Positions 1-38,561 of a stretch of DNA of 38,561 bases are shown here, piece by piece. Origin of the DNA: a bacterium. GTDB lineage: Bacteria; UBP15; UBA6099; JAJRTR01. Positions within the stretch are counted from its first letter, which is position 1, and each line of letters opens with the position of its first letter. The stretch lies in the NCBI GenBank assembly GCA_024278215.1, contig JAJRTR010000072.1, forward strand, positions 1-38,561, given 5' to 3'. The translations under genes and the position numbers were made by a program. The notes under the pieces were generated by a model that was not told the origin of the DNA, made no database searches, and worked only from the letters and a program-made list of their open reading frames with translations.

Positions 1-456
1 CCTCGGAAATGATAAATCGGCCTCGCCGATCATGCAGTAATCAAGGTTGGGATTCGCAAGCGCGTGTTCAGGTTGTGTCGTAGGATAAACACCGCCGAAA
101 ACAGTGACTGCGCAGGGGCATACTTCTCGTGCGAGTGCGAGCACAGCGTGGGCGGTGGGGTACAGTTCCGTGCCTCCTACCGAAATGCCGATTAAATCCG
201 GATTGAATTCGGCAACACGCTTTGCTATATCTTCATCAGTCAACCCTATGCGCACTACACCGTCTGCAAAAGGCAGCGCGCTGTCGAAGCCTTCCATCAC
301 CGTATCGAGAATCCGTATTTCATATTTATCCTTTATCGGTGCAGCAAGCGCGGCAAGGCTGAGCGGGGGAACTATCCTTTTTACCGCATTCGCAGCAGGC
401 ATAGTCAGCGGTGGTATCAACAACATTATTTTTTCAATGGTTCTTTTCAATTCCAC
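1..456 (-). CDS. Cobalamin (B12)-binding domain radical SAM protein, N-terminal part (runs off the window start)
   Basis: Not in the ORF track because it has no stop in the window. Manual translation from GTG at 456 gives VELKRTIEKIMLLIPP...PPLSLAALAA...IRILD...NPDLIGIS...VTVFGGVYPTTQPEHAL...DYCMIGEAD, the typical B12-binding N-terminus of class B radical SAM enzymes. Confidence 0.8.
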   Translation of the reverse strand, partial: MELKRTIEKIMLLIPPLTMPAANAVKRIVPPLSLAALAAPIKDKYEIRILDTVMEGFDSALPFADGVVRIGLTDEDIAKRVAEFNPDLIGISVGGTELYPTAHAVLALAREVCPCAVTVFGGVYPTTQPEHALANPNLDYCMIGEADLSFPR

Positions 457-626
457 CTGACTATCCGCTAATTATATTAAGTTGCTGAGAAGTAAATATG
501 TTTGAACTTTATGCAAGGCAGAGCGTATCGGCATAAATATACTGTTCCTTCGCGACCAGTAAATTATACAGTTTTGTTTTTGGATTTTGAAATCAGTTTT
601 AAATAATGACATCTGAAGAGGCAATT

Positions 627-670
627 ATTTCGTTCGACCTCGCTTCGAACATAATTTTGCAATTGGCTCT
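627..670 (-). repeat. Truncated copy (left end only) of palindromic element family A
   Basis: Reverse complement AGAGCCAATTGCAAAATTATGTTCGAAGCGAGGTCGAACGAAAT matches 32741-32784 and the 38356 copy. It lies 3 nt beyond the kinase stop codon. Confidence 0.85.
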
Positions 671-673
671 GAA

Positions 674-3241
674 TTATACGAATTCACCGACGACTTTGAT
701 GAACTGATCCTTGTCGAAAGGTTTCGTGACAATTGACACAGCGCCTGTCTCAGCCGCCGAACGCATGTCCCTTTCTTCAGATGACGCGGAAACAGCAAGA
801 ACAGGAATATGTATTTCTTCAGAAAGCATCTGTTTCCAGACAGTGATCTCGAATTCATCTATTTCCGAATTATCGAGTTCAATGAGAATAAGACTGATAG
901 ATTCCTTATCAAGAACACCGGCGGCGCTGCGCGGGGACTGGGCCGACAACACCCTGTGCGCAGTACCTTCGAAACATTCGACAAGTTCGGTCAGAAAATC
1001 AGGATCGAGTCCTATATAAAGCAGTGTTACAGGACCATTGAAGTAAGGTGCCGGCAATTCTGCCGCATCCATCGCGTCTCCCGAGCGTTTGATGATATGC
1101 GGATCCTGGCCCGGCGCTATGTGCGGCAGAAACACATTGACTTCAGTGCCTTCGCCCTCTATGCTCACTATGTCGATGTCTCCGCTGTGGACATCTACTA
1201 TTTCGTGTACGATAGATAGCCCCAACCCTGTGCCGCCGTACTTGCGTGTACTGGAAGCGTCCGCCTGGAAGAAACGGTCGAACACATGTCCTATATCCGA
1301 TTCGGATATCCCTATACCGTTGTCTTTCACACTGACGATTGCGCCCCGGTCACAGGGTTTTGAACTAATGCTGATTTCCCCACCCTCCGGAGTAAATTTT
1401 ATAGCGTTTTCGATCAGGTTTGTCATCAGCCTGCCGAACATCGCCGGGTCCGCTTGTACTTTTGACGCGTCCTTATGGAATTTTGTGCTGATGCGTAAAC
1501 TTTTACTATTGATATTCTCTTCCAGTCCGTCGAGTGCTTCCGCTGCCGTCTCCTCGATAAGGATTTCCTCGCGTTTGAGCTCGACCCTGCCGGAATCGAT
1601 CTTCGCCAGGTCCAGCAGGTTGGCAATCAGATCGTTGAGTTGCCAACCGCGTCGAAGCATGATATCGAGTTTCTTCTGTAATTTTTCCGATATTTCGCCA
1701 TAGGTTCCACGGCGTGCCATGCTGAGGTTTCCGAGAATGACGGATAGCGGAGTCCTCAGTTCATGAGAAACCATAGACAGGAAGTTCGATTTGACCTCGT
1801 CCAGTTTTCTCAGTTGTTCGACTTCCTTTTCGAGATCGATTGCCTTTCTTCTTTTTTCCTCGATTTTCTTTGCCTCGGTAATATCTACAAAACTCTCGAT
1901 GCAGCCGACAACCTCGCCGTTATTGTCCCTGATGTAATCTGTGTTTTTATTTATAAATATTTTTTGTCCGTCTTTTCTGACGAAAACGCACTCGCGGCCT
2001 GCCACAGGTTTAGCGGAACTGTCGAGGCTGGTTCCGCAACCACCCCATTCCAGGTTGTCGCAGCCCGCGCACTCTTTGTCGCCGCACAGTATCTTAAAAT
2101 ACTTCCCTTTTATTTCATCTTCACAGTAACCTGTAATCCGCTCAGCCATCCGGTTCCATGTAAGGATTTTACCACGGCTGTTAAGTGTATATATACCGCT
2201 TGGAACAGTTTTTATGATTGTTTCGAGTTGGTCGCGACTGGCTCGGAGTTCTTCCTGAAGGCCGATTTTTTCTTCAAGCAGTTTTTTCTCACTTGCCAGT
2301 TGTTTCGCTCTGACACTTGCCCTTATCCCCTTATAAGTGGCAAACATTATCAGCACGACAATCGATATTTCGATGAGCCAGATATTTCGCGAGTGGATAT
2401 TAACCGGTCGCGCAATATCTTTATACGGTGTGGATAGAATAACCGTCCAGGTCCTGTCGTTGATGCTGATCGGCGACATCGCAAAAAGCGTGCCGTCGAT
2501 TTTCACCGTGACGTTCTCTTTGGCCCCGATCATCTCCAGCAGACGTTCTCTCGATCTCTGCGTGAAAAGACCACTGTCCATTAGGTGCTTGCCGAATAGA
2601 CTCCTGTTCGGGTGATAAAGAATGTCTCCGTTTTCGTCTACAAGCCAGGCATAGCCATGCTTTTCAAGTTTTATGCGCCCGACGTATGCTTCGGCGATCT
2701 TCGACATTTTCACTATCGTCGCCACGCTACCGTCGAGCTTGCCATCTTTGAATACAGGCGCATGGACCGCGATAGCGTCGAATCCCTCGATGGCCTTGAA
2801 CATGCCGCTCACTACAAGTTCCTTTGTCCTGAAAAGCTTCTTTACATGCTCCTGGTAACTTATATCCGCATTAAGCCCTTTCGGGTCGATAGGGTACATA
2901 ACCCTGAGCCGGCCCCGCGCGTCCATCCTGTATCCCGCGAAAACTATGTCCTCGTTCTCGAAGAAAAATTCCTGCACGCGGTCGAAGCACTCTTCCGAGT
3001 CAATATCCTGCACCATTGGTGATGCGGCCATCGAGCGCATACTGTTTGTCAGCCGCGTCACCATTCCCTCGATGCCCCTGGACACACCTTCGGCTATTGT
3101 CTGCTGATGTCTTTGAAATTGATCTTCCAGCGATTGCCTGAAAAACGACTGTGCCAGAAAACCATATACAATCAGCGCAACGATCCCAACGAAAGCGAGA
3201 TAAAGAAGCAATTTGTCGGATGTGCTTTTAGAATCGTTCAT
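674..3241 (-). CDS. Membrane-bound hybrid sensor histidine kinase (TM-dCache-TM-PAS-HisKA-HATPase-atypical receiver)
   Basis: Two hydrophobic helices flank a Cache-like region (GYAWLVDENGDILYHP). H-box FLSMVSHELRTPL, N-box NLIENAIKFT, G boxes DNGIGI and GGTGLGL, C-terminal receiver fold ending KPF. Confidence 0.92.
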   Translation of the reverse strand: MNDSKSTSDKLLLYLAFVGIVALIVYGFLAQSFFRQSLEDQFQRHQQTIAEGVSRGIEGMVTRLTNSMRSMAASPMVQDIDSEECFDRVQEFFFENEDIVFAGYRMDARGRLRVMYPIDPKGLNADISYQEHVKKLFRTKELVVSGMFKAIEGFDAIAVHAPVFKDGKLDGSVATIVKMSKIAEAYVGRIKLEKHGYAWLVDENGDILYHPNRSLFGKHLMDSGLFTQRSRERLLEMIGAKENVTVKIDGTLFAMSPISINDRTWTVILSTPYKDIARPVNIHSRNIWLIEISIVVLIMFATYKGIRASVRAKQLASEKKLLEEKIGLQEELRASRDQLETIIKTVPSGIYTLNSRGKILTWNRMAERITGYCEDEIKGKYFKILCGDKECAGCDNLEWGGCGTSLDSSAKPVAGRECVFVRKDGQKIFINKNTDYIRDNNGEVVGCIESFVDITEAKKIEEKRRKAIDLEKEVEQLRKLDEVKSNFLSMVSHELRTPLSVILGNLSMARRGTYGEISEKLQKKLDIMLRRGWQLNDLIANLLDLAKIDSGRVELKREEILIEETAAEALDGLEENINSKSLRISTKFHKDASKVQADPAMFGRLMTNLIENAIKFTPEGGEISISSKPCDRGAIVSVKDNGIGISESDIGHVFDRFFQADASSTRKYGGTGLGLSIVHEIVDVHSGDIDIVSIEGEGTEVNVFLPHIAPGQDPHIIKRSGDAMDAAELPAPYFNGPVTLLYIGLDPDFLTELVECFEGTAHRVLSAQSPRSAAGVLDKESISLILIELDNSEIDEFEITVWKQMLSEEIHIPVLAVSASSEERDMRSAAETGAVSIVTKPFDKDQFIKVVGEFV

Positions 3242-3522
3242 CTAATTCACTTATACGCTTTTCTTAATATGTTCCGGATATTATTACTTCATTATATCTT
3301 AATAGTTTATTTCTTTAAATAACTGGTGTTAATTATTATCATACACCTTTCTCGCCGTAAGCGACAGGTAGTTGTCGACAAAAACCTTACGGAGGAAACC
3401 GGCGCTTCCGGCTTTGCCGGTTCAGACATGCGAAATAAAAGTGGGTTTCGAGTGGACGATAGGATATAATATTCTTACAATGTCGAAATCCTATAAAAAC
3501 AATATTGTGGAGTAGATGGAAT

Positions 3523-4581
3523 ATGAGACCCAGAGAAATATATAACATATTAAGAAAAGACATCATCGGGCAGGATGAAGTCTTGAAATATGTAGCGGTG
3601 GCTATCTTCAAACACGTATGCAACGAACCCTTCGGCAATATCATCATGATCGGAAATTCGGGCACAGGCAAAACGTCTATCATGAGGGCGATGGAACGCA
3701 TGTATGCCGAGTATGATTTTTTCGAAAAGAACCGTGTCGTTGTACGTATGAACGCAAACAGTCTAGCAAACGAGGAAGGCGAGGTCATCACCGGCAAACA
3801 ACTTTTCGAGACTCTGCGCGACCGGGCCGTCCAGCTTCTGGGCAATAACGCGACACCGGAAAAGATAAAGGAATACATGGAACACTCCACGGTGTGTATT
3901 GATGAAATTGATAAGATCACGGCTCGCATAGGCGGCAAACCTAACGTCATCGGCATCAACATCCAGCAGTCGCTTCTTACACTGATGGAAGATGAAGTGA
4001 TTATGTTCGACACGCAGGTATTCGACGGCGAAAAGTACAAACCCATCCAGATGGAAATATCGACAAAGGACATCCTCTTTATATGCGGCGGCGCGTTCGA
4101 GGAACTTTTCGACCAGGTCTACAGCCGTGTTTTCGAGGAAGGCAAACAGGACAAACTTACAAAGATGATGCGCGACGAATCGGGCAACATCTATTTCAAA
4201 CAGATATTCACTCTGAAAGCTAACTTGATGCAGGAAGATATGTTCAAGTACGGCATGATGCCGCAGTTTCTGTCGCGTTTTGACACAACAATTGTTCTCA
4301 ACGACCTCTCGCCGACCGACCTGAAAACTATTTTCATGGACACAAGGGATTCGGTGTTCAAGATTTCAAAACAATTCTTCAAAAGATTCAACATCGAGTT
4401 GAGCATTACGGAAAAGGCGCAGTGGCTTGTGGCGCACAGAGCTTCGCTCCAATCTCGTGTCGGCGCGCGCGCGCTGAAAGATGTTTATAACCGCATTATC
4501 AAGGATTACGAGTTCGACCCGTTCGAGACGGGCAAGGTGGCGAAGCTTGGAGAAAACCAGTTCGAACTGACAGTCACCTAG
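3523..4581 (+). CDS. ClpX/HslU-family AAA+ ATPase, divergent ClpX paralogue
   Basis: IIGQDEV, Walker A GNSGTGKT, Walker B CIDEIDKI, QQSLLTLME, ILFICGGAF, sensor-2 GARAL. Start placed at ATG 3523 downstream of GGAG. Confidence 0.85.
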   Translation: MRPREIYNILRKDIIGQDEVLKYVAVAIFKHVCNEPFGNIIMIGNSGTGKTSIMRAMERMYAEYDFFEKNRVVVRMNANSLANEEGEVITGKQLFETLRDRAVQLLGNNATPEKIKEYMEHSTVCIDEIDKITARIGGKPNVIGINIQQSLLTLMEDEVIMFDTQVFDGEKYKPIQMEISTKDILFICGGAFEELFDQVYSRVFEEGKQDKLTKMMRDESGNIYFKQIFTLKANLMQEDMFKYGMMPQFLSRFDTTIVLNDLSPTDLKTIFMDTRDSVFKISKQFFKRFNIELSITEKAQWLVAHRASLQSRVGARALKDVYNRIIKDYEFDPFETGKVAKLGENQFELTVT

Positions 4582-4644
4582 CGCATGGTCAAGGACGGAC
4601 TGGGCTTGAAGTGAAGATGCAAAGAATTTGACTTTTATTGCTGT

Positions 4645-5328
4645 TCAGCACACACCCATATCCTTCATGCTTGTAAAAGTATCGCCGCCGATAATTATAT
4701 GATCCAGCACCTCTATACCAAGCAGTTTACCGGCATCAATTAGTTTGCGTGTAATTTTCACATCTTCCGCGCTCGGCGCTGCGTCGCCACTCGGGTGATT
4801 GTGTATCAGGACAATAGAATTGCATCCTTCGGTAATCGCCGTCCTGAATGTTTCACGCGGATGAATCAGGGACGCGGTCAGTGTGCCCTGTGTGATAGTC
4901 ACGATCCTGATAACTTCGTTTTTTGTGTTCAGAATAACGGCAAGAAACTTTTCCTGCTTGAGATCGCGAAGTTCGGCTTTTACGAGATCCGCTATATCTT
5001 CAGGGCCGGTGATGCGAGGCCTGCGGATATCGTGCCTGCCCGCGGACCGTCTTCCGAGTTCGAAAGCCGCCGCGATCTGGCAGGCCTTCGCGGTTCCGAT
5101 TCCATTCACTTCCGTCATTGCCCCAACGCCTGCGCCCGCAAGTGCGGAGAGTGAACCAAAATGCGCAAGCATCGAAGAGCCGAGTTCAACAGCAGTGTTT
5201 TTCGATGTGCCGGTGCGCAGTACAATAGCCAGCAGTTCGGCATTCGACAGCGCTTCAGGGCCGTGTGCCTCGAGTCTCTCGCGCGGCCTTTCCTGTTCGG
5301 GCAGGTCTTTTATTCTGTAATGCTCCAT
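4645..5328 (-). CDS. radC: RadC/UPF0758 JAB-domain protein
   Basis: ERPRERL...LSNAELLAIVLRTG N-terminus, HhH GIGTAKA, JAB motif HNHPSGD...S.ED...LDHIIIG. Confidence 0.95.
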   Translation of the reverse strand: MEHYRIKDLPEQERPRERLEAHGPEALSNAELLAIVLRTGTSKNTAVELGSSMLAHFGSLSALAGAGVGAMTEVNGIGTAKACQIAAAFELGRRSAGRHDIRRPRITGPEDIADLVKAELRDLKQEKFLAVILNTKNEVIRIVTITQGTLTASLIHPRETFRTAITEGCNSIVLIHNHPSGDAAPSAEDVKITRKLIDAGKLLGIEVLDHIIIGGDTFTSMKDMGVC

Positions 5329-5475
5329 TTTACGCTCCGGCTCTATGGATTTGAAATCAATGGATAAGTAATAAGTAAATATACATCGGCCTCCGTTCCG
5401 GGTCCAGTGAAGATAGTACTATTGCATGAAAATCTGTAAGATCGAGTCGAAAAAACACATTGACTAAAACAGCAA

Positions 5476-5503
5476 TTGCACTGTGTCCAGGATGCGATAT
5501 AAT
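5476..5503 (+). promoter_or_regulatory. Possible sigma70-type promoter for the binding-protein pair
   Basis: TTGCAC-16 nt-TATAAT, about 80 nt upstream of ATG 5581. Confidence 0.4.
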
Positions 5504-5580
5504 ATTATGATGGGAAACAGGATTGCACTCGGACAGATAAAATATGAGAAACAGGAACCGGCGGAAGGAATGTTAATTAC

Positions 5581-6531
5581 ATGACTGGAATAAAACGAAC
5601 AACCTTTTTTTGTCTCATGATCTTTCTATGTCTGTCGTTGCGGTCGGCAGCGCTCGAAAGGGTGATTGTCGGGCTGCCTGTGATCAAAGGCATGGAAAAA
5701 ACAAGCATGGTCGATCTGTTCACCGATATAGTTAATACGGTGTCCGGAAAGATGGATGTAAAAGCGATTCCGAATATTTTCACTTATGAACATGACGACG
5801 ATGTCGCAAAAATTGTGATGGATAATGTGGAAAGCGGCGACTCGGACATCATTTTCTGGACGGGACAGGATTATTCGGAATATCTCGACACGGGGAAAGA
5901 TACGCTCGTACCGCTTTTTTCACTGACAATGATGGGCAAGACAATTGTCGACAGCTGCATCTATGCCCGAAAGGGAGAGATCAAGAATATTTCTGAGCTT
6001 CGCGGCAAACGATGGGCCGGCACACGGGTCTCACCGACACGCTACCTGCTGTATAAAGAAGGCATCGACGAGCCGGTCGACAAGTTTTTCGGCTCTGTTC
6101 AGTTCAAGTCGGATTCGCCTATAACAAACATAGTCGAGGGGCTCGAAAACAACGAGTACGATGCTTTCACATCTTATGATACATACATAGGCATATCCGG
6201 AATGGACACTAAAAAAGACAAACCGTTCGAGCCGGTGGTCTGCCACGAATACGACAATACGTGGACGTTCATGGCGAGCAAGCGGCTGCCACACGAATTT
6301 ATGGAGAAGTACAGGAAGATCATGCTTAAATCATATAAGGACCCTGACTTCGCTAAATTCAAATTCGCATTTAATATGATCAGAGGCAGGTTCATACCGG
6401 TGAAGAATGATGAAGTGCAAAGAATAAAAAAGATATATGATCTGAGGATTGAAAAAGGCTGGGACAGAGAAGATAAGAAGTTCTGGAAAGAGTATTACAG
6501 TCCGCCGGAAAAGGAAAAAGAAAAAGAATGA
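5581..6531 (+). CDS. Exported PhnD/SsuA-like (type II periplasmic-binding fold) substrate-binding protein, paralogue 1
   Basis: Signal-peptide-like N-terminus, IKNISELRGKRWAG motif typical of PhnD/SsuA-like proteins, co-linear similarity to 6818..7774. Confidence 0.65.
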   Translation: MTGIKRTTFFCLMIFLCLSLRSAALERVIVGLPVIKGMEKTSMVDLFTDIVNTVSGKMDVKAIPNIFTYEHDDDVAKIVMDNVESGDSDIIFWTGQDYSEYLDTGKDTLVPLFSLTMMGKTIVDSCIYARKGEIKNISELRGKRWAGTRVSPTRYLLYKEGIDEPVDKFFGSVQFKSDSPITNIVEGLENNEYDAFTSYDTYIGISGMDTKKDKPFEPVVCHEYDNTWTFMASKRLPHEFMEKYRKIMLKSYKDPDFAKFKFAFNMIRGRFIPVKNDEVQRIKKIYDLRIEKGWDREDKKFWKEYYSPPEKEKEKE

Positions 6532-6586
6532 TATCTGCGGTACGCAGGTTTTGACAGTACGCAGGTTTCACCGATAACGAAGGTCT

Positions 6587-6792
6587 TAACCCGCATATTT
6601 CACCAATGCGGGCCAAAAATCGAGAGAATGCCTGCAATACAAGGCGAGGCAATTGAGTGGTGAGGGAGCAGTCGGCAACGTCGGCCTCTTGCGCAAAAAG
6701 CGAGCATGTGACCGAACCCGAATCGCCACCGCAACGCAGGATAATAGGCGTTATCACGATTTTCCGGATTTCTTTACGAGAAATCCGGGTTA
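6587..6792. mobile_element. MITE-like palindromic element family B, full length (206 bp)
   Basis: Ends TAACCCG...CGGGTTA. Terminal hairpins CCCGCAT-ATTTCACCA-ATGCGGG and CCGGATTTCT-TTACG-AGAAATCCGG. Inverted homologue of identical length at 28802-29007. Confidence 0.85.
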
Positions 6793-6817
6793 ACAGCAAA
6801 TAGGGGCTGGGGAAAAC

Positions 6818-7774
6818 ATGAAAAAAATAATTACAACCGCATTACTTGTCATGGCGATATTCGCAACCGCGACCTACGCGCAGGAAGAGCATGAAAAATA
6901 CATTGTCGGTTTACCCATGCCGGCAGGAATGGAGAAATCCAGCATTGCCGGTTTGCTCAAAGATATCGTCGCGTATGTTGGAGAGTTGCTCGGCGAAGAC
7001 ACGGAAGCAAAAGTGCTCGTGTATGAATACGGGACCGACGTCGCAAAATTTGTTGAAGAAAAAATGGAATCCGGAGAAGTAGATGTCAGCTACCTGCTCG
7101 GCAATGAGTATGCGGCTTATCTTGATTCCGGCAAAAATAATCTGACACCGTTTTTCACACTTTCGATGTCCGGCCAGTCGATCATGCCCACGTGTCTTTT
7201 CGCGGCGAAAGGCAAATACAAAAGTGTCGAAGACCTGCGGGGGCTCAGGTGGGGCGGTGTGTATACCCAGCCGACTCGTTACCTGCTCTACAAAGCAGGC
7301 ATAGACGAGCCTCTGGATAAATTCTTCAGCGAAGTCAAGTTTGTCAGCGACATGCCGGTTACAGGCCAGATAGAGGGATTCGATAACGGCGATTATGATG
7401 TCTTCAACACCTACGATGTAACACTGCGTGTCGCAGGTTACATGAACAAGAAAGACATTTCATTCGAGCCGGTTTCATGCGTCGATTATAATTATTCGTG
7501 GATATTCTTATATCGCGACGGACTCGACGAAAAAGTGATGGAGGAATTCCGTGACCTGATGATAGGTGCGGATAAAGATAAAAGGTTCGCAAAATTTCAT
7601 TTTGCTTTCAAGATGATACAGGGGCGGTTCGGGCCGATAGACTATGATGAACTTGATAAAGTAGTCGATATATATAAATTGGGAAAGAAACATGGCTGGG
7701 ACAAGGAAGAGAAAAAGTACTTCAAAGAACAGTCGAAAATGAAGGCGGGTCATAAAAAATCAGGAGATAGCTGA
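6818..7774 (+). CDS. Exported PhnD/SsuA-like substrate-binding protein, paralogue 2
   Basis: Signal peptide MKKIITTALLVMAIFATATYA. Shares PTRYLLYK.GIDEP.DKFF and FAKF.FAF.MI.GRF with 5581..6531. Confidence 0.65.
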   Translation: MKKIITTALLVMAIFATATYAQEEHEKYIVGLPMPAGMEKSSIAGLLKDIVAYVGELLGEDTEAKVLVYEYGTDVAKFVEEKMESGEVDVSYLLGNEYAAYLDSGKNNLTPFFTLSMSGQSIMPTCLFAAKGKYKSVEDLRGLRWGGVYTQPTRYLLYKAGIDEPLDKFFSEVKFVSDMPVTGQIEGFDNGDYDVFNTYDVTLRVAGYMNKKDISFEPVSCVDYNYSWIFLYRDGLDEKVMEEFRDLMIGADKDKRFAKFHFAFKMIQGRFGPIDYDELDKVVDIYKLGKKHGWDKEEKKYFKEQSKMKAGHKKSGDS

Positions 7775-7833
7775 TAAGGGGAAGTGTGGCGCTTCATTTG
7801 GAGTGCGATGTTGTCACCGTCTTGTTTTGCATA

Positions 7834-7994
7834 TAGTGTCGTATCACACTTTTAAATGTGAAACAAGAGCGCGGACATCGTACCCCACCTCAACTTGTAC
7901 CTGTAAAAACCGTTTTCGCGAGAAATACGCTCAGGCGGGCTGCGGTGCCCCCGCCCTACACTCGATACGTAAAAACAAAGTTGACACGACACTA
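7834..7994. mobile_element. MITE-like element family E carrying a REP doublet
   Basis: Terminal inverted repeats TAGTGTCGTATCA / TGACACGACACTA (12 of 13 match). Same termini at 9134-9271. Confidence 0.7.
7864..7959. repeat. GTAG-type REP doublet (REPIN-like), degenerate copy
   Basis: Inverted homologue of 13988-14083, with the shared spacer AAACCGTTTTCGCGAGAAATA. Ends GGCGGGCTGCGGTGCCCCCGCCCTAC. Confidence 0.8.
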
Positions 7995-8052
7995 TTATCT
8001 CCACAGGTCTGACTTAATAAACCCGGAAAACAAAATATCGAGGTAGACGGAT

Positions 8053-8919
8053 TTGAGAATTGAATCGAGGCATGTCGGCACAAAGCTGAAAGAAAGAATC
8101 GTCGGGATCGAATGGCGCGACACGATGAATTTCGCGGCTGCCGTCGGGGATGATAATCCAGCTTATTTCGACGACGAGCAGAAGAGTGGTGTTGTCGCGC
8201 CACCCATGACGGCGGTTGCCGTCACATGGCCGATCCTCGAGCGTATATGGGAGAATATCGAATCGGACGACTTCCCGACGGAAGTGCTCATGACTCAGGT
8301 TCATTATACGGAACATCTGCGACTCCACAGGTTGATGAAACCCGGCGACAGGCTGACGATCAGCGGAAAGGTAGCGGCGATTGTTCCGCACAGGGCCGGT
8401 ACGCATTGTGTGATACGGCTCGACGCGGTGGACGCGAAAAGAGAAGCGGTGTTCACCGAGCATATAGGCGCACTGCTGCGCGGCGTCGATTGCGAAGGCG
8501 GCGCACGGGGTGATGACGAGTTGCCAGATATGCCTGCCGCCGCCGCGTCCGCAGGCTGCGTATGGAAATCAAAAATTCACATTGATCCGCTGATGCCTTT
8601 TGTATACGATGGCTGCACACGCATATTCTTTCCGATACACACATCCAAACGCTTCGCGCGAAGCGTGGGCCTGCCCGGAATCATTCTACAGGGAACTGCC
8701 ACACTTGCACTGGCGATACGTGAAATAGTCGATAGAGAAGCAGGCGGCGATCCGGCAAAGATCAAAGAAATCGGCTGTCGCTTCACCGGGATGGTGTTGC
8801 CGAATAGCAGCATATATATTATTCTCGAACAGCATGCCCCGGATGGATGCTTACACTTTCACGTGGAATCTAAAAATGGGAATAAAGCAATCAGCGGCGG
8901 CTTCGCTCTGATCGAATAA
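8053..8919 (+). CDS. Double hot-dog MaoC-family (R)-hydratase/dehydratase-like protein
   Basis: N-terminal FAAAVGDDNPAY and VHYTEHLRLHR; C-terminal PIHTSKRFARSVGLPGIILQG and CRFTGMVLP. Confidence 0.8.
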   Translation: MRIESRHVGTKLKERIVGIEWRDTMNFAAAVGDDNPAYFDDEQKSGVVAPPMTAVAVTWPILERIWENIESDDFPTEVLMTQVHYTEHLRLHRLMKPGDRLTISGKVAAIVPHRAGTHCVIRLDAVDAKREAVFTEHIGALLRGVDCEGGARGDDELPDMPAAAASAGCVWKSKIHIDPLMPFVYDGCTRIFFPIHTSKRFARSVGLPGIILQGTATLALAIREIVDREAGGDPAKIKEIGCRFTGMVLPNSSIYIILEQHAPDGCLHFHVESKNGNKAISGGFALIE

Positions 8920-8965
8920 GTCTTCGGCAATGTTACCCGGGGCTTTGTGTTTTTTATCGTAAATC

Positions 8966-9025
8966 AGTGGCTGAACGAAACCCCGCTCCTGGCGGAATAT
9001 GTAAAAATCGCCCTCTATCTTCGTT
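8966..9025. repeat. Partial copy of palindromic element family D
   Basis: AGTGGCTGAACGAAA.C..GCTCCTG.CGGAATAT....AAA...CCC.CTATCTTCGTT aligns with the start of 19767-19888. Confidence 0.75.
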
Positions 9026-9133
9026 ATCCTCAGTCAACAATGCGCTATATTGCTTCTGCTTCCTATGGAGGTACTCAATTTCGCAGAAAAGACTTTACAC
9101 AACTAGCTCCGACAACATTCTCCGCGCAATAAT

Positions 9134-9271
9134 TAGTGTCGTGTCAATCATTGAGAGTCGGCGAAAACGGTAGAAAACGCCATCTGTCCATGCATGAAAA
9201 TGAGATATTATCATGCGCAAAAGAAAGTATACTTTACACTCAATACATCAATTCAAAGCCGACACGACACT
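9134..9271. mobile_element. MITE-like element family E, second copy with unrelated interior
   Basis: Perfect 11-bp inverted repeat AGTGTCGTGTC / GACACGACACT. Confidence 0.65.
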
Positions 9272-9274
9272 TTT

Positions 9275-9298
9275 CCCATATTTCACCAATGCGGGTTA
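9275..9298. repeat. Solo terminal hairpin of family B overlapping the ACT gene stop codon
   Basis: CCCATATTTCACCAATGCGGGTTA matches the 6590-6612 hairpin. TTA at 9296-9298 is the minus-strand TAA stop. Confidence 0.7.
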
Positions 9299-9727
9299 AA
9301 GCGAATAGAGTTCATCGCCAAGTACGGCAATGTAGTTTTCTTTCAGGACTTCATTTGCTTTTTTGTTGTCGTCGACGCGATATATGATGATGGCGTCTTC
9401 ACCGTGACGGCGCAGATGGGGATAAAGATACTGAACATTGACACCCTCCACGCTGAACGGCTTCAGTACGGAACTGAGTCCGCCGGGATGATCGGGAGTT
9501 ATGACCGCTATTACGTCGACGGCCCACACATGATATTTAGCGCTCTTGAGTACTTGAATTGTTTTCGCCGGGGCGTCTGTTATCAGCCTTACTATCGACC
9601 TGTCGGTGGATTCCGCGAGCGACATAGCCCCGATGTTTATTCCTTCTTTACCCAGCAACTCACTCACTGCGGAGAGTTTGCCCGGTTCATTTTCCAGCAG
9701 TACCGACACCTGTTTAACTGTAGACAT
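9296..9727 (-). CDS. Tandem ACT-domain (amino-acid-binding) protein
   Basis: VKQVSVLLENEPGKL...GINI and second ACT PDHPGGL...VNVQYLY. Confidence 0.88.
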   Translation of the reverse strand: MSTVKQVSVLLENEPGKLSAVSELLGKEGINIGAMSLAESTDRSIVRLITDAPAKTIQVLKSAKYHVWAVDVIAVITPDHPGGLSSVLKPFSVEGVNVQYLYPHLRRHGEDAIIIYRVDDNKKANEVLKENYIAVLGDELYSL

Positions 9728-9960
9728 AATTATTCACCTCTTGATGTTTATATGTGGTTAAAATATCCATGGTTCAACTACTCAATGCACTATTATCATG
9801 TTTGTCTAATGTGCTATCCCCGCAAAAACTGGAACACATTATAACAATCCGCAGCAGGATATAACACCTCCGCAACAAGTTATTCCTGTAATCGACAAAC
9901 AAACCTCATTACCAGCATTTCAGTTTCTCATGCTGATCGGTCAGTAATTCATCGCTTATT

Positions 9961-11292
9961 TCATACCTTTTTCACGAGTCGTTTCGGCATAACATCTTTT
10001 GCATAAAGGTCTTCGATGGTTTCCCTTTCAACAATGATGTCGGATTTTCCGTTGTTCACGAGGACAACAGCCGGTCGCGGGAACTTGTTGTAGTTGCCAG
10101 CCATCGAATAGTTGTATGCGCCGGTCGAGAACACAGCCATTATGTCGCCGGGCTTCGGGTCGGCCAGAGCTATCTCTTTTATAAGCGTATCCGTCTCACA
10201 GTGGCGACCACTGACACGGTATTTTTTCAAACCCCTTTTCGTGTCTGCCCGGCCCGCGATAACGGCTTCATATTCAGCGTCGTAAAGCGCGGGGCGGGGG
10301 TTGTCCGACAGGCCGCCGTCTACCGAAACGTATGTCCTGACACCCGGAATCTCTTTCACCGGGCCGACTGTGTATAGTGTTATTCCGGCGGGTCCTACCA
10401 CCGAGCGACCGGGTTCGAGATACAGGTGCGGAAGCGGCAGTCCGGCTGCCTTCATCTCTTTTTTAAGTGTGCCGCATATCGCCGCCGCGAATTTGTCGGG
10501 AGCAGGCAGCGCCTGCTTCGATGTATACCGTACGGGGTATCCGCCGCCGACGTCGAGGTCTCTTATTTCCACTCCGTATTTTTCTACGACTTCCGCAATA
10601 AGTCCGGCAACCCTGCGAACTGAAACCCTGAACGGCTCGACATCGAGAATCTGCGAACCGATGTGATAGTGCAGTCCTGTAAAATCCAGTCCTTTCATCT
10701 TCGACACGGCCCCGACTATTTCCGACGCCGCGCCGCCCTCAATGGGAACTCCGAACTTTGTGTCCAGTTTGCCTGTCTGTATCATCTCGTGTGTGTGGGC
10801 TTCGACACCGGGTGTAACCCTGATTATTACACGCGCCTTCGTTTTCATTCCGCGCGCCACCCTGTCCAGCGTTTTCGCCTCCAGCAGTGAATCGACAACG
10901 ACTGTGCCTATGCCCCATTTGAGAGCCTGCGCCAGTTCTTCCTCTTTCTTATAGCTCCCGTGCAAAAACATCATGGATGTGTCGGCACCCGCTTTTATTC
11001 CACCGTACATTTCTCCCGTGCTCGCCACATCAAGTCCGAATCCCTCATCCGATACTATTCCGGATACGGCGATTGTTGTAAGTGCCTTGCACGCCAGCAG
11101 TACGGTCACATTATCATATCGTTGCTCGAACGCGGTTCTGTATTCGCGGCACCGGTTCCGCAGTGTCGTCTCGTCGATAACGTACAGTGGAGTGCCGTAT
11201 TCTTTCGCAAGTTTCGTAACATCCGCACCGCCAAAATACAGCTTTCCTCTTTTGACACCGGTTCCGGGATACCTGTCTATTCTGATCGCCAT
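9961..11292 (-). CDS. lysA: Diaminopimelate decarboxylase
   Basis: YGTPLYVID, PLP lysine ACKAL, HYHIGSQI, EPGRS, HCETD, GAYNYSM. Confidence 0.95.
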   Translation of the reverse strand: MAIRIDRYPGTGVKRGKLYFGGADVTKLAKEYGTPLYVIDETTLRNRCREYRTAFEQRYDNVTVLLACKALTTIAVSGIVSDEGFGLDVASTGEMYGGIKAGADTSMMFLHGSYKKEEELAQALKWGIGTVVVDSLLEAKTLDRVARGMKTKARVIIRVTPGVEAHTHEMIQTGKLDTKFGVPIEGGAASEIVGAVSKMKGLDFTGLHYHIGSQILDVEPFRVSVRRVAGLIAEVVEKYGVEIRDLDVGGGYPVRYTSKQALPAPDKFAAAICGTLKKEMKAAGLPLPHLYLEPGRSVVGPAGITLYTVGPVKEIPGVRTYVSVDGGLSDNPRPALYDAEYEAVIAGRADTKRGLKKYRVSGRHCETDTLIKEIALADPKPGDIMAVFSTGAYNYSMAGNYNKFPRPAVVLVNNGKSDIIVERETIEDLYAKDVMPKRLVKKV

Positions 11293-12345
11293 TTATTTTT
11301 TCCTTTCGTTCCGATCCTCGATAATAATGATCGTGCCGCCTAGCAGATCGTGAAAACCTCTCTTGTATTTTCCGATAAAAGTTATCAGAATTCCCAGTGA
11401 AAACACAAGAGCTATCATTATAGCCGCCATTGCCATAGCCAGCGCGTAATATATCGAAATCCTGCCGCGCAGCAACTCCAGCGTCCTGAAAATATTCTTC
11501 GCGAACCAGAATCCCGTAACTGTCCAGACGATGCCCGTAAGTAATCCCGTCCAGCGCCACAGTGAAGCGAAAAACGTGATCCTTCCGCCCGTGACATTCG
11601 ATACAACCTTAATCCTGAAAGGATATTTTCCCAGCGTTTTTCCATATTTCCAGTGAGAAAACACAAAATACAGGCTGCCTGTAAAGAGAGCGCAAAGATA
11701 AAAGCTGAGCGAAAAACCCATTCCTTTCACTTCTATGAAGAGCGGTACTGTGACAACACTCACCAGCCACGAGAAAGGAAGTGAGATAATAAAAACAAGA
11801 GTGAAATCAATTATTCGCGCGATAATCCGTCGTATTTCTTTGCTGCCCCCCCCTGTCAAACGGGCGGACGCGCCTCGGAAAGCGGATTTTGCAGAAAAGG
11901 TTTTCTTTTTGACATCTTCATTATCAGTTTTATTTTTTTTATTATCGCCACGCTCTTTTTCGACATTGAGTTTCGGCGTCATCCCGCCGGTATCTCTTTT
12001 GTCTTCCGCTATTTTCTTTATCGTTCCTTTCGAGCCGGTTTCGCGCGCGACGCCGGTCGCTTTTTTCGCAGGCATGTCTTGTTTCCGACCGCTGCCGGTT
12101 GTTTCCCGTGCATCATGAGACTTTTGGGTCGGAACTGCCTTTGGCGCTGTCTCCGCCCCTGCATTCACGGTGCTGAAACAACTGTCGCACAGAGGTCTTC
12201 CATGCTTTTGCGCACACTCGCTGCAAAGCGGTTTTCCGCAACCTACACAGAATCCAGCGCATTCTTTATCAGGGTGATTTATGCACTTGGGTCTCATGCT
12301 TTCAGACTGCTCACCAGGCATCTTGACAACAGAAATAACCTTCAC
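11293..12345 (-). CDS. RDD-family membrane protein with N-terminal Cys/His zinc-finger and low-complexity linker
   Basis: CINHP...C..CGKPLC.EC...LC..C at the N-terminus. RDD hallmarks RRIIARIIDF, GKTLGK, RGFHDLLGGT. The start may be the internal ATG (MRPKC). Confidence 0.8.
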   Translation of the reverse strand: MKVISVVKMPGEQSESMRPKCINHPDKECAGFCVGCGKPLCSECAQKHGRPLCDSCFSTVNAGAETAPKAVPTQKSHDARETTGSGRKQDMPAKKATGVARETGSKGTIKKIAEDKRDTGGMTPKLNVEKERGDNKKNKTDNEDVKKKTFSAKSAFRGASARLTGGGSKEIRRIIARIIDFTLVFIISLPFSWLVSVVTVPLFIEVKGMGFSLSFYLCALFTGSLYFVFSHWKYGKTLGKYPFRIKVVSNVTGGRITFFASLWRWTGLLTGIVWTVTGFWFAKNIFRTLELLRGRISIYYALAMAMAAIMIALVFSLGILITFIGKYKRGFHDLLGGTIIIIEDRNERKK

Positions 12346-12962
12346 CTGTTGATCGTCGCTTCCACTCCATTCGTCAAATATAAAATCTTATCCCTGTTAC
12401 TGATCTTAACCATTCCGGCGGTAACAACAGCGTTTGGTGACTTCAGCTTCACATCTTCCGCTGTCAGCAGGTCGGATTCCTCGCCCCACTTCATATTATC
12501 CGCAACCAAATGAATCTCTTCCGGATAAAGCGTACCGGTTATCGTGCCGGAAATAACAACCGATTTTGTGCTGTCGTCATAAAGAGTAACAGGCGCGTCG
12601 AATTCGAATATTTCTTCCGGATCGTCGGGATTTCTGTAGAAAGTACCTTTCGAATTCAGAAATTTCGCTACCGTGCCACCTGTATTCGTCTCAAGTTTCT
12701 CCGAAACGATATTCAGCACTACACGACCTTCATCAAGAAAGGAAATTTCGGGCTGCCTGACATTTACTTCAGGTGGAGCATTCCTGTCCTTTCCCCGTTC
12801 CGCCTTTTTGAGTTCTTCCACATTTTTCTTAAATTCTATCGCACCCTCGTCAGGCACTTTGAAAACATAATAATAAGTCGCCCAGATTATTGCTATCACC
12901 ATAGCAGGCAACAATATATAATAAAATATTCTCTGAAATAATACCTGTATAGACATCAGCAT
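12342..12962 (-). CDS. LptC-like (beta-jellyroll) membrane-anchored protein
   Basis: Single N-terminal TM helix followed by beta-rich repeats ending ...ILYLTNGVEATI, the LptC/OstA pattern. Confidence 0.5.
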   Translation of the reverse strand: MLMSIQVLFQRIFYYILLPAMVIAIIWATYYYVFKVPDEGAIEFKKNVEELKKAERGKDRNAPPEVNVRQPEISFLDEGRVVLNIVSEKLETNTGGTVAKFLNSKGTFYRNPDDPEEIFEFDAPVTLYDDSTKSVVISGTITGTLYPEEIHLVADNMKWGEESDLLTAEDVKLKSPNAVVTAGMVKISNRDKILYLTNGVEATINR

Positions 12963-13121
12963 AGAATCCTGATTTCCGGCATCTCCAGTCGATTACGCCG
13001 ATTCGTTCAATTCATTATCATTATAACAGCGAAAGCGATTGTTGTATAAAACAATACCGTTCACTTAAAAAACAGGTTTGAATCGGGAGCGCTTTGTGCC
13101 TGTAAACAAACGGTATTGTGT

Positions 13122-13832
13122 TTAAATATCACTGTGCCGTTTCCTGATTTTTACAGCCTCGGCAAGCCCCGAAACAAGCGTTATGAACCTGAGTTTGCTT
13201 GCGCCCGCCCTTCTCTCTTCAAAAATAAAAGGTATTTCCGTGACGGTCGCGCCTTTCCTCGACGCAATGTACAGAACCTCCTGCACAACCGACGGGCCGC
13301 TTGCTTTCACTCTATCCCACGGAATTGTTTTTATTAAATCGTTTCGGAAGCCCCTGTAGCCTGTGGTGCAATCCTTAACATCCAGTTCGAGAACCGTTCT
13401 TAAATACAGATTCGCGGCTATTGTGATCAGCCTTCGCACTATTCCCCTGCCCTTTTCACCGCCGCCTGGTATCAGCCTCGAACAGATAACGACATCCATG
13501 CTTTCAAGTTCTTTTATTATGTTGCCTATATATGCGGGATCATGCGAACCATCGGCGTCCATCTCAACAACATAAACGTAATCTCTCGCGGCGGCCCATT
13601 TGAAACCGGCGACCCCCGCATATCCACGGCCACGATTTTCTTTCCTTACAATAATATGAACTCTCGGGTTGTCGCCATACTTTTTCGTCACTATATCCGC
13701 CGTACCGTCCGGCGACGAATCGTCTACTACAAGCGCTTCGACACGCTCGTCACCCGCAAGCACACCATCAAGTATGTATTCGATATTTTCGCACTCATTA
13801 TATGTCGGAAGTATTACTATCGTGTCGCCCAC
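13122..13832 (-). CDS. Polyprenol-phosphate mannosyltransferase-like GT2 glycosyltransferase
   Basis: VILPTYNE, VVDDSSPDGT, EMDADGSH, DCTTGYR, F.ERRAGASK. Confidence 0.9.
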   Translation of the reverse strand: MGDTIVILPTYNECENIEYILDGVLAGDERVEALVVDDSSPDGTADIVTKKYGDNPRVHIIVRKENRGRGYAGVAGFKWAAARDYVYVVEMDADGSHDPAYIGNIIKELESMDVVICSRLIPGGGEKGRGIVRRLITIAANLYLRTVLELDVKDCTTGYRGFRNDLIKTIPWDRVKASGPSVVQEVLYIASRKGATVTEIPFIFEERRAGASKLRFITLVSGLAEAVKIRKRHSDI

Positions 13833-13987
13833 AAGTTGCTCCGTAATATCGTACTTACTGAACTTGTGCGAATTCAGATGTGTTGTAAGAATTTCGGGGA
13901 AATGACTGGAGTTTGCTCATTAATTCCGGATCGTGCCCCCATAAATTCTACTACTGTCACGTCAGGTTTGTAATGTCGCAAGAAGGT

Positions 13988-14083
13988 GTAGGGCGGGATC
14001 ACCGTACCCCGCCTGAACATATTTCTCGCGAAAACGGTTTGTACAGGCACAAGTTGAGGCGGAGTACTGTGACCCCGCCCTGC
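13988..14083. repeat. GTAG-type REP doublet (REPIN-like)
   Basis: GTAG-GGCGGG-ATCACCGTAC-CCCGCC, a spacer, then the inverted partner GGCGGAGTACTGTGACCCCGCCCTGC. Second copy at 7864-7959. Confidence 0.85.
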
Positions 14084-14186
14084 ATTTTTATAGTTTTTAC
14101 ACTACCCTATCTTACATCTTTTCTTTGTTGACATGGCAATTCCTTTTATAAAAACGCACAAGCTAAGTTACTCACAAAGATGTAAA

Positions 14187-15326
14187 TTACGAAAGTTTCA
14201 TCCCTGCCTCAATCAGCGCCGCCGTACGCGCCGCCGCACGTGCCGTCAGCCCGACACTGTCCGCGACAGCGTTTTCAACACGCATAGGCCTGTCGACGAC
14301 AGGAATAACCGCCGTAAAACCCGCGCGCTTCAGCCCGCTCTCGTCTTCGAGTCCACCGCAGAATGCGATAATCGGTATCCCTCGTTTTTTTGCAAGCCTC
14401 AGAACACCAAAAGGCGCTTTGCCCTGCGCGGACTGCGAATCCATGCGGCCTTCGCCAGTCACCGCAAGGTCCGCGCCCTTCATCTTTTCGGCCATTTTCG
14501 TCGCATCGAGCATCAGGTCTATACCCGGTTCGAGCCGCGCACCGAGGAATACCACGAGTCCGTAGCCTGTTCCGCCCGCTGCACCTGCACCGGGGAAACT
14601 ACTTGATTTTTTACCGAGATCGCGCTCGACGACCGACGCGAGGTTGGCAAGTCCCTTCTCCAGTTGTTTCACCTGCGCGTCCGACGCGCCCTTTTGCGGC
14701 GCATATACCGCCGCAGCCCCACTTGGGCCAAGCAACGGGTTCACGACATCAGACGCGACCAGCAGTTCCGCGCTCTTTATGCCGGAATAGATATTCGATG
14801 AATCTATACTTTTTATACTTTGCAGATTCCCGCCACATGGTTCTATCTCCCTGCCACCGTCGCCGATGAACCTGTAACCCAGCGCGGTCGCCATTCCGGT
14901 GCCGCCATCATTTGTGGCGCTGCCTCCGATCCCGATTATCACCTTTCGCACGCCTCTCTCCAGCGCGTCGCGAATAAGCATACCTGTGCCGTATGTTGTG
15001 GCCTTCATAACATCGCGTTCGTGACGACCGAGCATCGCAAGCCCCGACGCTTTCGCCATTTCCACGACAGCCGTCTTCCCGTTGTCGATGATCAGATACT
15101 CGGATTTACACCTGCGCCCGAGTGCGTCAATCACAAACATATTCACCCGCTCGCAATCCACCGAAAATGCCACTGCATCGAGAGTACCGTCGCCGCCGTC
15201 TGCGATCGGCACTTTCACGACTTCCGCCGTTTTCCATACGGAAAGGAATCCTTCTTCAATCGCGGCGGCGGCTTCCAGCGAAGTCATGCTTCCTTTGAAC
15301 GGGTTACATGCGATGATGATTTTCAT
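14187..15326 (-). CDS. glxK: Glycerate kinase (GlxK/GarK family)
   Basis: MKIIIACNPFKGS, PIADGGDGT, GIGGSATNDGG, GAGAAGG, TGEGRMD.QS..GK. Confidence 0.92.
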   Translation of the reverse strand: MKIIIACNPFKGSMTSLEAAAAIEEGFLSVWKTAEVVKVPIADGGDGTLDAVAFSVDCERVNMFVIDALGRRCKSEYLIIDNGKTAVVEMAKASGLAMLGRHERDVMKATTYGTGMLIRDALERGVRKVIIGIGGSATNDGGTGMATALGYRFIGDGGREIEPCGGNLQSIKSIDSSNIYSGIKSAELLVASDVVNPLLGPSGAAAVYAPQKGASDAQVKQLEKGLANLASVVERDLGKKSSSFPGAGAAGGTGYGLVVFLGARLEPGIDLMLDATKMAEKMKGADLAVTGEGRMDSQSAQGKAPFGVLRLAKKRGIPIIAFCGGLEDESGLKRAGFTAVIPVVDRPMRVENAVADSVGLTARAAARTAALIEAGMKLS

Positions 15327-15371
15327 TACTTTTCTCCGGCAGACGTTCTAAAGCAGACGACAATAAGCAAC

Positions 15372-16673
15372 TTAAAGATTAAACCTGAGAATAAACTGGA
15401 CTGTCTGGTACATAATAGCGAGGTCGAGGAGAGGCGAATAATTGTAAATGTAAAGCAGGTCGTACATGAGTTTTATAGACGGGTCGGACTCATAATCGCC
15501 GTTGACCTGGGCGTGGCCCGTGATGCCGGGTAGCACCTTCTTCCTTTCGGAATATCCGGGATGAGTACGCTCGAACTGTTCGACGAAAACGGGTCTTTCC
15601 GGCCGCGGCCCTACAAGGCTCATTTCACCTTTGAGCACATTTATCAGTTGCGGAAGCTCGTCGAGCTTATATCGGCGCATAAAGTCGCCGATGGATGTGA
15701 CGCGCGGATCGTTTTCCGTCGACAGCATGGGTCCTGTTCTCTTTTCGGCATCCTTGATCATTGTGCGAAATTTGATGATATTAAATATCCGTCCGTTGCA
15801 TCCCACTCTCGGCTGAGTGTAAAAGACAGGCCCGGGCGACGTCGCTTTCACAGCAATCACCAACACGACAAGCAGGGGCGACAATATGACCAGCACAAGT
15901 GCTGAAATCGTGAAGTCCATAAGGCGTTTCATGAGAAACAACCGCCCGATGATGGTCTTGTGCGAAAGAGAAATGAGGGGAATATCTCCAAGAACGATAT
16001 GGTGTTTCGCGCCGGTGACAATGTGCGAAAGCTTGGGCATCAACAGAAGTATAACATCGGGATACTTGAGAAAAAGATCGAAAGCACGGTCCTGCGCGTT
16101 TGCCACTCCATCGGTGATAAGCACGCAATCCGCTTCCTTTTGCTTTAAAATACGATTCAGTTCGCTTTCATTTTCTTCCGGTATTGTCGCAGTCGGTTTA
16201 TATTGTTGTGTCTCACTGTTCATATACTTTTCGATATGGTCGAAACGCTCGGGACGTCCGTATATTACCGTTCTACGAACAGGAAGCCCCCTGAGAAAGC
16301 GCAGGTGTACAAAGATACGCCAGAGGCTGAACAGCAACAACATCAGCAGGTAACTGAGTAAAATTACTGTGCGCGGAAACGCGAATTCGCGAATAAAAAA
16401 TGTCAGTGCCATTACACCGACTATGCAAAGTCCGACCGAGGAAAATACTTTAAAGAATATTGATATGGTGTCATCTGTTTCATCAAAATCATACAGGCCC
16501 TGGATGTAGCAGATAACAATGAAAATAATGGTAATGTAGATAGTCGAATTAAGATAAGCATTCAGGTTGCGCTGCGGGACGCCGTGGTAGAACCTGATGG
16601 AAAAGACCGCGATGAAGCACAGGTTCAGAAGTATCGCGTCACAAATGAGGACAAATGTCGGTTTTTTCAGCAT
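15372..16673 (-). CDS. Polyprenyl glycosylphosphotransferase (WcaJ/CpsE-like sugar transferase)
   Basis: Four N-terminal TMs, then [44 protein letters not shown]. Confidence 0.92.
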
Positions 16674-16739
16674 AACTTCGATTTCTGCTCAATCCATATC
16701 CCGCTTGCAAGTCGTTACCGCCGGACTATATATGAAGAA

Positions 16740-18401
16740 TTACAACCACTTATTCGTTATCGGCATTCTCCTGCCGGAGCCGAAAGATTTACGTTTTATC
16801 TTTATGCCCTGCGGCATCTGGCCGCGCTTGAATTCCGCGATCTTGTACATGCGCACTACCCTTTTCACTGTCCCGGCGTCGTGTCCCCTGCGTATAATCT
16901 CCTCCGGGTTGCGCCGCTCTTCGACGAGTAATTTAAGTATCGGGTCGAGGTCCTCATACTCGGGCAGTGAGTCCGAATCCTTCTGTCCCGGCGCGAGTTC
17001 GGCGGACGGCGGTTTTGTAATTATGTTTCTCGGGATAATTTCTTCGTCCCTGTTGATATACCTCAACACATCGTAAAGTTCGGTCTTGAAAAGGTCGCCC
17101 GGAACATTCTTTCCGCCCGCGCCGTCACCGTACAGTGTCCAGTAGCCGACAGACAATTCCGATTTATTACCTGTCGTGCAGACAAGTTTCTTATACTTCA
17201 TCGAGATTTTCATCAGTATCTGCATTCGGCATCTCGCCTGCTCGTTTTCCTCGGCGACGCCGAACTCCGTTTTTCCGAAAGCTTCTTCGAATGTTTCGAG
17301 CCCTGCGTTATATATCTTCTCTATCGGGATCACATGGTGCTCGACGCCAAGGTTTTCCGCGAGTTGCGCGGCATCGGATTTGCTGTGGTCCGACGAGTAC
17401 ATGGACGGCATCGAGACGCTGACAACATTTTCAGGGCCGACAGCGAGGGACGCGATATAGACGGTGTAGGCTGAATCCGCGCCACCGCTCGAACCGACGA
17501 CAACACCGTCAAAAAAGCCGCCCTTTTCGATGTAATCTCGCAGGTTCAGGACATGCGCCCTTATGATCTCTTCTTCGGTGCAAAGATCAGCATCGACACC
17601 GGTGGGCGCGCCCTCCCGGTTATTGTCGAATTCCGCATAAGCGAGGTCGGCGGCGAATGCTGCGCCTCTTGCGACCATCACTCCTTTCGCGTCGACGGCG
17701 AAACTCCGCCCGTCGAACACAAGCTCGTCCTGGCCGCCCGCCATGTTTACATAGACAAGCGGCACGCCATGTTTGTTCACCGCATCGACGGCGAGCGTCT
17801 CTCTTTTCTTGTTTTTACCGATAAAAAACGGTGAAGATGAGAGGTTGACGATCAACTGTGCACCTTTTTCAACAAGCCGTCCGGTCACATCATAACCGTA
17901 GTACTCGCTCCATAAGTCCTCGCATATCTCGACACCAAGCTTGAGCGTTCTCCCACCGGCAGTCACTTCCACCGGCGCAATATCTTCTTTCTCCCCCGGT
18001 CGGAAATATCTTTTTTCATCAAAAACATCGTAACCCGGCAGCAGTGTTTTCCAGACTTTTCGTACAATCTTTCCGCCACACAAAACAGCCGCACAGTTGC
18101 CACGCCAGGGCGTACCTTCTTCGTCGAGGCGGTCTTCGTCGGGTATGTCTATAAATCCGACAACCGCAACGATACCTTTCGCGGCGGGTGCCGCCATCTC
18201 CTCGAGCACAGCTATGTTTTCCGCGACAAAACCCTCTTCGTACAGCAGATCATAAGTCGGGTATCCGGTGATAGCCATTTCAGGAAACACGATTATGTCC
18301 GCGCCCGCTTCCGCGGCAGTTTTTATATTCCGGACAATCTTCGCGCCGTTTTCCCTGAGCGCCCCGACAGTCGGGTTCATCTGCGCCATCGCCACTTTCA
18401 T
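16740..18401 (-). CDS. nadE: Glutamine-dependent NAD+ synthetase
   Basis: Nitrilase domain (FPEMAITGY, FDEKRYF, EICED) fused to a synthetase domain (SGGADS, TGNKSE, PPSAELAPGQ.D, EFKR.Q). Confidence 0.95.
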   Translation of the reverse strand: MKVAMAQMNPTVGALRENGAKIVRNIKTAAEAGADIIVFPEMAITGYPTYDLLYEEGFVAENIAVLEEMAAPAAKGIVAVVGFIDIPDEDRLDEEGTPWRGNCAAVLCGGKIVRKVWKTLLPGYDVFDEKRYFRPGEKEDIAPVEVTAGGRTLKLGVEICEDLWSEYYGYDVTGRLVEKGAQLIVNLSSSPFFIGKNKKRETLAVDAVNKHGVPLVYVNMAGGQDELVFDGRSFAVDAKGVMVARGAAFAADLAYAEFDNNREGAPTGVDADLCTEEEIIRAHVLNLRDYIEKGGFFDGVVVGSSGGADSAYTVYIASLAVGPENVVSVSMPSMYSSDHSKSDAAQLAENLGVEHHVIPIEKIYNAGLETFEEAFGKTEFGVAEENEQARCRMQILMKISMKYKKLVCTTGNKSELSVGYWTLYGDGAGGKNVPGDLFKTELYDVLRYINRDEEIIPRNIITKPPSAELAPGQKDSDSLPEYEDLDPILKLLVEERRNPEEIIRRGHDAGTVKRVVRMYKIAEFKRGQMPQGIKIKRKSFGSGRRMPITNKWL

Positions 18402-18517
18402 TTCTCAAATCTCCCTGTCCACATAATTAATATCATCGTATCAGTGCCGAACTTGTGTGTTTCTGAAAAAGGAAACCTGATTTCGACAGGCAATGTGAGA
18501 GCGCGCCGGAATCGGAC

Positions 18518-19699
18518 CTACCTGATCAGATGTTCTGGTGTGATAGGCGACATATTCCTGAATTTCTGTACAATAGCAGGCAACAGTTCGATCACCCTCT
18601 CGACATGCTCCGGCTCGTTGCAGCGGCCAAGCGACAGGCGCAGAGAACCATTGGCGTCCGACATCGACCTGCCGACAGCCATGAGCACATGCGAAGGACC
18701 GGCGGTGCCCGAAACACAGGCTGACGCGGTCGAACCGACCACACCCGCGAGGTCAAGCGCAAGCAACACGGATTCACCTTCGACATATCTTATGCAAATA
18801 CTCATATTATTGGGAAGCCGCCTCTCGCGATGCCCGTTTACGACCAGCTCCGGAATCGCATCGAGGATACCGTCGAAAAGTCTGTCCCGCATCGGCGTCA
18901 GCTTCGCAATTCGATCCGCGCCTCTTTCTTTCGTGAGTTCCGCCGCCCTGCCGAAACCCGCGATGCACGGTACATTCTCCGTGCCGGGCCGACGCTCCGA
19001 TTCCTGCGCACCGCCGTAAAACATCGGTTCAATCCGAGTGCCCCTTCTCATATAGAGCGCGCCGATGCCCTTGGGACCATACATTTTATGCGCTGTAAAA
19101 CTTACCAGATCAAGATTCAGCGCGTCGACGTCGACGTCTATTGCGCCTACAGTCTGCGCGGCGTCGGAGTGGAAAAGAACATCGGCCTCCCGCGTAATCT
19201 TTCCAATCTCTGATAGTGGTTCGACCGTGCCGATTTCATTATTTGCGTGCATTATCGAAACGAGCACCGTGTCGGCGCGCAACGCCTTTCTGACATCGTC
19301 CGGATCGACAATGCCGTCGCCGTCCACAGGCAGTTCCGTTACATCCCAGCCGAGTTCCTGCAGTCGACGGCACGCCATAAGCACCGCATGGTGCTCGATG
19401 GAACTTGTAATGATATGCCTGCCCTTCGACTCATGCGCCCGTGCGATGCCGAACACAGCCCAGTTGGCCGATTCCGTGCCGCCGCTTGTGAAATAGACCT
19501 CCTCGGGGCGGGCTCCGATCAGGTCTGCAACCCGCTGCCGCCCGGTCGCTACCGCATACTTCGCTTCCTGCCCCATACCGGAAAGACTCATCGCACTCGC
19601 GAATTTCACATCCAGATACGGTTCCATAGCTTCCTTCACTTCAGGGTGAAGCGGAGTCGCCGCCGCATGATCCATATAAATTATTTCATCTTTGCTCAT
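18518..19699 (-). CDS. iscS: Cysteine desulfurase (IscS/NifS group I)
   Basis: YMDHAAATP, FTSGGTES, IEHHAV, HKMYGPKGIG, STASAC with catalytic Cys. Confidence 0.9.
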   Translation of the reverse strand: MSKDEIIYMDHAAATPLHPEVKEAMEPYLDVKFASAMSLSGMGQEAKYAVATGRQRVADLIGARPEEVYFTSGGTESANWAVFGIARAHESKGRHIITSSIEHHAVLMACRRLQELGWDVTELPVDGDGIVDPDDVRKALRADTVLVSIMHANNEIGTVEPLSEIGKITREADVLFHSDAAQTVGAIDVDVDALNLDLVSFTAHKMYGPKGIGALYMRRGTRIEPMFYGGAQESERRPGTENVPCIAGFGRAAELTKERGADRIAKLTPMRDRLFDGILDAIPELVVNGHRERRLPNNMSICIRYVEGESVLLALDLAGVVGSTASACVSGTAGPSHVLMAVGRSMSDANGSLRLSLGRCNEPEHVERVIELLPAIVQKFRNMSPITPEHLIR

Positions 19700-19766
19700 G
19701 TCCTGCTCCCCATCCTGTATATTGCAAACCGCAATACATTATACAGACCATTTCCGGGCATATAAA

Positions 19767-19888
19767 TAGTGGCTGAACGAAAACCTGCTCCTGCCGGAAT
19801 ATACGCAAAGTGCCCGCTATCTTCGTTTGCACTTTTCGTATATACTTCCTTCGCTGACAGTCCTTTCAGGGTCTGCATTCAGCCACTA
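19767..19888. mobile_element. MITE-like palindromic element family D (122 bp)
   Basis: Perfect 11-bp terminal inverted repeat TAGTGGCTGAA / TTCAGCCACTA, with an internal stem GGAATATACGCAAAGTGC / GCACTTTTCGTATATACTTCC. Confidence 0.75.
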
Positions 19889-19925
19889 ACCCGCATATTT
19901 CACGAATGCGGGTGAAAAACCGGGA
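19887..19925. repeat. Truncated left end of family B, sharing its TA with the end of the family D element
   Basis: TAACCCGCATATTTCACGAATGCGGGTGAAAAACCGG matches the reverse complement of the 29007 end. Confidence 0.8.
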
Positions 19926-19957
19926 TAGTTATTGTTTTACCGTTACTGTATTGCGTT

Positions 19958-20440
19958 TCATAATTGAAAAGACCGGCCTTCGAGCTTTTCGCATTTTGCA
20001 ACGATTCCTTCGGGGATATTCGTCCTTCTGGTGTTGTTGTAATCGAAGAATACAGTAATGCAGTCACCTTTTGCGACAACACATTTCTGCCCATGGCTCA
20101 CCGCGAGGAATTCCATACGCCACTGAGTAGGTTCGATCTTCGCGACACGCACAGCGAGGGCAAGTGTGTCGGGATATGTCACCGGTCTGACATAAGTTAT
20201 ATGCGCGTCGGCAAGTATCGGGCCGACGCCTGTTTTCCTTTTGTGTTCCCCCAGACCGAGCACATCGCCGTAACTGACACGGACATTCTCGAAATAATGA
20301 AAATATTGCACGTTATTTACATGCTGAAAAGCATCCATATCGCCCCACGCCACCGGCCAGTCGAGCACTACCGGATATTTTCTCAGCAACTTTTCAACTT
20401 TTGCGTCACGTTCCGTCATACGAATAAACTCCTGTTGCAT
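19958..20440 (-). CDS. Acyl-CoA thioesterase (4HBT/YbgC hot-dog family)
   Basis: VAWGDMDAFQHVNNVQYFHYFE, Y.RPVTYPD. Confidence 0.9.
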   Translation of the reverse strand: MQQEFIRMTERDAKVEKLLRKYPVVLDWPVAWGDMDAFQHVNNVQYFHYFENVRVSYGDVLGLGEHKRKTGVGPILADAHITYVRPVTYPDTLALAVRVAKIEPTQWRMEFLAVSHGQKCVVAKGDCITVFFDYNNTRRTNIPEGIVAKCEKLEGRSFQL

Positions 20441-20470
20441 AGGATTGGACTATTTTGGATAAGGTATTAA

Positions 20471-20498
20471 ATGGATCCCGGCTTATGCCGGAATCCAT
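20471..20498. other. Strong intergenic hairpin (REP-like or terminator)
   Basis: ATGGATCCCGGC-TTAT-GCCGGAATCCAT, between the SDR and thioesterase genes. Confidence 0.5.
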
Positions 20499-20589
20499 AT
20501 TTTCTGCAAGGTGCGAACCGCCCGCACAAGCGACGACTCACACAGACAGACCTCACCGGTATCCTTACATCATATCGAAAAACTGCGGC

Positions 20590-21645
20590 TTACTTGAACC
20601 ACTTGATGCGAAGCGGCTCCATGTCCTCGGATTTGATCCAGTCGGTCATTTCGATAAGTCCCACACGGCAATCCGGATACTGGAACTTGAAGCCGAGGTC
20701 TTTGAGCTTCTGGTTCGAGAAGATATAATCGAATTTCATGTAATATACAGTCGCGTCCTCGATAACCGGCCTGACGTGAGTAATATGCTTCGATACTTTT
20801 TCAGATAAATTCGCGGCGATGTGGCCGGCGGTCAATACCATCTCGAGCGGAATGTTTACATTAACCCTGATCGAAGGTTTACCAAGAAGTCCGGCGATAA
20901 GATGAAGGAAGTCGGGCAGCAGGATATTCGAGTCGTCTATCAGTGTTAACACCTCGCCGTCTACATCTTTATCCGGTGCCTCCATAAGAAACACGCCGCA
21001 ACGTGCTACGTCTTTAACATGCACAGACGGCAGCCGGGTTTCCATCTTTTCAGGCACGATCACATATTTACTGAAAGTCACAAGTTTCATAATGTTGACG
21101 AATCCGTAGCGGTTGCCCGGACCGTAGACAGGCGCGGGCCGGATCACGGTAACAGCGAAATCGCCGGCTTCTGAATACTCGAGCGCCACCTTCTCCTGCT
21201 CCAGTTTTGATATCTCGTAGGCATTGCCGGGATTTACGGGAGAGTTCTCCGTGATCGGCATCTCTTCCTGTTCGCCGTATACACCGATAGTTCCCCACAA
21301 CACCATCTTCTTGACACCGGCCTCTTTGCAGGCCTCACAAAGGTTTCGCGCTCCTTCGACATTTATCTTTCTGTTGAGTCCAAGAGGCGCCGAGTAGTCA
21401 AAGAGTGAAGCAACGTGCATCACACAGTCGACATCCTTTACTGCCGCTCCCAATGTTTCCGGTTTTGTCAGATCGCTCGGGATAAACTCAACTCCCATGT
21501 TTTCATAAAACTCCGGTTTTGCTGTCCTTTCGCCAGTTGCCAGATCGGTCGCCCTTGGCGTATAGCCTTTTTCTTTGAGCAGCTCGAGGATATACCTGCC
21601 GTTGAAACCGCCTGCTCCCGTCACCAGTACTCTGCCTTTTTTCAT
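20590..21645 (-). CDS. NAD-dependent epimerase/dehydratase (extended SDR, 3-beta-HSD-like)
   Basis: VLVTGAGGFNG, YEISK (YxxxK), RPAPVYGP. Confidence 0.88.
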   Translation of the reverse strand: MKKGRVLVTGAGGFNGRYILELLKEKGYTPRATDLATGERTAKPEFYENMGVEFIPSDLTKPETLGAAVKDVDCVMHVASLFDYSAPLGLNRKINVEGARNLCEACKEAGVKKMVLWGTIGVYGEQEEMPITENSPVNPGNAYEISKLEQEKVALEYSEAGDFAVTVIRPAPVYGPGNRYGFVNIMKLVTFSKYVIVPEKMETRLPSVHVKDVARCGVFLMEAPDKDVDGEVLTLIDDSNILLPDFLHLIAGLLGKPSIRVNVNIPLEMVLTAGHIAANLSEKVSKHITHVRPVIEDATVYYMKFDYIFSNQKLKDLGFKFQYPDCRVGLIEMTDWIKSEDMEPLRIKWFK

Positions 21646-21931
21646 ACTGCGCCTCCATAATTATTTTATTTTCTGCTTACAGCACCTCATGCTGTAGTAG
21701 AATTCAGTTGTATCCTTAACTTCTCCGGCATAAATCCGATACTATTTCACCTGGCCCGGCAAAGCCGGAACCAAAAGGTCGCATTTTCGTGCCCAAACAA
21801 ATGCGGTTTGAGCACGGCACACAGAGTTTCTTCGTTCCCATGGTCATCGCACTCACACTTTGCCACACAGGGGTTCTTCGTTCACATGTTTTTCCATGGG
21901 AACGACTGGAACTGGAAACCCCTGCATATTG

Positions 21932-22019
21932 ATGTTACCGATCCCGAGCCGCCACCGCAATGGAAGTATAATGGGCGTTATCACGATCTTCCGAATTTCT
22001 TTGCGAGAAATCCGGGATA
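21932..22019. repeat. Right half of a family B element
   Basis: CCGATCCCGAGCCGCCACCGCAA...GGCGTTATCACGAT..TCCGAATTTCTTTGCGAGAAATCCGGGATA aligns with the right half of 6587-6792. Confidence 0.8.
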
Positions 22020-22095
22020 AGAATTCCGAGCCGCTTGCTTACGCGCGCGGCTTTTCGGATATAATCCTTTGCAACTGTTCTCGTGAACAGTTACG

Positions 22096-23289
22096 TCATT
22101 TGTTTCTCTTGCGTGGTGTTGAGAAAAGCACTTTCTTGTCTACTCTGAAAAGGCCTCTCATTGATACAATCCATAAATACTCATCATCGACGAGAACTTT
22201 TCGAACCTGTCTCATGGCCACTGAAATATTGTGGTTAATAACAATGGGTTTCATCGTTTTCATGTCGAAAACCGTTATCCCCATCAGGGTGCCGGCATAA
22301 AGAAAATTTTCATCTCTCGCAAGGCTCTGCACATCGTTGGTCTGAAGGCCGTCTTCTTTTGTCAACAGCGTCCATTTGTCGTCACGGTAGATCAGTAGTC
22401 CGGGATGCGTGTTGATATTGGTCACGATAAGCTTTCCGGTCTGCACATCGTTTATAATCCTGTCGCGCTCGCTTTTTTTATAGGTGTACCACCTGTCGGT
22501 TTCCTTTATGTATATTTGTATTGTGTTGCTGTTTATTTTCAGTTTATCACCGAGAATGCTGGTCCTGTCGCCGAACGTGGCGAAAGCAAGGCCGCCCGGG
22601 ATCTCGATAATATCCTTCACCAGGGCACCGCCGCCGTGTTCATAAGGCTGGAAGTAGCGGTACTCCTCGGTCAGGCTGTCGATCCTGAGTATTCCGGCCG
22701 GCACACCCAGCCACAGGCGCTTTCCGACGATAAGCATGGCGCTCACCGGTTTTGTTTTCAGCAGCTTTATCCATTTCTCGGTATGCCTGTCGATGAGTGA
22801 AACCCCTTCCCAGTCGGGACCTCCTGAGGAAGCGACGTAAAGAACGTCTTTTGTCGGGATGAAAGCCGAGCCGGGACCGGTATGTTCCAACACGCTCCAG
22901 TGGCTGAGAGAATGCCAAGCCCCGTCGGTCGTATCGAACCGGCAGATGGTGCCTGTGTTCGTGAGTCGTGCCCAGATATAGGGGGCGTCGGCTATGAGGG
23001 AAATTGTGCCGAATCCGGGACATTGCGCAGTGTACCGGTAGAAAGACCACTCGCCGGTTTGCCTGTCGTATCGGCGAAAACCACCGGCGCGCCCCACCCA
23101 CAGATACTTGTCCGTAAGTGTCATGGCCCTGGTCGGATAACCCGTGTCCACCCGTCCTGCCGAGCCCGGCGCTGTGTCGAATTCCACAACACCTTCAGGC
23201 AGTTGCGCTGCGGACGCAATGAAGCAGGCAACCGCAACTATGGCTGCAATGGAAACCATTGTAATTGATTTTGCGGTGGTTGCTCTCAT
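22096..23289 (-). CDS. Exported beta-propeller-like protein
   Basis: Signal peptide. Repeated blades with YLWVG, RLWLG, FLYAGT, YLWIV and the GL..N.V.SL pattern of regulator-propeller repeats. Confidence 0.65.
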   Translation of the reverse strand: MRATTAKSITMVSIAAIVAVACFIASAAQLPEGVVEFDTAPGSAGRVDTGYPTRAMTLTDKYLWVGRAGGFRRYDRQTGEWSFYRYTAQCPGFGTISLIADAPYIWARLTNTGTICRFDTTDGAWHSLSHWSVLEHTGPGSAFIPTKDVLYVASSGGPDWEGVSLIDRHTEKWIKLLKTKPVSAMLIVGKRLWLGVPAGILRIDSLTEEYRYFQPYEHGGGALVKDIIEIPGGLAFATFGDRTSILGDKLKINSNTIQIYIKETDRWYTYKKSERDRIINDVQTGKLIVTNINTHPGLLIYRDDKWTLLTKEDGLQTNDVQSLARDENFLYAGTLMGITVFDMKTMKPIVINHNISVAMRQVRKVLVDDEYLWIVSMRGLFRVDKKVLFSTPRKRNK

Positions 23290-23455
23290 TTATGTCACGG
23301 AGAACGGACGTTGCGCCCGGTCGTGCGCATCCCCGATTCTTTCGGCTCCTTATATCTTCACAAATTCCCGCACATCCTGTGACCGGCCTATGGATTCTCG
23401 TATTCAATCTCGCGTTTATGTTATTTGATACTGTTAAAATTACGATTCAAATTGA

Positions 23456-24849
23456 TCATTTGATTAAAATATAGTTCTCTTTCAATATCTGCTTCGCACG
23501 ATTATAGCCGCTGTTTACAAGCTTCCTCATGTAATGCGGGAAGATGTTGAAGTGGTCCATCCAGAAAATATCAGACGATGACGGCAGGTAAATATATTGA
23601 AGATTCAGGTCGATCTGCAACATTTCGCAAACTTTTTCTTCGAGGAATTCCGTAAGTGTTTTTTTGAACTTTTCTTTGTCGTCTGTGGCAAGGTCCTTAA
23701 CAATGGCTTCGAGGTCGTCCTGGAACTGCTGTGTACCGAGATAATCGTATACCTGTCTGCGGATAGAGTAGTTCGCCCATGCCGATCTGATCTTTTGAGC
23801 TACCAATATGTACGCGGATTGAATAAGGATTGTTATCAAGCCGTGCTCTACAAGCGAGCCTTTCTTCTCCTGGTATCTGTAGGGTTCCAGTGTATGAGAA
23901 ATAATGATCAGGTCGGCCCCATTCTGTCTCGGCACATGTGTGCTCAGGGTTTTCTTCACTTCGCCGTCGATAAAATATGTCTTTTCGCCTTCGATGATTA
24001 TCTTTTTAGGTCTATAGATGACAGGCAGGGCGCATGAAGCGGCGCAGGCGGTCGATATCGGCACGGTGTCTATCCATCTGTCTGCCCACGGGTCTGCCGT
24101 GTAGGGCGTTTTCTTGTGTCCGAATATCGCCTTGCGAGGCCTGTCCAGTTCGGAGGCGATTACATAAAAATCTATACCCTTCTTCCTGCGCAGCTGATGA
24201 AAATCATTTATCTCAAGGATGTCTTCAAGATATTTTTCAATCCGGTCGGTATTGGAAAAAGCCGAAAAACTCAGGAACTCACGCAGGAAGTTTTCAATCC
24301 CGAAATAGTCGACATCCGCGTAATCTTCGAGCACCTTTTCCATGCTGCCCTCGAGATCGCCGGTGCGCATGAACTCGGGAATAAACGCCCGGGCGTATTC
24401 GTTCACATCATTTACCAGTGAGCTGAAACGCTTAAGGTCGGTAAACCTCTTCAATGTGTGAAGAAGCTGTTCCATGTCCGGCACATTCGGTGGGAATACG
24501 TCATGATACGACAGTCCGTACATCTTACCCTTTTCACGCCGGGCCGGGTTTATAAAGTATCTGATGAAACTTTTATCCGCCAGGAAACGCGCTATAGTTT
24601 CGTCTGAAAAACCGTTGGTAATAAAAGCGCCGAAAAGAGAACCTGCGCTCGAGCCGACGATTTCGTCTATCTCGAATTTCGCACCGGAGCCCTTTATCCC
24701 TATACCCTCTTCCTCCAGCGCCTTGAGCACACCAAGGTGATACCATAAAGCCTTGGCCGCTCCGCCGCTGCCGACAAAGGCTATTCTGTTTTTATTCCGC
24801 AGGTCTATTGTTTCTTTCTCTTGCCCCTGCCTTGTTTGAAAAGCATCAT
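23456..24849 (-). CDS. Patatin-like phospholipase, apparently frameshifted near its 5' end
   Basis: GSSAG nucleophile, ASCALP and IDGE motifs lie in the called ORF. The glycine-rich loop IAFVGSGGAAKALWYHLG is in frame upstream of 24730 but has no in-frame start. ATG at 24849 (MMLFKQGRGKRKK) joins it if one base is added at about 24811-24817. Confidence 0.8.
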
Positions 24850-25055
24850 AATCTGTTGCTATTGTAGATCACTCCCTGTCTCCGCTGCGACATCGCCTTC
24901 GAGGCCGTTCTCCGTGCATTCCGCAGTTGCCACCGGTTCTACGGGTTTACTGATTTTTTTGTGCTTTAATCTTAGAGTAATTACGTTTTTTTGTCCAACC
25001 GGATGCAAGAAAGCCGATGTTCAAACCTTAACAATGCGCAGGAAAACAAGAACAA

Positions 25056-25236
25056 TAAGCTGCCTGCAAAAGTCTGTTCGTAGCGAGGCCGAGCGAAATT
25101 GTTCAGAGCAGTGAGAATGCGTAAAATTCCCGCAGGTGTATTCGTAGAGTACGCTGAGGAGTTTTTTTTCGTTGACAACAAGGGGCCGGACAATGCAGCC
25201 GACCGTAGCAGTACAGACTGTTGCAACCGTCACTTA
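25056..25236. mobile_element. Palindromic element family A, diverged full-length copy (181 bp)
   Basis: TAAG...CTTA ends, basal stem TGCAAAAGTCTGT / ACAGACTGTTGCA, core TGTTCGTAGCGAGGCCGAGCGAAATTGTTCAGAGCA shared with 32741-32920. Confidence 0.8.
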
Positions 25237-26682
25237 TGTAAACAGGTCATTTATATATTCGACAAGAAGTTCCTTTGACACTTCGTTGGGCAGCGAATCG
25301 AGTATGCAGCTTATGAGCGCCATCTCTTGCGGAAGTTCGTCATTTGATATACCTGCCATTGCGGTCAGATGTTCTATTGCATCGTCACCGAAACTCTCCA
25401 TCATCATCTGCACCTGTTGCCGTATTTTGTTGATGTCCAGCGGCTCTTTACTTTCCTTCACCTCTTTTATTCCTTCAGGCAGTTCCGCCAGGAATTCGTC
25501 CACTTCGGAAACACTCGAATAATTCATGGTAATATGCAGATTGAGCGGCGATTTGTCTGTCGAAAACTGCGGCTGGAGATACCAGCCCCGCTTCGCCATT
25601 ACATCCGCGAGCTGAAACACGTTGATCGTGTCGGACGCGAACGAAAAGATGCACATCTGCGGATTGCCCAGCACATGCAGGTCACCCGTCGCGTTAATGC
25701 CGTCGATCAGTTTCTTTGTACCTTCCATAACTTCACCGAACAGTTTCTCGTAGCCTTCCCTGCCGAAATATTTCAGCATCGCCCACGCGCCCGCCATGGG
25801 GCCGCCTGACTTGCTGCTCAGCAATGTCGGGTTTACGAGCGCGTACGATGTCGCCGATGTCTCCGCGAATATCTGGTGTTTGCGTATATCTTTGTTCCTG
25901 TAAAGCACGGTGGAAGCGTTTTTCAGGGCGTATCCGAATTTGTGCATGTCGGCTGATATCGATGTAACGCCCGGCACGGAGAAATCAAAGTCGGGAATGT
26001 CGAAATCCGGCATATCGCGCATAACAGACAGCATGATCCCCCCCATGCACGCATCGACATGGAACATGAGGTCTTTCTCGAGCGCGAGCTCGGCTATCTC
26101 CCTTATCGGGTCTACAACGCCCTGCGCGTAACTCGGCGCTGAACCTACAAGAAGTATCGTGTTTTCGGTTATCGCATCGCGCATGGAATCGACATCTGTA
26201 AGGAAAGTTTCAGGAATAAAATCCGTAATAACCGTTTTCAGGCCAAGGTAATGAGCTGCTTTGTGGAAGGCGCAATGGGCGGTGCGTGAGAACACTATCT
26301 CAGGCTCCTTTATATGCGGCTTCTCGACCCTCGCGCGATCACGTGCGGACTTTACAGCGAGCATGATGCTCTCGGTGCCGCCGGAAGTGAAGTTGCCCAC
26401 AACCTGCTTGTCGCCACGCAGCAACCCGGCGATCATGCGCATGACTTCCCGCTCGAGCCGCACAAGACTCGGAAACGATGTCGGGTCAAGCGCGTTCTCA
26501 TGTATAAATTCCATATAGGCTTCTTTTGCGATCTCCTCTGCGTCCTGCCCGGCATGAAATGTATATGCGAATATCCTGCCGCTCCTCCAGTCGGCATCGC
26601 CCGCCCTGTATCGCTTCAGAGTTTCCATTATTTCGTGCCTGCCTTTGCCTTTTTCAGGAAATTTCATGGTATCCTCCCTCAT
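25234..26682 (-). CDS. Group II PLP-dependent enzyme, sphingosine-1-phosphate lyase-like
   Basis: FTSGGTESIMLAVK.AR, AH.AFHKAAHY, HVDACMGG, SISADMHKFGY (PLP Lys). The start may be ATG 26667. Confidence 0.8.
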   Translation of the reverse strand: MREDTMKFPEKGKGRHEIMETLKRYRAGDADWRSGRIFAYTFHAGQDAEEIAKEAYMEFIHENALDPTSFPSLVRLEREVMRMIAGLLRGDKQVVGNFTSGGTESIMLAVKSARDRARVEKPHIKEPEIVFSRTAHCAFHKAAHYLGLKTVITDFIPETFLTDVDSMRDAITENTILLVGSAPSYAQGVVDPIREIAELALEKDLMFHVDACMGGIMLSVMRDMPDFDIPDFDFSVPGVTSISADMHKFGYALKNASTVLYRNKDIRKHQIFAETSATSYALVNPTLLSSKSGGPMAGAWAMLKYFGREGYEKLFGEVMEGTKKLIDGINATGDLHVLGNPQMCIFSFASDTINVFQLADVMAKRGWYLQPQFSTDKSPLNLHITMNYSSVSEVDEFLAELPEGIKEVKESKEPLDINKIRQQVQMMMESFGDDAIEHLTAMAGISNDELPQEMALISCILDSLPNEVSKELLVEYINDLFT

Positions 26683-27337
26683 TTTTCGCCGGGTTCGAGC
26701 CCGGACATGCTGAATATATAGTCATGCAGAAACTTCTTAAATGCCGCCATGCTTTTCGGATCGAGCGGGTCGCCGTGCCATGTTTTCAGGTCCACGCTCC
26801 CGGAAACGAAATAGCCGTAGATCATCCAGTCGAGACTGCGGAGCGTCAGCCCGAGATCGAAACGCCTTGTTATTTTTCCGGACTTCCTCGCTTTCTCGAC
26901 GACACTGCCAAGTTTTTCATAAAGCGCGAGATAGCCTTCCACCTCCTCGCGCCTTGATGTGTCCGACCTGTCGAGCCATCTTCGCATGTAGAGCCGAGCT
27001 CGCGAAGTGTCGCGCGCATTCAGTTCCACCATCGCGTCGACAAGTAGAACAATCATTTTTCGCATATCGCCGCTGTTTCTTACTTCCCCGTCGAATCGCT
27101 CAATTATATTGCTTACGAGTGCTTCTTCCTCATGAAAAGGCGGCTTATCACCTTCCCGTATAGTTCGCTCTTGGAGCCAACATGATAATTGATAGTTGCA
27201 ATACTAAGCCCTACAGCCGATGCAAGCTGCCGTGTGGACAGACCCTCGTAGCCATGCTCGGCGAACAGTTCGGTCGCAACATCCAGAATCCTGTCAGCCG
27301 AATCCTTTGACCTTGTACCCTTGTTTGTATTCTTCAA
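26679..27337 (-). pseudogene. TetR/AcrR-family regulator split by a one-base frameshift
   Basis: 27113..27337 encodes the HTH (RILDVATELFAEHGYEGLSTRQLA...INYHVGSKSELY). Adding one T to CTTTTCATGAG (27135-27138) continues FHEEEALVSNIIERFDGEVRNSGD into ORF 26679..27065. Confidence 0.8.
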
Positions 27338-27462
27338 AGTTATATTCCCGCGTGATATACGATCAAAAAGAATCTTCCGCAGCTCATTACGGTATTACCA
27401 TGGATTTCCGCTTTCGCAGGCATATCTTGATACGCCGAAGCTTACTGCTGTGAATTTTACTA

Positions 27463-27491
27463 ATTCTATCAATCGTTCGATAGATTGTCAA
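27463..27491 (-). promoter_or_regulatory. sigma70 promoter with overlapping TetR-type operator
   Basis: Minus strand TTGACA-17 nt-TAGAAT. Inverted repeat TCTATC-N8-GATAGA (27465-27484) spans the spacer and the -10 box. Confidence 0.75.
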
Positions 27492-27500
27492 TGTAATCCG

Positions 27501-27683
27501 TAGTCCGCATAATTCACAAATACGGGTTCAAAATCGGGAGAAGGTCTTATAATACAAGGCGCGGCGGACGAGTGGTGAGGGAACATACTGCTGGTATGTG
27601 ACCGGTCCCGAGTCGCCGGCGCAACGAAAGTAGAATGGGCGTTATCACGATATTCCGGATTTCTTTGTGAGAAATCCGGGGCA
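27501..27683. mobile_element. Family B element, shorter variant
   Basis: TAGTCCGCATAATTCACAAATACGGG ... CCGGATTTCTTTGTGAGAAATCCGGG. Central hairpin CATAC-TGCTG-GTATG replaces the longer centre of the 206-bp copies. Confidence 0.8.
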
Positions 27684-27711
27684 GCGGTCCTTCTCGTGGA
27701 GTCCACTCCGG

Positions 27712-28767
27712 TCACATTCGCGGGGCAGGCACGTCGGAAAAATACTTCCGCTTGAAAATCAACGCAACATTCACAAGTCCGATGAGAACAGGCACTTCGA
27801 CAAGCGGACCAATGACCGCGGCAAAAGCGACTCCTGAATCGATGCCGAACACGGCGACCGCCACGGCAATTGCAAGCTCGAAGTTGTTGCTGGCTGCCGT
27901 AAACGACAATGTGGCCGACTGTTTATAATTTGCTCCGACTTTCTTGCTCATGAAAAATGACACAAAAAACATGATCACGAAGTAAATAAGCAGGGGCACC
28001 GCGATGCGAAGCACATCAATCGGAATTCTAACGATATATTCGCCCTTCAGCGAGAACATAACGATGATTGTAAACAATAATGCTATGAGGGTAATCGGGC
28101 TGATCCTGGGAATAAACACATTATGATACCATTCTTTATCCTTTAGCTTTATGAGCGTAAACCTTGTTATGATTCCGGCGATGAATGGAATGCCGAGATA
28201 AATGAAAACACTTTTCGCGATTTCGCCGATTGATATTTTCACAATTGTGCTTTCAAGGCCCAGCCAGGTCGGCAACAGTGTCATGAATACATAGGCGTAA
28301 ACGGAGAAAAACAGGACCTGGAAGATAGAATTAAAGGCAACAAGCCCGGCACAATACTCCGTGTCGCCGCCGGCAAGATCGTTCCACACGATAACCATGG
28401 CAATGCAGCGTGCCAGCCCGATCATAATAAGCCCCATCATATATTCCGGGTAACCGCGCAGGAACACGACAGCCAGTATGAACATCAGGACCGGCCCGAC
28501 AATCCAGTTCTGCACAAGTGACAGGCCAAGCACCTTGTAGTTGCGAAACACTCTGCCGAGTTCCTCGTATTTTACCTTTGCCAGAGGCGGATACATCATC
28601 ATGATGAGTCCTATTGCAATAGGTACATTGGTCGTACCTGCCTGAAACACCGGCTGGGTAATGAATTTAACCCAGGCCTCACTGAAATACCCTGCGCCGA
28701 CTCCCGCCGCCATAGCCAGAAAAATCCACAATGTCAGAAATCTGTCGAGGAAAGAAAGTTTTTTCAT
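27712..28767 (-). CDS. acr3: Acr3-family arsenite efflux transporter
   Basis: [53 protein letters not shown]. Start moved to ATG 28767 because the ORF-track extension begins inside a repeat. Confidence 0.95.
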
Positions 28768-28801
28768 CCTTTTTCTGTTCTCCTTATTGAAGCGATGTGT
28801 G

Positions 28802-29007
28802 TAGCCCGGATTTCTCACAAAGAAATCCGGAAAACCGTGAGAACCCCCATTCTACTGCGTTGCGGCGGCGATTCGGGATCGCTCATATACCTGCATTTTG
28901 CGCAAGAGGCCGGCTGGCCGGCTGCTCCCTCACCACTCACTTGCCGCGCCTTGTATTATTGGGCATTCTTCCGGTTTTTCACCCGCATTTGTGAAATATG
29001 CGGGTTA
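28802..29007. mobile_element. Family B element, full length (206 bp), between arsC and acr3; extra terminal hairpin follows at 29008-29034
   Basis: TAGCCCGGATTTCTC...ATATGCGGGTTA, an inverted homologue of 6587-6792. It is followed by a second GGTGAAATATGCGGGATA. Confidence 0.85.
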
Positions 29008-29043
29008 GCACGTATTGGTGAAATATGCGGGATAATGTTTTTT

Positions 29044-29490
29044 TCAACTTTCAAAACAACCCGGCAAAGTTTCTACAAAGCTTCGAATCTCATCACGTAC
29101 ACGGCGATATATATCCAACTTTTCATCTTCGCTGTCGACTCCGGCAGCCAGAGCGGGAGGATCGTCGAATCCCACATGTATAACTTTTGCTTCTCCTGGA
29201 AAGACGGGGCATGTTTCGTGAGCATGGCCGCAGACAGTCACCACATAATCAAAAGGAATTCGGATCAAATCGCCGACGTTTTTCGACGCATGTTCTGAAA
29301 TGTCCACACCGGCTTCCGACATTACTTTTACAGCGTTTTGATTCAGACCATGTATTTCAATTCCTGCTGAATAAGCATCTACAACATTGCTTTTTAGATG
29401 TCGCGTCCATCCCTCGGCCATCTGGCTGCGGCAGGAATTACCAGTGCATAGAAACAACACTTTCAGTTTCTCTTCAGCCCTGCATTTCAT
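29044..29490 (-). CDS. arsC: Thioredoxin-coupled arsenate reductase (LMW-PTP fold)
   Basis: VLFLCTGNSCRSQMAEGW, VTVC.HAHETCP, FDDP, RVRDEI. Start uncertain (29490, 29556 or 29589). Confidence 0.92.
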   Translation of the reverse strand: MKCRAEEKLKVLFLCTGNSCRSQMAEGWTRHLKSNVVDAYSAGIEIHGLNQNAVKVMSEAGVDISEHASKNVGDLIRIPFDYVVTVCGHAHETCPVFPGEAKVIHVGFDDPPALAAGVDSEDEKLDIYRRVRDEIRSFVETLPGCFES

Positions 29491-29570
29491 TTGTCTTCCC
29501 TGTTCCGCAAGATATCGTGCTCGTATATTTGTTTGAATGCGCCCATTTGTTTCCATGGTCGGCACTTCAT

Positions 29571-29906
29571 TTATGGCGTCACCAGGCAATGTTTATCACC
29601 CTTAGAAAAATAATCCGCCAACAATTCAAGAACATCGTCCCGCACCGTGTAATAAGACCACTGTCCACATTGATAAACATTCACAATACCAGCATATCTC
29701 AACTCTTTGAGATGATGCGACAGGGTCGGAGCCGACACATTAAGTTGATTGAGAATCTCGCAGACGCAGACAGCACCATCAGGAACATCATCCGACCTGT
29801 TTCCGTTCCTGCATTGAACAACATCCGCGTGTCCATTACGGATTATCTCGAACGCCTTGAGCCGGTTCCTGTTCGAAAGCGCTTTAAATATCGTTGATAA
29901 ATCCAT
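29571..29906 (-). CDS. arsR: ArsR-family As(III)-responsive repressor
   Basis: FKALS...RL, alpha3 VCVCEI, S.PTLSHHLKEL..AG. Lies directly upstream of arsC-acr3. Confidence 0.88.
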   Translation of the reverse strand: MDLSTIFKALSNRNRLKAFEIIRNGHADVVQCRNGNRSDDVPDGAVCVCEILNQLNVSAPTLSHHLKELRYAGIVNVYQCGQWSYYTVRDDVLELLADYFSKGDKHCLVTP

Positions 29907-29955
29907 TGTTTTTCTCCCGATTTAAAACAATACCGGTTACTTCATGCTTTTTACG

Positions 29956-29972
29956 ACAGGCGAGACGCCTGT
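29956..29972. repeat. Short REP-like palindrome
   Basis: ACAGGCG-AGA-CGCCTGT. Single copy in the window. Confidence 0.4.
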
Positions 29973-30048
29973 GCCGGTAATGAACTTAAGCAACCTGTAT
30001 TGGGATAAAAAATCATTTTTCATTCTACAGTATGCCGGGCTTATCTAC

Positions 30049-30100
30049 TTAGACAATTGCCTAACTATAGTAATTATACAGTCGGTTTGAAAATTATCAA
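30049..30100 (-). promoter_or_regulatory. Promoter and probable ArsR operator of arsR-arsC-acr3
   Basis: Minus strand TTGATA-16 nt-TATAAT (30100-30073), then the imperfect palindrome TTAGACAATTGCCTAA (30049-30064) just downstream of the predicted start site. Confidence 0.65.
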
Positions 30101-30132
30101 TACTTTGCGTTTTTATCTCGATAGGAGAATAC

Positions 30133-30163
30133 GTCTCTTTCGGGCGTAAGTCCCGAAGGAGAC
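30133..30163. other. GC-rich hairpin downstream of the P-type ATPase (terminator or REP-like)
   Basis: GTCTCTTTCGGG-CGTAAGT-CCCGAAGGAGAC. No clear U-tract on the minus strand. Confidence 0.4.
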
Positions 30164-30278
30164 ATTTCGGAGTTTGGGAGTTCAGAAAAGAACAAAAGTT
30201 TTGCGCTACTGTTTACAGGGTGCATCCCTTTCTCTTTCCGGGGCACATAAGAGGAACGCAGGGAGGCGACGGCGGCGG

Positions 30279-32636
30279 TCACCCTGATGTGTCGTTTTGT
30301 TTTATCAGTCTAAGGCTGTTGATTATAACTATGAGAGAAGCGCCCATGTCGGCGAAAACCGCCATCCAGAGAGTAGCGATACCGCCGACAGCCGCAATAA
30401 GAAATACAACTTTTATCAATAGTGAAAGGATTATGTTTTGCTTTATCACATACAGTGTTTTTCTGCTGAGTTTTATTGCGTAGGGCAACTTGCGAAGATC
30501 ATCGGACATCAGGGCAATGTCCGCCGTTTCAAGAGCGGCGTCAGTGCCGGCGGTGCCCATCGCGATCCCGATAGTTGATGCGGCCAGAGCCGGTGCATCG
30601 TTTACGCCATCGCCCACCATAGCAACCGTTCCATATTCGTCGAGCAGAGTCTTTATCGCATCGAGCTTATCTTCCGGCAAGAGGTCGGCCTTGATTTCAT
30701 CAATATCAAGTTTTTCCGCGATGGCCTGCGCTGTCCATAAATTGTCTCCGGTCAACATTATGGTTTTCTGTATTCCGCCCTCTTTAACTTTCTTCAAAGC
30801 CTCCCGGCTTATCTCCCTGACATCATCCGCTATCGCTATGAGGCCGAGTATCGCCTGCCCGTTTCCCACCAGAACAACAGTCTGGCCTTTTCCCTCCAGT
30901 TCCATAAGTTGTTTATCTCTCGCGCTATCGCAGAACCCCATTTCCTCGAAGAGACGATGGTTCCCGATATAAAACAATTCGCCTTCGACTGTTCCTTTCG
31001 CCCCTTTCCCGGTGATGGCTTCAAACTCCTCGGCCTCGGTATGAGACACTCCAAGCTCGACCGCCTTTTCCAATATCGCTTTCCCCAGATGGTGCTCGGA
31101 GCGCGATTCGAGCGCGGCGGCTACCCGCAAAACAGCTTTTACGTCTTTTTCGTCGACCGGTATTATTTCAACCACGCGCGGAACTCCGTGGGTAAGTGTG
31201 CCGGTTTTATCGAATGCAATTGCCTTCAGGTGGCCCATCGCTTCAAGGTATACGCCTCCCTTGATCAAAACGCCGTTGCGTGCTGCTGTGGAAAGTGCCG
31301 TGACGATGGCAACCGGTGTCGAGATAACCAACGCGCACGGACACGCTATAACCAGTAGTACGAGAGCGCGATATATCCACGGTGTGAACGGCTGGTTGAA
31401 AAACAGCGGCGGGATACTCACAACGAGAAGAGAAGCCAGAATCACGAGTGGAGTATAGTACTTCGCAAATCTGTCTACGAATTTCTGAGAGGGCGCTTTC
31501 TGCGATTGCGCTTCCTCTATCATGTGGATGATTCTTGAAAGGGTTGTGTCTTTTGACAGTTTCGTCACGCGCAATTCAACAGTTCCACGTTCATTAAGTG
31601 TGCCTGCGAAAACTTCGTCGCCCGGTTCTTTTTTTACCGGCAGGGATTCGCCTGTTATGGGTGCCTGGTTTATGTACGTGTTTCCCCGGACGACTTCGCC
31701 GTCCATAGGAATCTTTTCCCCCGGTTTTATCAAAACTACTTCCCCGATTTCGATATCTTTCACATCGACATCCACGACAGCCCCGTTCCTGCGAACCGCG
31801 GCATGATTGGGGGCAATCTGCATCAGGGTTCTGATCGCCCTGCGGGCACGATCCATACTGTATGTTTCAAGTAGATTTGCTAAAGAGAAAAGGAAAACCA
31901 CCATAGCGGCTTCCTGCCACTCGCCGATAGCGGCGGCACCAGTCACCGCGATAACCATCAGGCAGTTCATATCGAGACTGCGATTTTTGAGGGCTGTCCA
32001 TCCCTTGCGTGCCGTAAGTGCTCCGCCAGTGACAATCGCCGGGATATATAACAGGTATGTAAGTGAATCCGGGAACTTGTGGATATAACCGTGAAAAATT
32101 GCGGCAAGCAGCAGCACTCCTGACGCGGCTGTTAATATCATTTGCCTGTTTTTAACAAAAAATGATGTCGAAGTGTTTTCCCCATCGTTTTCGGAGTCCA
32201 CAATTTCGGCTTTGAAGCCCACCGACTTAACCGCTCTTTTTATATCTTCCGTCTCGCACGTATGTGTCACAATCACGTTTTGTTCAACGAGGTTGAACCG
32301 AAAATCAAGAATCCCGTTAACGGACAGTAACTTTTTTTCAATAATTGAAGACTCATCCGCACAATCCATTCCTTCAATACTGAAAGTCGTGCTGCTCTCT
32401 CCGGAAAGTACATTTGACGTATAGCCCGCCTGCGATATCCGTTTTATAATCTCTTTTGGATCAACAGAATTATCATCAGCGGCAAGCACCGTGATAGTCG
32501 AACTCATGAGATTGACATTAACCCGCTCAATCCCGTCGAGGCCCAAAAGAGTACTTTCCAACCCTTCCACACAACTTGCGCAGTCGATACCCTCGACACT
32601 CAGTTTGATCTTTTTCCGTCCAGTCTCATTTTTCAT
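30279..32636 (-). CDS. zntA: Zn/Cd/Pb-exporting P1B-2 ATPase with two N-terminal metal-binding domains
   Basis: GIDCASC and GMDCADE HMA domains, TGES, CPC, DKTGT, GDGVNDAP, TM8 ADMG. Confidence 0.9.
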   Translation of the reverse strand: MKNETGRKKIKLSVEGIDCASCVEGLESTLLGLDGIERVNVNLMSSTITVLAADDNSVDPKEIIKRISQAGYTSNVLSGESSTTFSIEGMDCADESSIIEKKLLSVNGILDFRFNLVEQNVIVTHTCETEDIKRAVKSVGFKAEIVDSENDGENTSTSFFVKNRQMILTAASGVLLLAAIFHGYIHKFPDSLTYLLYIPAIVTGGALTARKGWTALKNRSLDMNCLMVIAVTGAAAIGEWQEAAMVVFLFSLANLLETYSMDRARRAIRTLMQIAPNHAAVRRNGAVVDVDVKDIEIGEVVLIKPGEKIPMDGEVVRGNTYINQAPITGESLPVKKEPGDEVFAGTLNERGTVELRVTKLSKDTTLSRIIHMIEEAQSQKAPSQKFVDRFAKYYTPLVILASLLVVSIPPLFFNQPFTPWIYRALVLLVIACPCALVISTPVAIVTALSTAARNGVLIKGGVYLEAMGHLKAIAFDKTGTLTHGVPRVVEIIPVDEKDVKAVLRVAAALESRSEHHLGKAILEKAVELGVSHTEAEEFEAITGKGAKGTVEGELFYIGNHRLFEEMGFCDSARDKQLMELEGKGQTVVLVGNGQAILGLIAIADDVREISREALKKVKEGGIQKTIMLTGDNLWTAQAIAEKLDIDEIKADLLPEDKLDAIKTLLDEYGTVAMVGDGVNDAPALAASTIGIAMGTAGTDAALETADIALMSDDLRKLPYAIKLSRKTLYVIKQNIILSLLIKVVFLIAAVGGIATLWMAVFADMGASLIVIINSLRLIKQNDTSG

Positions 32637-32740
32637 ATCTCATACATCCTTTGCCTGCAATCATTTTTAACCGCTTCCTCGGGAACGGTCCGCACCTGCC
32701 TGTCCAGGAATACCGTAATGCCTGAAAAGAGAACTTCTTT

Positions 32741-32920
32741 AGAGCCAATTGCAAAACCATGTTCGTAGCGAGGTCGAGCGAAATTGTTCAGAGCAAGGCG
32801 GAGGTGTAAAATCCTCGCAGGCGTACTTGTAGAGTACGTCGAGGACGATTTTATGCCGACAACGCAGCTATGGACAATAGCAGCCGACCGCAGCAGAATC
32901 AGAATTTTGCAATTAGCTCT
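32741..32920. mobile_element. Palindromic element family A, intact (180 bp)
   Basis: Terminal inverted repeat AGAGCCAATTGCAAAA / TTTTGCAATTAGCTCT (15 of 16). Nested stems GGTCG/CGACC, ATTGTTCA/TGGACAAT, AAAATCCTCG/CGAGGACGATTTT, CGTAC/GTACG. Confidence 0.88.
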
Positions 32921-33009
32921 TTATATAAACAGCTTACTGTATGCGGGCAGTACTTGTCCAAGGCACAACCTACTTATGCTGTGAGCGGTTACCACATGGC
33001 ACCACGACA

Positions 33010-33516
33010 CTACAACGCCTCGGAAGATGTTTTTTCAGCGGAATCACCCACATTGCATGAACTCACATCACTCAGTTCCATACTGGACCTGGTGCCTGTA
33101 AACTTACTTCCGTCCGGCGCGATCCACGTAGGTATCTTCTTGATACCTTTTGCTTTACAGAACTCGGAAAACTTCCGGCTTCCGTTCGGACTGCACTCGA
33201 TATAATTGATGTATTTAAAAGACTTTCCGAAAATCGCCTTCTGTTTGGCGCAATTAGGACACCAGTGTGTGCCGTACATTTTGTAGCCTCTGGAAGTAAG
33301 GCATTTTGCCAGTGCGTCATGAGGACCCGGCCGCAATAGGCTTACCGTTATTGCGGAGCCCCCGACAAGCGCGGCTATCGAAAGAATAACGGCAATAACT
33401 ATACGTCGGCGGCGGCGATCCGCGATTTTCTTTTCGACATCCTTCTCAAGGCAGCATTTCTTATATTTCAAACCACTCCCGCAGGGACAGGGCGCATTCC
33501 TCTTTATTGACGGCAT
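33010..33516 (-). CDS. SEC-C zinc motif + TM helix + thioredoxin/glutaredoxin-like domain protein
   Basis: RNAPCPCGSGLKYKKCC, basic stretch plus hydrophobic helix, MYGTHWCPNC..QK..FG, YIEC, IPTW. Confidence 0.8.
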   Translation of the reverse strand: MPSIKRNAPCPCGSGLKYKKCCLEKDVEKKIADRRRRRIVIAVILSIAALVGGSAITVSLLRPGPHDALAKCLTSRGYKMYGTHWCPNCAKQKAIFGKSFKYINYIECSPNGSRKFSEFCKAKGIKKIPTWIAPDGSKFTGTRSSMELSDVSSCNVGDSAEKTSSEAL

Positions 33517-33555
33517 AAGTTCACCTCCTCACATTTTATTTTTTCCGCCACGGCG

Positions 33556-33969
33556 CTATCCTATAGCAATAAGCCTCGATTCGGCAGTTTTACGCACCTG
33601 TATAATGGAACTTATGAAACTGTCCAGGTCACTTCTTTCAAGCGGTTTTTCCATATACCGTTTAGCACCGGAAATATATGCAACCAGCTTCGTTGCCAGG
33701 TCTATACGTTCGGAAATGCAGATTACCGGAATATCCGGAACCTGTTTGCCTTTAAAGACATTTTTCAAGAACTCAATCCCTCCGGAATCAGGCATATCCA
33801 GGTCCAGGATAATTACATCCGGCCTTTCAACACTGCACGCTTCCAGTGCATCTTCTGCGGAAAACGATTCGAAGATAATTTCACCCGGTCTGGAAAACCA
33901 CTGGCCGGATGTCTCTTGCAGAAACCTGTCGGCTTCAACGATAAAAACTCTGATCTCTCTGTCTTTCAT
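33556..33969 (-). CDS. Stand-alone response-regulator receiver domain protein
   Basis: PDVIILDLDMP (phospho-Asp), IPVICIS, GAKRYMEKP. GAGGAGG RBS before ATG 33969. Confidence 0.85.
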   Translation of the reverse strand: MKDREIRVFIVEADRFLQETSGQWFSRPGEIIFESFSAEDALEACSVERPDVIILDLDMPDSGGIEFLKNVFKGKQVPDIPVICISERIDLATKLVAYISGAKRYMEKPLERSDLDSFISSIIQVRKTAESRLIAIG

Positions 33970-34039
33970 CTTATATTCCTCCTCACATCGATTTTTCAGG
34001 ACAACCACGGAGCATATCTGTCACATTGTCATGAAAAAC

Positions 34040-34546
34040 TCAGGATATAAGGACAATCGTATTGATTGAAGCCGGCATGAAATTGTTTGTTGCATGATAG
34101 TTTTTACGTATGGATATTGCAGATGATAAATTGAGAGCGTCAACAGGCTTAATGAAAAGGAAAACATTAAAAGGAATTCTTTTAATATCAAGCAGCTTAC
34201 CTCTGTCACCTTTTTTTATAATGAATTGCTTCACGGAATTTGAAATGGATAAAGGAATGTCTTTGCATGAATCGCCGGCACTGCATTCATATCGGTCGAC
34301 AACAACGTTTTTTTGTTCTGCGGGTCCTGATTCCAGCGCATCGGAAGGGATAGCTTCATTGCTGTAATTCGCCCCGCATGTGTTCGGGGGCAAATAAGAC
34401 TTGGCGTCTTCAACCTCAATCGCAACCTGTCCGTCGCTATAAAGACACAGCACCATTCCATCGACTATTCCGGTGCCGAAAAACAGATACCCGAACAGGA
34501 TGAGCATTGCAGTGCTTTTTATGCGATCGGCTTTCTTGAAGATCAT
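34040..34546 (-). CDS. Hypothetical exported/membrane Cys-containing protein, paralogue of 36971..37486
   Basis: N-terminal hydrophobic segment. GMVLC...DGQVAIE, C..GDSCKDIPLSIS and C-terminal SINTIVLIS are shared with the paralogue. Confidence 0.7.
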   Translation of the reverse strand: MIFKKADRIKSTAMLILFGYLFFGTGIVDGMVLCLYSDGQVAIEVEDAKSYLPPNTCGANYSNEAIPSDALESGPAEQKNVVVDRYECSAGDSCKDIPLSISNSVKQFIIKKGDRGKLLDIKRIPFNVFLFIKPVDALNLSSAISIRKNYHATNNFMPASINTIVLIS

Positions 34547-34576
34547 CAGGTTTCATTCCCCCTTTCCGGTTTTCTT

Positions 34577-34608
34577 TAACCTGGATTTCTCACAAAGAAA
34601 TCCGGAAG
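34577..34608. repeat. Solo right-end hairpin of family B
   Basis: TAACCTGGATTTCTCACAAAGAAATCCGGA matches 28802-28831. Confidence 0.75.
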
Positions 34609-34703
34609 AGTCGGGAAGGGGCGACATTCTTTGCCCCTCCCCTGTTAAAACATCTTCGAATCTGCTGCATTTACACAGCTATATATAAAAAGCGCCGTTC
34701 TTC

Positions 34704-35525
34704 TCAGAAAGCATACTGAGCGCTCATAACGTAACCGTTGCCAAGGCCGACCTTTGATGTGGAGTTGATGTCCCCGGCGTCGACGAAAGCGCCCACGAGC
34801 GAGAGATTCTTATTCACGAACCATGCGACATGCGCATCCCAGTAGTCGGCATTTTTAAAATCGCTGAATCTCGCTCCCTGCTTGAACTCCAGTCCCAGCG
34901 CGAGGTTCGGCAAAGGCAGGATAGCCACGTTTCCGAATATCGTGAGATCACGTTTTGAATCGTGCCCGAATACACCCGTCACAAGCTCATCTGTGGACAG
35001 CAGGCCGCCTGATACGAGGATCGGTTTCGATGTGGAAGTAAAAAGTTTCGTCCCGACGATATAAAGGTCCAGACCGGACTTGCTGAAGCCGGCTCCGGGG
35101 TTGATGTCGGTGTCCTTCCATATTCCACCTATCGATACTGCCGGTACAGACTTGTTGCCGTTCTTGTTTTCAGGAACGATAAGATATTTCATACCGAGAT
35201 TGTTCTTATGGATGTTGTCGCCGTTGTCCACGGCGATCAGTTCGTAGCCATAAGATAATTCGAGTCGATCCCCGATAGTTTCGGCCACCCCGTTTGCGAC
35301 CCAGTCTACATTTGCCTTGCCCAGTTTCACGTACCAGCCGCCGATCTGAGGATTGCTCAACCTCTGGCCGGCTTTGGCGTTCTGCCCGGCAGGATATGCA
35401 AGCGGGTTGAAAGCGATACCGCCCACTCCCTGAAGGTTGTTAAGCGGTACGCCCGCAGCGGAGGGAATGGAATTCACGATCAGGATACCTATTGCTAAAA
35501 TGATGGTCTTTACATGCGAGTTCAT
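34704..35525 (-). CDS. Putative outer-membrane beta-barrel protein (DUF3034-like)
   Basis: Signal peptide, N-terminal NNLQGVGG...PLAY, alternating amphipathic strands, WDAHVAWFVNKNLSLVGAFVDAG, terminal aromatic YAF (BAM signal). Confidence 0.65.
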   Translation of the reverse strand: MNSHVKTIILAIGILIVNSIPSAAGVPLNNLQGVGGIAFNPLAYPAGQNAKAGQRLSNPQIGGWYVKLGKANVDWVANGVAETIGDRLELSYGYELIAVDNGDNIHKNNLGMKYLIVPENKNGNKSVPAVSIGGIWKDTDINPGAGFSKSGLDLYIVGTKLFTSTSKPILVSGGLLSTDELVTGVFGHDSKRDLTIFGNVAILPLPNLALGLEFKQGARFSDFKNADYWDAHVAWFVNKNLSLVGAFVDAGDINSTSKVGLGNGYVMSAQYAF

Positions 35526-35574
35526 CTGATTTCTCCTTTCATTTCAAAGTGTTTTGTGTCGCATGACATGAGGC

Positions 35575-36009
35575 TCACCAGCAGCCCCATCCGCCATATA
35601 CCTGGCGCCCATTCGGATTATTGCCGTCCCATCCGCCATAACCGCATCCGCATCCATAGTAGTGTCCTCCGCTATATGATGCCGGAGCGGGTGTGTAAGC
35701 ACGCGAGTCACCCCAGTTCTGCCGTGACATCTGCTGTCCTCTGTGCCGGTTATAGCTGTACTGATCGGCATAATTACGGTTGTTGTCCCATTGCCGGGAG
35801 TAGTTCACATTCGCCGGATCGTGGCCGCAGCCATAGTAATGTTCATGTCCGCTGTAGTTGCTATTCTGCAGATAGTGTTCACAACCATAGTAATGCTGAT
35901 GCTGCGCGGTCTGTGACACCTGTCCGATCGTAGCCTTTGCAGTCAGAACGACTGCCACCGCAATAATAGCGACCAGTCCGAGTAACTTGATATTCCTGAT
36001 CTTATTCAT
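35575..36009 (-). CDS. Exported His/Tyr/Gly/Cys-rich repeat protein (3 x HYYGC, C-terminal GWGCW)
   Basis: AAGGAG RBS before ATG 36009, signal peptide MNKIRNIKLLGLVAIIAVAVVLTAKA. Repeats differ at synonymous codon positions. Confidence 0.75.
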   Translation of the reverse strand: MNKIRNIKLLGLVAIIAVAVVLTAKATIGQVSQTAQHQHYYGCEHYLQNSNYSGHEHYYGCGHDPANVNYSRQWDNNRNYADQYSYNRHRGQQMSRQNWGDSRAYTPAPASYSGGHYYGCGCGYGGWDGNNPNGRQVYGGWGCW

Positions 36010-36063
36010 CGTTACAGCTCCTTTTTTAGTTTTTTTCGTTTCGCTGACCGGCAATCGCCGAAA

Positions 36064-36846
36064 TCACCAGCAACCCCAGCCCCTGTTGTTCCGCCCGTCA
36101 TAGTGTCCGCAGCCGTCGTAATGCTGATGGTAACCATCCGAGTTGATATAGTGAGAACATCCGTAGTAATGGCCCTGTTCACCATGAGACATGCTGCCGT
36201 TATAATGCCCGCAACCATAGTAGTGGCCCTGGTTGGGACCGCTCTGAGGAAGGGCCGATGTCTGTGAATTACCCTGCAATCGGTAGTCGGCTCCCGGAGC
36301 CGCCGTTTCCATCGTTACGATATTGCCGCAATTGATCATCTCACTACCGAAATACGGATTGCGCGCAGTCGGATATGTCTGAACCCAATTGCTGTTTTTC
36401 ATCGGGCAGTTGAATACGAAGTACCGGCTCGCGAGTTCCGGCGGAAAATAATTCTTCACGAGCGTAATAATTGCTTCACTCAAGGGGGCGAAAGCCGCAC
36501 GGGCTCCGTCCAGTTTGAGTTTTTTATCCGTTAAAGGCTTTGCGGCTTTTTCAACATCACCAAGAGCCTTTTTCAGGTCATTGCCTTTATCCGCACCGGT
36601 AAGCTTCAGAGCGGAATCCACAAACGTGACTATGGAATTCGCATGTTCTCTCACGCCATCTACCGAATCCGCGGTGAGCGCCTCATGAATCCGGAGATAG
36701 CTGAACGTAACCAGATTCATATTGTCCTGCAACGATTTCTCCTGGCCGGCGGCGTGAGATGCACCTGCGAACAATGCACCATATATTGCCATCGTCACCG
36801 CTATTATCGTTACTGCTGTTTTTATCTTGTTTTTTGTAAGTTCCAT
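36064..36846 (-). CDS. Exported DUF3347-like heavy-metal-associated protein with a C-terminal HYYGC-repeat tail
   Basis: AAGGAG RBS and signal peptide. YL.I..AL.AD, AR.AF..LSEA, F.CPM....W.Q......NPYFG..M..CG as in DUF3347/CusB-associated domains. Tail HYYGCGH, HYYGCSH, HYDGCGH, GWGCW. Confidence 0.8.
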   Translation of the reverse strand: MELTKNKIKTAVTIIAVTMAIYGALFAGASHAAGQEKSLQDNMNLVTFSYLRIHEALTADSVDGVREHANSIVTFVDSALKLTGADKGNDLKKALGDVEKAAKPLTDKKLKLDGARAAFAPLSEAIITLVKNYFPPELASRYFVFNCPMKNSNWVQTYPTARNPYFGSEMINCGNIVTMETAAPGADYRLQGNSQTSALPQSGPNQGHYYGCGHYNGSMSHGEQGHYYGCSHYINSDGYHQHYDGCGHYDGRNNRGWGCW

Positions 36847-36970
36847 GTCTGAACACTCCTTTCGATTATCTCGGAATTTACCATATATGCCGCACTCAAC
36901 GCTCCCGGAATCAAACGCATTACCGGAGCGCGTTAAGGGAACAAAAATATTCAGTTTTAGAATTTGATTA

Positions 36971-37486
36971 TCAGGTCAGAAGAATAACTGTGCTTAAAGA
37001 ATAAAGCGTTGAATTTACACCATGAGAATATTCTACGGGGTCATTTAAAAAACGATTCAGCGGAAACAGCGCCGTCGGTGTTGCCGACAACACAGCATAA
37101 ACATTATTCGGCAATGGCGATATCTTTAACGCTGTTTTGGCACGCACTATTTTTGCGATAGCTGCAACTGCGGAAATGGAAATGTCGACATCGTGGCACG
37201 AGTCGCCGCAATCTTTTTGTGAATCATCCGCGGCAGTAACAGAAATGCCCCGTGCATTTTTCAGGGGGGCGATTAAGTCGCTTTTTCCCTCATTCATAGT
37301 GCAGAATTCCATATTAACGGCATTGAATTCTTTTTCATCGAGTTCGATGGCAACTCTGCCGTTATCAGAAACACAGAGGACAAGCCCCTCCGCAACCCCG
37401 GCCCCGTAAATCGTATACATGACCAAGATGAGAAGCGCCAGTCGCTTACGTGACTGTAGAATTTTCTTGAAAAAGGTCTTCTTCAT
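36971..37486 (-). CDS. Hypothetical exported/membrane Cys-containing protein, paralogue of 34040..34546
   Basis: GLVLC..DNGRVAIE, CGDSCHDVDISIS, C-terminal SLSTVILLT. Confidence 0.7.
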   Translation of the reverse strand: MKKTFFKKILQSRKRLALLILVMYTIYGAGVAEGLVLCVSDNGRVAIELDEKEFNAVNMEFCTMNEGKSDLIAPLKNARGISVTAADDSQKDCGDSCHDVDISISAVAAIAKIVRAKTALKISPLPNNVYAVLSATPTALFPLNRFLNDPVEYSHGVNSTLYSLSTVILLT

Positions 37487-37526
37487 TTTTATTTACCCTG
37501 CAACTTCGCCACAACACCTCTTTTTG

Positions 37527-37898
37527 TTAACTTGTTCTGGCCTTCGCCTCTTCCATAAGACAAAGTCCCTGATTCAAAAGACCAACAACGCAGGGATCGG
37601 CAATGGAATAATAAATGTTGTTCCCATTGCGCCGTGTGCTTACGATACCGCGATACACCATCCTCTGAAGTTGATTCGAAACCGCCTGGGGTTTCATCTC
37701 TATCGCTTCGGCCAAATCAGAAACGCATATTTCATCTTCTCGAATAATCGTGTGCAATATTCTCAAACGGGTCTGATTGCCAAGAATCTTGAACATTGAT
37801 TCCAGTTCGGCAGCAGTTTTAATGCTCATAAGACCTCGCTCCCTTATATGAAGCTTCGGTTTGCAGGTTGTTCCGTCTTTCACCGCATCTAAAATCAA
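37527..37898 (-). CDS. ArsR/SmtB-family metalloregulator
   Basis: FKILGNQTRLRIL, EICVSDLA, QAVSNQLQRM, RRNG..IYYS. TTG start at 37898, alternative ATG at 37829. Confidence 0.9.
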   Translation of the reverse strand: MILDAVKDGTTCKPKLHIRERGLMSIKTAAELESMFKILGNQTRLRILHTIIREDEICVSDLAEAIEMKPQAVSNQLQRMVYRGIVSTRRNGNNIYYSIADPCVVGLLNQGLCLMEEAKARTS

Positions 37899-37930
37899 AA
37901 TCAGGATTCCCTTCTACACCGCGATCTCTT

Positions 37931-37968
37931 ACACAATTACATTATAGCGTGTATTTGTGTTCTTTCAA
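37931..37968 (-). promoter_or_regulatory. sigma70 promoter with overlapping inverted-repeat operator for the ArsR/SmtB-led cluster
   Basis: Minus strand TTGAAA-16 nt-TATAAT. Inverted repeat ACACAATTACA-N8-TGTATTTGTGT (10 of 11) at 37931-37960 covers the -10 box. Confidence 0.7.
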
Positions 37969-38033
37969 GTAGTTCATAATCTTTTGCTTACAAGCTTTCC
38001 TAATCTACACAACAATATTAGAGCACAAAGCAC

Positions 38034-38123
38034 TTTGGAGTGCGGTGATTCATCACCGCCTTGCCTTTTCGCCTGTAATTAACTTCCGACCGCGAAAGCG
38101 ACAATAAATTGTCGCACTCCAAA
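38034..38123. repeat. GGAG-type REP doublet (REPIN-like)
   Basis: Outer inverted repeat TTTGGAGTGCG / CGCACTCCAAA. Each arm has its own hairpin (GCGGTGA-TTCA-TCACCGC; GCGACAAT-AA-ATTGTCGC). Confidence 0.65.
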
Positions 38124-38355
38124 TTCAAGTCGGTTTTTGTTAATTGATGCCTGGGCAGAAACACAAAAGCCCTTATTGCGACTGGACAAAAGAGCGAAAA
38201 CGGGAACGAAGATTCGTGGAGTGAAAGCAGGCCCGGAGTAAGCAAGGTTTTTATAAAGTGATCGGCTGAAAAACATTTGCGTGGAATACGATTGCATACT
38301 TTGTCGAACAAAAACATAATGAAAATGGATTGGATGCTTTTTTGTCAAAACATAC

Positions 38356-38445
38356 GAGCCAATTGCAAAATCATGTTCGTAGTGAGGACGAGCGAAATTG
38401 TTAAGAGCAAGGCGGAGGTGTAAAATCCTCGCAGGTGTACTTGTA
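38356..38445. mobile_element. Left half of a family A element, interrupted by a family B insertion
   Basis: Near-identical to 32742-32831 up to GTACTTGTA, then switches abruptly to family B sequence. Confidence 0.85.
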
Positions 38446-38561
38446 GTCCGGATTTCTCATAAAGAAACCCGGGGAATCGCGATAACCCCTATACTACTGC
38501 GTTGCGGCGGCGGTTCGGGATCGGTCACATACCTGCATTTTGCGCAAGAGGCCGGCTGCTC
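38444..38561. mobile_element. Family B element (runs off the window end)
   Basis: TAGTCCGGATTTCTCATAAAGAAACCCGG...CTACTGCGTTGCGGCGGCGGTTCGGGATCG...TTTTGCGCAAGAGGCCGGCTG aligns with the copy starting at 28802. Confidence 0.85.

Follow-up and report, generated by a model that had tools for sequence, protein, structure and literature searches.

The genes for SilE/PcoE-type proteins lie next to a P-type ATPase gene in metal-resistance clusters, according to the available parts of two reports (PMC5008109, PMC12509749). DUF3347/CxM proteins are widespread heavy-metal efflux accessories, and a phmmer search of 1.84 billion representatives with the domain of protein B, described below, returned 2182 representative clusters at E <= 0.001. 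The sole function recorded for the family in the literature is a moonlighting one in Leptospira. The available portion of the text on Leptospira LIC13259 describes a Cys-Pro-Met...Cys pair as an intramolecular disulfide that takes part in thiol-disulfide exchange, and the word 'metal' has 0 occurrences in that portion. Our literature search found no metal-binding measurement for any DUF3347 protein or for the tail described here. Two things emerge here about this family. Its C-termini make up a hypervariable set of ligand-rich tails, and one such tail appears to have been duplicated as a free secreted protein. Variable tails together with a free tail copy provide a testable handle on the role of DUF3347/CxM proteins in the periplasm.

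The window is the whole contig JAJRTR010000072.1, a stretch of 38,561 nucleotides from a bacterium of candidate phylum UBP15, and it encodes two adjacent proteins, A and B (Table 1). Residues 49–133 of B match DUF3347 (PF11827; 32.3 bits, cut-off 25.5, E 1.8e-7), and the domain consists of four helices with a CPM...NPYFG..M..CG hairpin. An alignment of this module from 66 sequences shows that C147 and M149 are invariant and that W154, Q156, N163, P164, Y165, G167, M170, C173, and G174 are at least 90% conserved. All of these residues are present in B, which bears out the DUF3347-like CPM domain assigned in the initial annotation. B scores 33.6 bits against the NCBIfam LIC13259/LIC11441 model (NF047615), which has a cut-off of 100, and therefore lies outside that subfamily. 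The AlphaFold model of B has pLDDT values >90 for residues 40–170 and <50 for residues 189–260, which predicts a disordered tail. A Foldseek comparison of the model with the PDB yielded nothing beyond generic four-helix bundles (best E 0.078) and gave no functional lead.

Protein A was not assigned to a family by Pfam (E <= 0.01) or NCBIfam, the best ESM Atlas score (0.83) is under the meaningful level, and no A-like gene was found in the phylum's 12 remaining genomes. AAGGAG stands 8 nt ahead of the ATG of A, which makes the listed TTG start of A at 36054 less likely, and 9 nt ahead of the ATG of B. Sec-type signal peptides were read from the sequence by eye in A (approximately residues 1–26, ...TAKA/T) and also recognized in B (residues 1–32), in agreement with the earlier view that both proteins are exported. 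A shadow-frame artifact was ruled out by the in-frame Pfam domain and by the ribosome-binding site and signal peptide on both genes. A was said to be little more than a signal peptide plus repeats, and it does consist of a signal peptide and a copy of the tail. Its 144 residues include 5 Cys, all in the mature part of ~118 residues. Metallothioneins are cytoplasmic, fold around a Cys-rich cluster, and are far richer in Cys than A; with 5 Cys, export, and no PF02069-type hit, A is not a metallothionein, although a metallothionein-like role had been suggested.

Table 1. Coordinates of the A/B locus and neighboring features within the window.
Feature	Position	Strand	Basis or description
P1B-type ATPase, two HMA domains	30279..32636	-	TIGR01512, 534 bits vs cut-off 313.5
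SEC-C motif, one TM helix, thioredoxin-like domain with WCPNC	33010..33516	-	family models
Stand-alone response-regulator receiver	33556..34008	-	PF00072, E 1.7e-17; same neighbor in L007
orf168	34040..34546	-	paralog of orf171
DUF3034 protein, signal peptide, ends ...SAQYAF	34704..35525	-	PF11231, E 1e-20
Protein A, 144 aa from ATG	35575..36009	-	ORF, signal peptide and Gly/Tyr/Asn/Gln-rich mature part
A terminus GWGCW-TGA	35575-35592	-	six-frame match
A motif 3 HYYGCGC, aa 116-122	35644-35664	-	six-frame match
A motif 2 HYYGCGH, aa 57-63	35821-35841	-	six-frame match
A motif 1 HYYGCEH, aa 39-45	35875-35895	-	six-frame match
Protein B, 260 aa	36064..36846	-	signal peptide aa 1-32, DUF3347 domain aa ~36-180, tail aa 181-260
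B tail, aa 181-260	36064..36306	-	motif matches and AlphaFold
B terminus GWGCW-TGA	36064-36081	-	six-frame match
B motif 3 HYDGCGH, aa 242-248	36103-36123	-	six-frame match
B motif 2 HYYGCSH, aa 226-232	36151-36171	-	six-frame match
B motif 1 HYYGCGH, aa 208-214	36205-36225	-	six-frame match
orf171, membrane-anchored, no known family	36971..37486	-	Pfam/NCBIfam blank; paralog of orf168
ArsR/SmtB-family metalloregulator, first gene of block	37527..37898	-	HTH_5; NF033788, 82.7 bits vs cut-off 55
Promoter-like site TTGAAA-16-TATAAT (11/12)	37941..37968	-	consensus match only, upstream of regulator

The genome (4,548,219 bases in 207 contigs, 95.2% complete) was translated in all six frames and searched for the motif. 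The pattern HY[YD]GC.[HC] has six matches, all in A and B, and GWGCW-stop has two, which are the C-termini of A and B. The open reading frames and the genome scan thus confirm the three motifs and the shared GWGCW end reported for each neighbor. The shorter pattern HY[YD]GC has eight matches, and the two that lie outside A and B sit in open frames that are 24 and 29 residues long. Synonymous variation among the copies, claimed at the outset, is real for His (CAT/CAC), the third-position Tyr (TAT/TAC), Gly (GGT/GGC/GGA), and Cys (TGT/TGC); all six copies use TAC for the first Tyr. DNA identity among the motif copies is 60–90% over 20–48 nt. The full cluster, H-x-H-Y-[YD]-G-C-x-H, packs three His and a single Cys into nine residues and is intact in three copies (A 1, A 2, and B 3). 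The first His is absent from A copy 3 and B copies 1 and 2, and these 3/6 copies come down to His/Cys/His or His/Cys/Cys. The motif matched no Pfam or NCBIfam model and no solved structure (the best PDB sequence, ribosomal uL4 at E 0.17, is a chance match to A), and no description was found in the literature searched. Two ligands were rejected for the tails: heme attachment is ruled out by the lack of CxxCH, and arsenite binding by the lack of vicinal Cys triads and the dominance of His.

The tails of A and B are related to each other. Motifs 1 and 2 are separated by exactly 18 residues (54 nt) in both proteins, and the two-motif units align without gaps with 13/25 identities (E 8e-6). The tails are therefore homologous beyond their shared composition, and the neighbors, first described as otherwise unrelated, are not so in this part. 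By its sequence, A looks like a tail copy that was duplicated and given its own signal peptide. A relative of B, P0003 (37% identical), ends in HQHYNGCGHYGEDGYHNDGCCW-stop, which aligns to the last motif and C-terminus of B and reads HQHYNGCGHY...CCW-stop, whereas the preceding 50 residues do not align to B. P0003 keeps the last motif and the C-terminal Cys-Trp with a diverged linker, which argues for the proposed selection at the level of the peptide. Word-based homolog searches of 5.8 billion protein clusters with A, B, and the B tail as queries recovered only the query itself from 11, 609, and 1 candidates, respectively, in length windows that ran from 79 residues up to 252 or 455 residues.

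The wider DUF3347 family places these tails in context. The CxM...C module is present in 144 of the 150 best among the 2182 hits, and 34 of these 144 relatives carry a Cys/His-rich C-terminal tail, defined as 10 or more residues with 4 or more Cys plus His. The tail sequences are very unlike each other, and tails with His or Met only and no Cys are common in the family. The A/B tail is most likely a lineage-specific version of the hypervariable tails that DUF3347/CxM proteins commonly carry, and calling it a new module was an overstatement. Fusion of the domain to CusB-type adaptors of heavy-metal efflux is frequent: among 14 long hits that were picked, 12 contain a CusB/HlyD barrel-sandwich domain and 11 contain the heavy-metal-binding domain HMBD. 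Domains of the B type adjoin CzcC-type outer-membrane factors, adaptors, and RND pumps in same-phylum genomes and at a paralog in this genome.

A and B lie in a co-directional block that comprises the ArsR/SmtB regulator, B, A, the barrel-type DUF3034 protein, the membrane thioredoxin-like protein, and a P1B ATPase of Zn/Cd/Pb type. The ATPase has CPC at 432 (TM6), N-x7-K at 734 (TM7), and DMG (D-x-G) at 763 (TM8), which we take to be the signature of Zn/Cd/Pb (P1B-2) pumps. The regulator and an ATPase that passes the cadmium-family model substantiate the metal-related setting. Between the ATPase and the block is a gap of 373 bases that has promoter-like sites of its own. The upstream region of the ATPase and the regulator promoter have no common word of at least 10 bases that would indicate a shared operator, and the connection of the ATPase to the block is adjacency only. 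Overall site numbers in the promoter and terminator scans were not above those of shuffled controls. The DUF3034 protein is read as an outer-membrane barrel because its C-terminal residue is aromatic; it occurs in this genome alone among 13 of the phylum. On a plasmid of Trichlorobacter lovleyi, a DUF3034 relative (44%) adjoins a fragment of a P-type ATPase; insertion sequence copies break up this locus, and no A-like or B-like open reading frame was found upstream. The paralogs orf171 and orf168 are 31% identical (E 8e-13), and orf171 was not found in other genomes of the phylum, save for one weak match. A, orf171/orf168, and DUF3034 are missing from the other 12 genomes, and the gene set is therefore without comparative support. 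The GC content is 0.42–0.52 in the block and 0.514 in the genome, which gives no clear island signal. The contig stops 660 bases past the regulator, and so the genes upstream of it are unseen.

We lean toward the view that the tails of A and B are putative disordered His/Cys capture arms for divalent metals. We infer metal binding, the metal concerned, hand-off between components, and co-transcription alike. B would be an exported periplasmic metal-handling DUF3347 protein, with its last 80 residues forming an arm that has three ligand clusters and a further Cys between two Trp at the very C-terminus, and A would be this arm duplicated as a free-standing secreted protein. Each cluster would bind one borderline or soft divalent cation, most likely Zn(II), Cd(II), or Pb(II) because of the adjacent pump. 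A and B together would act on metal delivered to the periplasm by the P1B ATPase, either buffering it or handing it on, and the ArsR/SmtB repressor would control their expression. Metal may exit across the outer membrane through the DUF3034 barrel, and the cysteines may be kept reduced by the membrane thioredoxin-like protein. Metal binding does not account for the high content of Tyr, Asn, Gln, and Trp, which counts against metal arms, as does the account of the LIC13259 Cys pair, which in the available text is about disulfide exchange and leaves metal unmentioned.

A similar arrangement of ligands is found in other phyla. An unnamed 22-residue repeat, H-x-H-x3-C-G-H-x6-W, is present in exported Planctomycetota and Verrucomicrobiota proteins (L018, L024, L025, L026, L028, and L051). 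His at -6 and -4, Cys at 0, Gly at +1, and His at +2 are each found in 35–37 of 37 units, and the H-x-H-x3-C-G-H spacing is invariant over these units from unrelated proteins, as expected of a ligand set. A scoring matrix derived from the 37 units picks up the motifs of A, B, and P0003, and none of 2000 shuffles that preserve composition attains the observed sum. Copy 2 of A, copy 3 of B, and P0003 show the pattern at all five positions, A copy 1 keeps the four ligands with Glu at +1, and A copy 3 has Cys at +2. The two repeats are alike in ligand spacing, a Gly-Cys-Gly-His core, and export, and one small Planctomycetota/Verrucomicrobiota repeat protein ends ...HHHGCCGGW-stop, like the A/B tail ends. 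They differ in period (22 compared to 18), in the near-invariant His at -6 and Trp at +9 of the longer repeat (both vary in A and B, with Tyr, His, or Arg at the latter position), and in the lack of a DUF3347 domain in the longer-repeat proteins. AlphaFold modeling of a three-repeat window (19 windows aligned) gave a mean pLDDT of 47 with a weak hint of hairpins after each CGH. The broad motif is also present in PEGA and PEP-CTERM surface proteins. These observations could be read, tentatively and with considerable doubt on our part, as a discrete undescribed His3Cys mini metal site, H-x-H-x3-C-G-H often followed by aromatics, that is repeated in exported proteins of at least five lineages: this candidate phylum, Planctomycetota, Verrucomicrobiota, an Acidobacteriota-type PEGA family, and alphaproteobacterial PEP-CTERM proteins. 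On this view, A and B would represent a version with an 18-residue period that is joined to a metal-efflux accessory domain, and in a bolder sub-case the adjacent Tyr and Cys would form a metal-templated cross-link. The other-phyla loci of the decapeptide H-x-H-Y-x-G-C-G-H-Y, retrieved with a DNA pattern that required Tyr and Gly at fixed places, were inspected over 2-kb flanks; 14 of the 34 flanking open reading frames had Pfam hits, and none of these hits is metal-related. Linkage to metal loci elsewhere, the lack of which the initial annotation named as a ground for refutation, was thus not seen within these flanks, which weakens a general metal claim.

The tail Cys, perhaps with Tyr/Trp, may instead exchange with a thioredoxin-like protein, which would make the tail a periplasmic electron relay or redox sensor and not a metal store. 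A homolog of the SEC-C/thioredoxin-like protein does adjoin the B-homolog in L007 too, and B-homologs in two same-order genomes carry a CcmH-like C-terminus instead (22.5 and 17.7 bits, below the cut-off of 25) and adjoin an AhpC/TSA-thioredoxin protein. The Cys pair of LIC13259, as described in the available text, is the equivalent precedent. However, each motif has a single His-flanked Cys and no CxxC pair, Cys-free tails are common in the family, and the invariant three His and one Cys of the wider repeat suit ligands better than redox chemistry. We judge this thiol exchange improbable.

It is similarly improbable that the tails are low-complexity segments with a structural, adhesive, or no specific role and that the motif is a by-product of repeat expansion. 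Their composition (Gly 17–22%, Tyr 14%, and Asn 8–12% in A residues 45–144 and B residues 196–260), the lack of relatives in the length-windowed word search, and the broad motif in PEGA and PEP-CTERM surface proteins fit such segments. They do not fit the six diverged copies that keep the motif through synonymous codon changes, the retention of the motif but not the linker in P0003, or the invariant ligand positions of the 37 units elsewhere. Least probable of all is a modified peptide, with A as precursor and B as carrier and their Cys/Tyr/His/Trp cross-linked or modified by an off-contig maturase or autocatalytically with metal and oxygen (Tyr-Cys-like): A is small, Sec-exported, and bufferin-like in outline with repeated Cys motifs, judging from the available part of the bufferin report, Tyr lies 2–3 residues from Cys in every copy, A, B, P0003, and L026 all end in Trp with a Cys within the last five residues, and the contig end hides the genes upstream of the regulator, but PF05114 (MNIO) has 0 matches in the 95.2% complete genome, the window has no radical-SAM, cyclase, or protease gene, and a precursor would not usually be fused, as this tail is in B and P0003, to a folded domain of 150 residues. 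The initial annotation was correct about the missing maturase in the window, and the RiPP-like role it raised is unsupported.

The preferred reading of A and B as metal capture arms can be set against four described systems. If the recurring H-x-H-x3-C-G-H unit is a metal site, it would be a short portable binding motif, of use for annotating many exported proteins now filed as 'low-complexity', and possibly as a tag. The SmtA/BmtA metallothioneins resemble A in being small metal-island proteins with proposed Cys/His metal sequestration. Bufferins, in the available part of their description (PMC11626156), resemble A as small Sec-exported Cys-containing peptides in a metal-stress context; they depend on a neighboring DUF692/MNIO enzyme together with a DUF2063 partner, whereas MNIO was not found in the genome of A, and the precursor families differ. 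The SilE/PcoE 'molecular sponge' proteins and the His/Met-rich N-terminal region of PcoB are, like A and B, exported and disordered with short repeated ligand motifs, and have no sequence similarity to them (no Pfam hit). SilE/PcoE use His/Met for Cu(I)/Ag(I), whereas A and B have His and Cys with Tyr/Trp and a pump of Zn/Cd/Pb type. DUF3347/CxM proteins of the LIC13259-LIC11441 type share with B the domain at residues 36–180, the module residues, export, and the frequent presence of a Cys/His/Met-rich tail, and what sets B apart from them is the Tyr-rich, Trp-ending tail with the HY.GC motif, a tail that is confined to B and P0003 within the best 150 hits.

The window is one entire contig (C42) of a 4.55 Mb genome (207 contigs, 95% complete). 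Translation of its ORFs bears out the initial annotation that two neighbours, proteins A and B, each carry three copies of the motif HY[YD]GCx[HC] and end in GWGCW-stop. The copies are HYYGCEH, HYYGCGH, and HYYGCGC in A and HYYGCGH, HYYGCSH, and HYDGCGH in B. AAGGAG lies 8-9 nt before the ATG of both genes, and Gly, Tyr, Asn, and Gln are abundant in mature A. When the genome was translated in full in all six frames, the 7-residue motif occurred 6 times, always in A or B, and GWGCW-stop twice, at the ends of A and B; the remaining two HY[YD]GC pentapeptides are in open frames of just 24 and 29 residues. Synonymous codon variation in the motif, also claimed earlier, was confirmed at 4 of the 5 fixed positions, and the copies are just 60-90% alike over 20-48 nt of DNA. 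The full unit H-x-H-Y-x-G-C-x-H is found in copies 1 and 2 of A, copy 3 of B, and P0003, a relative of B found by phmmer; its first His is absent from copy 3 of A and copies 1 and 2 of B. The two proteins had been called otherwise unrelated. However, motifs 1 and 2 are spaced 18 residues apart in both, and the two-motif units align without gaps (13/25 identities), so the A and B tails are old duplicates of one another.

Residues 49-133 of B match PF11827 (DUF3347) with a score above the cut-off, a profile match that places the domain in this family. A phmmer search with B against 1.84 billion cluster representatives gave 2182 matches at E ≤ 0.001. Aligning 66 single-domain members showed no variation at C147 and M149 and at least 90% conservation at each of W154, Q156, N163, P164, Y165, G167, M170, C173, and G174; the conserved positions make up a CxM...NPYxG..M..CG module. 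AlphaFold2 on this alignment predicted a confident four-helix bundle with a small hairpin (pLDDT 95-98 for B blocks 41-170, one block at 84 excepted) and an unstructured tail (residues 189-260 mostly pLDDT <50). Foldseek with the B model retrieved generic helical bundles only. Among 14 long phmmer hits of our selection, 12 have a CusB/HlyD barrel-sandwich domain and 11 a heavy-metal-binding domain (HMBD). The stand-alone form in same-phylum genomes adjoins CzcC-type outer-membrane factors, adaptors, and sigma-54 two-component systems. The B domain is present in 8 of the 12 other species genomes of the phylum, always with a different tail, and a second paralogue in the source genome adjoins two CzcC-type outer-membrane factors, an HMBD adaptor, and an RND pump. 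DUF3347 paralogues at different metal systems of one genome bear different tail chemistries. A literature search for 'DUF3347' returned nothing related to the family. In the only studied relative found for the domain, Leptospira LIC13259, the equivalent Cys108-Pro-Met...Cys133 pair is described as forming a disulfide and undergoing exchange with a cysteine of the host, metal being unmentioned in the portion of the source consulted (PMC13344006). B scores far under the cut-off of the LIC13259 subfamily model. We consider it unlikely that the tail is a thiol-redox relay.

The module is present in 144 of the best 150 of the 2182 phmmer hits (B included). In 43 of these carriers the chain stops no more than 10 residues past the module; tails are longer in the others and hold <4 Cys+His in 67 proteins and at least 4 in 34. 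The Cys/His tails share no common sequence and take poly-His/Gly, Met/His, CxxC-rich, and Cys/Lys-rich forms, so hypervariable, ligand-rich C termini are a trait of the DUF3347 family. The tail is one form of these C termini, and A and B by themselves do not warrant the proposal of a new module. In two same-order genomes a DUF3347 protein (in L007, and P0103) has a CcmH-like C terminus that scores below the Pfam threshold, with an AhpC/TSA-thioredoxin protein beside it; in L007 the CcmH-like segment stands where B has its tail. Among the best 150 of 2182 hits, only B and P0003 have a Tyr-rich tail ending in Trp. A singleton of 242 aa, P0003 comes from a metagenome contig of 3,097 bases and is 37% identical to B overall. 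Its C terminus, ...HHQHYNGCGHYGEDGYHNDGCCW-stop, aligns with motif 3 and the C terminus of B, and the ~50 residues ahead do not align to B. Retention of the terminus while the linker diverged provides the strongest evidence of selection on the motif and the terminal Cys-Trp; a structural or functionless low-complexity tail is quite improbable.

All genes of the block are on the minus strand, in the order ArsR/SmtB regulator, orf171, B, A, DUF3034, orf168, response regulator, SEC-C/thioredoxin-like, and P1B ATPase. The contig ends 660 bases past the regulator, and 373 bases separate the ATPase from the preceding gene. An arsenite carrier and ArsC follow, making this contig end a mixed metal/metalloid resistance region. 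The 170-residue paralogues orf171 and orf168 bracket B, A, and DUF3034, share an N-terminal membrane helix followed by G-x-V-L-C-x4-G-x-V-A-I-E and C-x2-D-S-C-x-D...S-I-S, and belong to no Pfam or NCBIfam family. The SEC-C/thioredoxin-like protein has an unusual build: its extreme N terminus is a SEC-C zinc motif on the cytoplasmic side, followed by one membrane helix and an exported thioredoxin-like domain. Both this gene and the response regulator recur beside a B-homologue in L007. On a plasmid of Trichlorobacter lovleyi, a DUF3034 homologue (44% identity) adjoins a fragment of a P-type ATPase, the second instance of DUF3034 next to a cation pump; three transposase genes, identical to each other, are annotated there, and one of them interrupts the fragment. 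An MNIO enzyme was not found in the genome (95% complete), and it is very unlikely that A and B are modified or cross-linked peptides.

Features of the window and loci elsewhere (C47, another contig of the same genome; L, loci in other genomes or metagenomes)
Feature	Location	Strand	Remarks
Promoter-like site	37968-37941	-	good; precedes ArsR/SmtB regulator
ArsR/SmtB regulator	37527-37898	-	
orf171	36971-37486	-	N-terminal membrane helix
Protein B	36064-36846	-	260 aa; signal peptide, DUF3347 domain, 80-residue tail
Protein A	35575-36009	-	144 aa; Sec-type signal peptide (ends TAKA), mature part of 118 residues
DUF3034 protein		-	signal peptide; C-terminal ...QYAF
orf168	34040-34546	-	31% identical to orf171
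Response regulator		-	receiver-only; between orf168 and SEC-C/thioredoxin-like gene
SEC-C/transmembrane/thioredoxin-like protein	33010-33516	-	WCPNC
P1B ATPase		-	two HMA domains; CPC / N-x7-K / D-x-G signature
ACR3-type arsenite carrier (SBF family) and low-molecular-weight-phosphatase-type ArsC	27712-29589	-	downstream of ATPase
Second DUF3347 paralogue	C47:14658-15335		225 aa; Cys-rich CxxC-type tail
Stretch of second paralogue	C47:8798-18399		outside window; also sensor kinase/sigma-54 regulator pair
DUF3347 protein	L007:1222-2040	-	CcmH-like end
P0103 (DUF3347)	L008:369-1292	-	CcmH-like end
DUF3034 gene, then P-type ATPase fragment	L070:9001-10780		T. lovleyi plasmid pIAE1
22-residue repeat	L025:1659-2678	+	
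22-residue repeat	L024:783-3044	+	
22-residue repeat	L028:978-3095	-	
22-residue repeat	L051:3-2909	+	
22-residue repeat	L018:1878-2549	+	
22-residue repeat	L026:73-330	+	
PEGA-domain family	L013:1185-2813	+	HYYGCGHYGY
PEGA-domain family	L032:13-993	-	HYYGCGHYGY
PEGA-domain family	L064:1083-2762	+	HYYGCGHYGY
PEP-CTERM protein, alphaproteobacterial	L014:1842-2198	+	single H-T-H-Y-N-G-C-G-H-Y
PEP-CTERM protein, alphaproteobacterial	L027:1800-2300	+	single H-T-H-Y-N-G-C-G-H-Y
PEP-CTERM protein, alphaproteobacterial	L035		single H-T-H-Y-N-G-C-G-H-Y
Exported protein	L043		His/Gly/Arg/Trp-rich
45-49-residue ORF	L040:1680-1817	+	approximate coordinates
45-49-residue ORF	L045:about 1735-1880	-	approximate coordinates

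The anatomy, family, disorder, and neighbourhood are established, and we infer the rest of the mechanism. We lean slightly toward B being a periplasmic metal-handling accessory with a disordered three-cluster His/Cys tail and A being the same arm as a soluble periplasmic buffer; a putative metal-binding role for both is plausible. The tail of B would present three His/Cys clusters and the terminal Trp-Gly-Cys-Trp, and A would be this arm in released form. The metal would be Zn, Cd, or Pb, judging from the adjacent pump. Thiols would be held in the reduced state by the thioredoxin-like protein, with the DUF3034 barrel as a possible exit for the metal.

The motif of A and B is undescribed, and the feature is real. 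A word-indexed search of 5.8 billion clusters with A, B, or the B tail alone retrieved only the queries themselves, and A has no match in Pfam, NCBIfam, PDB, or Atlas. Among the literature matches listed, HYYGC and GCGHY were not found, and GWGCW and HYDGC were primers, restriction sites, or unrelated words. The earlier impression that the motif comes from no characterised family stands. A was not found in the other 12 species genomes of the phylum, and orf171/orf168 and DUF3034 are confined to the source genome among 13; these 13 genomes all belong to one class and one order, so the absence of relatives is weak evidence.

Genome and metagenome contigs were scanned for DNA able to encode H-Y-[YNDH]-G-C-G-H-Y. 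The scan yielded 19 and 38 loci, respectively, near our rough chance estimate, and none encodes an A- or B-like protein; the contigs scanned may leave out the source genome and evidently lack the one that bears P0003. Collapsing duplicates left 42 peptide contexts: 18 in open frames ≥80 residues long, 11 of them with His two residues before the match, and 24 in short frames, with His there in 0/24. The loci were found with a pattern derived from B, and the small ORFs of L026, L014, and L043, in high-GC DNA opposite long unannotated frames, may not all be genes. The bearers that look genuine are proteins with a 22-residue repeat, a PEGA-domain family, PEP-CTERM proteins, L043, and the short ORFs of L040 and L045. 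Planctomycetota/Verrucomicrobiota proteins contain up to 13 copies of a 22-residue tandem repeat, H-x-H-G-x-G-C-G-H-Y-Y-x-x-G-x-W. Relative to Cys (37/37 units), conservation is 35/37 for His -6, 37/37 for His -4, 36/37 for Gly +1, 37/37 for His +2, and 35/37 for Trp +9. No Pfam or NCBIfam model covers the repeat, and an AlphaFold model of three repeats has low confidence. Some of these proteins carry a TPR region at the C-terminal end; one member, a lipoprotein-like ORF of 86 aa, terminates in HHHGCCGGW-stop. A position matrix from the 22-residue units picks out the motifs of A, B, and P0003, and 0/2000 composition-preserving shuffles of A or of the B tail reached the observed matrix sum. This result holds without the 6 units that match the search pattern, two reduced copies then being in shifted register.

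All three PEGA-domain members seen have [RH]-H-[RH]-HYYGCGHYGY within a His/Tyr/Gly-rich region; a family-2 glycosyltransferase adjoins two of them. The PEP-CTERM bearers are mostly Gly/Ser/Thr, and long unannotated frames opposite make their gene calls uncertain. In the metagenome ORFs L040 and L045, a signal peptide is joined to a His/Cys/Gly peptide of ~22 residues with GCGHY-stop at its end. Both have Gly instead of His two residues ahead of the motif and may be tiny secreted metal-binding peptides. A YjbR-family gene adjoins both. The pattern search with neighbourhood check that had been proposed gave no link to metal loci: the 2-kb flanks show no metal genes, with Pfam hits on 14/34 ORFs (including glycosyltransferase, MscS, YjbR, ribosomal L25, YchF, and transposase). 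The A/B motif resembles the unnamed His3Cys repeat of other phyla, without clear membership, and it is the recurring H-x-H-x3-C-G-H unit that most deserves further study.

By analogy, A may be akin in function to the SilE/PcoE-type periplasmic sponges (PMC5008109), and the B tail to disordered His/Met-rich stretches like the one in PcoB (PMC12509749), but the A/B tail lies outside the SilE/PcoE and PcoB families. Nor is it a member of the bufferins (PMC11626156) or of the metallothioneins; with no Pfam match for A, the label of metallothionein-like chelator is not retained. The B tail is a new form of a known type, the disordered and ligand-rich tails of metal-efflux accessories, and its motif has one partial relative.
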